Of a stretch of DNA of 64,000 nt, positions 1-64,000 are shown one piece after another. Within the stretch, counting starts at the first letter, position 1. Each line of letters starts with the position of its first letter. The notes below the pieces were generated by a model that did not search any database, was not told where the DNA came from, and was given only the letters and a program-made list of their open reading frames with translations. The DNA comes from Moniliella sp. 'wahieum' (taxonomy: Eukaryota). Both the position numbers and the translations under genes were made by a program. The stretch covers positions 310,001 to 374,000 of the forward strand of contig RSEE01000054.1 of assembly GCA_003971905.1 (NCBI GenBank). The letters are read 5' to 3'.

Positions 1-127
1 TCATTTTAAACGCCCGCAAAGACCTTCGGGAGTCTTGCAACCCCGCGGGGTCGCGAGCAGCACACACTGCCCTCATGCCTAACCCCCATCCTCCGCTGTA
101 TGTGAGACACAGGCTAAAACAGGATAC

Positions 128-1132
128 TTGGGTTTTTGGGCTGGATGCATGATATATGCTTTTCTACCTGTGACGGGCTCCTTGCCGGATCGGACCCCGA
201 GCACTCTGGCGAGCTCCCCCCTGCCGCTTCCGCCTCCGACGATGTGGCTGCCCTGGTCGATGACTAGGAGGGTACCAGCGAGCATGATCACCCCAGCTAC
301 AACAACAAGCAGCTTGTTTCTTTTTGGCCCGTGCGGTTCATCCTCGGTGAGTCCAACAAAAGGCTCAGCACCTCTATACAGCGGAGGCTGTGGCCCAGGC
401 GTTTCAACAGCAGGTGATGATCTGCACTCTGCTTCGACCGCTTCCCTCTATCCCCTCGCATCTGTCCCATTTGCCCGAACTCGCCATCATGAGCCCCAAT
501 GCGTCCTCGGCCATATGCCACAGTCGAACACACTGAGACCGATGTGTATCCCGGGGTATGTTGACTATTCTTCTCTGGTCCTTCTGTGACATTTTGGTCG
601 TTAGACAAGAAAACTGACCTGTTTCCCTTCCCCTCCGCACAGATTCATGACACGGACGGGGGAGATGTCAGTGCCACGCCACGTCACACCTTTGGCATCT
701 GCGACGACTGAGGCCGGGGTCGAGTCGACCGAATCGACTCCGTGCCCTGTGGTACCACCGGGACTCCTTCCACATTACCACCACCGCAGCCGCAGGTTCT
801 TTTCCCGCCCCCGACTCCGACCGGCTTTTCGTTCTCTGACGAGGATGATGGAGAGGACCAGGGGACTCGTACCTCCCCCGTTCCAACAACACGCTGCACA
901 CACAACCGCTCCCCATACCTGAACCCAAGTGGAAGGCGAAGTTCAAGACTACCTTGTGCCGCGAGCAGGTGAAGGTGCTCGGGGAAGGCTTTCTTTTCCA
1001 GCCACGGAGACCCAACAGGAACATAATCAGAGGGCCCGGGCACAGCGGAAGCGTACCGCCAAGTTCAATATGCTGACCTTGAGGCGCTCCTCGATCGGTT
1101 TGAACAACATCCCCAAAACAATTTGGAGCTAA
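128..1132 (+). CDS. Probable 3' part of an S/P-rich hypothetical protein gene (spliced, frameshifted)
   Basis: A canonical intron at about 557-642 (GTATGT..ACTGAC..CACAG) joins ORF 128..589 in frame to ORF 647..922. Later segments are in other frames. No family recognised. Confidence 0.35.
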
Positions 1133-4100
1133 AGAGTGGACGACAACTCATCCTCTTCGTCCTATTCGTTCTCCCTATTCTCCTCTGAATCTGCAGAGGA
1201 GTGGGATGGGGATAAGTGCGGAATACTCGGAGCCCAATGAGTTGGGGGTGCAGGACCTGATCAACATGGGGGCGCCATGGTTTGACGCACTTCTGCCGTC
1301 CGCGACGCATCCATCCTGAAAAAGGTCACACCGATTAACATGTTCTTTGAGGTATATGGCCAACATGTTTTCGCTCTCTTCCTTCTCAACCAATGGCATC
1401 TGGCGACGGTCAATCTCCACTCAATAATTAATCACCACCGCCATACAATAACCACGGTTACCGGTTAGGATGCATTTTAGCGATTTTCTCGATTATCGAT
1501 CCTCGATTACTGAAGAGAGCCTCATGGCCCAGTCATCTTGGCCTCCAGTTTACTCTCCTCCATCCACATCACAGGGTATCTTGGTATGAGTTCTCATACT
1601 TTCTACCAGCTTTTTCCGCCTTACTGAGGCACTCATTGACGAACCCAGAATCCCAATGTCATACGCAAAATTGATCCGCCGTGCATCTTTATATATTAGT
1701 CACCCCGCGTGTCTTCCCCGAGCGGCTTCTGTTGGACCGAATTCGCCTTTCAGCCACATCGCTTCAGGCAAGTTGTGCTCTGATTCTGGGATGGTCTCCA
1801 GGACGGGTAGTCTTCGTAGAGGTCCTCTCATTTTTCGCTCGCAAGTCGGGAGGTCTTCAGTATGATCGGGTTTGTCAATTGTATGGTTGGGTTCTCGTCG
1901 CTCCGTGACGGGCGCGTGGCCGATTGACAGGGATGTAGTAAACCTTACCGGCCTTACCAGCCGTACCGGCCACCCTGTTCTCCCCTTTTTTGCCTCGTGA
2001 GGAGCTGGTGGGCGGTTAGACCGTAGCCCATCACCTATACTGCATTATGGGTCTCCCGAGATGAGGAAACAGGAACTGTGAGCCACCCCTCATCAGTGCA
2101 TAATACTAAACCTATTACAAGTAACTCTCTAATAGGTTCCAATGTCATTTGGCATCAAAGAAGCTAAGGCATGGCACGCACTACACTCTCTTCAATACGG
2201 AGCTCACACACGAGAAGTGTGAAATGTGAAGAGCGCGCAAGAGTGTTGCAGTATGAAGTTGGAGTAACTTGGAGTTGATCGCGCTGATCGTTGATCGGGG
2301 GTTGTGCATTATATGCTGGGGTGGCGTCGAGGGTGGCTAGCCACACCGCTTGGGGCCAGGGGAAACAAGGGGACTGAGAAATGAGGGGGAGGTCTCTGCC
2401 CTTCAACGCGTCCACATGCATGCTATACACCAAGAGAGAGGCCTCTGCTGCTACATCAACATGGAAAACACGCATCAGCGCATCAACCTACTCTCTTCTG
2501 GAGGCCCAGAACATTTCTTGTGAAACACAGGAGTCAGCACATGTACTGCTATCAAAGCATTTTGACAACTAGCAACACGGATGGAAGAGTACCATGCCTG
2601 GCATCATGATGAGTTCATCTCATCGAATTTATGTCCAACACGTTTCCTACTTTAGCAGCATCATACCAATAGCCTACTAAGAGGTACAACACGCAGGGAA
2701 CATGAACGTCGTGAACGCGCAGGGAACGAACATGTGGCAATTATACTCAGTATGCAAACGTATAGGAATCAGACCGCGTGTAAGTTAGGCCTTTCTTTCT
2801 ATATTTTCAGCCTCGATGGTCGATGGGTATATAAAGATACAGTCCCTGAGCTCCACAAGTATGTTGGGACGGTGCGGTCATGTGAGATTGAGCAGGGCTT
2901 AACACATAATGGTGACTAAGTGAGCACTCAGTACGGGAACTAGTTGCCTTTTTTTGTGCGGTGGGATACTCGATACAGTCACAATTCCGGGGGTCTCACA
3001 CGCATGGCTCTCACAACCACAAAGCAAAAAATGTATCTGTTACAGGCCAGAGAGCAGGCAGTTGATGGTGTATCGCGCATTGCACATGAGCTGCAAAGGC
3101 TAGAGATATTTCTACCCTCCAGGAAGGAATATTGGAAGGAATGAACCGGAAGGTTCCGGGGTTGAGCTACCGACGCCACTATACACCACGGTGTGTGCGT
3201 CACAGTATCTAACAGGAGAGATGGAGATGGGGAAGGGATGATCGTATTCATCGAGTGGAAAGAGGGCGATGAGGTAGTATATATGCCTCAGAGAAGAAGA
3301 GAACGCGCGACCTGAACCACACGGAGGAAGAAGGGGAGCATAGTCAAAGGGCAAAGCAGGGTCTAGAACAAATCAGGGGCCGGTCAACTTGGTGATCAAA
3401 CGGTGATCAGTGGGTCTGATCTCGACAGTATCGTTGCCAATTCCTCTCTCGATACTGATGACGCGAATGACGGATTTCGATTATGCAGATGATGTCGATG
3501 GTGTCTCGATGACAAAGCGGCTCACAAAGGCGAAGGTGGGGGAAACAGAGACGAAAAAAGCAAGAGACCTCTGCGTGCAATGCGGTCTTTTAGGCCTTAT
3601 AAGTTCCGCATTAATGTTCAGATTCGATTGTCACATATCATCTCATCAATTCACCGCCCTCGTTACTATGACGATGACGGGATGGTTTATTGCAGATGAT
3701 TACAATCTCCGTACGTGACACGTTCTCACGACTGTGAGTTACTGTGCGGTCAAGAAAATAAAACGCGCTTAGAAGACAGTCTAGATGCCACCCACACTCT
3801 TTCCGCGAAAGCCGAAGCCGGGATTCGCCAAGTATATCAAAAACAGTCATAGGTTTATACGACCGTCGCAGCACTCAGCAGGACCGTACATATATCAGCT
3901 GGATCACCACAACACCATTTGTATAACTGTGCTGTGGGGGATTTCCTTTCTGGGGGACGTATAATAGCGTGTATCCCGACAAGGAGATTAAATCCCTTTC
4001 ATGCATACCCTGCTCTCAAAGGATTCACACTTCAGGGCCTCAGGCAGGCCTGAGCGCCTCAATGGGAGAGCATCAGTAGAGCCGTACGCTGTATAGTACT

Positions 4101-7100
4101 TCAAAAGTTTCCACAGCTAGAAGCTTCAAGCTTCAAGCCTCAAGCCGGCCTCAACTACATGCTACACATTGTGCTGAAGCGCTGATATCAGCCCTCAGGC
4201 TGAGGTGCATGTATATGATCGTTGTCAACTCTATTCTCAGACCAACATGATTGCGCCTTGCCTTTTTGTATGGTGAGTATACTGAATGCTTTTTTGATGA
4301 CGGTGGTCAGTATATATACTGTTGACCACCTGTGGTCTAGAGCCCATCGGCCTTCAGTGACACGTGGCCCGATGCACACAGTGCACCGGGGCAGTGAGTT
4401 CCGGACCTTCCACGGGTTTCCACTGGCCTCCAGGCCAGGAGCCTATCAAGGTCCATAGCTCTAGCTCTCCTTAGCTCTCAAATGCCATCTCCATCCACCA
4501 TCGCCAGCATCGCTAGCTAGGCCTGTGACATATACTCATCGTACTCTCGTACCCCCATCAGTGGCGCAACTTCGAAGACATATATTCTTCCTCGGAAGTC
4601 AATGTACTCATTCATTGGCACCAGAGATATCATCTCAATTAATCATCGAATGGTGCTCGGCGGTCTATATATATAACAGAGTGTGGCGCCACACTGGTGT
4701 AGTGGCGCCGGTAGCCCAAGCCCCGGTCCTTCCTTTCAATATTTCGTCTTGGAGGACAGAAATATTCTCAGTAGCCTCGGTTCCTTTACCGAGAGGAGTG
4801 CCTTGTTCAGAGTTCCCCCATGCGCCCACAACCCTACGCGCCTGTACTTGGACCAGTGGTGTTCAGCCTATTTTATACCCGCGGTAGAGAAAGTTGCCCG
4901 ATGCCCATACAGTAGAGTCAACTACTGCGCAACTGTTGGAACCCGCACTTCACTTTTCTGGTATGTAACGTACACGTAACGCCCAACGGACCTAGGGCCT
5001 ACTGCCTGTGTATTATATACTCGTGTTAATCATTAATCGAATTAATCACCCCGCTCCTCTCCCGCCCCCCCTGTCTGTCGCCAAGACACGCAGTCCTGGC
5101 ATGGTTGATTCGATGACGCTCTGTTTTCAATGTGTGCGCTTGGTAGTGCTGAAGTACTCACTATACAAATAGTATGGATCGAGCCGCAACAGGCCGCAAC
5201 AGGAGGTGCATCGGGCCAAGCGGCGAAATTTGCTCAGTTTTCTCGTGGCGCGTGGTGGCGGCACGGCAATTGGGGCGCGCAAGATTGATTAAGATTAATC
5301 AAGCCCCATTCTGCATCCCCCACCCCCCCATCAGGCCCCTGCCTCAGGCCTCACATGCTCACATGCGCAGCTCACGGCAATCTCCCTGCAACTCTCCTTT
5401 ATTTGGCCCTGAAGGGTGAGTCTCACCGGGCGCTGAACGGCAACCGAGCCCGGAGCAACCGAGAGGGGTGCATCGGCCACTCCATATGTGCTCCTTTGAA
5501 AATATATATGCACACAATCGCCATTAATGGAATGATTACTGATTACCTTCATCAGCTTATCACCGTCCAAGTCGCTTCGCACCATGCTGTGTCTGTGCGG
5601 AGAGTGTGGACCAGGAGGTGGGGAAAGCCTATGTGTGGGGGCAACGAGCTGGCAATGGCGCGATAGGCAAAGCCGGAACGATGTTTACTGGGGCATGGTC
5701 TGGCATGTGGTGGCGCATGGATAGGAGGGCGGAGATTTTGAGCTAGAATTCGCTGTGTCAAAACCACACAAAACCGCGCTTTACTATGGGCAAAGAGAGG
5801 GGTTGGGGATAGCGGCGTGCCTCCAGGGTGCCTAGAACGCACCTACGGTACCTAGCACCCCACTGGCCACCATACGGCACGGAAACACAGCCCCCAGAGG
5901 GCGTCCATAGAACACAGAGCACCACAACGGGCAACCACACTCTCTGGCCGCAGCACATGTGGCACCGGTGTTTTCTCCTTTGGCCACCCGCGCTCGGTAA
6001 TAGGCACCACAACGCACCGAGCTGTTTCCGGCGTCAGGTTCAGGCGCTCAGTGCGTCAGCGCGTCAGCACTGGCTGAAGCCCCAGGGCCTCAGGGCCCCA
6101 GACCCCCAGCGAAGACTTGATTTCTCCCTCTGTGGCTGTTCAACGTGTTCAACGTTGGGTTCAACGTTCTCCCCGCGGCTCCCATGTGTCCCAGCTCCGA
6201 ATCATTGATTAATCACTGAATCACCCTGATCGATGATGGCTGATCGATGAGATCGATGATCGATGATCCTCGATGCTCGATAGTCGGCAGTTACTAGTTA
6301 CTAGTTACCTAGTTCCCGGTTCCCGATTATCGATTACCGTAGCCAATTGACCAGTTGATCACACTTCCAGCACATGCACCGACCTCCCCCTCTTTCTCTC
6401 GTCCGCTTCCATTTTATTTCTTTGGAGAGCAAGTCACGAGTCACGCATCCCGAATCGGCGTAATCGATAGATATTTTTCCCTCCCGAGTGCAACGAGGGA
6501 TGGCCGATGGCCGATGACTTTGATGGCTCGATGACTCGATATCCGATGGACGCCCGGGCAGGCCAGGCGGGCGAGCGCACCCCGATGCACCCTGTTTGGG
6601 CTGGATCCCCCGTCCTGAAACCCTCAGCCTCATGCAGGTGTGGGAAGCAGCGCTGAATTGGGCGCAGAGAACGGGAAGAAGCCTCGCGGCTTCAAGTTTC
6701 AAATTCCAACAGGAACATCTCATGATCTCATGCTGCAGCACACCGGCCCTGCTGGCTACGGGAAGCACTGAAGCTGAAGCCAGTTGACGCTGACGCTGGA
6801 AGCTTGATGCCTTGGCTTCACTTGCTTCTGCGCTTCGCTTCAGCCGCTCCACGCGTCGCCTTCAGCAAAAGCATCACACGCAAGCGGGCTGGCTTGCCGC
6901 TTGCAGGCGGTTCGGGCCGTAGTAGCACGTTGCAGCACCCCCTCAGCGCTTAGCCTCAGCTCAGCCGCCCCCCTGGTGTGGATGGCCATGTTTGGATGAT
7001 GTCGATGATGCAGCTGCGTGGTGTGCAGTGTTTATAAAAAGTCAACTAGCTCCCCAGTCACTCGTCGCAGTCACTCCAGTCACCCCGTCACTATAGTAGG

Positions 7101-7642
7101 CTAGTCCCAGTCACTAGTCACTTGGCTAGTCAGCGTCAGCGCAGCCAACATTCAGTTCAACGTTCATCCCAACGCTCAGCCGCTCAGCCGCTCAGCCGCT
7201 CCCTGCCGCTCCCCAGCAAGCGCATGCCGTCCTTTGTGAATCTGACCAAGCGCACACCCGACTCACTTACGTAGATCAGACAACCCTTTCGCTCCACTTG
7301 CCCGCCACCTCCCCCGCCACCATTTCCAAGACGTGGTATGCAGGCAGGAACGCCCGACGGTGTGGTGATGAATGATTCACGGCAACAATCAACTCTCAGA
7401 TCTCAACGCTTTCAAGCTTCAACCCTGCCCCCCGCGCCTGGCCTCACCTGGCCACGCCCGGCGCCTCCTTGGCGGGGGCTGGGTCTGTTTCTTATTTTTT
7501 TCACCCCCACCCACAGGACCTAGTTGGCCTCTTCCCTTCTCCCCGTCCCCCCACCACACTCCACCTGCCTCCTCCCAGCGTCTGCGCGCCCGTGGCTACC
7601 GTTGACATTGGCTGAGAGCACATTTATATTCATCCCACCACC

Positions 7643-9087
7643 ATGTCCCGCCTCGCCCCTTCTGCTCACTTACCCCCTCCCGCCACGGTGCTCAGGTCCA
7701 AGCGCAAGGCATCTCCCTTGCATCAGTCTCCCCCTCTCGCCCAGTACTCTCAACCCCTGCACTCTACCTGCACTGCCTATCCACCTGTTGCCCGTCCAAC
7801 CGCGCTCGCCCCACCCCCACCTGAACCGACAGCCAAGCGATCCCGTGCACGACCCACTCGCCCCTCCTACTCGGAACTGGCAAGTGGTTTGCTGAGGTTC
7901 TCTGTTCCCTCTGGTTCTCTTCCCCCCTCCTGAACTGGTCTCTGCCGAACCCACGGCGCCCTATTCCGCTTTGACCCACGGTCTACTTCCGGGTAACACA
8001 TCCCACCACCGCCCTCCTCTTGCGGCCGACTGGACCAGTCGCCGGTTACGTCCCTCTTCTCAATTTATTACGGGGTTAAGAGAGGTGTTTCGCAGCCTGC
8101 GACCCCACAAGACTCGCTGCTCGTCGCTCTGTACGTCCTTACCCGCTTTTTCTTCTTTCACATGATATACTGACCATGAGCTGAATTAGACTCTATGTTC
8201 GTCGCTTTAAGCATCTCCACCCTGATGTGCTCGGAGAGACCGAGTCCGAGTACCGTGTATCCGTGGCTGGGCTGGTGCTGGCCAACAAATTGCTCGAGGA
8301 CCATACCTACACGAGCAAAACGTGGGCAGACATTGTCGCACTCCCAATTAAGCTTGTTACTGCGTGCGAGGCGCAACTGTGGGCCGGCCTAGGCTTTAGA
8401 ATCCATGTTACTCTCCACACCAACTTGCCACGTGGCGAACACATGTGACCCATCTGTTGGCTCAACGTACTTCGGAAATCCAAGCGTCCGAATTGGCTGC
8501 TCAACAGCAAGCGCTCCGGCATGTTTCGCCGGGAGCCACCCCTCCCTTGGCCTTTCTCGCCTCTTCGCCGGCCACTCCACCGTATCCGTTGTGCTCACCG
8601 TTGCGCTACCACCATAAGGCGGTGCCTTTGCCGGGCAATGGTGTCTACTCCTCCACTTCGCCCGAACCCCCCAGGCGCCGACGGGCGATTTCACCTTTAC
8701 ATCGCCAGGCTGCTTGTTAAGGGATGTATCGTGCAGCTTGCTGCCGCCTCCGATGGCCACTTCCTTTTCCAGTCCAATGGACACCATGCCCTCTACGCCC
8801 GAGCCGGACTGAATTCGGCACCGTACGCCTGGGCCATGCCTACATATCCAACCTCTGCATATGCCGAGTCCAAGCGGTTGCCCACCCGGCTAGCACGGCC
8901 GATCCCATTGCTCTACCACCTATGCTTACGCCCCTTTTCCTCCCTCCTGCATACTCTACGGCGCTCGCTGCGCCTTCGCATCTTCCGCCGTACAAGTCCG
9001 TTCCTGGGCCGTTTTCAGCGACCTCGCCAACCCATGCATGGCAGCTTTGACTACCAGTCGCCCTATCCGGGTGAAGGTCAGGGTTAA
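7643..9087 (+). CDS. Pcl/Clg1 (PHO80-like) cyclin
   Basis: Removing intron 8131-8189 (GTACGT..TACTGAC..TTAG) gives DSLLVALLYVRRFKHLHPDVLGETESEYRVSVAGLVLANKLLEDHTYTSKTWADIVALPIKLVTACEAQLWAGLGFRIHV, a Pcl-type cyclin box (LANKxLxDxTYxxKTW). The S/P-rich flanks are frameshifted, so the ends are approximate. Confidence 0.75.
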
Positions 9088-10095
9088 CCTTGCTTTCTAT
9101 CTACCTCATAACCCCTCCTCCATCTTGTTCCGTCTCGGCCTGCATCGTCCATGTGTACACTTCAACTTCCCTGCAATTCTCATTCCAACACTATCCCCCA
9201 CCTCAGCTAGCCCCCCTCCCACCTTGCTTGTCCCCTGACGGCCTCCATGCCGTGTCGTTGCTCTTTGGGAACGAAGGTTGAATGGGTTGAATCCATAGGA
9301 AGCGGACGGTGGAGCGAGCGGGATCGGTGTGGTCTATAATAATAGCCTCATGTGGGCGCACAGGAACAGGAGAGGGGGCGAGTGCTGACATAATCTGGGG
9401 GTTCAGGCGTTCCGTTGTTTGGCCTTGCTGCTTGCTGTGGCCCCACTACCCCTATCGATGAAGTGGAGCGCCCCTCGGCCATCGCAGACTTTAAGGCAGG
9501 GGTTGTAGCCCATCGTCACGATTACTTGGGGCGCGGCGCGTGGGCTGGATATCAAGCAACTTCAACGGGTGGCCTTTTAGATGATGTACCAAACCACATC
9601 TGAACGACTTTTCGTGCACCGTGTGTCGGTCGAACTGGGCGTGCGGGCAGCCGTGGAAAGGTGAAAGTGTGATGCCATCCTCATCCCTCTCAATAAGAAC
9701 GTTATCCACATCACTGTCCCATCTGAAGTGCAGGCTTCGTCGACCAATTCGGTGTGAAGGTACCAGAAGGCGAGGTCCATGTGTATTACTCGGGTCCGTG
9801 GCACAGGTCTCGCCCGTCTCGAGTCGCACCCCAGGAAACAAAATGAATCCAATGTCGGCGCCTAACCCACGCTTCAATTGCTCATCGACTCCAACAATCT
9901 GGGCACATCGCATATGCCATTCTGATGCTTAACACGATCTTCTTCGCGGCGACGCAAGCTGTATTTGAAGCTGACCATGGGGTACTCGGTGTTCTTGGGC
10001 GCGACTCGGTGCTGTAGAAGAAATGCATTTGTATTTTTCCCCATGTATGTGCTTTGCATTGCCATCCATATGAAGGACCCCATCCTAGCGCATTC

Positions 10096-12433
10096 CTACT
10101 TCATTAGCCAAGAGGCTGAACCACCACCGACTACCAGCCATTGATGCGGCAACTGGATCTGGGACCGTCCCGTGCCATCGTCAAACGTGGCGGAACCGAG
10201 CCATTCGCCAGGTTGGCTGCCATCCGACTCGGTCGCCGCAAACACTTCATAGAATGGAGTCCAGGGAGCAAAGTCAGGCCATTCGGCCAAGCCCTTCTGG
10301 TTGACCTGGACCACCCGATTCTCGTCCAGGGCCGAGCTGGGTGCAACGAGCGCCACAGCGCCCACCGTGATATCGACCGACTTGGTCTGCCCCCCCTTGC
10401 GCTGCACGTGAATCCCCAACTGCGCCACAGGTCCGACCAGAGCCGTCAAGTCCATCTGACCTTCACTCCGAACCCAATCTGACCCAAGGAGCGTCGAGGT
10501 GGACTCGGCGACTGGCTTGTCATTCATGCTCGGAACCAGCGTCACATCTTCGGATGACTTGAACACGCAGACGAGCTTGACCAGGGTAGGGTGATTTGCT
10601 ATGGCGAGATGGATCAAGGGGACAAAGGCAGCGGTGGTTGGGTCCTGGAAGGTGACGGCCAACTTGATGGCCAAATTGCCCGCCCACACTTCCAGCACCT
10701 CCTCCTGCACAGATACCGTGGCGCCCCGGAGCAAAAGTCCGACTGGGACCGAACATTCGGCCACAGCGCTTCGGGCTGAGGCATGGTTGCCCCGACATCC
10801 GTGTATCCGGCAGCTCCCTTTTCTGGGACGGGACCGGCGGCGATGGCCAGAACGGTGCGGCCCCGCACAGCCCATCGTGTTCCGGATCCTCGCGCAAACG
10901 AGGTGTAAAATCCGCGCGAAGCGCAGACGGGGACGGGATGGGGAGGAGGAAGTAGTAGGCCAAAGGTGCCGGTCCTTCCCCCGGTCTTGTCGCGCTCCAG
11001 AAGCCGGTGCGTGGTACCCCTGGGCAGGATGGCCGCGCCAAAATTTGACATCTTCTTCCCACCAGGCATCCCAAGACCGACCCTCTCGCCCAGGTTCCTC
11101 GTGCTCCCACGTCCAACCGGGCGCGAACAGGGCAACACTGAGACCGGAGGAGAGAGCGGTCGAGGCGAGGCCCTTGCCGAACCGATGGGGCATCACCATA
11201 TCCAAACTCTTGTACGTCTCGTGTCCGCCATAGCAGTTGCGTCCACACATCAATGCCAGTAAAGATCTGATTGCGAGGACGTTGACTGCCCAGCATTGAT
11301 GAGCGAACACAGCAGCGCCGGATGGAATCCGCCTTCTTCCGGCGTGCCATCGTACGGGGCGAAGGCAGGGCAGTGCACCTGGTACGGCAGGTAGTAGGTG
11401 GGACTAGCCCACGTATAATTGGTAAAGATGCTGTCGGCAGCCTGGAAGAAGGCTGGTTGAGGTTGGTGAGCGCATCCTGCCATTGAAGCAGTCCTTCCGA
11501 ATAGGTCACCGAGTCATACCAGCTGACGTGCCAGCTACGTTTGGGGCCCGGCCGCGTTCCCGCATCGACTTGCTTGTTGTAGGCTTCGACGCGCTCTTGC
11601 CCGGAACTGCGCAAATAGCTGACCCATGCTCGGAGGCGGCGTGCATTGCGCCTGCGTTCGCGCGCGCGCACAGCAGTATGCACCCAGCTTGGCCACTGCT
11701 CGGCGCTGCACTGGAACCCGAGCTCAAGGGGTAGTTCAATGTTGACCAACCAGCCATCCAGGCCACGCTCAATGGCCAGGGAAATCAGCACATCGGCGTA
11801 AAAGGGAGACACAAGGTCGTTCCCTTCGCCTCCGCCGGGCAAGGGCAAGTACTCGTCGTCAGGCCCACGCAGCAGTTGCGAAAGACCTGGGATGGCTTCC
11901 TTCCACTCAAAGATACTGTGTCAAGTCGCCGCGTTAGACGGGACGAGACGAGGGGCAGGGCAGGGTCAGAATACATACATGGTTCCCAAAATCTTCGTCC
12001 CAGCGCGGTGGGCAGCTTGAATCCAGGCCATGGGTGGGGAGGAAATGGTCTTGTGGGAAAAGTATACAAAGTAGTCGGCCAGTTGCCTTGGCATGGACAT
12101 GGTCAGCATCTTTGCGACTAGGATTCAGACAGGGGGCGAGGGAGGCGCACCAGTGCTCAAACGTGTATCCTCGCCGGGTAGGCGTCTCGTTGTACCCGCC
12201 CTGAAAGTCGTGGGCGACCATCAAGAGCGGGCGGTTGGGGTTACCGGGTGGCAGGGTGGAGGCAGCGGGGGTGCGCGCAGCTATGGCCTCCATGCCGGCG
12301 ACACTCAAATGCTGGCGGTGGTGCACAGCACTGGGATCGAGGGCGACCTCGGCCCACTCTCGAGGAGAAGGAGGTCCTCAAAGTAGGGCGGCGCATCAGT
12401 CGGGTCGGGCGGGAGGGAGAAGGAGGCAGGCAT
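10096..12433 (-). CDS. Cytosolic endo-beta-N-acetylglucosaminidase, glycoside hydrolase family 85
   Basis: GH85 motifs occur across frames: PYFEDL, LMVAHDFQGGY..YTFEHW, GLDGWLVNIE, SWYDSVT..GLLQWQDAL, FFQAADSIFTNYTW, IFTGIDVW, SVALFAPGWTWE. Several 1-bp frameshifts. Confidence 0.9.
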
Positions 12434-12792
12434 GGGAGCGGGCGTGGAGCGGGCAGCGGGTAGCGCGTAGCAGCGAGCGTGTTGGCCAGTTGCACGCGTG
12501 GCGTTGCCAGCAGTGGCCAGCGCCTACCAGTGGGGCTGAATATATGCAGGGACGGATCGCCGCGCTGGCTGACATAATACCGACTCAGTTACTACTTACT
12601 GCGCCACCTCCCCCCCCCCTTTCGGTGCAAGCCATCCAAAGTTTCAACGGACACGTGCGCCGCACACGGTCGAACCCTGCCTGTCAGCCGGTCACGTTTT
12701 TTAGCAGTAGGGTTTGCTGCTTCGGTCCTTCGACAAGCCAAGCCCAGCACTCCCGCCGCGCAACAGACCACCACCTCCTCATTTTGCCCACC

Positions 12793-13339
12793 ATGGAGTC
12801 CATTGCCGACCAGGTATGTCCCCAGCGTGCCACTCTGACGGCCGCCTGACCCATGCCCGCCACTCATACTGACCTGGGCTGCCTCTGCCTTTGACCAGTT
12901 TGTCAACTTCTACTACTCGCAGTTCGACACGTCGCGCGACGCTCTTGCGCCCCTCTACGTGTGTATCCCTCCCCTCCCCCGGCTGCAGCCAGCTTTCTTT
13001 TGGCGCACAGGCATGCTAACTCGACCTATATGGCTCCTATGTTTTCCCATCTAGCGCGACCACTCGATGCTCACCTTCGAGGGTTCCCAGCACCAGGGTA
13101 CGGCGGCCATCATCGAGAAGCTCAAGGCGCTGCCATTCCAGACTGTCAAGCACCAGGTGGACACCAAGGATGCCCAGCCGACGGGTGCCGACAGCAACAG
13201 CATTGTTGTGCTGGTCACGGGCAAGCTCTTGGTTGATGACTCGCCTGCTCCGCTCCAGTTCACCCAGACCTTCACCCTCAACCCCGAAGGTGGCTCGTTC
13301 TACGTCTACAACGACGTCTTCCGCCTTGTGTACGGCTAA
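12793..13339 (+). CDS. NTF2: Nuclear transport factor 2
   Basis: Exons 12793-12813, 12899-12958 and 13055-13339 with canonical introns give [74 protein letters not shown]. Confidence 0.95.
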
Positions 13340-15480
13340 AGTGCCCAGCCTTGCATGCACTAGTTTACCATAAAGTTCTCTTCATTTAACTAGTGATTGC
13401 GTATAACCCCCGTACCAATCATGCAATTCAACCTGTTTGTAGAAATGGCAACTGGTATGCCATTGGCTCGCTCCTCAGTACAACAGTCTCTGTCCTTGCG
13501 GCGTTGAGCCAGGTCACCCAACCTCTCCAGAGTCAACTCGCTTGGCCTTCGACACGCGTGCTTCCCCTTTGTTTCGGTATTTGCTGGATGCATTTGCTGC
13601 CGGCGTCAATCAAGTCCTGGGATGTAGCATCACTTCTGATAGAAGAATTGAAGCGCTTCCCTCAGGAAACTTGGCTGCCGCTGCATCTGCGGCGCCAATG
13701 TGTCACGCCATCTCACACCTCTTCCTTGCTTGCAGGGCAGCAATAGATGTATGTCCAGCGCCTAGTATCCGCGGCTTGAGTAATCTGGATTCAGGAGAGG
13801 GAACCCCCGAAATTCAAGTGAACGGAGGAGGGGGGGGCGCACAAGAGACGAACTGGTTAGCCACGCATGCCCAGCCAAACAAGGCTTGGGACCGTCGATA
13901 GCGCCCTTCTTTCCCCTTGCAATCCCTTTCCACGACGTCTTCTTTGCCACCGGTCTAAACAGAAGCAGTCGAAGCCTGTATCATCTGTGCACACAGAGGG
14001 AGAAAGGAGGTAATGCGGGCATCATACAGGACGTGGGAGGGAAGGGCATGGGCCGAGGGAAGCGGTGACTTGCACCAGTGCTGGAATATGCCGTACTAGG
14101 GGGTGGCCGGTGGCCCGAGGGCAAAGAGGGGGCGAGGGGTGAGCTGCCAGAAGTGGCGGTGAGGGTAAGGGTAGGGCCACCGGAGACGTCAATAGAAGGC
14201 TACTACCCTCGTCGATTCTGCCCACAAGCACAAATAAACGCCCGGCATTCTTCTTCCGCCAAAGAAAGTTTTGTTGGGTGCAAGACGGAGCGGAGATGGG
14301 CCCTTGCATGCCTGCCACTGCCACCTCCTCTCTGTCCTCCCCGCGGACGCCGGATCAATACGCAGCACCGCCCTCCCGTTCACCCACCCCCTTGATGGAA
14401 AGCAGTGGCGGGCGTATCCCTTCCCACACCTGGCAGACTGACGAGCCAGTCGCAGTGGGATGTAGATTATAGGGACAGAAGTTGGTATAAAAGAAGGATG
14501 CGCTGCTACTATTACTATGCTGTGAGGCAGAGGAGCGCGGAAGGAGCAGAGCGGATATAGACCACTGCGTCCACAGCGCAGTGTTTGTCGGGCACATATA
14601 CGTGATGGCGCTGACATGAGACAGAAGGCTTGTGGTCACGTTGGATTCAGACGGGTCGCCGGATTGCAGAACGATGAGCGGGGGAGGGAGGGGGAGGCAG
14701 CAAGTGGCAACACGATGCCAAAAAGTGGTATTACTGTTGGGAGCGGTGACCAAGAATTGAGCCGCAGCGCCGGCATTCTTCTGGCTGCCGCCACAGCATC
14801 TCTGCCCCGCCGCAAGCGGCCCCGCGGGGCGGTGCAAAACATCGTGTGGCGAGGGCGTCCGAGGTGCAGGAGGCACCGTCGCCCAGCCTCCCCCGTCCAA
14901 ACAGCGGCAAGCGCCGGGCGTCGGTACCATGTAACGTGCTGGACCCCGCGTCCGTGCACGCCACAGCCTGCCACAGCACAGACCACCACCACCCTCACCC
15001 TGGCTGCCCCCACGCCGCCGCGCCCCCACTTCCCCGTGGGGTTCAGCTGAAGGCGGAAGTTCATCGCTCTCAGCACTTCAGCACCCAGCCGGAGCCCCGC
15101 GTCAGCGTCAGCGCCATTCGGCAGCAGGCAGCAGGCCGGCAAGCAGGCAAGCCCCGTGCCCCACCGCCCACTACGGCATCAGAGCTCACGCGTGAGCGCA
15201 CGCCCCGGCGGTCCAACGTGCAAGCGTCCCCAGCCGCCGCCGCCGCCCTCGCCTCAGCGGAGGTTGCCCTGGGCGGCCCAAACGGCGAGCAGGCGATGCA
15301 TGATGCGGGCAAGCGCGCGCCCAAGTGCTGCGCTGCCACGCGCAAGTCCCAAGCGAGTAGCAGGTGCGCTCCGTCGCCCCTGGCCGCCGCTGCCCCCCCC
15401 CCCCCCGTCCGGCGCAGGGGCTGCGTGGCTGTACCGCCCCCGCCATGCAGACTGCCCGCGTGCCGCCTCACCAAGCGCGG

Positions 15481-15489
15481 ATATATAAG
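15481..15489 (+). promoter_or_regulatory. TATA-like box upstream of the RpiB-family gene
   Basis: ATATATAAG in a very GC-rich context, about 85 bp upstream of the coding start. Confidence 0.45.
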
Positions 15490-15569
15490 CATCGCCACCC
15501 TCGGCCTCGCCTGCTGCTCCGCCCCCTTCTTTCCCACCGCATCCCTTCGTGTTGCTTCTCATCTCACCA

Positions 15570-16133
15570 CTGGCATCTCCACTCCACTGGAAGCTTGTTA
15601 TCGGCTCGGACGAGGCTGGGGTCGACTACAAGGCCATCCTCAAGCGGGACCTCGAGGCCGACCCGCGTGTGGTGTCGGTGGAGGATGTGGGGGTGAATGC
15701 CAGCACGGACAAGACGGCGTACCCTCACGTGGCCGTTGCTGCCGCCAAGAAGGTGGCCAGCGGAGAGGCGGATCGGGCTCTGCTCATCTGTGGCACTGGG
15801 CTCGGCGTTGCTATCTCTGCCAACAAGGTCCATGGCGTCCGCGCGGTGACGGCCCATGACTCGTTCAGTGTGGAGCGGGCGGTGCTTTCAAACGATGCGC
15901 AGGTGCTTTGCATGGGCCAACGGGTTATTGGCATTGAGCTTGCCCGGCGCCTCGTCAAGGAGTGGCTGGGATACAAGTTTGACCCCTCCTCTTCTTCGGG
16001 GCCCAAGGTGGAGGCCATCAAGTCATACGACTGTTGTACGTTAGCTCCCCCTCGCCCCTCTGTATGCCAAAAGGTATCGCATATGAAGAGCCTCGGAATG
16101 CTAACTGCCTGCTCGGGGGTGAATTTGACAGAA
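15570..16133 (+). CDS. RpiB/LacA/LacB-family sugar-phosphate isomerase (ribose-5-phosphate isomerase B-like)
   Basis: Motifs [63 protein letters not shown]. Intron 16036-16131 (GTACGT..GCTAAC..ACAG) completes a T|AA stop. The start reads CTCACCACTGGCA, so the ATG is probably broken by an extra C. Confidence 0.92.
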
Positions 16134-16900
16134 TCAAAGGCTGGCTTGGAGGAAAGACGAATGAATGGCCTTGGCCGCATGTCCTGTTGATGCGGTTGTG
16201 GTGTAGAGCAGGTGACTCTTCGAGACATGCACAGTCTACGAGAGAAAGGGCTGGCCAGTTGGCCACAACGAGTGAGAAAGAAGTTACCAAAGGGGTGCAA
16301 AGAGCGAAGCGAGCCAGGAGTGGAAAGACGGAGCCTTACCTCTGCAAAGAAGGGAGAGAAGAAAAGAGAAAAGGTGCGCATCGCCCCGCATGACCTACGT
16401 GTACCGCGAGCCAAGGACCGTGATTAATGAGACAGCATACCTGCTGTGAGAGGTCCTGGGTAACATTCAAGTCGTAGGAACAAATTCCAACTCGGTGTCT
16501 ATAGCACAGCCACGGTTTCAACCATACACTTTGCTTTCGTCTAGTCCGACAGCCCAGTGCCTCGTGCTCATCGACAAGCACGCTCAGATTGGTCTCGAAC
16601 CCCGTGCCCTGTGCCGTTCCACGCGCATCAGTATGTGCAGGTGTGGTGTCATATGTTCTCTCTTGAGCACATCATGACTTACACCTACACCCAGTCTAAG
16701 TGTGGCGTATTACACGAGTCGGTGTGGGAGCCCATCTTGCAGCTCGTGCCCCACCTCCACAACGAGCCCAGGGGGGGGTGCACGAGCGAACTGCAACGCC
16801 TTTACTGGAGCGCCGGGAGATGGAGCTGCTTTGACTGCTGTAACAAGGAGAATGCGACAAGATTGCCAAGTATCACGGGTGCACCCAAGAACCCTTCTTT

Positions 16901-17457
16901 TGTCATGGGGGGGTCCCGAGGTGGGACCCCCCCTGTAGTTTAGGGATATAAACCCTTGGACAGATCAATCGGTGGCTGGTACGCTAGGTCCTGCTCCAGA
17001 TCCTGGTTGAACCGAGCGGGTGTAGAGCTAGGGAGAGACCCTCTAGTTTGGGTGGCTGCCTGCGTGCAAAGGCCGCAGTCCAGACCCTCCGAGGTAGGAG
17101 CCGTGTACGTAGGTCGTTAAACCAGCTGAAGGGGTCCAGGAGCTCCGGAATTACTCTGTTCCTCGCAGCGTTACCACACTTGGTACGCTGTAGCTGGCGG
17201 GAACAGACAGAGTCCTAAAGAAGAGCAAGCGCTACTGCTGAGAGTAACCGCGGCTTGCAGTGCACTCGTCGTAAGTCGTAAATTCGTAAACGTAAGGGTG
17301 GTAGAAGGTGAAAGGGCGAGAGAGGAACTGGTAGTCGGGGAGACCAACGGTAAAATAGACAGGATGGTCGACAAGGACCACAGCTAGCAAGCCTTAGACA
17401 TGGCTGCTTATATACAGCAGGAGGAACCAGGCCTCAAGTGCCTCAGGCCTCATGACA
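16901..17457. mobile_element. Solo-LTR-like element (557 bp)
   Basis: Begins TGTCATG and ends CATGACA (TG..CA with 7-bp inverted ends). Minus-strand TATATAAG near 17410 and a strong hairpin at about 16908-16932. No target-site duplication and no internal retroelement ORFs seen. Confidence 0.5.
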
Positions 17458-18072
17458 GGTATAGACAGAATGCGAGGCACTTCCCAGAAAGGTAAAAAGA
17501 CTAATGCACAGCCCTTGCTTCCCAAGGTGCTGACGCGGCGCAGTCGGGCGGAGCAGGAAGGGTTCTGACAAGACTGGACGCAATAGGCACAAAGCATCGT
17601 ACCGATAAGCCCATGCGGCCATGGCGGGCCGCGGATGATATCCGCAGCAAGGACAAGGTGTCGACTGGCTCTCTCTCGCTAATCTAACCGGACTGACGCA
17701 TGTTGGGCTGATATGTCTATGACATGCGGGGCTCAGCGTCCGGAGATAACCGGAGCGCCCCGTAACATCTTTTCTCTGGTTATATGACGACACGAGGATA
17801 CTACGCCACCAAGACGGCGAGCAAGATGTTTTGGGGCGCAGGAAAAAATGAAGTGATGAGTCGAGATGGTAGACCACTGGAGGTCTACCACACTCCATCG
17901 TGCCCACCTTTGCTGCCTCCGGTTTGGAAGCGAAGGGCGGACCCAAGATGGTCATAACCTGCTGGCAACTTAGCTGGCGGAGCGCAACTTGTAATCAGTC
18001 TGAGTGCATTATAGCGGCAAGGAGGAAAAGCAGGGTGGCGAGGCTAGTTGTGTTGCCTCTCGGCCAGCACAA

Positions 18073-18169
18073 GGCAATGTGCCCGAGCGGTTAAGGGGAT
18101 TGATTCGAACGTGAGTTTGCAATTATCAATTAGGCTTCGCCTGCACAGGTTCGAGTCCTGTCATTGTCG
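18073..18169 (+). tRNA. tRNA-Ser(CGA) with 15-nt intron
   Basis: Acceptor stem GGCAATG/CATTGTC, D-loop GAGCGGTTAAG, anticodon stem ATTGA/TCAAT with loop TT-CGA-A, intron 18110-18124, long variable arm, T-arm ACAGG-TTCGAGT-CCTGT and discriminator G. Confidence 0.95.
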
Positions 18170-18177
18170 TTTTTTTT
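18170..18177 (+). terminator. Pol III oligo-T terminator
   Basis: T run directly after the tRNA 3' end. Confidence 0.8.
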
Positions 18178-18684
18178 GCACAGTACAGGTGAACGTCGTG
18201 CGGTATCTCGAGTTGCGTGATCCCGACGGGGAGGCAGGAGTCAGATCGAGTCAGATCTGTCTGTGACCGTACACGGCTACCGTCGACGATATTGGTGCGC
18301 CGGGGGAGGATCATCGATCATCATAAAGCATCACACATCAAGCGCCCTACCTTCGTGCAGGCTGAGATCAGCGCCAGCCTTGACCTCAAGCTGCTGGTTC
18401 AAGATAAAAGGCGGCACGCCTGTACCTCCCCTCCTGATGGTGCTTCACCTGGGTTTTCTCTAACCCACCACCATCCCTCCTGTTTGCATGCCTGCCAGGC
18501 TGGCCATCCTTCGCCGCAAACCGCTCAGTCTCCCCTTACCACCCCTACCGCAAGCGCCGGTTTGTCGCACAGTGCTTCCAACCCCGCCTCCCCCCTCCCC
18601 CCTGCGCCCTCGTCCATCACTGCTCGCTTCCAGCTCCCGCAGGTGCCGCCGCCGGCATCGGCCGCGTTTGCCTCTAAGCAACGC

Positions 18685-19283
18685 ATGGCTGCCCGAGTTG
18701 CGCGAGACTTCCGTTCCGACACACTAACGGTGCCCAGTGACGAATCCATTGCTGCCATGGCGGATGCGTCGCGTGGAGACGATGTGTATCAGGAAGATGC
18801 GACTACAACTGAGTTTGAGGCCAGCTGGCTGCCTTGGTTGGTAAGGAGGCTGCCCTTTTCTGTACCAGTGGCACAGTCAGTAACCAGCTGGCCATTCGCA
18901 CCCACCTCACCCAGCCCCCCTTCAGTATCCTCTGCGACATGCGTGCCCACGTCTTTGTCCATGAAGCGGGCGGGGCAGCCATGCTTACTGGTGCTCACAC
19001 CATCCCTGTACTGGCCGAGACGAATGGCCACCACCTGGTATGGGAAGACCTAGAATCGAAAGTTGTTGCCGACGACGGTGATGTTCATGCCGCCCCTACA
19101 CAGCTCGTGTGTCTGGAAAATACCCTCAATGGCACCATTTTCCCCCAGGAGGAGATCGTACGGATTGGGAAGGAAGTGCACAAGCGGGGTATCAAGCTCC
19201 ACCTGGACGGTGCCCGACTATGGAATGTGGCAGCAGAGACGAACACGCCGCTGGCTGAGCTTTGTGAGCCCTTCGACTCGGTC
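18685..19283 (+). pseudogene. GLY1: Low-specificity L-threonine aldolase (GLY1-like), 3'-truncated
   Basis: Reads DFRSDTLTVP, GDDVYQED, GKEAALFCTSGTVSNQLAIR, AHVFVHEAGG, LENTLNG, LHLDGARLWN, CEPFDSV. Homology then stops just before the expected S-x-C-x-SKGLG PLP-lysine motif, and I found no continuation in the window. Confidence 0.8.
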
Positions 19284-22200
19284 AACCCTAGGCCGTTTCT
19301 GCCATCGCCCCTCGGGCATACGCGTTGTGCAAGAAGGAGATTGTTCGACGCGAAGGCCAAAGCAAAGCACCAACGTACAATCCTTGTGCAACGGGTGTCT
19401 AGCTCTGTTCCCTCGGTCTTCCTTGAGGGTGATTACGCCTGTGTTTAGTCCAGGGCTGCTTTTGGCACACTGCCAGTGGAGAGCAAGCATTGGTTGCCAT
19501 TCCTTATTCGCCTTGCCGCTCGGACTCTTGCCTGTGCGAGCAATGGTATGCCTGCCGACCATGTTGCAAAACCACAGCCTCGGAGCCGGGCTAGGCATTT
19601 GCGGTGGTTTGGCTGCTCAAGAATACAAGACGAGCAAGGTGTGTATCCGCAGAACGTTCTGGCCTCTACTTTGGCCACGAATGGGTCCAAGGCACTCTTG
19701 GTGTATGACTCCTCGGCTAGTATAGCAGTGCGTCCAGTCAAACTGGTGTGGTGGCCTCGTTTTGCTCTGAAATTGGGCGTAAGGAGGTGGCTCGAGCCAC
19801 CAACCTCGCCATCAGGATGGTACCCCAAAATGGTGAGGTCCGTTGCCGACCCCGTTCCCGTCACGCCGCCAATTGCCCAAGCTGGGCCGAAAGTAGCCAG
19901 CCAGCGTAGCGGGCCGGGCGGCCAGGCGCACCCTAAGACCTCGTGAGCTGGACGGGATGAAGCGTTGTGTCGGTCGTCCTTGCTTGAGGGGCATGTTTCT
20001 GTGATGGTCGGCTCTGGCTCGCGACGTGAGGGACCGTACTCACGGGTTCCCTGGGTTTTCTTCGTACGTTCATCCCCTCAAACAGCCGGTCGGCATGGAA
20101 TGCATGAGAACCACACCCTACCCGACTGTTGTTCCTCTGGTCTATGCCCTCGCTCGAACGAGGCGATGGTGCGTAGTCGGATGTCGATCCCGTCTCTGGG
20201 CGGGATGTGGGTCGGATGCAGGGCGGGAGGGGCCAGCTGGTGGTGGCAGGAGACGCAGCCCGAGCGGTGCTTACCGAACCGGTTCGTCTGGGCGATACAG
20301 GCGGCGGGGGTCACCGGTCACCGGTCACCGGTCACCCGAGCAGGACTGATTGCACGATTGAAACTTAAACGACTGTGGGGGTGAACCAACAAGCGATGGC
20401 GCCTCCTGACACGGCCAAGTGAACTGATTCCTTCTCCATCTCTCCACCACCTCCTTCTTATCCGCCTTGCCCACCGCCTGGAGATCGTGGCGAATCGTGT
20501 GTCCTGCCGTTATGAGGGTGCCCGCGTCCGGCGGGAACTCGCGTAACACCGACAGCCGCTACGCCAGGCAGTCGTGCGCTCAGCCCAAAACTTGCCACCG
20601 AAGCGGACAACCTGGCAGTTCTGATTCAGATCCATTCGAGTGATGGAGCGCAGCAGCCTGGCGGCCGGCCAGCGCGATGGTGCCGCTTCTATCCAAACAG
20701 GCCGCGAGTTGCTTGGGAACTGCCTATCCAGGTCATCGACGATCGCGATGCGTTTAACCTGCTTGCTCCTTCCGAAGGCGGGCTGGCAGGGAGGCTCCTC
20801 GATCGACGTTTGCGTCTCCCTCAGGGCCGATCCCGAGGGGGCCTGGCCACCAGCGATCGATGATTTTCCGCGTGCGCACCGCTAGGTCAAAGCAGGCGTC
20901 CTAGGTCGGACGGCGCGTCCGCCGCGTCCCAGGACGCGGCGGTGAGGTTGGGCCACAGGCGGCTCTGCGCCTCGTTGCACGGGTTACCGCTGCGGGATCG
21001 TCTGTTTTGGTGCGGGGGTTATGGAACCGAATATTCGACATCTGCCCCGTTCAATGAGAGAGGAGGATCTGGCGGCTCAGCTAGAGCGATGGGCGAGTAG
21101 CTCTGGCGTGAAGTGAAGGCAATCCGGGAGGGGCGGATCCGAGAGTGATGCGGCTGGTCAGAGGTGGGACAAAGCTCTTTCTCTTGCAGCCCGTATGGGT
21201 GGCTTAGGCTTCGAGTGCCAACAGTGGTGGTATTCCGGTTGCTTCTATTCAAGGCACTGATAAGACGGGGTTGGATTGGTGCCTTCCATTGCAGTGGGCT
21301 GCTGGTATCCTGATGCGACTGGGCTCATATCGCACCTGTCTCCCGCGGTGGTGCTGCGGCCAAGATGGTATTGACGCTTCCATCAAGGCACTCTGTGAGG
21401 CGGTGGGGCATCTCGTCGATCCACTTTTGGTTCCTGTTCGCATGCGACAAGCCTATGGCACCACCGCGTTCCTTTCTGTCATACGGCAGCGCCGAAGGGC
21501 GAGACGTGCCAATACAGTTTCCCTCTTTTCTGCGCCACGTTGGCACTGCTACTACATCCACTTGCTGTTCATCATGTATGGAACCACCCAACCCTTGTTC
21601 TCCAGTGACGTACTGACCAGGCCGCCAAACAGGTACCAATACGCTAGGCGCAGGACAATAGCCGATGGATGAAGCAAGTGATCGCCACTCTATATCAGCG
21701 GCATTTCCTCCGCCGCAGATCAAACACTCTCCAGGCAATGACAAGCCCGATGGTGGCGGGGAAGGTTGGCCAGGACGCGCGTCTACGGTGACCGGGGGGT
21801 GGGTGATGAGAACACCAGACAGGCGTTGCAAGATATCGATGACCATTAGGAAGATGTGGGTCGAATCTTGGCCAGCTTCTGCCGCGACCTGATGCCGAGG
21901 AAGACGGGGTTGCGCACTGCAGATCGCCTCGCGCAAGCCAAGGAATGTGGGTCAGTCATGCGGGTGTCGACCTGCGGGATGAGAAGCTGAGCTGGTGCTG
22001 ACTGTCCCTCGTGATGTGCTTGGTCGTGGTGCCGCCTCGCTGGGCTTACTGACCTAGGTTAGGCCCGGTGCGCCATTTGGTCGGTGTGCACGTGGTTCAT
22101 GTTCTCTGCGGGGGCCCAAGTTGCTGACATTTCGCATTGGTGGGTAGTAGGCTGTTCGACCCGTCACCCGCACCACCAGCACTCTTTGGAGGGTATGTAG

Positions 22201-23658
22201 GGCCCCCAAAACGGCGAGGCTGACCCAAGGTCCCTTCCCATCACGGCCTGGTTACAGAGCTGCGGTGGACGATGGCGGACCGAACCGAACGCGCATGAAA
22301 AGCCTGATGTGCCAGACGCAGAGCAAGGGTTAACTTGTTTCTGACGATCATGGTTGTGGGGCGTATTCGTTTGATCATTGGCTCTGGATTGTGTCGTGAG
22401 CGACCTTAGTGACAGCACTAACGGGTTGCCTGCGCATTGCTTCGTACGTCCATCCTCCCAAGCGGCCAGTGTGTGTAATGCATGAGAACCCTTAGAACGC
22501 GGCTTTTGCTTGGATCCACACTGAAGGGTGTGGGGGCAAGCGGATGATGGTATATAATAGTTGGATGGTCTATTCGGTGTCTGGACGCGATGGGGGCCGG
22601 ATCGGGGACAAGGAGGGCAGCTGGCGGTGGCAGCAGACGCCCGGCGAGTGTTTTTGCTTGTCGATGTGGACGGTGGAGGTCGCTTGCGTCGTGGTAAATT
22701 GCACGAATGAGAAGCAATGCAGTGGCTGGCGGTCGATTCGACCCCAACAAAGTGGGTAACCCGGTTGAGCGTCGAACGCCCACCACAGGTCCGTCTCCAC
22801 CATCGCCCCCTCCCACTCCATCCCCGCCAGTCCAACTCCTGCCGATCCTTCTCGTATTCCTTACCCATGGCATGCAATTCGGGGCGCTGTGGCACGACCG
22901 TGTGGCCCCCGGGCGTCATGCACAGACACGATGCGGGGGAGAACGCGCATGGCGGTGCTGGCGCACCGGAGGCAAGCTGAACCCGGGCCGCCGAAGCCGC
23001 TGACCAGCGGTCCTGATCCAACTCAAGTCGGCTCACCAACACCATTCCAAAAGCAGGGGCTGCAAGGCCGTGGACAAACCAAATCCATGCTGGACCGCCC
23101 CGAAAGTGTGGCCTCGCCGAGGGTGTAGAAAGGGGGGGACCATGACCATCTGTGGCTCACTCAGTGCCTCGCAACACCTATCTCCCAACTCCAGCCAAGG
23201 GAATACACTTGTCCACCCCTCATCCCTGTCTTCACCTCTCTTGACCCTCCATTACCCTCCTTTTCCCAAATCTTGAGCGAGTGGGCAGTCCAATGACACG
23301 TGGGGCACACCTGGGAATCTACAGTTCATCCCTACCGCAACACGCATCACCCCCTCCCTCATCCTGCACCGCGTTCTTGCCTCCAGTACATTTCCTGCTA
23401 CCCTGTTCTGACCACGACAGGTGAACGAGCATATGTGCCAGGCGAACGAGCATATGTAAGGTACTGCATCCGGATTGCCCCATGCATAGCTAATCGAAAT
23501 TTCTAGTCACAACGTTGCCGCCGATCTCGCCTCAAGGTGAGAAATTGATACCGTGAGTCTATGATTGAGAAGTGCCACAACCCTGTACAAGAAAAGCTTG
23601 CGCAAGATGGTCGCCAAGGTCGAGACAATCTATACCCGACAGCTTGGCCCCAGGTTAC

Positions 23659-23705
23659 CCCCACCTATCCCCCACCTATCCCCCACCTATCCCCCACCTA
23701 TCCCC
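23659..23705 (+). repeat. Tandem 11-mer (CCCCACCTATC) x ~4
   Basis: Directly visible in the left subterminal region of the transposon. Confidence 0.9.
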
Positions 23706-23767
23706 GGACAGTCCGCAGCCTTGCTGGCAGGCTGGTGGCAAGGCTAGCCACAGATATTTTCACTAGG

Positions 23768-23830
23768 CTGGCGGCTAGGGCGGTGGCTAGGGTGGTGGCT
23801 AGGGTGGTGGCTAGGGCGGTGGCTAGGGTG
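23768..23830 (+). repeat. Tandem 12-mer (GGTGGCTAGGGY) x ~5
   Basis: Directly visible in the left subterminal region of the transposon. Confidence 0.9.
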
Positions 23831-23984
23831 CCACGATGCTATCAGATCAGGCAGTGGATTATCTTTAAAAGCATGCATTGCCATGGTTGTTTAGACACAG
23901 AGACGTAGAGGAGCGCCAAGGCAACGGCAGGTTGTTCGAGGAGCCTCAGGACGGCGGCAACCACAGAAGCTTTGCCTTCGTCGT

Positions 23985-24724
23985 TTAATCGCAGACCAAA
24001 AACATCATGGGGACACGGAGATGATAGGGATCGAAGGGCAAAGATACAAGAGCCATACAACTTGCGGCGTGGGGACGAAGCGTCATCGCGTTCGAGAGGG
24101 AGAATGAGTCCCGCAACCATACGGCGAACGATGATCTGTGTGCAAGCCTGTATATGTTCCGTGGTCGTTTCCTCAGCACTTGAGCGCCTTCTCCGATCAT
24201 CCTGCTTAAAGGTGTTGTCAGTATATGGGCGGATAAGGACAAAGCGCAGGTACTGACCTGGCCGGGGAAACCGTCGCCGTCGACCGTCCGCTGGAAGCGC
24301 CCCCGTCGTTGATCTTCAACTCGCCTTCGGGAGGTATGACCGGCATCTTGGCGCAAATGATATCAGGCAAGGCTGTGCCGCCAGGCGTGGCCGACTCAGT
24401 TCCGGTGGCTGCGCACAGGCCAGTCAGGACGGCAGGCATCACAGCATGGGGGGCGTGGACGTACCGAGGTCGGGCGCGTGCACGGCAGGGGGGCGTCAGT
24501 GGGCGGCGATAGCAGCACACGTATTCATGGTGATTAGTACAAGCCGTGCACACGGCAACAGCTCTGTAGTAGTGTGTGGCCAACGAGAGAAGAGAGGCTG
24601 TGGTGGTGGCGGTGGTGGTGGTAGTCGAGAGGCAAGCGCATCGGCGCAGCTGCGTGCGGTTATAGGCGCAACCACGGTGGCCCACCGGTGGTCCACCCGC
24701 ATGGCGCCAGTGTTGCCCCCCCAC
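23985..24724 (-). CDS. Putative spliced gene of unknown function inside the transposon
   Basis: Minus-strand intron 24257-24205 (GTCAGT..TACTGAC..TAAG) joins ..KMPVIPPEGELKINDGGASSGRSTATVSPA in frame to SRMIGEGAQVLRKRPRNIYRLAHRSS... The ends are uncertain. Confidence 0.4.
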
Positions 24725-24849
24725 GCCACCGCCAGCTCAAGGCGCCCACCTGCAGCCTGAGCGTTTAGTATATATATAGATTTTTTTAAGCTACGCACTT
24801 GAGATAGTCGTGACAGCAGCTATATACAGCACGATACTCCAGTCCAACC

Positions 24850-27800
24850 GTCTCGTTGCGAGAGAAGACCGCATTCGCACAAGTCGCGGTCAAGAGCGAA
24901 GGGAAATTGCCTCTTTACTCGCTCAACAAAACTATAAAAGGCAATCGAGAGGTGTGCCCGCCTCGTGTGCATCGAGCAGATTGTATCAGGAGACGATATA
25001 CATTGGGTCCTTCGCGGGCGAGACCGCATTTTCCACCTCATACATGTCCTCGAACTCGTCCATCCGCTCCAAGATGTCACAGTATCCCAATCCCTGGTCG
25101 CTCAGGGCGATTGTCCAGGCCCTCAAGGACGGGTTCATTGAAGAACCACACAAGGGACGATGGGATCTGATCGGCACAAGGACTCAGCCGATGGTCATGC
25201 TCAATAAGCATCCACGCGATCTGGCCATTCACATGTACCTTGGCGAATCTGTTCACCTGGTCAGCATTTCGCGCCTATCTTTCCCGTCTTGTGGCAACAC
25301 GACGCTGATAGCGACTCGTGGCACGGGATCGGAATCGACCTGGTCCAAGACGAGACGTCCAACCTGCTGAAGTACACCGGCAACAGGACACGCGCCTTCA
25401 TTCTTACTCAGTTGGACATAACCAAGTTGCGCCTCTAACGACTATACCATTAGTAAGTTTTCTTGCTCTTCACGCAGCGGCAATTCTTGTCGGGTTGACT
25501 GATGACTTCCACATCCTGGTACGACACAGGAACAAGGGACGGGGGAAATTGGGAAGAGCGTCAATCCCCTTCGAGCCAAGGCCTGTGGCCGAGCTCTGGT
25601 CCGTCTCCAGCTAGTGGGCTGGGCTGATGGTTTTGCAGACAATGTGTCCAATCGGCCAAGCTCTCTGAACAGCATGCTGCTGGGCAACATGCACGTTTCA
25701 CGTTCGCAGTCTAGATGGGCAAGGAACCTTTTCTCTTTGCATCGGAAACGGCCAAGTCTCTCCTCCCGTTGTGTGAGCAGTTGGTAAAACAGCTAGAACC
25801 CTAAGTGAGTATCGCAATCTAAGCCAAGTTGCCTTTGAAGTCGCCGCGATTCCTGGGCAAAAGCAGCATGCTAACGTCTTTTTCGAACTTGCAGGCAGTA
25901 TCACGAAGACCTCATCCCTGTCTGGGATTCGACCACCGAGGGATGGATCCTTGTACAGCCCGTGCTGCGGATGTAAAGGGCGACAACGTGGCCGCGAACG
26001 AGATGGCTTCCATTATGGGCATGACTGCCCACGTGTGCTGCCGTTTTTGCGATGGCGGACGGCAACGGGGAACGAATACGTTGGCGGAGAACGTGGCTGA
26101 CTGTCTTGTGCGTATACGACACCACTGGTGTTACTGCTGTGCATCAAAATGGGACTGAATATAACCGGCGGATACATCAAGACGGAAAAGGCGATCTACG
26201 TTCAAGTGTCGAAACTAGGCGCGAAGTCGATCACCAATAACTCGACATGGTCGTCAAGAACGACGGCCGTGTCGACGATCGGGCGAGCCAGACCGGGGTT
26301 AACGAACAAAAGTATATGAAAGACGTATCCTTTATCCTGTTCAAGTCCCGCAAGACTCTGGAGGACTCAGCCGGGGCGACGAATGGCAAGAAGCGGAAGA
26401 GGCTGCTTTCCAATTTGGACTCCGGCGTTCGTGAGCTGCTGGATGAGTTCAAGAACAACGGCTAAGTGTTCAACCCCTTTTGACTGTCCACGAATGGCAG
26501 GGGTGCTCGAGTTTCTCGGTCGGCAAGAGCCTGGCGATCGACGTCATGCACACAGTTCTCCTTGGGCGAGTCAAGGCCTCGGTCGAGCTGCTGACGGACT
26601 CGAACTTCGATAAGGGGCCCTCGCTAGCGCTGTGGCTGGATTCTTTCAACTCGTGGGGCATGGAATCGGTGGGTCGACGGCTCAATGGCACTAAAGTGGT
26701 TCACAGCATGCGCTCAGTCATCACGGGGGTTGACTGCAAGATATTATGCCAGACTCTCCCTCTGGTGCTGCCCAAGTTGGTGGCCACTCTGCGGTTGGAC
26801 TCCGCCAAGCCCGGCGTCACGGAAATGGCGAGACAGAGACTTCTGAGCAAGATTGAGAGGCGGAGAATGTCCGCAAGTGCATTGTGGCCGCCGCACGCAT
26901 TAAGTGGCTTTGCTACATCGATAGCTTCGCATTTCAAGACCGAGCTACATATGGCGTACATCTGAAACTGCTAGCTCTCCTAGGCCCGTGATCATCTTCG
27001 CTAGTCCAAGTTCACAACTACATTCTGCCCCGTACAGATGTGCCCACAGGAACTGCTTGGCAAGGCGTGATTCACATTTTCATGGCCATCGCTGCCATCG
27101 ACCCGGCCATGCTCGTTCGTCGCCCCAAGTTCCACTTCTGAGTCACCTCTCCCAGCAGGCGCTGTTGTGGGGTCCTCTCAAGAACGCTGACACACAGCGT
27201 GAGGAGGAGTTTGTCCGCGTCATGCGCAATGCGGTAATATTTACGAACCGCAAAGATATATGCTGCGACTTGAACTACAAGGTAGCAGCCCAGGAGAACC
27301 TGCAAAACCTGCTATGTGGAGGGCGGGCAATCGACATGCCGCGTGCAAAACTCGTGTCCCGCGATACAACCCCTGACGATGAAGGGGAGGATGTGACACA
27401 GGGTCTGCCCGGTGGGAACACCAAGAAATTGTCCGCAGAGGTCTGGATCGGCAGGGGCCGAGCAGCTTTGCAATTGAATGGTACACCGCCTCAAGCTGGC
27501 ACGACGATTCAGCTCTTGGGCCAAGGGCTCGGCAGTGTGTGGCAAGTCCCTCCCGCACCCGGTACCGGCCGCAACAGCCCTTCCAGCGCTGGATCGTGTC
27601 CGGCTTCGATCCAGACTGTGGCTAAGGCCAAAGTCATATCGGTGCACGACAAGGTTGGGCTTCCTGAACCAATGACAGCAGAGCGGCGTTCTGCCACTGG
27701 GCCGGTCGAAGATAGTCGACCTGCCATTGGTCCGCGTACAGCATGGCCAGCTTTGTGCCAGGGGGGACTGGGCGCTTGTTACCCAACAGGATATGGTGAC

Positions 27801-28403
27801 GTCCCCCCACCCCGCCATGCCCAGAACCATGATGCGCCGCCCTTCTCCATTGTGGCTGGATAGAACACGTTGCCGCCCAACGGCCTAATATGGTTGCTGT
27901 GCACCGGCGGGCCAATCCGACTCGCGAGGGGGGTCGGGAGCAGCGAGGACTGGTTCCAACCTTGTGCTCCCTGTGCTTGGGGTCAATGTCGCTTTGGCTC
28001 GCATCATGCCTATCGACTCGCATATGACATGCGAGGCCTTGAGCTACCCGCGCGTCCGCCCGACGCATGACTTACATTCCGGCTTCGCAGATCCACACCA
28101 TCTTTGGTTCCCTTAACGTCCAGCACAATTGCGTGAAGGCCAAGTGCCGGGTTGTCCCCAACAGCATTACGGATACAACCACTGGCTTGACGTTCGATGG
28201 GGTCCAGCACAACAACTTGTCTGGGATGTCGGCGGAACAGCGCTATACGTGCTCAACCACTTTGTCAACTCTTTCTCTCCCCACACCGATATATTCTGCG
28301 ACTTGCGGACTTGGCTTTTGCCCAGGACTGGGCGGTCGAGGGCGAGAATGTCCCTTCTGCCGACGATGTTTTGGAGGCAGTACAATCCGTAATGAATGTT
28401 TAG
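24850..28403 (+). CDS. Spliced DDE transposase, copy 1 (CACTA/Plavaka-related fungal family), N-terminus missing
   Basis: Motifs GWADG, KGDN..EMASIMG..CCRFC, IDVMHTVLLGRVK, CQTLPLVL, RRPKFH..H..WGPLKNADTQREEEF..TNRKDICCDL, NVQHNC and QHN..YVLN. Introns start at about 25452 and 25806. Collinear with 58930-62410. Confidence 0.75.
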
Positions 28404-29098
28404 ATATTTCCCGAATGGCTACTAATGATGGTAGTCACCACTGTTGATGTATACTCTACACCATCAGTCTATCACAGTTGCTAGCGACTTGGCTGAAAAC
28501 GGACACAGCACATGTGGCTGCCCAAAGATTGCCAAATTGCTGCGGGAGGCTTAGGCTCCAATGGTGCAACGGCCAATTCCTACTATTGGCTGGAGAAACC
28601 TCAGGTTCAATTCGTGGGTGGGCCATCTTTTTTAAGATGTCTCGAGGCTGGCCGCCGTTCACAATATTGTGATTAGAATAGCGGGCAAGGTTGTGACGAG
28701 CTTTATAGGCAGCAATCTAGGGACAACCTCGCTGGGCGGCCTTGCCGCAGTGTGGTCCAAGAGGTTGGGGCTAGCTGTGTTGGCGAGGCTGTGACAAGGT
28801 TGTGCCCCTCAAATCTAAAGACAAGCTTGTGGTGTGGCCGGCAAGGTTCTGGGCTAGAAATTTCGATTAGCTATGTGCCCGTAACCAAATGGGGAAGATT
28901 CGACGGGTGCCGTCTACGGTGACGAGGTGTCCGTTGACAGAGGTCGGAATGTGGGAAGAAACCAATCTCACATCGAAAAAACACAAGCCAAACAAGGTTT
29001 ATCGCTCTGTCAACTCTGCGGTGGGGCTTAGACAGGAGGGGGTTACCAAAACAGGGTCGTCAGCCAACAGTCAGCATCCTCGATCAGGGGGGATCCTT

Positions 29099-29150
29099 TA
29101 TCCCACCTTCCATTTCCGTTATCCCACCTTCCATTTCCGTTATCCCACCT
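29099..29150 (+). repeat. Tandem 21-mer (TATCCCACCTTCCATTTCCGT) x ~2.5
   Basis: Directly visible. Confidence 0.85.
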
Positions 29151-29208
29151 CCATTCTCGTCCCTTCCCACCTTTCTTGTCCAACTCCTGACGGTTTCCGG
29201 CCAACTGA

Positions 29209-30447
29209 TTGAGTAATGCAGGCAACCTCTCGTCTCCAATTAGATGCCTCATCTTCATCATCCAACCTCGTCCTCCAGCTTTCCATCCGCCCAATCACGC
29301 GAGCCTTTCTTCAGCGGCGTCGATTCGCCCTACCACACAGCATATCGCGTGGGTTCCTTTCACAGCTACGTCCACAGCCGCCCCCGCCCAGCTTCAGCCT
29401 TGGCAGTCTTTGTCCTCCACAGCATCTGCTCGTCCAAAAGCTCCGGAGGCTTCAGACACGTTACTACTCCCAAGCCGGCGCATATACAACTTTTCTGCGC
29501 ATGCGGCCGCCTCGGCTTCACGCCCAAGGAACGCAACAAGAGTCACGAGTCGTTGGATTCGGGGCTTACCAGGGCATTTTGACCCGTTGACGGCAAAAAC
29601 GAGCGCATCACACGAGTCCGTTGGTGGGTGGCCGAAGGTGATCCGTGGCTGCAGTGGGTAAGAGAACGAGGAAAGAGTGGAGGCGGTACGTTGGTGAAAT
29701 GACGTCCTAACCCGGTACAGAGTTGGTTACTGGCATGCCCGTCTCTCATTTTCGTTCCACCCCGGTCAACCTTCCATCGTTTGTACCATCATCAGCTCGG
29801 GAACGACTACCGGTCCGCTCATGACCGTCTCCCGCCTCTCGATGGCGACTGCCCCATTCACAGCTGTTACACATCCCCATTGCCCCTGCCAGTTGACATG
29901 GCTATCAAAAAGTCCAGGGCCAAAGCTTGCGATATGTGGGTATCCCCGCATCATCTCCTGTGCAAGGTCAGCTTTACGTTGCCCTTCCCCGCCTCCCCTC
30001 CCGCCACTAGCTCGAAATTGCTTTCGCCCCTGCTGGGACCATCCGCAGCACAGTTTGTCCGCCGGGCATGGCATACTATGTCCGGGAGGGACGCCGGAAG
30101 AATCAGCAGTGACGTCGTGCCAACACTGCTCCCGAGAACGATGGCGAGTACAACGCTTTCATGGGGCAATGTCGGCAACTTGGGGTGTCAGGTTATTGGT
30201 AACACATGGCAGCACATAGAAGATGGGGTGCTGGATATAGCACACAGTTGCGGATAAGCATCCTCCCAGCAATGTTGAGGATTGCATGGGCGTTGGCGAG
30301 ATGATCCTGGGCGAGAAGGACCTGGAGGAGAAGGACCTGGAAGAGATGGGCCTGGAAGAGATGAACCTGGAAGAGATGGATCTGAACCCTGAACCAGTCG
30401 TACAACTGGTACTGACAGATGTTGGGTGTGCCCAGTCTGAGCTCTGA
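29209..30447 (+). CDS. Hypothetical protein ending in an acidic pentapeptide repeat (xxLEE)
   Basis: Consecutive + strand ORFs. A 15-nt repeat at about 30307-30385 reads ILGEKDLEEKDLEEMGLEEMNLEEMDL. Gene structure unresolved. Confidence 0.3.
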
Positions 30448-31097
30448 GCTGACGGGCTGTGTGAGGCTGTGTGAGGCTGTGTGGGCAGGCGAGGGAATGA
30501 GACGGTGAGGAAGCAAAGGCCGAGGGGCGCAGCGCAGCTCAGGCGGTTCCCAATAGGCTTTCGGATCCGGGCAGTGAGCTACGGCAAGGAAATGGTCCAG
30601 GAGCGTGCAGGCTGAGGACGGACACTCAGGCTCAGATCTCAGAAGCCCAGGCCAGCGCCTCGGCAGTGCGTCGACCGTGGGCCGCCCCAATCCGCTGCGA
30701 GCGCCGCCGCCGACCCCACACCGCTGCAATGTCCATGTCTGGCATGGTCACGTGCTCGGGCATCCTCGTATCGCTCACGCGTCGCATCCTATCTCTCACG
30801 CGTCGCACCGTATCTCTCACGTGTCACGCCAGATGCACCGATGGATCATCGATCATCTCAGCGTATGTGCAGCACTCGCTGGGCCCTGGGCAGACGCCTG
30901 GACTACGCTGCCGCCATCGGGAGCAGCCGCGGGTTTAGGAACGGGCCAGCCTGCGTGTTGGTATCTGCGCCCAAGGCCTAATGGCCGCAGACGCCCACGC
31001 TCTTACGCCACCTCGTCGCCCCGCCCCGTTCGATGCTCCGCATCTCCACACGCCGTCTGGCCGCCACCCTCCCCTCGCCCCTCTCCCTCTCACAGCA

Positions 31098-31990
31098 TGG
31101 CCTCCCTCGACGACATCGACGACCTCATCAGCGGGCTCAAGCACACCGTCCATGCAGGGGACCGCGGCCACGCCCTGCGCGACCTGCGATCCAGCCTGTA
31201 CTCCAGCCTCGCCAGCGTAGCCCTCGGCCACCCCACAACGCGTCCAATCGCGCCGATCCTGTCCTGCCGTCCCCCGACCCAGCATCCCCTCCTCTTCCCC
31301 TCGTCCGCACAGGAGAGCGCGACAGTTGGCCCCCCCTTCCTCCCCCCGCCATCGCAGACGCCAACCCCCATCCGCCGCCGTATTGGGAGGGAGACCCCCC
31401 TGCTCTCCCATTCCGCGAAACGAGCCAGCCTCCCATCAGTCGAAGGTCTTGGTCCGCCCCGCGCTCCTCACGCTCCGCCCACTACGCCACTGCACGGTCC
31501 TCCACACCCTACTCCAGTACTCATAGGAAGTTGCATTCTCCCGGAGGGAGGCGCATCTCCGTTAGTTCCGCAGCAAGTCGTACACCACCCCCACGTGTCC
31601 CCCCTGCACGGGTGCGCGGCCGTGTTGGTGGATGCGAAGGATGCCGAGCGACCTACCGCGCGCACGATGGCATCTGGGCCATACTCACTTCACGCATCGC
31701 CTGGCGCCAGGACCCCTGCCATTGTCCGATCTGCCACCTGTTCCCCGCGCCTCACCACAACGCCCTTAGGGTCGCTTGAAGCTGCGTCCCCCAGTGCTGG
31801 CTCCACCACCGACTCGACATCGGGTTCGGTGGCTACCACTCCGCTGCTGGTACGGGTTCCACCGCTGAATCTACCCCTTCTTTTCGCCTCTCCCCTGCAT
31901 GGAGGCACTCCCTCGCCCTTACTCCCATGCACCGAGAGCAGGATATCCCCCTCTCAACCTCTCGCCCGAGTGTCAACGCGACCTGCCTAG
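31098..31990 (+). CDS. Hypothetical P/S-rich protein
   Basis: ATG in CAGCATGG context with a helical-looking start (MASLDDIDDLISGLKHTV..LRDLRSSLY), within the 461-codon ORF. Confidence 0.4.
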
Positions 31991-32443
31991 CTCGAACCCA
32001 GTCCTCACTTCCAACCCACTCGCGATTAAGAACGTGCGAAATCTACCCCTGCATCCGCTGGCAGCATCGTTATCATCGATCTATCATCCTCCTTCTCATC
32101 ATCCATCATGCATCATGCCGCTTACCACACCATGTGACAATTATTGGGTCCATGCGCCCATGTCCCTTAGGCCTTAGGCCTTATCCTACGACCGCCTCCA
32201 CTTTGCATTCGTCCCTCCACATGGAAAGATCTAACTCGACTTCTCACCTGGCCCTCAGCAGGACTGAGCGCGTAGATGTGCCAGAATACCCGGGTATGAG
32301 CACCAACACCTACTGTCATGCATGCTCTGTAACCCGCCCGCCCCAAGCAACGTAGCTGACACAAGACCCAAGCCAGAGATATGCAAACAAAACAAAAATA
32401 CGCAATCACTGACAATGTCTGCACCTCGTTCCTCCTGCACCCC

Positions 32444-33458
32444 TTAGTCTGACCGTCCGCCTGCTCTGCCAGCGCAGCGGCCCCATGTCCCCCGAACGTG
32501 CTTGATCGTTTTGCGCACATTGATCTCCGGTGCAGTCTTGGTAGCTTTGCGGTCCATCCGGCCCAGCACGGCCAACTGCGCCGACCGCTCGGCGGAGCCC
32601 GGCTTCTCATTGGGCGCAAATTTGCGCTTCACGCCCTTTACTCGTGCATCGTCGCCTTTCAGCTTACGGCCAAAGGTGCCGAGCGAAGCGGTGGAGCGCT
32701 TGGTGCGCAACGAGTCGCCCTGTAGGTGACGCTTGTGCGCTTCGCGGGCGGCGAGACGCTTAGTTTTCTCCGTCTCGGCCTGGGCAGCGGCCGAGACTGT
32801 GGCCTGGCCCGGTCCAGGTTCTTGAGCTGTTTCTTCTCGTTGATCGTCTTGCGCTCCTTGCGCTCTTTCTTGGCCTCGGTGCGCGGTTTAAAGTCGGGAT
32901 CTACGTGAAAATCAGGCAGACGCGTCAGTGGGAGAGATTAAACGTAGAGAGAAGAGGAAGAGAAAGGGGGGGGGAGGAACATACCAGCATTGGTACAAAC
33001 TTCATGCAACCATTGTTCTTCGGCATCCTTGTTGTCCCCGCGGAATCCCCAGCGTTGACCCATTCCTTCTTCTCCTCGTCCCATAACTTTGCGGTCCTTC
33101 TTGCTGTGGGAGATACCTTTTCGCGAGCGAACGTTTCCCATTTGGTCAGCGGTTTGCCGCCCGGCATGGGCAGCGGTTCCTCCCGCGGCTCGCACCCCGC
33201 TCCGCAGGCAAGATAGGCGGAAGCGACATCAGCGGTCCATTCTCGGAATGCCTTGTGTATTGAAGGCAGACAAGACCGCATTGAGTCCGTACTTGCGCAC
33301 GCAAGTACACGTCCCGCTGCCCCGACGCGAGCTTGGTCAGGTCAGGTGCGTCAGCCTACATCCAGCTGGATGGGGAGCGGGCCGTGCTTGACCTCCATTG
33401 AGGTCGAGGCGGCGGGTGCCGGCGCAGACGCAGACGCAGGCTCGGCCACAGTCGACAT
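32444..33458 (-). CDS. RRS1: Ribosome biogenesis regulatory protein
   Basis: PREEPLP..KPLTKWETFAREKGI..KKDRK.WDEEKKEWV.RWGFRG.NKD.EEQWLHEV, intron 32984-32901, then DP..EAKKERKERKTINEKKQLKNL and a STASLGTF motif. Frameshifted. Confidence 0.88.
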
Positions 33459-34447
33459 GTGCAGAGCAAGAGGTGGGTTGGGGGGGGTGGCACCGGCAAG
33501 GGCGGCGGCCGAGCCGGCAATGATTAATGAGGGGGCTCACTTGGCCCTCTCTAGGCGAGGCCCCAACGAGAGCTGGGGAGAAAAATATTGCGTTCCGACC
33601 AGCTGGGTGCAACTCGGGGAGGTCCCAGCAACAACAGGTGGGTACGACTCAGCCAGCACTCAACACGCAATGTTCCGCGTCCTCCCGATTTTCCTCAACC
33701 GTTCAACCGTCTTGCGCAGGCACGCTTCCTCATAGCCTCTTCCGAGGTTCATTCGGGGAATGTCACCGTCAGCGGAGAAGATTGCACACAGCTGAAGCCC
33801 AGGCCTCTCAGTCTATTTTGCCGCAGCGGCGGCGCGCAGCGAATGGATGGATGAGGGCGCCATTGACTGCTTCCCTCGCGCATCGAGCATCCGGCGGGGG
33901 GGGGGGGGGGCTGATCAAGCGCAAGACGGCAGCCTCTTGGTGCCCACTGTGCTTGGTACTTACAGTGGCGTTTCCTGTGGAGGGCGGGGGGGCAGAGGAA
34001 GCGAATGATATATGATAGCCGGTGTATTAACCCGAGTGGGGCACCGTAATTATCTCGATGGACTCGATGCACCCACCAGCATTTCGACACGGGCGCTGTG
34101 CGGACTGCCGTGTCGATCCTTCGCCGCTGGTGTGCTGCAGGAGGCACCAGGCCACAGTGCATCCACAGCCGCCCTGTTCCCTGCCCCGCACAAGCGTCGA
34201 CACTGGCCCTGTGCTGCGCGAGGCCTCCCCGCTGAGCAGCGGGCGGTGGCTGGCGTGGTGGGAGGGCGGGGCGGGCAGGCGGGGATGCAGTGGGCTCGCG
34301 TGCTGTGCCGAGCGCCGCAGGGCCGGAGGGGCCGGTGGCGGGTGGGTGAGGCAAGGGCACAGTGCCCCCGTGCGCACCGGTGGGGGCCCTGGCCGGCGGG
34401 TGTGGCAGGATGCACAGCGCATAGCGCTTCCCCAGGACGCGTCCGCC

Positions 34448-34480
34448 CACCACCACCACCACCACCACCACCACCACCAC
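34448..34480 (+). repeat. (CAC)n microsatellite
   Basis: About 11 CAC units. Confidence 0.9.
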
Positions 34481-34618
34481 CCGCGGCGGGATGATGCAGA
34501 CGGCCATGCGCACCGCCCTCGACGACAGCCGCGCCACCGGGAGCTTGACTCGGACGACGGCTACGCCCCCTCTCACCACTCCCACTCCCGCACCCGCCGC
34601 CGCCCACCCCCGTCCGCC

Positions 34619-37600
34619 ATGGACCGCTCCGCCCCCGCACCCGCCTCCGCCTCCTCCACCCCCCGCGCACGCGCCCCGCCCTCGTCCCGGCCCAGCGGCA
34701 ACAACGCCGCCACCAGCAGCTCCAGCGCCAGCATCACGACGATCGAGCGGATCCTTACTCTGACCATGACTGTGGCCCCGATCCGCCGCAGCGACCTCGA
34801 GGCCACGACCGCGACCACGACTACGACCATGATCGCGCCCCCCATCCTCGGTCCCAACGCCGCGCCCGTGCTCCTGCTGCTCCCTCCTCCGCCCCGACTT
34901 GCCTCAATCAAACTCCCATCGCACCCGTTCTTCCCCCCTGCTGAGTCGGAGTGGCGACCACGCACCTACACCCGTGAGCCCGCCTCAGCCACCCCAAAAC
35001 CCGCACGCCCCTCCGAGAGCCTGAGCGTTCTCTTCGCGAGCCGGAACGTTTACTTCGAGAGCCTTCCCGCTCTCCTCGGCAACCTGCAGATTCTCTTCGA
35101 GAGCCTACACGGTCTCCGCGCGAGCCTCCACGTTCCTCCGGTCTCCCTCTTCATCCTTCCTGCCCGACCAGAACGACGAAGATGACTTCTACTCGCGCGA
35201 CCGCCGCCGCGCTCCCCGATCAATTCGCACTGCTCACGCGCCACCTTCCCCCCACTTGCCTGCCGCGACCGCCACAAAACTGGGTCGCCCATCGGCGGGT
35301 CGATATGATGCGGGTCCCCCTTCTCCCCCAGGGGCGTCAGACGCCCATGGCCGCGCTCTCCGCCCTCATGCACGCGCTCATCCCCGGAACCGAGCACCGT
35401 CTCCAGAAGACGAATATTCGGACCGTCCATCGCGCTCGCAGCAACCCCTTGCCAATGACCGCCGCGCCGCACCTGCCTATGGCCGCGCCGCACCAGCGCA
35501 AGAGCATTCTGTCGGTCGCATGCCACCTTCATCTCCGCCGTCTCGCACTCGCCATGTCCCTCTTTTGTCCCAACCTCAATCGCAGTCTCAGTCTAGTCAT
35601 TCCCGTCCCTCGCGTGCTCGACCTTCCCGTGAGGTTTCGTCGTCGTACGATCCTCGGCTGGCCAGTGGGGCCAAAGCGGCTTCATCCACTCGCACGAACC
35701 CAAAACAAGTTAGCCCCGCAGGTTTGCATGATTCATTCCCAGTCGATCCGCGACACCGCCAAGACCTGCACTGGATCCAGCCTCGCCTGCCTGGTGGGGG
35801 CGATCGCTGACCGCCCGCCGCTGTCGGCACCAGCCACCTCGCAACCTTCCCTTCCGCTTGGACCCTACCCGCATCGCGCCTCGTCCTCCTCCGCTCCCAC
35901 GATGCCTCAAACGATCATGTCGTCTAGGTCCGCTGCCTCCTCCAGCTCGGTCGCACGGCAATCTTCAGCCTCGACCGCGTCGGTGCCGACCAAGGTGGAG
36001 GGATCGCCCGAAAGCTTGTCCCATGCTCGTTTCGTGGAGGATCCGTCCAAGCGGGCCCAGATGGACGCGCCACCTTTTCCCAGCCCACTGATTTGACCAA
36101 TCCAGTGATGTTTGCCCAACCACCGCAGCTTGGCCAGCCGGTGTGTTTGCTCAACCGCGAAAGTTGATGCAACCCGTACCGCACATGCAATCTGCGTACG
36201 GCATGCAGTCTGTGCCCCTCATACACCCTACGCAGACGCTTCCCCCCATGCATTCCCAGGCCGGGGATGCAAGGCACGTTGAATCGGTACTGCCTCCAGA
36301 GCCACTTGGTGGCGAGGTGCTCCCGGCTCCTCCTGGGGCATACGTGTTCTCTTCTCCTCCACCGGCCAAATCCTCTCTCGCCCGGTCCTCGAGCTTTGAC
36401 TCGATCGGTTCCGGTGCCGACTCCTTCACCTCAGTCCACGAGTCGGCAGACAAACGCCGCAGTATAACCTCGCTAAGCTCGAGCAGTGCTGAGTCAGATG
36501 GAAGCGAGGGCTTCCGCTCCCCGCAGCGCATGTCGCGTGCAATCAACCCAGACCAACTGCTGGCTTTTGCCAATGAGAACGGATACGATCCCTCTGATCC
36601 GAACCTTGCGCTGATGGCTTCCCTAAGCTACGAGGCAGCAGAAGCCAATGGGGTAGTGGGTGGCGGTCCTCCGCGTAGTCTCTCGCCCAACCCGTATGTG
36701 GAGCCCAAACTGGCGCGGATGGTGGCGCATGTACCGCGGATGACCCATGCCATTCTCCGTTACGCCTCGTCCAATACGGGGATGGAAGAGGAGATGCTGG
36801 ACTTTGAGCTGGATCCGGCCCCGGCCAAATCAAAGTCGGGGATGCGAGCGGCGATGAATATGGTGCATCGGTTGCGCAAGTTACGGACCAAAGAAGTGCC
36901 CGAAGCCAAGCCAGCGCCGGGGCTCAAGGCCTTGGTGTCGGCTTCGGAACCGTTGTTGCTGGCGGGACTGTTGCACTACTTGGATGTGGACGATGTGGTG
37001 GAGCTGCGGAAATCGTGTCGGTCGATCCGCGCGGCACTGGATTCGGCGTTGGGGCAAGAACTGATTCTGCATCGATACCTTGGCCCGATTGGGTACGAGA
37101 CGTGGGACACACAACTGGCTGCGCTCAATGCTGCGGTGCAAGCGGGCCCAGGGGGTGCCGCTTATCTTTCGCGTTTGAGCGAGGGAGAGGTGGATCCGGT
37201 GGCGCTGAGCACAGTGGATGTGATGCACTTTGCATTGGGTCAAGTGGTGCGGTCCGAGTACGAGCCGCTGGCGCAACTGGTGGTGCAGCATGAGGGAGAG
37301 ATTGATCGTCGCTGGCCGCTTTTGGCGCAGGTTACCACTCAGGCGTACAACCGTGTCCTGGCTCGACTTCGGGCACAGCCGCACTACGACCCCAGTGGAA
37401 GTCAGACCGACGCACGAAGCGGCGCGCTAGCGCCTCTCCTGGCCGTCCTGCGCACTGGCCTGCTCGGTCGGAAACTGAACCTGTTCCCTCACGCGTCTCT
37501 GTCCGAGCGATCGGTTCGGGCGTACGAACAGATGGGCATGAAACGCTATGTGGCCGAGGTGCGTGCCTACGACCCGCGCCAGTTGGGAGGAGAGGTGCGT

Positions 37601-38580
37601 GTGCCGTGGCGGGCGGACCGTGCGGCCACCTGGCGCGTATGGGTGCCGTCGTCCAACCCAGGTGGCTGGCTGGAGGACGATGGGCTGATGCAAGCTGAAA
37701 CCCAACTGTCGCTGTCTGGGATCAAGGGCAACCCGCGCGCCAACCACCTTCTTCGCCCAGGAGATGCGGTGTGGGACGTGGCGTTGGGCGGGGAACGTAA
37801 TGTGGGCAAGTTCCTGTTTGACGGTACTTTTGTTCGGTACGTTGGTTTTTTTCCCTTGTCTTTTTCTTATAATACAAAAAAGGCGAAGCAGAAGGCTAAC
37901 TCGCGATGTGTGTGTATGGTGCACAGTGACTTGGCGTACACGTATGATCCTTGGGGCCACCTTCCGCTGTGGGTAGATGCAATGATGTTCCCGCCAGGAT
38001 GGTACCACAACGTGATCAAACCTTCTGTCTCTACCCGCCCGATCGTGTCGCTGGACTTGCTCCCGTTCCGTGACGAGCTGATGGCCAGTCTGGCGCTGTC
38101 CCAGACGGTCGTGCAAGGTGGGGGTATGCGCTGCACAAGTGGATGGCTCATGCTCAGAGCACGGTGCCTCCGGGCCCTGCGGTGGGGGCGGACGAACCGA
38201 CAGCGGCGCACATTGAGCTCAAAGTGCAACGGATCGATCCTAGTTGGCGAGGTGAGCTGGTGCTCGAGCTGGACGGCACGGCCGAGGCACTGCACGACCT
38301 TATCCTTCGTTGTGCCGGGCCGAGCGTATCGGAGGCGGAGACGAAACGGTTACTGGACATTGTGCTGCGTCCGCAGTCTACCGCCACCGAACGTGCTTTG
38401 CCACCGCTCTTTCTGCCCGCGGAGCTCAGCCGCATGCTCCAGGTTACTTTCACATTATCCGCGAACGCTGCCAGCCCGGTAGGCTGGTCGTCCAGCCGCT
38501 CACCTTGTCGGCTGCTTCGGTCGAGCCAAGTGGCTAAGTACGAAGTACCAAGTACTAAGCACGTCAACTGGCCTCGTCGC
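34619..38580 (+). CDS. Large basidiomycete-type uncharacterised protein (low-complexity N-terminus, F-box-like segment, conserved-looking C-terminal domain)
   Basis: 779-codon ORF with LLAGLLHYLDVDDVVELRKSCRSIR, AYNRVLARLRAQ, RVWVPS..GWL, LLRPGDAVWDVALG.E.NVGKFLFDG and DLAYTYDPWGHLP. Intron 37837-37926 (GTACGT..GCTAAC..CACAG). The ends are approximate. Confidence 0.65.
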
Positions 38581-39553
38581 TATTCCTCCCTTTGGGTCCT
38601 TCATTTGGTCGTGAGGTCGTCGTGCTCATCAAGGCGCTGCGTTGGCTCCTTGTTCCTTGCTCATTTCTCCTTGTCCTTTGTTCTTTCCTTGTTCTTTCCT
38701 TGTTCCGTTAGTGCGTGTTTTTGTGTTACCTTTATTGTTCCTAGACGGTCTACGTGGCGTGCTCTGCTCTTGCCCTGTCGGTGCCCCTCCTGTCCCTTCC
38801 GCGTACCTGGCGCACCCGCGCCCTGATCGATGATCCCTCGTTTGTCTCGCACGTCTCAATCCATTCCTCTTGCTTGTGTGTGTGTATGTGTGCATTGGTG
38901 CTGATGCAGATAGCAACCCTGCGTGAATGGATCGTCGGGGAGAGAGAAACGTAGCTTGGTAGAGTGGGAAACGCTATGGTCTGAATGGGACGTCTAAAGT
39001 TCTGACTGAGTGTGGTTTTCATGTGCCAGTGACATGTCGTTTACTGAGTTTCACGTTAACGTTTAACGTTTAGGCTGGGACAGTTTAATGCAATGCGGCT
39101 CCCCTCGGGCTCGCTCATCGCTCATCTAGCGTGTGCTGCTTGGACTCATGAATCGAATTAAGAACCCTGGCAGTGGAGTCACCAGCAGACCAGGATCTTA
39201 CGGCTGTGGCCATTCGCTTCCCAAGTGATCCCCCTCACTTGAAGGCCGCGTTCGCCGCCGTTCTTGTTCTCTGCGCTGCCCCTGTTGTCCGTGTCGCTCG
39301 GGGGACATGAGCGTTGGTCCACATGCCCAACACTTCGTCTCTGACCACGACGTTTTGGGGACAACAACTAAGCAGTGGGAGCACTGAGTGTGAAACTGAG
39401 TGGAGCGCAGAGAGCTCAGTGGGGCAGCGCTGCCGCACTGTGCAACTACAACCTAAGTCAATGTCCCCTACCGTAGTACGGACGACGCAGCCCGCTCTGT
39501 GAGGAACCGGGAGGAGCTGAACGTCGAGGGAGGATGAAGGAAGAGGATGAGGC

Positions 39554-39676
39554 TCCATAGCTAATCGAAAACGCCGGTAACAAGGTTCCGGATATAGATA
39601 TGTGAGGACTACGTACGAAATTCAAGGTGGGCAAGGCCCACAAGATTGTGCACCAGAAATTTCGATTAGCCATGTG
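39554..39676. mobile_element. MITE / minimal deletion derivative of the 23481-28877 transposon family
   Basis: Left end CATAGCTAATCGAAA (39556-39570) and right end AGAAATTTCGATTAGCCATGTG (39655-39676) match the large element's TIRs. Internal CAAGG motifs are present. No clear TSD. Confidence 0.75.
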
Positions 39677-40149
39677 AAAGCGGCAAACAAAGTGTCTCGG
39701 GCAGGAGTTGATCAGGTTTGGTCAGTCGCTGGAGGTGGTCGCAGGGGGTGCCGGGACCCAGGCCTGGGCCTGACCCCACCCCCCCCCCACCGCCCCCTGT
39801 GTGGGGGATGAATCCGAATGGAGAGGTCGGTAGCGCCACTGCTTTGTCCAACATGAGATCCAAGTCCCCTCGCCTCCCCTGCCCTCACCACCCCTCTCGC
39901 TGATCTGTACATTGGTGGTGCTGTACATCCGAGCTGAGATAGCTGCAAGCGTATCATTCTGCGCTCTCGGTTGGCAGTGGCAGTCGATTCGCTTGCCTAT
40001 GCACGTGCTTTCCTCTGCTGCCTGTGAGGGGGTGCGGGGGGGGGCAGTAGCCTAGCTGACCACAACGATGGGGAAATTTCATGGATGGGTGGGTGGAACC
40101 AAGGAAGGCAGAAAGGGCAGAAAGGCAGAAATCAGAGAAGAATTACAAG

Positions 40150-41765
40150 TTACTCATACTGTGCAATAAAGGCGCGGTGGAACTTGCTGAAGCGGTCGAC
40201 GAACGCATCGGATTCCTTGGCCAAGAAGGTGGTGCGGAAGAACATGCGACCGGACGAGGTTGGGTCCTTGCCAAACCCCGATCCGGGAATCACACAGATG
40301 CCCGTCGCATCCAGCAGGGCAAAGCAGTAAAACTCATCGGCCTTGCGGCCCGCCTGGTCGGCCGCGGCCATCGCTTTGGGCGGCAAGTCGACTTCGGGGA
40401 AGAGGTACATGCTGCCCTGGGCCTCGCCACACTGCATGCGCGGCAAGGCATGGAAGGCTTCTTGCATCTTGCGCGATCGGGACTGAAGCGTGTGGAGGAT
40501 AGTGTCGCGTTCCGTAGCCCAAAGCGGATACGAAGGTTCTCCTTGCTGCGGTGGCTTGACCATAATGTCCACGCCAATCTGGCCCTGCACAGGCGGGCAG
40601 AGCGAGATGGAGGCCATCTTGTAAATCTCCGCTTGCACAGCGCGGTCAAAGTTGGTCAGTTCAAAGTACCGCCCCGCCGGCCACATTCGCCCGCAAAGCC
40701 CTTGGAGATGGAGTGGAACGAGGCCAACTCGACTTGGTGTGCGATCGCGCGCTCGGCCGGGTCCCGGGGAAGACGCAAAGTCAAGCAAGACCTTTTTGAA
40801 CGAGACAAAGGGCCGGGCAGCGGTGTAGATGTTGGGCTGGTACACTTCGTCGGCAAACACAACAAGACGCTTTTGGTACGCCAAGCGCAGGACATCAGCA
40901 ATGTTGTCGTACGTCATGACGATTCCCGTCGGGTTGCCCGGGTTGATCACCACCCGCCCGCACATCTGTCCCCTTAGCACGAGCCACATCGATTTCCTGC
41001 GCCAGCAGCGGCACATCCAGCTCCCACTCCTTGTCCGGGTTGAGCTGGTACCGCACCGGCTCGGCCGAGAGCACACGCAAGGTGGCGCTGTACAGGGGTA
41101 CTGTGGGATGGGGATCGCGACGCCGACCGAGGGCGAGGAGACCAGCACCTGGAGAATCAGCTGGATCCCCGCCGATGCGCCCGCAGTGAGGAAAATATGG
41201 TCGGGCGAGGTGAGATGGCCATCGCGCTCTGGAGGAAACCAAGGGGGGCAACCAGCGTCAGCGGCGGCAGGCAGGTAGGATGGCAAGGCAAGGCCAGAGA
41301 GACCGAGGAGGGGCTACGTACGAGAAATGTACTCGGCCACGTGCTGGCGGATGGTGTGGGCGCCCATGGACTGGGAGTAAGCGCCGACGGAGCCCACGTC
41401 GGCGAGGATGTCCTTGGCGCGTTGGATGGCGTCGGCGGGGAAGAGGGCGGCGGCGGCGGGCTGGTCCAGGAGCGAAGGCAGCTCGGTGAGCGCGGCGACC
41501 TGGCGCCAGAAGGTCAGTGGCGGCTGGGCGAGCGCGGGCTGCTGCTGCGGATTGCCAATGTTGCAGTACACGACCGAGTCGAACGGCAGGCCATCGTTGC
41601 CGGGCAGGCCGGCGAGGTGGGCCTTGCGCAGGCGGTCGGCATAGCGCTGGGCGCGCACGGCGAGCTCGCCGCGCACGGCGTACTGGGCCTCGCGCACAGC
41701 GGGGTTGATGGAGTCGAGGAGGAGAGGAGGAGGGCGGGGCGGGGGGGGGCGGTGGTGGTGGGCAT
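40150..41765 (-). CDS. ALT1: Alanine aminotransferase (class I/II PLP aminotransferase)
   Basis: AQYAVRGEL, YCNIGNPQQ, SVGAYSQSMG, IFLTAGAS, IPIPQYP, VINPGNPTG, ADEVYQ.N, SFHSISKG..GECGRRGG, GICVIPGSGFG, FRTTFL. Frameshifts between segments. Confidence 0.93.
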
Positions 41766-43391
41766 GGGGCCGGGGGGCGGTGGCGGTGGTGGGGAAGAAG
41801 AAGCGCTGGGGTCTAGTTACCTAAAAAGGGCGCCCGGCCCCCCGCGGTGCTGCAGCCGGAGCCGGAGCGCACACTGGCGCCGTGCGGCCCCCGCATCGGG
41901 ATGAGACATCCGTGCCCGCTCAGCCAGGCGGGTTATAACGCCTGCCGGCCAGTGCCCGCCTGCCCCCGAGTGGACCAATCCTAACCCGCGGTGGGTGATG
42001 CGACGCATGACGCTGGTCCGCCGGCAGCAGAAAAGCCAGCCAGGCGCCGGGCACAACCGACCGCCGCCCCCGCCCGCCCCCAACCCGCGATCAGCAAGTT
42101 CCCATGCCCGCTGGCCAAGCGCGTCGGCGCGCGCGGCCGGCCCCGGTGGGAAAAGGGGGGCAGGCGGGACGAAGCGTAGGTTGTCTATCCCGGCACCAGC
42201 CACCAGCCACCAGCCAATGTGGGGGCCACCAACGCCCACGTAAGCAGCCAAGTCAGGAGCCTTGCGCATGCCTGAGTGTGAGTACATGTGAGTATGAGTG
42301 CGGCAAGCGCGTGGAGCTTGGAGCTTGGGAAAGCTTCCCACCCGCCCTATCATGCGTACGCTCGTGCATGCGCAGGAGACGCAACAACGGCCAACGCGAT
42401 GGGGCGTAGCTTGCCAGGCGGGGGGAAGCAGCGCGCACAAGAGACATGGCTGCGGGGGGGTAGAGCGGCTATGGGAACGAACGGGCCGCGGACGGGGGGC
42501 GATAATCGATAAGGATGAATGGATCCTGTCAAAGGAGAAATACAGGAATGAAAAGACAGAGAGACCCAAGGCGTATGGCCGGCAGGAGGAATGGGATGCG
42601 AGAGGCAGGAAGGCAGCAGCGACGACAACGGCGATTAGCATGATGACGGCGACCACGCAACCATGCACCGAGGGCGAGAGGCGAAGGTGGCCGTGGCGGA
42701 TGGGGGGTGGAATTGGGGCGGTGGAGCAGACAGGGCAGGGGTGGGGACGGCAGGAGGGGGGGATGCGGATAAAGAACACGCGTGGTGCCCACTCGGACGC
42801 TGTGGGAGGCTGCTACTTGTGCTGGGACGCATTCGTGCGTAGCCAGCGGAAGCCAGCCGCTGTGTGCGAACCCTAGCCCTGCCTGCCCCACGTCCATAGC
42901 CATCTAGCCATCCCTAGGACAGTCCGGTGGTGTGCTGACGTAATGCCACGCGCACCGATCGACCGGGCGTGGATCCGGTGCGGCTGGAGTGGAAAGTTGC
43001 ACCGGCTGCTGGGCCGACTTGGTGGGTTACGCGGTTACGCTGGCGTGATGCGGGGGCGGGAGAGGTGGTTACTAGCCGGTTGCTGGGCGGCGGCTGGGCC
43101 AAACGCGCCCAGGTTTGAAATTTGATACGCGCCCGTGCTGCGATCGGGGCCGAGCAGCCGAGGTAGGCGCCCACTGCGCCCGTGTGCGCCAGCGCCTAAC
43201 CCTACGCGCCCAACCCTGGCCAAGGCCGTCTGGCGCGTCCCCCCGCGGCACAGCGCCAGTGCCCGCCGCGCGGTCCGCGCTGCTCCCTCGCGCTATTTCG
43301 GCGCGCTGTTTCAACCAGCCAGAAAGCCAGCCAGCCAGAAAGCCAGCCAGCCTGCCAGCCACCCTCCCCGTGCCTTGCTCCCACCACCGCC

Positions 43392-44640
43392 ATGCCCTTC
43401 CCCGCCACGTCCGACGGCCTGCGCGCCCGCGCCACCCCAGCCCCCTGCACGCCACGGCATGGCCAGGAGCCTCCCCCTCCCGCTCCCGCTTCGCCCCCGC
43501 CGCGCCCTTCCCCTGGCACTCACCAGTCTGTGGCACGAGATGCGGTCGCTGCGCTGGATGGTCAACCCCAAGTCGTCCCTCAAGCTGCTTTCGCTGATCT
43601 GGCCGCGTGGGCGGTGGTGCAGCTGGCTACGATGGTCGTTGGGCTTCCCAACCCGCTCCGCATCTGCTCTTCATCTCCTACCCTCTTCCCCTAGCCACCG
43701 TCTTGGCCAACGAGCCGGCGCTGGCGGCCAAGGTGGCCAGTGGCGAGCTGTCGGAAACGTCTCCCGAGTGGTGCGGTACGGCAAGGGTTTTTGGAACCTG
43801 GTGTTATTGCGTTTTACATTGTCGTGTTTAGCTTTTGCGGCAAGGATTGATGTTGTGGGTGTTTAAGCCGTTTGCCGAGCCCTATGCCCAGGGCAGCATC
43901 AAGAAGCAAGAGCGGATTATGGAGCAGTGCTATGCAATTGCGTACTGGGGCTCGTTTGGCCTGATTGGACTGTACGTCATGTCGTTCCAAGAGTCGTGGT
44001 GGTACGACTATAAGCATTCTGGCTGCGCTACCCGCACTGGTTGATGCGCCCCGAGCTCAAGGTGTACTACCTGTTGCAACTCTCTACTGGCTGCAGCAAG
44101 CGCGTCATGCTGCTCCGGCTCGAGGCGCCGCGGAAAGATTACTATGAGTTGGTGGCGCACCACCTGGTCACCCTCTGGCTCATTGGCTGGAGCTACGGAT
44201 CAACCTGACCATGATTGGGACCACTGTCTTTGTTGCGATGGACATTCCCGACACGTTTTTGGGTACGAGCAAGTTGATGAACTACCTGGATGTCAGCCAC
44301 GTGGTCCAGGGACCATTTTTTCCTCTTCTTTATGGCATCTGGAGCTACTTCCGCATCTACCTGTCGCCAAGACACTCTACTCGGTCTACACGGACTTTGG
44401 CTGATCCCCAAGGAAGCCATGGTGTTCCAACCCTGGACGGGCGCCTGGCTAGCACCCTGGATGCGATGGCAAATCTTTGCCCCGCTCTTCCTCTTGTTGC
44501 TCCTCAACATTTTCTGGTACGTGCTCATCTGGCGCATCCTCATTCGCACCACCCGCGGCGTGTATGAGGACGAGCGGGAAGCCGAGGACGAGCCAACCGG
44601 TACCGAGACCGCGCAAAAGTCATCGTATCTGCTTCTGCTT
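43392..44640 (+). CDS. Ceramide synthase, LAG1/LAC1 (TLC domain) family
   Basis: YGKG, R.MEQCYAIAYW, YPHW.M.PELKVYYL, Lag1 motif PRKDYYELVAHHLVTLWLI..SY..NLT.IG..VFVAMDIPDTFL..SKL.NY, LNIFWYVLIWRI, EDERE. Many frameshifts and the 3' end is approximate. Confidence 0.9.
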
Positions 44641-45167
44641 CGGATGTCTTTATGTCGCGCAGCCGCGAGTGGGCTTGGGTTGGGTTGCCTCCCCCCCCCG
44701 CTCGTGTCTACGCCTCCTTCTATTGCAAGGGATGATGTCATCCCCTCCACCCCAGGTCATGCATGCATTAATGTGATCCCCCGCTCTCCCTTGGCGAGCC
44801 CGCGCCCGAGCCCAAGCCCAGACAGGTGGATGGTAGACGTGTGCCGCTGCCTGAGGATGTAACATGTACCCCACCACACTCGTAGCCTTGTTCAGTGGGA
44901 ACGTGAGGGTGCACGGGCAGCTTGAGCAGCTGCATCTGATGCGACGATCTCGATGATCTGGACGAATTTGACCAACCAAACCGCGTGGCCACAGAAAAAA
45001 AAAATAATAAACCCCCGCGCGGAATCCACCCGGCGGAATGGGCGACGGGGCGCAAAAAAATTGGGCTGAGACAGGGCGCACAGACCACAGCCCACAGACT
45101 AGCCAGCTCGCTTAGGCCGCCGTGGCAGCGTGGCGGAACTCCACCACGTTTGCTTTGCTGCCGTTTC

Positions 45168-48100
45168 ATGTCCCTCGCCTCGCCACCTTCGCCTTCGCAT
45201 TCGCCTTCGCCTTCGCCTTCACGATCACCTACGTCTGCACCTCCTACCTCCGCCTCCGCCTCCGCTCCTCACCCCGCTCCGCCAAGCACCGCCCAGCATG
45301 CCGGCCAGCGTAGGATGAGCCACGACGAGGGAAGCAGGGAGGAAGTGTCGCCACTGGCCTGCCTTCCGCCCGAAGTGCTGCTGCGCATCTTTGTCTGCCT
45401 CGACCCGGAATCGCTGTTGACGGCGGCGCGGGTGTGCCGTGCCTGGGCGGCGTTGGCCTCGGACGAGGGGACGTGGAAACGCAGCTTTACGCGCTCGCTC
45501 GTTGCCGCCGGCGCGATCCGATGCATGTGGGTGGGAGCGTACCCGTGCCGGGGATGGGGATGGGGATGGGGATGGGGATGGGGATGGGGATGGGGGGGAG
45601 GGATGGGGATGGGGATGGGATGGGGAGGGGATGGGGATGGGGATGGGGATGGGAATGGGAATGGGGATGGGGATGGGGTCGGACAGAGTGGCGCGCGTGA
45701 CACCTACGTTCCGTCGGGTGAACCGCATCTCGTTTCGAGGGGAAGCCTTGGCGCGCGCGCGGACACAACGTCGCTGGCGCAAGAGCCGCGTCGCGAGTGT
45801 TACCACGTCGCCGCGCATGGGCCCACTGAACGACGTGGCGATCGCCTGGGCGCACCGGTTCATGCTCTCGCTCTCGCTCGTGTATGGGGTGGCGGTCCGT
45901 TCAGACCCCGTGTCGGGCAAGTTGGCGCGCGGGCTGTTGCAAGCGCAGCCGCCGCCCGGACCGGGTCTCGTGCCGGGCCACGTGGCACGGCCGCTGCAGC
46001 CCAACGCGGCGGTGATTGCCGAAGGCGGCGATGGAGACGGGAGGAACGCGTCGTACGTGACCCAAGTGGCTGCGGATGCAGATGGGAGCCGGATCGTGTG
46101 GGGCCTGGCGAACGGGATGGTACGCGTGACGTCTTTGACGCGCCAAGGATCCCATCCACGCGGGTTGATCCGGACCATGTCCGCGCCGCATGGTCCGCAC
46201 GGCGGCGCCGTCACCGCGCTCTCCCTACCACTTTCGTTGGGGCACAAGACGGTGCGCGCCGGGGCGTATGGTCCGGCGCGCTCGGCAGAAGCGCGCTCGG
46301 CGTTCTTGGCCCGCACCGGCTCGGCCGGATTGGCGTTCGCTTCGGCCGCACAGGATGGGTCGGTGCGTCTGTGGGGGTGGAGCGAACATCGACCCCAGCT
46401 TCTCTGGGCTGGCTCGGTGCCGCAGCTGTTGGTCCAAGCTCACCGCTCGGCTCGTCCCGTGCCTGGGCACGAAGAAGGTGAGACCAATCCCGATCCCGAT
46501 ACCGAGGGCGAGGGCGAGGGCGGGGCCGAGGTGGGGCCTGGTGACGCTACGGCGTCCCGTGCGCGTGCGACCGAACGGTTCTTGTCCCAGTCGCATTCGA
46601 TTGATGCGCTGGACTTTGATCGGCCGCCGGGGCTATGGGTGCAGCCACGTCGTTGGGCGTGGTGGTGCTGTGGTGGGGGTTCCAGTTGCCTAGCGCACCC
46701 TCCCTGCCCGAGGGCGACAGCGCCGTCGATCCGGCGCACACGGTCCTCCTCCACCCTCCTAGGGGGCATGCCGGCCCGGTCGCCCGGCTGGCCATCGACG
46801 CCTCGGCCGACACGCCCGAGCGGATTGGCGCGCTGGTACAATTTGAGGGCGACACAGGCTTTTACCGAATCGAGGTCCGTGTGCCGCCGAGCGCGACCGC
46901 GAATGGGACCGCGCACGCGTCCGCGGCTGCCGCCGATCGACCTCGGCTGTCTGACCTGGGTGGTTCGGCACGCTGGCCCCTGGTGGTGGGGGAGAACGGG
47001 AGCGCGTCGAGATCCGTTGGTGGCGCTATAGCGCCACCTCCTCGCCCTTTGCCACGCTCAAGAGTGGGGTGGACGTATCGGGGGCGCTGAGCTGTGTGCG
47101 TGCGGACTTTGACGTGCGTGCGTCGCCTTCTGCTGCGGTGCGTTCGGGGGGGGGGGGGGGGGGGGTGGGGGTGTGACGTTGGCCAAGGCGGGTGGTCGGG
47201 CGGGGGGTGACGACGCCGCTCGGGACAGATGGGCATTTGGTCCTGCCCGAACGACGACGGGATCTGTTTGCGGAGCAAAAGTATGTTGTGGCCGGCACGG
47301 AGCGGGGTGCGTTGCTCGTCTTTTCCTGGGACATGGACGAGGTGCACGCGCCCAGCCCGCGCGACATGCACGAGTACCCGGCGCAGGAGTTGGATTCCTG
47401 GTCGCCCGCGGCCGTTGGCTCGGTCCGCCGCTCGCTCGACGGCGTAGAAGCCCAAGTGTGGGGAGGACAGTGCGAAGCGACGTTTGCCCTTCCCGTTTCG
47501 CCCGCTTGCGCAACCAGTTCCACCTCGCTTCCGCTTTCGCCTTCCCTTGCGGCGCGTCCGGCCTCGCCCTCGCCTTCCTCGGCCTCGACCTCGTCGCTCT
47601 TGGGCCTCGGGGAGCCGGACCCGACCCCGGACCCGACCCCGGACCAGGCACCAGCCCAGACTGCTGCGCAAGCAAGCAGGACGGGCGAGCCGGATGCTGT
47701 CACGTCGATCGACGTGAGCGGGTACATGTTGGCGGCCGGCACGGCGGACGGGATGATTCGGGTGTACGATGCGCTGTCGGGTGGGCTGGTGCATACGCTT
47801 GCCGATCGTGCGGCGGGGCGCTCGGCACGCGGCGTGCTGAGTCGGTGGGCATTTGCCTCGCGGTTCGAGGTGAAGCAGATCCTACTTTCGGAGGTGGACT
47901 TGGCGGCCGTGGTGGGCCACCAAGTGCTCACCTGGCGCCCGGAGAGTGTGGCTGGGAAAAGCAAGTCAGCCGGTAAGGCAAGCAAACGGTCTCGCCAGCT
48001 CCCGCGCGTACCGGGCGACGAGGAGGACGCGTATGCCCCCCTCGGTCCGGAGCAGGCCGCGCGCGCACAGCGCCAAGCTGCCGCGCAGCGCCGCTGGGGC

Positions 48101-48796
48101 ACGCAGGAGGAAACGTGGGAGGAGTGGCCCGCGTCGGACGGGGCGCCGCTGGACATGGACCTGGGGGAGGAAGAGGCGTTGGCATACGCTCTTTTGCTCA
48201 GTAAGGAAGATGCGCAACAGGCTTCGGTGGCTGCTCCCGACGGAGGCGGGTCAGGGTCGGGCGTGGGGCTGCCGTCAGAGGCTGGCGAGGACGACGATGA
48301 GGCGTTTGCACGGGAACTGGAGCGGGCCATGCAGCTCTCTTCGAACCCCGAGCCTGCCCCGGGCTCGGTGGGCGCGCGGCCGCAGACGGAAGAGGAGGAG
48401 CTGGCTGCGGCGCTGCAAGCTGTCGCGGCGCTCGAAGCGCAAGAGAAGGGCAAAGCGCCGCTTGTGTCGGAGCGGGATGCGGTGGAGCGCGTGGCGGAGC
48501 AGGCGGGCGAGACGACGGCGGAGACGACGGCGGAGGCGACGGCCGAACAGGCGATGGACGAGGACGAGGGGTACGGGGGGAGGGAGCGGCGGCTGGCGGA
48601 CCTGGCTGCGTTCCCTGTGCTGCAGGGCTCGCGGCAGGGGCGCAGCAAGCGCAAGCAGCGCGGCAAGCAGCGTGCGGGCGGCGGCGGGGGGGCGCAGCTG
48701 GCGGCCGCGCGCGGCTGCGGCGGCGGAGATGGGCTGGAGTGGGACGCGATGGACGAGGAGCTGCGCTTGGCCATCTGCCAGTCGGTGGGGCTATAA
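45168..48796 (+). CDS. F-box protein with WD40-like segments and C-terminal UIM-like motifs
   Basis: F-box LACLPPEVLLRIFVCLDPESLLTAARVCRAW. WD-like FASAAQDGSVRLW and LAAGTADGMIRVYD. UIM-like EEEALAYALLLS, EEEELAAALQA and DEELRLAICQS. Confidence 0.75.
45550..45678 (+). repeat. (GGGGAT)n hexamer tract
   Basis: Long, slightly degenerate GGGGAT array inside the F-box gene. Confidence 0.9.
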
Positions 48797-48981
48797 TCGA
48801 TAAGGAGTAACTAGCAACGTGCGGGGTATACTATACGCCCAGCTGTGACATGTGATGTGTGGTGTGATGGGCGGTGGTAGTGTGACAATGTGACATGTGA
48901 TGGGAGGAGTGGCGTCGAGTGGGGTTAGTTAGATACTAGATCTTAGATCTTAGACCACCACCCCACTGGCCTGTGCGCAGC

Positions 48982-49700
48982 ATGGTGTGTCCCCCTCCAC
49001 CCCTGCGCCGCTGACAGCTAACCCCCTGCCCCCCCCCCAGCCCACCATCACGCTCACCTTCTCCCTGCCCGACCCACGCCGGCGCGCGCGCAGACCGAGG
49101 CCGACGCGCATGGGCGTACGTGTCCGGGTACGTGCTGCACCCGTCGCGCGACGCCTGCCACCTGCCGCACTGCGCAACCAGCTGGCGCACGCCATGCCCG
49201 CCCGCAGCATCGCCTACGTGCTGGGCGTCAAGCCTATCGCGCGCCCCTCTGCCTCGGCATTTAGCATGCGCAAGGCGCTGCCCAAGCCGGACGACGGCGC
49301 GTTCTATGCGATCCTGCCGCCGCCGTGGGCGCGTCCGTCGGCGCAGACGGAGGACGCGGCGACGCGCGCTGCCTACCCGCACATGGAGGCGCAGGGCCAG
49401 TGGGCCTATGTGTCGGGGTACGTGCTCTACCCTGCGCCGTGCGACGACGCGCCTCAGCCGCCCAACCTGCCCGAGCTGCGGAACCAACTGGCGCACGCTA
49501 TGCCCGCCAGCGCGCTGACGTACGTGCTGGGCATCAAGCCTGTGCCGCGGCCCAAGACGTCGTGCTTTTCCTGGCGCAAGGCACTGCCCAAGCAGGAGGA
49601 CGAAGCGTTCTATGCCATCCTGCCTCCGCCCTGGGTCGTCCAGCCCGCACCAGAACAGCCTTCTGGCCACGCTCGCGTCACCTTCCAAGACCCTCGGTAA
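48982..49700 (+). CDS. Small protein with a tandemly duplicated unknown domain
   Basis: ATG followed by intron 48985-49040 (GTGTGT..GCTAAC..CCAG). Two copies of WAYVSGYVL..LRNQLAHAMPA..YVLG.KP..RP....FS.RKALPK..D.AFYAILPPPW. Confidence 0.65.
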
Positions 49701-50533
49701 CCGGTACCCGATAACCGGTAACCGATAACCCCTGGACCCTGCCGCCCTGTCGCTGTGTCTCCGACGTCCCCACTCGCCTCTTTTTCCCCTTCCTCTTTGC
49801 GTCCCGTCATCGATCATCAAGCTCTTTTCTCGGTTTTCATCGATTTCATCCCCCATTCGCCCGGGCTCCGGGTGCGCGGTCCCTGCTGTGAGAGCGCCAG
49901 GCGGGGTGCGCTGCCCCAGCGCTCCGTTCTCCACGCACCCTCTTCGGTCCGCATCTGTTTCTTGCGCCTATCCCATCTGCATCTGTGCTTCCAGCGGGGA
50001 TCTTGGCCCGCCACCGTGCATGCCCGTTCGGCCGGCCGGGCCAGGTTGAGCCTCAGCGCCCTGCCCTCTGGCAGTACGATCGCATCTGCATCTGCATACG
50101 CATACGCACCACACCTCTACTCCGTTTTTTATTTCCCTTTTCATTACCAGGATTAGATTGCCACCTTGTGTACCCCATATTCAGTTTGTTTGGTTACAGT
50201 GATGCGCTGCATAGGCTTCTTAGTAAGGTGCTTTGGCATGGCATTATATCGCCCCGCCGCGAGCTGACTCTCGTTCGGCCACTGCGTTTGTAGCATCGCC
50301 CGACGGCTGGCATCCACATCCAGACTACGGACCGGTGCGTACTAGAAACTTGAAGGGTAAAGCGTGAAGCCAACCATGGCATCCTGAGGCCAGAGACCTT
50401 ATGCATTACGAATTATCGATTAGGCTGGCCACCTCCGTTCTACCCGTCTACCCCGCTGCAAGGCATGAGCATGCCCACCGATCACATAACCAGCAGGGCG
50501 AGGTGAGGACTCGGCACGGCCTCGGCACGGCGC

Positions 50534-52179
50534 TTAGCGCGGGGTCCATCGGTGATCGGGCATCCCGCGGCCACTCGCCCCGCGCGACGCGGGCCGCGGC
50601 GAGGCGGTGCGGTCAGTAACGCGGTGCAGGAGGCTACGACCGGCGGGACTGAGTGCCAAGCGCGGGGTGCGGGTGCGAGGCGAGGGCGAGGGCCCATGCG
50701 CGTGCGATCGTAACGAACGCAGCGCCGAGGATGAGGATGAGGCCGAGGATGAGGTGCGAGGTGCAGCGGAGCGTCGGGTGGTCCGGTGGAGTAAGCGCTT
50801 GGCCAGCTCTTCTCGCCGGGACGGTGGGGGCGGGACGAAGCCGAGTGAAGTGGGTGCGGTAGGAGGAGGTGGAGTAGAGGTAGGGTGTTGGTGTGGACCA
50901 GGCCAGAAGTTGGTCCAGGCGGGTGGACGCGTACGCGCCCGGTTCCGGCTCTGGCAGCGGCGAGAGAAAAGGGTAGCGTGTGCTTGGGTTGGGCTGGCAG
51001 CGTCCGGAGCGCGGCGGAAGGGAGTCGTGTCGGAAAAGTCGGTTCGGGGCGTGATGGAGAGCGGGGTCAAGTTCAGCACGGAACCCGTGTCGAGCTCATG
51101 GTCGTCCGGGACCTCGGGTGGCGCAAGACGCGTGTTGGCCTTGACGATCGAAGGCATGGGGCCCAAGGAAGAAGAAGAAGAAGAGGTCGAGGCGGACGAA
51201 GGAGGTAGGCCTGGCGGGGCATACATCAACGTATTTCGCGCGGTAAAGGGCCACGAGGCGGGTGTCGTCCGCTCCGCAGCCGGATCCTCTGGATGGGACA
51301 CAGTCTTGGATGAGTCTGCAGCGGCTGGGGGCTGGGACGGGGACTGGGTCGGGGATGGGGCTCGTACCACGTCGTGACGTTCCTCTGTGGAAGGAGATGA
51401 ACCATTATCGATCAGCTGGGGAGATTTGCTCGCGGGCAACGCAAGACGCCTTGCCTTGCGCACCGCTTCTTGCCCCTCCTCGCGAGCGGCCAAGAACTTG
51501 CGTTTCTGCCTGTGCTCCTCGACAAAGGCCCATGCGTACTTGTGCCGCCGTTGCTCGTTGGCACGCTGCATCAGGTCGGAAAAACTAGCATTGTCAACCG
51601 ACGTGAAGCGGCGGACGAATTGGTCGAGGGTAAGCGAGTTGAGCTGGGCAGAGGATAAGGGAGTAACTTGTTCTTCCCCCAACCGCGGCTCCCCTTGCTC
51701 CGCCTCCGTTGCCCCCGCCTCCTCCAGCTCCGCCTGCCGCTCCTCCCCCTCAGGAAGGGGAGTATCTTCCTCAGCGGGTACTGGTGTCGCCCATGCCCGC
51801 TGCAGGGGCAAGGGCGCCTTGGGTGTGGCGCCCAGGTCCCACTCGGACGGGGTGGCAGAGCGCAGCGCGCGGGCCGCGACGGCGGTGGGGGTCGGGGGGA
51901 TGCGTCCCGCTTGCTCTTCCGCCTGGACGAGACGCTGAGCAGCAAGCTGGATGGCAGCCGGGTCGCCCGTAGCGACGCTGTCCAGGTACGCGTTCTCGGC
52001 AGCGAGGCGGCGGAGGTCGGGGAAGTAGCTGCTCTCCACCAGCGCGGTCATGGCGGACGTATACGCCTTCTCGCCGAGGACGCGCGCGCCCGAGGCGCTC
52101 ACGGCGGAAGGGGGGGGGAGGACGTGCACGGCGCCTGGGCAGCAGGCAGCGGCGTGCGGATGGCCACTTGGCGCTCCAT
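50534..52179 (-). CDS. ESS2: Splicing factor ESS-2/DGCR14 (Es2) homolog
   Basis: VL.E.AY..A...LVESSYFPDL, YLDSV..GD, LTLDQF..RFTSVDNASF..L...N..RR.KYAW, SWPFTARNTLMY, I.KANTR, SRREELA.RL, LSPAGRSL. Confidence 0.85.
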
Positions 52180-53157
52180 GGCGGGGGGGAGGCGATGTCG
52201 AGGCGAGGCGAGATGGTGGTGGCGAGTGCAGTACTTGAAAGCTTAGCCTGCTCTCAGATCTCACTAGTCACTGATCATCGATCACCAATCATTAATTTAA
52301 TCACCGGCCACCTGTGGTTTGGTTTCAACTTTAACATTTCACAGGGGGGTTGGTTAAGCGCTTCGGCCAAGTTGTCCTCAGCCACCTGCTATCCAATCCA
52401 GGCGCCACACCAAAAACCGCACGTCGGGGCGAGCGTCTCATCCCGCAGACGGCGGAGGGCGTGGGAGCGTCGGCGGGGACGGCCGCAGGGCCACTACCAA
52501 GCGAGGCACTTGGTAGCCAGCGTTACTGCAACTGGTTGGCGTCGCAAGGGACTATGATGCCAACAACTGTTTGGGCGCGGCAGGGGCAGGGTAAGGTCTA
52601 AGGTCTAAGCAGGCGCCGTGATGTGAGAGGGAACGCGGGGCGATCCGTGCCAGCCCAGAGACGAAAAGAGGTGTGGTCGCCGGTCGCCGGGCATGCATCA
52701 TATGGTCATACGAACTCGCATCTCGCACGAGCAGAAAGCACAAACGCACAAACGCACAAACGCCCAGGCCGGAGCCCCGAGTGGCAGGACACCGGACACC
52801 AGCCAAGCAAGCTGGGTGAGGTGGGGTCAGGCCTGAGGTGCGCAGAGCAGCGCCGAGCAAACATTACACATTACACATTACTCATTAACCAGTACTAGTT
52901 CAGGTGGCAGCGTCACATGTCACAAGAGAGACAAGTAGGACAGGGGACAAGAGATATAGAGCCAAACAGAAAAGAGTCCCAGATGGTACGGGGGTAGCAG
53001 GGGTGGGGGGGTCAGCGGCCAGCTACTTTGCGACGAAAGAGTGAGCCAAGCAGACCCATTTTCATTTTGTGCGGCGGGCGCGGCTCGTCCCGTCCCGGCA
53101 TCCGACCCGCTACAAGCTCCCCTGGTGCGAGGGGAGAGGCAGAGGGTGGGTTCGAGG

Positions 53158-56100
53158 TCAGCACCGGGGCGGGAGAGGAGAAAAGTGTGCATGGGCAGGT
53201 AGGTGGGTCGATTTCGACCCCGATCCCGATCCCGATCCCGATCCCGATCCCGAGCCAGAGCCCGAGCGGTGGAGCAGGCGTACGGACCGTATCCGTTCGA
53301 GCGAGGCAAACGAACGAAGAGTGCGTGGGGGCTTGCCTGTCCCTTGCGGTTGGGAAGCAGACGGGACGGGGTAGGTGGCTGCGTCGGCGACGGAAGGCTG
53401 TGCTGGAGCGACAGTACGTGGGTCCAACAGGCCTGCCAGGGCGGGTGCACCTGAGTGCACCGCAGAGGAAGAGGAGAGGAGGGACGTGGTGCGTGCACGC
53501 GTGGACGGGGTGGGACGCAACCAAGGACCTGCCACCTGGGGCGAGGCGAGAGGCGGTACTACACATCGTCGTCGTCGGGCTGGTGAGAATAATAGTCTCC
53601 AGGGGGGGGGAGGGGGGGCAGACGCGCCGGGTGCACCTGATGCCCTGTGGGGATAACCCGACTCAGTGGTCGGCTGGGGGTCGTACGCTGGATCGCGGTA
53701 AGGCGGCCCAGACACCACGCTGCGGTCCTCGTACCCCCCCACAGGCCAGTGGTAAGAGCAAAATTCGGGGGAGGCAGGGGAGGCTGATAAGAGCTGGGGC
53801 GGGGGCGGTGAGACAGTTGGTCCGCATGTGGCTTAGGAGGGCCCGACGGTTGATCAGCGCGGTGGGTGGCGCGGGAGTACTCGGTGAGAAGAAAGTTGCT
53901 GGCCCACAAAGAGAGTTCGAGGGCGGTGAGCGGTTGTGCTTGTGGTGGACCGAGAGCGCGTGGAGCGAAGCGCCCGATAACAGGTCGGGCGGGGAACCCC
54001 TGGGGCCCAGGGGGAAAGAAGGGGCAGTGTGCTCCGCTGGAGGCGGCGCTGTGCGTAAGGTGGTTGCGCTGGCATGCGTGCGCGGCACACTGGGCATCCG
54101 GATCGATTCGCCCTGCCCATTCGGTCCGTCCCACCCTGCGCCCTGGGACTGAGACGCCGAGTTGGCTCGTCGCCGGTCCGGTCGCATCGCAAACAACTCG
54201 GGGTCCACCCACTCGCGCGAAGAAGAGAACGGGTCGTGGCCATCCAACTCTGGGGTGTCCATGCTGACTGGCAGTCCGGAAGGGGTGGGGGTAGGGGTGG
54301 GAAGAGGTGAAAAGCCGACGATGGAAGGGTCAGCGTAACTCGGCTCTCTCCGTGAAGAAAGTAGAGTGGACGAGTGACAGGACGAAGGCCCGAGACCAGG
54401 CGAAGGTTGACGGCCACCATAGGATGTAGGCCGGCGCAAACGTTGGTCAGACCAAGAAGGGGCGGAGGCCAAGTCGCCCCCCCGTTGCGACATGGATAAT
54501 GTCGGGGCAGAAGGAACGCCGCGCAACGATCGAACCGGTTGGGGGAGGGTGCACTGGGTGGGATGGGCAACAAAGGCGAATGCTGCGGGGGGACCTGGTT
54601 ATCTGGTTGAATCAATTGAGGTGTGTGTTTTTGAACCTTCCCTTCTTCCTCCTCTTCCACCTCCTCCTGGACGGGATGAGGCAAAGCGCCCCGCCCCCCC
54701 CACAGGGCTGGGGGCAAGTCCGAGAGGGAGGACCCTCGTGCCTTTCGCGTCACCTCGTTCGAGCGAAGGTCAGACGTGGAGTGGGGTCGGGCCAGCAAAC
54801 GAGGAGACCGATCGGCCTTGCTCGTAAGATTAGCAGCAGTTAGGGAAGGGCTTCGGTAGAGGCGCGCGGCCGCCCTTCGTTCGGGAGTAGCAAACACATC
54901 AGGTGTGAACAACAGCGCTTCCAGTTCGGGTGTTTTGAGGTGTGTCTCCTTGTGAACGTAACGCTGACGGCAAGCGTGATTGGGACGGGGAGGCGGAGGC
55001 AAGAGGGCTTGGCTCGTGGGAGGGCGGTAAGGGAGAGGCGGTGGGCTTGCCATGCATCTCCCGCACCGTCACAGCAGGCGACGACGTGAACGAAGAGGAA
55101 GAGGAAGGCATCGCCCTCATGTGGGGGGGAAGCGCTTGGGTGGCTCCTGTTCCCGCGGTGACACATGTATCTGCTTCGGATACGGTGCTGAGGCGCGATG
55201 ACAAGTGGGCCGGTCGGAGTGGTTTTGCGGACGAAGTAGCGAGGCCGAGGGGAGCATGTTCCATCTCGGCCAGTTCCTCCTGCTCGATCGCGTCAAGTGG
55301 ATTGATCGTCTTGTCAGGCGATGAGGAGCCAACAGATATGTCGGGCTCCAACGGTCCAGTTTCCTGTGCGTGTACGGCTAACGAAGACGGGTTGTTGTCG
55401 AGAATCAACCCAGAGTTGGACTCCGATAACCAAGTGCGTTGGTCACTTGGATGAGAAGGGACCGGATTAAGACGCGGGTTGGTCGCTTGCAGGCCCTGCC
55501 GTGGTCCAGCCCCCGAATCAGGCAGTGGAGGGAGCCCCCCACTGGGTGGAGGGGCGGGAATGGAACTGGCCAGCGTCAAGTCACTATGGCCCCCATCCGA
55601 GTCATACATCCAAGGCCGTTTTGCTGTCCGCATCCGACGCGCGCGCTGCCGTGGGCTGGTCAGGCTCAGTGAGGTGGGAGAACCACTCCATGGCATGCCT
55701 GGGGGGGGGGAGAAATGTGGGAGGAAGAACCGACAGTGGAGGCACCAATCGAAGTGGGACGCGCGTCCTGCGATGCAAAGGAGAGCGGAAGAGACGCTTC
55801 GGAAGGAAAGCTGCTGGGGTGGGCATCCTGCGCTTATGGGTCGTGCTGATGACCTTGTGGCTCGGCCCATTAGGTTTTCGGGCGGCCTCCTGAGAGGGCG
55901 AGGCAAGGCTTTGGCTGCCCCGGGCCCGGTCGGTGGATCGATCACCACGCGGCTCCCCCGCCTCACCATCGCGCCTGGGCTGGAGGCTGGACCGAGTTGA
56001 CGTTCGTTCAAGCGAACTATTCTCGTGGTACCGGTCTCTGGAGCGACGAGGACGAGTATGTGCGTTTTCCGTCAACTTGCGACTCTCGGTACTTTGTCCA

Positions 56101-56780
56101 GAAGAGGAAGGAGCATCCCGCGGGATAACGATCATGTCCCAGCGATTGGTTGCCTGGACTTGTAGCTAGAGAAGAGCGAGAGCAAGGGGACAGTTAGGAC
56201 CGTTTCTACCAAGACAATGAAGAAAAAAAACAAAACGTACCACCCGGCTATGTTGCGCCAGCCGATCCACCGTCAGAGCATAGGTGGGGGCAACACGGTG
56301 CACAGCGACCTTGCCGCCTGCGAGCAACTTGAACGTGGGTGACGACGAACGCGCATGGGACGAAGAGTCGGATGCCAGCGAACCTAGCTGACGCGCCTCG
56401 ATCTCGGCCTCGACGTGCAATGCCTCGAAAAAGTCTTGGTCCGACACACGCGCCCAGGCGAGCTGGCCATACACTTCGACAGTAGCCAGTTCGGCAGCGC
56501 GTTCGGCGCAATCGGGGCAGTTGGCGGGGGTGGGAGCTGCGGGTCCGGCCGCTTGGGAGGTGGCTGGACAGGCTCAGCTGCGGTTGGTTGGTCATGCACG
56601 GCCGGGGAAGAGGAAGGACCTATGGGGTGGGCAGTAGCAAACGAGTCTGTGCTCGAGGCGCTGGCCACATCAGGCTGATCCGGATCATGATGGTCCTGTG
56701 GAAGGGGCAGGAGGGGAGGACGCGCTTGCGTGGCTGAGAGGGCGGCGCGGAGAGGCGGCGGGGAGGGTGGGGGGCGCATG
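53158..56780 (-). CDS. Large S/P-rich hypothetical protein (spliced, frameshifted)
   Basis: Chain of long overlapping minus-strand ORFs with similar composition and a canonical intron 56240-56166 (GTACGT..CTAAC..CTAG). No family recognised. Confidence 0.45.
53217..53252 (+). repeat. (CCCGAT)n hexamer
   Basis: Directly visible. Reads GSGSGS on the minus strand. Confidence 0.85.
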
Positions 56781-58299
56781 GGGGGGACAGGCGGCCGGCG
56801 CAGGGGCTGGCTGCCCTCTGGCGAGGACGAGGAGGGTTGCCAGAACGGAGGATGGCGGTCGGGGGGAGGGTGGGGATAAGGGTGGGGATAAGGGATGGGG
56901 GTGATGGGGGTGATGAGGGCGATGGTGGCGGTGGTGGCGGTGGTGATGCCGGTGATGGCGAGGGGGTGGAGCAGCCACGGCCTCATTGGGTTGTTTGGAC
57001 GTCGACATGCTCTGTCCCACCTTGCCGACGGGCGCCGTTGGCTGCCCCCGTGCGGAGACACAGCCGAGCAGGGATGGGTGAGGGCGCAGCCAGGATGCAT
57101 GGCAGTCCATGTGACACGGGTGGGACAGCGATGTGACATGTGACAGCGATGTGACATGTGACAGCGATGTGACAGCGACGCAGTGGCGGTGGCGTCTTGG
57201 TCTGTGCCATGGCACGTGCCACATGCTCAGCATGTGCCATCGAACCAATATTGACCGCCTTTTATGTCGCGCTTCCCTGCCCTGGCCGCGACGGCGAACC
57301 GGCGAGGACAGGGAGTGGAGACGACACCATTCATTGTGAGTCGTGTCCGTGCTGTTGCGCCGTATGGACTTGACACGAGCAACATTCGTGTTGGCTGATG
57401 TGCTGATGTCGGGAGTATCAGACCGGGACATGAGCGGAAAGGAAGATAGTATTGAGAGGAGCAAGAAGATGGGGGCGGTGGTCAAAACACAGGAGGGAGA
57501 GAAGGACAGAAAGGGGCCGCGCTGCGCCCCAGCGCCCTGAAGGGGTACATTAGGAAGCCAGGAGCGCACACTAAGTTGTGTTGCTGATGGTTCGCCGCCC
57601 TACATCATAAGGTTTTACTATCGTAAGAGCATGAGAACCAAACATATATATGCAGGAGGGGTTTAAACTTCCCAGGCGTCCCGCCGTGAGAGCAAAAAGC
57701 TATCTAGCTATATGTCACAACAACGCCTGAGGCCTCAACTAATATTGAGAGTTATATACTGACAACGTGCTGATGAGCGCCCACTTGAGCCACCGCGCGT
57801 GGCTCGTGTGTTTCGACCAACAAAGACGTCCCTCTTCCGCAGGCCTAGTAGTAGTAGGAGTTTCGTTGTTTTTTCGCTTCTGTATGTGTTCCTTGTTCCC
57901 CGCGGCCTTCTCGTTATTAATAGCCCCTGGCGGCGACTGGCTGCGTGATGCTGTTCGGTTTGGCGTATAGACCACCGCCACCACTTACCCAACTCGCACC
58001 GCCTCCAGCCTCGTATTTCTGACGATCCCCACTCGCTCGCCATGTCCGAGGAACGCGACTCGAGTGGTTCACTCGTTATGGTGCTCCTGGTACGTGCTGC
58101 GACTCGAGGCCCACTATGGCGCTTGACCCACTGACGCCCACCGCAGCTTGGGAAGCTATCCCCCCTCCAGCCAGGGCGAACCTGAGACCGGGTGGGAAAA
58201 ACCACGCTATCGCTGTTTGTTTGTGATACTTCTCCCGGCGCCTCCGCGGCATTCATTTATCCACAGCTCGGAGGCACCAAGTGACCAGGATCCATCGCA

Positions 58300-58373
58300 T
58301 CAATACCCAGTTCCGAAGAAATCCTGCGCCAGTGCACGTTGCAGCATCCAACACAGACACACGCGGTCAGGAA

Positions 58374-58409
<36 letters not shown>

Positions 58410-61400
58410 GAACCCAATCTCGACTCGTCTCATTTGCCCCGCAGCAGCATCCTCGGTCCGGGGAGAAAATGTGGCTGAGGAGGCAGACCGGGAGAAGAAG
58501 AGAAGAGAGGCTGATAGACACGCTCGGCACCTGACTGGCCTAATGCATCTCCCCGACGCTAGCGCGCTGAGCGAGACGACAAGGATCGCCGGGGTATTGG
58601 ATGGGCCGGCGCAGAAGGCAATTATGGCGGACGATCATGATGGGGCGGACGAGGACGACCAACTTGAGTTACAGTTCAACTCGGGCACCAACTTCTTGCA
58701 GTCACTCACTCTCTTCCACCCAACTGAGTTTGATAACACGTATCCGTTCGGAGACCTACCTGTCAGTGAGCATCTGGGTACCTTTTTGTGTGCTGGTAAA
58801 AAGCTCACTCTCGGCACTGATCAGATTGCGCTTTTGACGGCGATGCACCTGAGTCCCAGAAGCCCCCTCTCCACCTCCGTGATCAAGTTCATCATGGAAT
58901 TCGGCAAAGTATACGCAACTACCGTTGCGATGAGGAAGAAGGCCAGATTAGCGCCAGTAATCAACGAAGGGAACCTGTCTCTCTACTCGCTCAACAAGGC
59001 GATCGAAATGGTATACCAGCCTCGTGCATCGGAGCAGTTTTCACGGCTAGCGATCAGGTGACGGCTGTGCATTGTACTTCGGTCGACCGCATTGTTCAGC
59101 TCATGTTCTCGAACCCGTCCATCCGCTCCAAGATGACACTGTATCCCAAGAGTTGGTCGCCCAACGCGAAGGTCCAGGACTTCATGGACATGTTCGTTGA
59201 AAAACCATTGGAGACTATGGGATCTGATCGGATTATGAGCTGGCACAAGTCACTCAGCCGATGGTCAAGCATCCAGACGATCCGACGATTCACATGTACC
59301 TTGGCGAATCTGTTCACCTGGTTGGTATTAAGGCGCCTATATTTCCCGTCTTGTGGCAATACAACGCCGACAGCGACTGGTGGGATGGGCTCGGAATCGA
59401 GCTGGCCCAGGACGAGAAGACGAAACAACTGAAGGTCACAGGGACACGACCCTTCATACTTTTCCAGGTGGACAGGACCAAGCTGCGCCTCTACGACGAC
59501 TATACTATCAGTAAATGTTTTCTTACACTCCACGCAGGGGCGCGATTATTTTCTGGGTTACTGACTACGACACAGGAACGGGGACGGGGAGGAGATGGGG
59601 AAGGGCGTCAACCCCTCCTAGCCAAGGCCGGTGGTCGAGAACTGGTCCGTCTCCAGCTGGCAGGATGGGCCGGTGGTTTGGCAGGCAATGACGACCCCAA
59701 TGGGCCCAACTCGCTGAACACCCTGCTGCTTGGCAACATGCACATGCCACGGGCCGAGAATAGATGGGCAAAGAATCTTTTCCTGTTTGCATCGGAAACG
59801 GCCAAGTCGCTCCTCCCGTTGTGCGAGCAGCTGGTCAAGCAGCTGAAGTGAGTATTACATCCTAGGCCCACAAAATTGACTGTGAAGCCGCGGCAATTTC
59901 TAGAGGAAGGGCAGCATGCTAATGCCTTTTTCAACCTCACAGACAGTATCACGAGGAGCTCATCCCTGTGGGGATTCGACCAGCGAGGGATGGATCCTTG
60001 TACAGCCTGTGCTGCGGATGATATCAAGGGCGACAATGTGGGAGCCAACGAGATGGCTTCAATTATGGATATGACTGCCGACGTGTGACTGCGGTTTTGC
60101 GATTGCGGACGGCACCGGGAGACGAACACGGTGACGGAAAACGTGGACGACTGTCTGGTGCGTATACGATGCTGGTAGTGTGCTGAGTGTACATCAAAAG
60201 GGCGACGAACTGACTGGCGGACATGTCAAGACGGAAGGTGAACTACGTTCAAGTGTCGATGCTAGGTGCGAAATCGAACACCAACTCACATGGTCGTAGA
60301 GAACAATGGCCGGGTCGACGACCGGGCGAGCCAGACAGGGGTTAACGACAAGTATGTGAAGAGCGTCTCGGATATCCTATTCAAGTTGCGCAAGAGTCTG
60401 CAGGAAGAGACCGCAGAAGCGAGTACTAGCAAGAAGCGCAGAGGTCGGCACTCCCCGATTTCGTTTCCGAGGTCCGGAAGCGGCTGGATGCGCTCAAGAA
60501 AGAGGGCACTAGTGTTCACACCCCCTTTTGACAGTCCATGAGTGGCAGGGAGCTCGAGCTTTTCGGTCGGCATAGTCTGCCGATTGACGCCCTGCATACT
60601 GTTCTCCTAGGGCCAGTCAAGGCCTCGGTAGAGTTGCTGACGGACGCGAACGTCGACAAAGATCCATCACTAGCGCTGTGGCTGGATTCTCTCAACATGC
60701 GAGGCATGGAATTGGTGGGTCAGAGGCTCAACGGCACCAAATTGGTTCGCAGCATGCGCTCCGTCACCGGGGTCGACTGCATGAATTATTGTGCCAGACT
60801 CCTCTGGTGCTTCCCAACTTGGTCGCCACGTTGCGGTTGGACTTGACCAAGCCTTGCCTCACGCGAGCGGCGAGAAAGAGACTACTGAGCAAGATCGAGA
60901 AGCTAGAGAATGCCCGCAAGAGCATTGTGGCCGCCGCGCGCCTCAAGTGGCTTTGCTGCATTGATGGCTTCGCTGTCGAAGACCGGGACACATACAGCGT
61001 ACGTCTGTAATCCTCCTAACACGTATACACCCGTGTGATCGTCTGTGCGTTCGTCCAATAAGATCAAAAAACTGACATTTTATTGCTGCCCCTATATGTG
61101 CTCAGGACCTGCTGCTGGACACGGCGGTGATTCACATATTCATGGCCATCGGGGTCATCGACCCGGCCATGCTCGTCCGTCGCCCTGAGTTTCACCTTCT
61201 GGTCCACCTCTCCGGGCAGGTGCAGCTGTGGGGTCTCCTCAAGAACGCTGACACACAGCGTGAGGAAGAGCAGGTCCGGGCTCTGTGCAAGGCGGGCACG
61301 TCTACCAACCGCAGCAACAACGATATCTGCCGCGACTTGAACTACACGGTGGGAGCGCAGGAGAATCTGCAAAACCTTCTATGCGGAGGGCGGGCGATCG

Positions 61401-62410
61401 ACATGCCGCGGGCAAAACTCGTGTTCCGCCATTCAACCTCTCACAACGAAGAGGAGGTGACGCAGGGCAGGCCCAGTCGGAACACCAAGAAATTGTCCGC
61501 GGACGCTTGGATCGGGCGGGACCGAGCAGCTGTGCAATCGAATGGTCCACCGCCTGTGACTGGCACGACGCTTCAGCTCTTGGGCCAAGAGCTAGGCAAT
61601 GTGTGGCAGGTCCCTCCCGCACCCAGCTAGACGCAGGAGTCCTTTGAGCTCTGGATTGTGTCCGGTTTCGATCCAGACTGGAGGAGGCCAAAGTCATCTC
61701 GGGGACCACAGAAATGCCGCTGGTCCGCGTACATCACGGTCAGCTTTGTGCCAGGGGGGACTGGGTGCTTGTTTCTCAACAGGCTATTGATGGCGTCCTC
61801 CCGCCCGGTCATGCCCGGGCGCCTGATGCTACCCCGCCCTTTGCCAGCCGGATCGAACGTATTGTTTCCAAACGACCCTCCTATATGGCTGTTGCTCTTC
61901 ACCGGCAGACCAAGGCCGGTCCCACTCGCGATCAAGGGTCGGGAACAGCAAGGGCTGCCAGTTCCAACCTTGTGCTCCCCGTGCTTTGGGTCAGGGTCGC
62001 TTTGGCTCGCATCCTACCTATCGACTCGGCATACGGCATGCGGGGGCTCGAGTTACCGCTCGCCTCGGACCGGCGCACGGTGACCATTCCGGCTGCGCAG
62101 ATCGACACTATCTTTGGTCCACTCAACGTCCAGCACAATTGCGTGAAGGCCAAGTGCCGGATTGTCCCCAACAGCATTCCTGATCCGGTCACTGGCTTGA
62201 CCTCCGATGCGGTCCAGCACAACAACTTAGCCGGGACGTCGGCGGTGCAACGCTACGTGCTCAACCACTTTGTCAATTCGGTCTCTCCCCACACACCAAC
62301 ATCCTTCGACTTGCTGACTTGGCCTTTGCCCAAGACTGGGCAGTCGAGGGCAAGAATGCGCCTTCGGCCGACGACGTTGTGAGCGCGGTACAAGCAGTGA
62401 TGAACGATTA
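58300..62410 (+). CDS. Spliced DDE transposase, copy 2 (same family as 24850-28403), with N-terminal region present
   Basis: Collinear diverged homolog of copy 1: YSLNK, NPSIRSKM, IHMYLGESVHLV, LFLFASETAKSLLPLCEQLVKQL, KGDN, IDALHTVLLG.VK, RRP.FHLL.H, DTQREEE, NVQHNC. Shared intron positions at about 59511 and 59848. Extra acidic and YPF-containing N-terminus. Confidence 0.75.
58373..58406 (+). repeat. (GAGGAC)n hexamer
   Basis: Directly visible. Reads EDEDED. Confidence 0.85.
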
Positions 62411-63134
62411 GACGGTTTTTTGCGGATGTGGCTACTCTACTGTAAGACCGGAGGAACCCACAAGGATTTGAGTGGAGAACCTCTGGAGATGTAGAGTAAT
62501 GCAATCGCGCGATGGTGATGGTTGAGGTGTATATAACCCTTTTGCCACGCATGGAGGAGACATAGGGGTTCGAACAAGCCGGAGTATACACCCGGAAGCA
62601 GAGGATTCGGTGGAGGCCCCAACAGCTACTACTGTTGAGGCGACGCAGCTGTGCGGGTTGAGATTCATTGCGCAGCAGAGAGGAAGGCCACTGGGAGGGG
62701 TGATGGCTACGGTGGCGAACTGGACTGCCCTGAACTGACGATGACTGTTGTGCAGCATTGCTGCGTGTGCGGCGCAAGGAATGCGCCTTGAAAGCTCTGT
62801 GAAAAATATGGTTCCAGTATAGAGATACTATACACCTGTTGCAGATTACTATTGCCCGTTGTTTTTGTGTTGTACCAGCCCAACAGTAGAGACGATACCG
62901 TGGCCTCGACCTGAATGCATCTATTACAAGGCCCGCTATGCAGTGTAGTGGAAGAAGAAAGGAAAGAAAAGAACGGGAGGGATTGAACCGATATAACTTC
63001 ATATAGTTGCGCGGCAGCGCACGCGAACCGCGAACCGCGAACCCCGAAGAGAGAGGGGGCCTAAACTAGTGAGCGCGGGGGGGGGGCAAACGAATCCATT
63101 CTAGCAAGAGAGCGGCACGAGGATCCAGAAAACG

Positions 63135-63282
63135 CGAACCAGAACGAGAACGAGAACGAGAATCGGAACCAGCAAGCGAACCAGAACGAGAACGAGAACC
63201 AGCAGGCGAACCAGAACCAGCAAGCGAACCAGAACCAGAACCAGAACAGAACCAGGACCAGGACCAGGACCAGGACCAGAAC
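63135..63282 (+). repeat. Compound hexamer array (GAACCA/GAACGA/GGACCA)
   Basis: Directly visible degenerate 6-bp periodic tract. Confidence 0.85.
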
Positions 63283-63557
63283 TAGGCCCAAGGCCCGAAG
63301 TAGAACGAGGGGGGGTATCGTCAAAGATCAGATCAAGAAAAAGAGACCAACGCAAAACGAGGGGGATCGAGCAGAGCTAGGGCAGATGTAGAGGTAGTAG
63401 ATGCGGAGCTGGATCACAGTAGGGTAGAAAACGGTGCAAGAGCACGGGAAAGGGGGGGGGGGCGGGGGTTCAAGTAGTTGGTGGGGGGGGCCCTAGGCTT
63501 TTTAAGTGGTGGTCCGACTTTTTTTTTCCAGTAGGGACGTGAGGGGCGGGAGGGGCG

Positions 63558-63637
63558 GGAGGCACGGGAGGCACTGGAGGCACGGGAGGCACTGGAGGCA
63601 CGGGAGGCACGGGAGGCACGGGAGGCACGGGAGGCAC
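63558..63637 (+). repeat. Tandem 9-mer (GGAGGCACK) x ~9
   Basis: Directly visible. Confidence 0.9.
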
Positions 63638-63650
63638 AGGGGGACGAAAG

Positions 63651-64000
63651 TTAGAGACAAAACAGCCGCGTACTCTTACGTTTCGTCACTTCCTCCAACC
63701 GAGCCGAGAGAGCTTCGCGCGCTTTATCGCGTGCAGCGCGTTCCTGTTCAATCTGCAATTCGAGCGCTTGGCGCTGTTCCTGTACACGTGCCTGGGTCTG
63801 GGCCAGTTCGGCAGTGGCCGCATCGACTTGAGTTTGCAACTCGCCCGATTGCGCCGCAAACGCATCGCGTTCCCGCGTCACTTCCGATACTTGCGTTCGC
63901 GCTTTGCGCAAATTGCGTTCGCTGTCGTTCAAGGCCGCTTCCAGCGTAGCGACCAAATCGGACGACGCGTGCGTTTCCGCTTCCAAGTGCGTCAACTTGG
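63651..64000 (-). CDS. C-terminus of a long coiled-coil protein (possibly a fungal kinesin-4-like tail), continuing beyond the window
   Basis: Heptad-rich LVATLEAALNDSERNLRKAR..ERAARDKAREALSARLEEVTKRKSTRLFCL*. The kinesin assignment rests on recalled resemblance only, and no motor domain lies in the window. Confidence 0.6.
   Translation of the reverse strand, partial: KLTHLEAETHASSDLVATLEAALNDSERNLRKARTQVSEVTRERDAFAAQSGELQTQVDAATAELAQTQARVQEQRQALELQIEQERAARDKAREALSARLEEVTKRKSTRLFCL

Follow-up and report, generated by a model that had tools for sequence, protein, structure and literature searches.

Fungal transposons of the CACTA-related (CMC/CMCT) clade have already been described as lineages with defined ends, ESTA among them, in the available part of Kojima 2025 (PMC12730594). 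As characterised there, ESTA comprises EnSpm-like transposons with TA target-site duplications (TSDs), which occur in rusts and Agaricus and match RAG1 by HHpred, and fungal EnSpm has CAC...GTG ends with 3-bp TSDs.

The locus analysed here lies in a window of 64 kb (the whole stretch of DNA under study) and, as the original prediction held, belongs to the CACTA-related clade as a DNA transposon with definable limits and subterminal repeats. We consider it likely to be a broken copy of a multi-copy CMCT cut-and-paste transposon that duplicates 2 bp of almost any dinucleotide, with a RAG1/Transib-fold transposase, a dead copy that moved in trans and a lineage that is most likely ESTA/CNEST.

Element boundaries and target sites

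The predicted 22-bp TIRs are present and perfect, at 23485-23506 (+ strand, starting CATAG) and 28854-28875 (− strand, ending CTATG), and with up to three mismatches the 22-mer has three matches in the window versus none in 100 shuffles. Based on copy ends and empty sites, the element spans 23485-28875, ends in CATAG...CTATG and is flanked by a 2-bp TSD, here TG (23483-23484 and 28876-28877). These ends recur in other genomic copies, whose termini score as CATAG/CATGG, with the initial C present in 159 of 177 distinct ends. All five empty paralogous sites of the flank read GGATTGC-CCCA-GG-C.., compared with CCCA-TG-(element)-TG-CCC in the window. Since both CCC triplets already stand in these empty paralogs, the C runs belong to a host repeat and the duplicated bases are TG.

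Tabulating genomic copies of the 22-mer, as had been proposed, did recover copies with TSDs, of 2 bp and not of 3. Among 78 paired copies, 58 carry an exact 2-bp TSD (chance 6.8%), two a 3-bp duplication and none a duplication of 4-7 bp; an exact TSD is absent from 8 of 18 long copies. The 5'-CA...TG-3' termini and the TSD length, supported by these copies and the empty sites, agree with the CMCT clade, in which TSDs measure 2-5 bp. The 58 duplications span nine of ten dinucleotide classes with a bias towards pyrimidine-purine (YR) steps (35/58 vs 25% background, P 9e-9), comprising 13 TA, 17 CA/TG and 5 CG. Enrichment is strongest for TA (13 vs 1.6 expected), which accounts for 5 of the 10 long copies having a TSD.

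CAAGGT recurs at both ends as predicted (23533, 23615, 28686, 28795 and 28842, all five on the + strand), with one position shifting from about 23614 to 23615. Five occurrences in 456 subterminal bp compare with 0.23 expected, and the count across the whole window is near chance (39 vs 31.6). The near-palindromic CAASSTT, a motif picked post hoc, fits better (10 vs 0.18 expected). By motif counts, CAASSTT/CAAGGT-type motifs lie at 23510, 23533, 23603 and 23615 on the left (23510-23650) and at 28686, 28724, 28795, 28822 and 28842 on the right (28686-28850). Short tandem arrays of 11-bp and 12-bp units, differing in unit number among copies, occupy 23648-23834.

A predicted spliced unit on the − strand (23845-24800), divergent from the transposase, has putative introns at 24202-24257 and, more weakly, 24757-24798, and its intron signals are retained in 16 of 17 long copies. 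A coding function for this unit is unsupported, since no frame has consistently low dN/dS across copies and a language-model search gave no credible match.

Transposase gene and relatives

Profile matches, splice signals and dN/dS delimit a transposase pseudogene on the + strand at 25044-28400, its start being uncertain, with predicted introns at 25453-25529, 25805-25894, 26108-26181 and 26956-27049 that rest on splice signals compared between copies. A profile built from 11 relatives matches the reading frames of the majority consensus one after another (best E 9e-26), and for the HxxxH/GP/E block of copy L033 hhalign gives a probability of 98%. Measured against copy L042, dN/dS is 0.06-0.43 in 10 of 11 blocks and near 1 in the first block of 68 codons; the gene evolved under purifying selection.

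The transposase motifs of the original prediction are present in the sequence, and alignment recovers the CMCT set of DDE, CxxC and HxxxH as WADG, GDN, CRFC, HTVLLG, HLLSH and a conserved second E, with catalytic roles assigned from that alignment. All lie on the + strand. WADG (25626-25628), which aligns with the initial D of the DDxSG motif of the family, provides the candidate first catalytic Asp, and GDN with the CxxC motif (25982-26050) the putative second. HTVLLG with its conserved His (26549-26566) is followed by a block at 27124-27206 comprising PKFHxxxH, split here by a 1-bp gap, GP and the candidate catalytic Glu (27204-27206). The family's C-terminal NVQHNC motif, identified from the profile of relatives, is at 28115-28132. 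A Pfam search of 10 window ORFs returned nothing credible, including no TET/JBP match.

A protein search yielded 12 matches at E<=0.001 (best 2.5e-11), and the transposase relatives are unnamed proteins from Tilletia and other fungi. Homolog searches bear out the proposed membership in a family abundant among basidiomycete 'hypothetical' proteins, which is common in Agaricomycetes. Alignment A1 retrieved four Sporobolomyces proteins and P0003 nine proteins, none from a rust or Cryptococcus; proteins of these two groups are absent from all three homolog match sets, including that of 12 matches. A word-based search with P0001 among longer proteins found none, and a PDB sequence search with A1 gave no significant match. 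Among the relatives' ends in 12 of 24 metagenome loci, seven of which were additionally screened with a repeat finder, no convincing TIR with a TSD was found. The relatives included in the tree are 15-27% identical to the element, whose row was entered without one consensus block and which is unplaced on a long branch.

A RAG1/Transib-like RNase H fold is seen in the structural model of relative P0013, which resembles RAG1 (Foldseek E 1.8e-6; Z 13.2 and rmsd 4.7 across 416 residues) as well as RAGL (Z 12.3) and Transib (Z 10.3). It is not seen in the model built for a 336-aa fragment of the element itself, which is without the first D and the E, has a mean pLDDT of 57 and gave no fold match. 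The P0013 model also contains a BAH-like N-terminal domain (Z up to 7.1); the element region matching this part gave no alignment to the family profile, and we do not claim the domain for the element.

Copies, a second family and lineage

The genome contains 11 near-full copies, deletion copies of 3.6 kb and a MITE family of ~117 bp with identical ends, which the original prediction had overlooked. About 60 such MITEs are present, averaging 1.9 CAAGGT each (60 MITEs), and the 117-bp form marks the minimal cis sequence. The window itself holds a 119-bp MITE with the element's ends at 39556-39674, with flanks (TC/TG) that are mismatched, and an older decayed relative, 77-79% identical, at 58965-62412 (+ strand), around which terminal repeats were not found.

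A second family of the same protein lineage has CACGGGCG ends, which start with CACGG as in CNEST, and TSDs of TT, TA, GG and CT in four of five copies. The two families are only 22% identical and both duplicate varied dinucleotides. Their joining in the tree may reflect long-branch attraction.

The lineage that goes by the names ESTA in rusts and CNEST in Cryptococcus is the most likely home of the protein family, the present elements forming a long-branched offshoot in which targeting is not strictly to TA. An alternative with the same mechanics, which we regard as unlikely, would place the family in a CMCT lineage of its own, unnamed, sister to ESTA/CNEST and defined by non-specific 2-bp duplications. 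In its favour, ESTA duplicates TA, a class found in 13 of 58 TSDs here alongside eight others; all 60 ESTA 5' ends examined begin with CAC, and none of the supplement sequences examined begins with CATAG or CATGG (PMC12730594, available part). The divergence of two genomic families that both have varied TSDs points the same way. However, no target is more enriched than TA, ESTA and the window family both have RAG1 as their best structural match, the second family has CNEST-like ends, and the occurrence of ESTA in Agaricus as well as rusts, as given in the same part of that source, is compatible with a protein family common in Agaricomycetes.

Because fungal CMCT lineages whose ends are defined appear already in the available part of Kojima 2025, the novelty is smaller than the undescribed family originally suggested. 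We would propose only tentatively that the element belongs to an as yet unnamed CMCT lineage that stands apart from ESTA, CNEST, Plavaka and EnSpm and has a RAG1-fold transposase producing 2-bp TSDs at YR steps that bend easily. Should it instead be ESTA, the two families of this host would have lost their specificity for TA. A search of the open-access literature found no CATAG-ended fungal element described.

Lesions and spread of a dead copy

The window copy carries a 7-bp insertion that terminates in an in-frame stop codon (25798-25804, + strand) and a nonsense codon (26463-26465, + strand), each common to 7 of 11 near-full copies. Both lesions, together with a 1-bp loss, are common to six copies (the window copy and five sisters) that lie at different loci, differ by 0.35-1.6% and have perfect TSDs in four of six cases. 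No intact helper copy was identified, and the gene is interrupted in every copy examined. The window copy is dead, a point missed in the original prediction, and because it shares stop codons and frameshifts with its five sisters, the dead copy probably spread in trans. The assembly is indel-rich, with 11-19 private indels per copy, and some common lesions could be polishing artefacts; gene conversion is another possible route by which common lesions spread.

It is very improbable that the element is autonomous and currently active, with lesions that are long-read assembly errors. Many lesions are indeed private 1-bp indels, two of which were restored by short-read contigs of depth about 3, and the TIRs and TSD are perfect, with copies 99.2-99.7% identical. 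However, the substitution-type stop, the 7-bp insertion and the altered splice donor occur in 4-7 of 11 copies and are missing from the rest, and the degenerate donor at 26956 was found unchanged in a short-read contig.

Under the preferred reading of a dead copy mobilised in trans, a RAG1/Transib-fold transposase would bind the TIRs and the CAASSTT subterminal motifs. RAG and Transib excise via flank hairpins, and the element would probably be excised in the same way and inserted where a bendable step is cut with a 2-nt stagger. The window copy may first have lost its coding capacity and then multiplied in trans through an intact sister absent from the assembly. The mechanism is not new, and the about 60 MITEs and the spread of a dead full-length copy point to recent trans-mobilisation in this genome.

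Comparison with known systems

ESTA, compared here by its published description, probably covers the window protein family. Among those examined in the available part of PMC12730594, autonomous ESTA consensus sequences measure 6.6-13.9 kb and some carry TET/JBP, whereas the window element is 5.4 kb with no TET/JBP match. CNEST of Cryptococcus neoformans (PMC12810828, available part), compared by description only, is likewise a fungal CMC-type DDE element outside CACTA proper with a 2-bp TSD and short TIRs, but is active, 7.2 kb long and has TA TSDs and 33-bp TIRs starting with CACGG, unlike the window element.

Plavaka A and B share the CMCT clade, fungal hosts and non-specific 2-bp TSDs, and over their first three bases the PlavakaB ends (CATCA...TGATG) are like CATAG...CTATG (PMC12730594, available part). 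However, neither these nor the TGT...ACA termini of PlavakaA are those of the window family. The predicted Plavaka-like character stands only at clan level, PF18759 having matched none of 10 window ORFs and none of 11 and 20 aligned proteins, although 7 of 30 language-model matches are Plavaka, with a cluster score of 0.95. A genome search with PF18759 was also negative but carries no weight, as the control genomes gave no match either. EnSpm/CACTA shares the short TIRs, subterminal repeats and DDE with CxxC and HxxxH, and differs in its CAC(TA/G) termini and, in fungi, its 3-bp TSD; Transposase_21 (PF02992) matches 6 of 20 aligned relatives weakly (best E 0.0015) and no element fragment. By Pfam, the element is neither a typical Plavaka nor a typical CACTA.

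The originally predicted CACTA/Plavaka element with CAC and CA[TG]CATAG termini, a CCC duplication and a span of 23481-28877 is virtually untenable, since, although CCC adjoins CATG... at the left end and ...GTG at the right and the weak Transposase_21 matches and the Plavaka cluster score lean towards it, the empty sites and copy TSDs rule out its ends and TSD, the extra bases occur in no other copy and a Plavaka profile match is lacking. The case built on CAC termini and a 3-bp duplication therefore does not hold.

RAG1, RAGL and Transib (PDB 6dbi, 6b40, 6pqn) have a catalytic fold like that modelled for the family representative, at 10-12% identity, but are animal elements. They make 5-bp duplications. 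In either reading of the lineage, a widespread 'hypothetical' fungal protein family is now tied to defined ends, and for this transposase family, which Pfam misses and NCBI lists as 'hypothetical', the correct termini, the range of targets and a minimal non-autonomous derivative are available. If this family is ESTA/CNEST, TA targeting is not fixed in the lineage, which matters for classification, and the elements are a naturally occurring case in which to compare how target sequence and stagger are selected by RAG1-fold transposases.

Ends and target-site duplication

The element is real and sharply bounded, but it is a dead copy of a transposon of the CMCT clade. Its 22-bp terminal inverted repeats (TIRs; 23485-23506 and 28854-28875), correctly placed in the original prediction, are 100% complementary. 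With up to three mismatches the 22-mer occurs three times in the window and in none of 100 shuffles, and with up to two mismatches 114 times across the assembly (reversed control, 0). The same prediction had proposed CAC-type ends and a CCC target-site duplication (TSD) over 23481-28877. However, similarity between copies stops at CATAG...CTATG, and all five paralogs fetched lack the element: in place of the window's CCCA-TG-[element]-TG-CCC they show CCCA-GG-C.. The C runs are therefore older than the insertion, CCC is rejected as the TSD in favour of TG, and the element spans 23485-28875. Its left flank is itself a repeat.

Tabulating termini and TSD lengths across the genome, we found an exact 2-bp TSD in 58 of 78 paired elements (48 of 60 MITEs and 10 of 18 long elements; 6.8% expected by chance), a 3-bp flank match in 2/78 and a 4-7-bp match in 0/78, with 16 loci that lack a second end at MITE distance excluded from the count. 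The 58 TSDs cover nine of the ten dinucleotide classes (CA/TG 17, TA 13, AA/TT 8, AG/CT 6, CG 5, GA/TC 4, CC/GG 3, AT 1, AC/GT 1), and pyrimidine-purine steps account for 35 of them against a 25% background (P 9e-9). The terminal C is missing at seven ends (L042, L142, L037, L185, L188, L199); copies L042 and L142 have ATAG...CTAT at both ends and a matching 2-bp flank (TG and CG), as would result from a cut one base further in, and are scored as non-matching in the 58/78 count.

CAAGGT, predicted to recur at both ends, is present at all five sites for which it had been claimed, giving 5 occurrences in 456 subterminal bases against 0.23 expected; across the whole window it is not enriched (39 vs 31.6). 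CAASSTT, a motif picked after looking, occurs 10 times in the same bases (0.18 expected).

Copies, derivatives and surroundings

A DNA search of the assembly recovered ten copies measuring ~5.3-5.4 kb and five measuring ~3.6 kb, along with a 4.9-kb copy and a diverged one. The ~3.6-kb group (L043-L047; mutual identity 97-99%) has a common internal deletion of ~1.76 kb in which the HTVLLG-to-E region is lost. A second end pattern with 46 exact matches led to a ~117-bp MITE family with the element's ends (CATAG/CATGG), found genome-wide and at window 39556-39674, which retains little besides the TIR and subterminal motifs (1.9 CAAGGT per copy). L190 (956 bp) and L199 (460 bp) share these ends too and are non-autonomous derivatives of intermediate size.

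The element sits within a dispersed host repeat (~21205-30275) with ~90% identical paralogs on several contigs. A ~0.5-kb high-copy repeat (~29000-29527; about 40 loci among the matches listed) is inserted in the same host repeat and missing from the five paralogs examined. By eye, neighbouring ORFs resemble an endo-beta-N-acetylglucosaminidase (10096-11920), ribose-5-phosphate isomerase B (15489-16190), threonine aldolase (18819-19448) and alanine aminotransferase (40150-41313); several seem frameshifted, which fits an indel-rich assembly.

Transposase gene

The predicted transposase motifs were found in the element, where no single ORF covers the gene, and a Pfam search of ten window ORFs gave no match. 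Querying 1.84 billion proteins with an open segment of 336 aa from copy L041 returned 12 at E<=0.001. All ten looked up are hypothetical proteins of Tilletia species (7) or Agaricomycetes (3), bearing out the suggested kinship with such basidiomycete proteins; further relatives are one Sporobolomyces protein (P0013) and, later, one chytrid member. The relatives have in common DDxSG..SKxWNKH, DNP, CxxC, HxxLLG, KPKxHxxxH, GP and ERFE, with which the element's WADG, GDN, CRFC, HTVLLG, RPKFHLLSH and QREEEF align, and a profile from 11 relatives matches its consecutive blocks in order. Splice signals compared between copies predict four introns. Introns of fungal type, together with the Tilletia relatives, suggest that the host may be a basidiomycete related to the smuts. 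Relative to the 82% copy L042, dN/dS is 0.06-0.43 in 10 of 11 blocks, with third-position excess, and near 1 in the first.

Transposase_21 matches the relatives weakly (6/20, best E 0.0015). A language-model search of low recognition value gave 30 hits, to unnamed clusters (0.96; 22), Plavaka (0.95; 7) and Transposase_21 (0.92; 1), and assigns the transposase to the clan, not to a family. The label 'Plavaka-like' is justified at clan level only; the Plavaka profile matches none of 20 relatives. The structure model of P0013 (mean pLDDT 53) matches RAG1 (E 1.8e-6, Z 13.2, rmsd 4.7, 416 residues) as well as RAGL and Transib structures; the element's own fragment, which contains only one of the three acidic residues, folds poorly and has no structural match. 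Residues 253-375 of the P0013 model match many BAH-domain structures (Z 5.4-7.1), a possible chromatin-reader module of the Sporobolomyces relative. A unit that looks spliced lies on the minus strand at 23845-24800, oriented away from the transposase; its intron signals are conserved, but it shows no coding signal.

State of the window copy

The six closest copies, 0.35-1.6% apart at separate loci and with perfect TSDs in 4/6, each carry 11-19 private indels. Two indels of the window copy are restored in short-read contigs (one metagenome run, depth ~3); since these could derive from sister copies, the restored indels go no further than to suggest assembly error. Other lesions recur. Three are each found in 7 of 11 copies (1 bp lost near 25266, a stop-containing 7-bp insertion at 25798-25804 and a stop at 26463-26465) and two each in 4 of 11 (2 bp lost near 25437 and a weaker splice donor at 26956). 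The 7-bp insertion carries the telomere-type hexamer CCCTAA and is not a copy of the neighbouring seven bases. No uninterrupted transposase gene was found among the copies examined. On the simplest account, an already dead copy was amplified in trans. Alternatively, gene conversion may have spread the common lesions, or they may be polishing artefacts; one short-read contig across 26956 has no letter differences. Multiplication in trans remains our preferred reading.

Proposed mechanism

The family has defined ends, stagger length and target bias, is multiple, has derivatives and encodes a selected DDE gene. We propose that the transposase binds the TIR and subterminal motifs, as the MITE keeps little else, and that the element would be excised by cut-and-paste and inserted at a 2-nt staggered cut. 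By analogy with RAG/Transib biochemistry, hairpins may form on the flanks during excision and bendable YR steps may be preferred at the target.

Comparison with known lineages

Literature searches, covering a body separate from Repbase and Dfam, turned up no earlier description of the element, and the accessible parts of PMC5751038 and PMC9674265 contain nothing specific to it. What is added here is the correction of the ends and TSD, the MITE family and a measurement of the target spectrum. A second family of the same transposase lineage (~9.2 kb, CACGGGCG ends; 22% identical to the present one) has five copies, >99% identical, on contigs C19, C3, C16, C20 and C153 (L134-L138, L150-L154), four with likewise varied TSDs (TT, TA, GG, CT); the C153 copy has unmatched flanks and its downstream 10 kb in common with C16. 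In the tree, both families fall on long, unplaced branches.

The accessible text of Kojima 2025 (PMC12730594) defines the CMCT clade by three features, all of which the element shows: termini of the form CA...TG, TSDs of 2-5 bp, and CxxC with H(3-4)H motifs. According to the same text, CAC ends go with 3-bp TSDs in fungal EnSpm, the termini are TGT in PlavakaA and CATCA in PlavakaB, and ESTA duplicates TA, begins with CAC in 60/60 starts examined and has RAG1 as its HHpred match; CNEST, as excerpted from PMC12810828, has TA TSDs and CACGG ends. The element, in contrast, combines CATAG...CTATG ends with varied 2-bp TSDs in nine of ten dinucleotide classes, and is therefore not filed under any lineage so described. 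Within the clade there is a precedent for non-specific 2-bp TSDs in Plavaka (PMC12730594). The element works like ESTA and CNEST, and its transposase probably belongs to the same protein family as theirs, to judge by the match to RAG1, by the host range and by the second family with its CACGGGCG ends.
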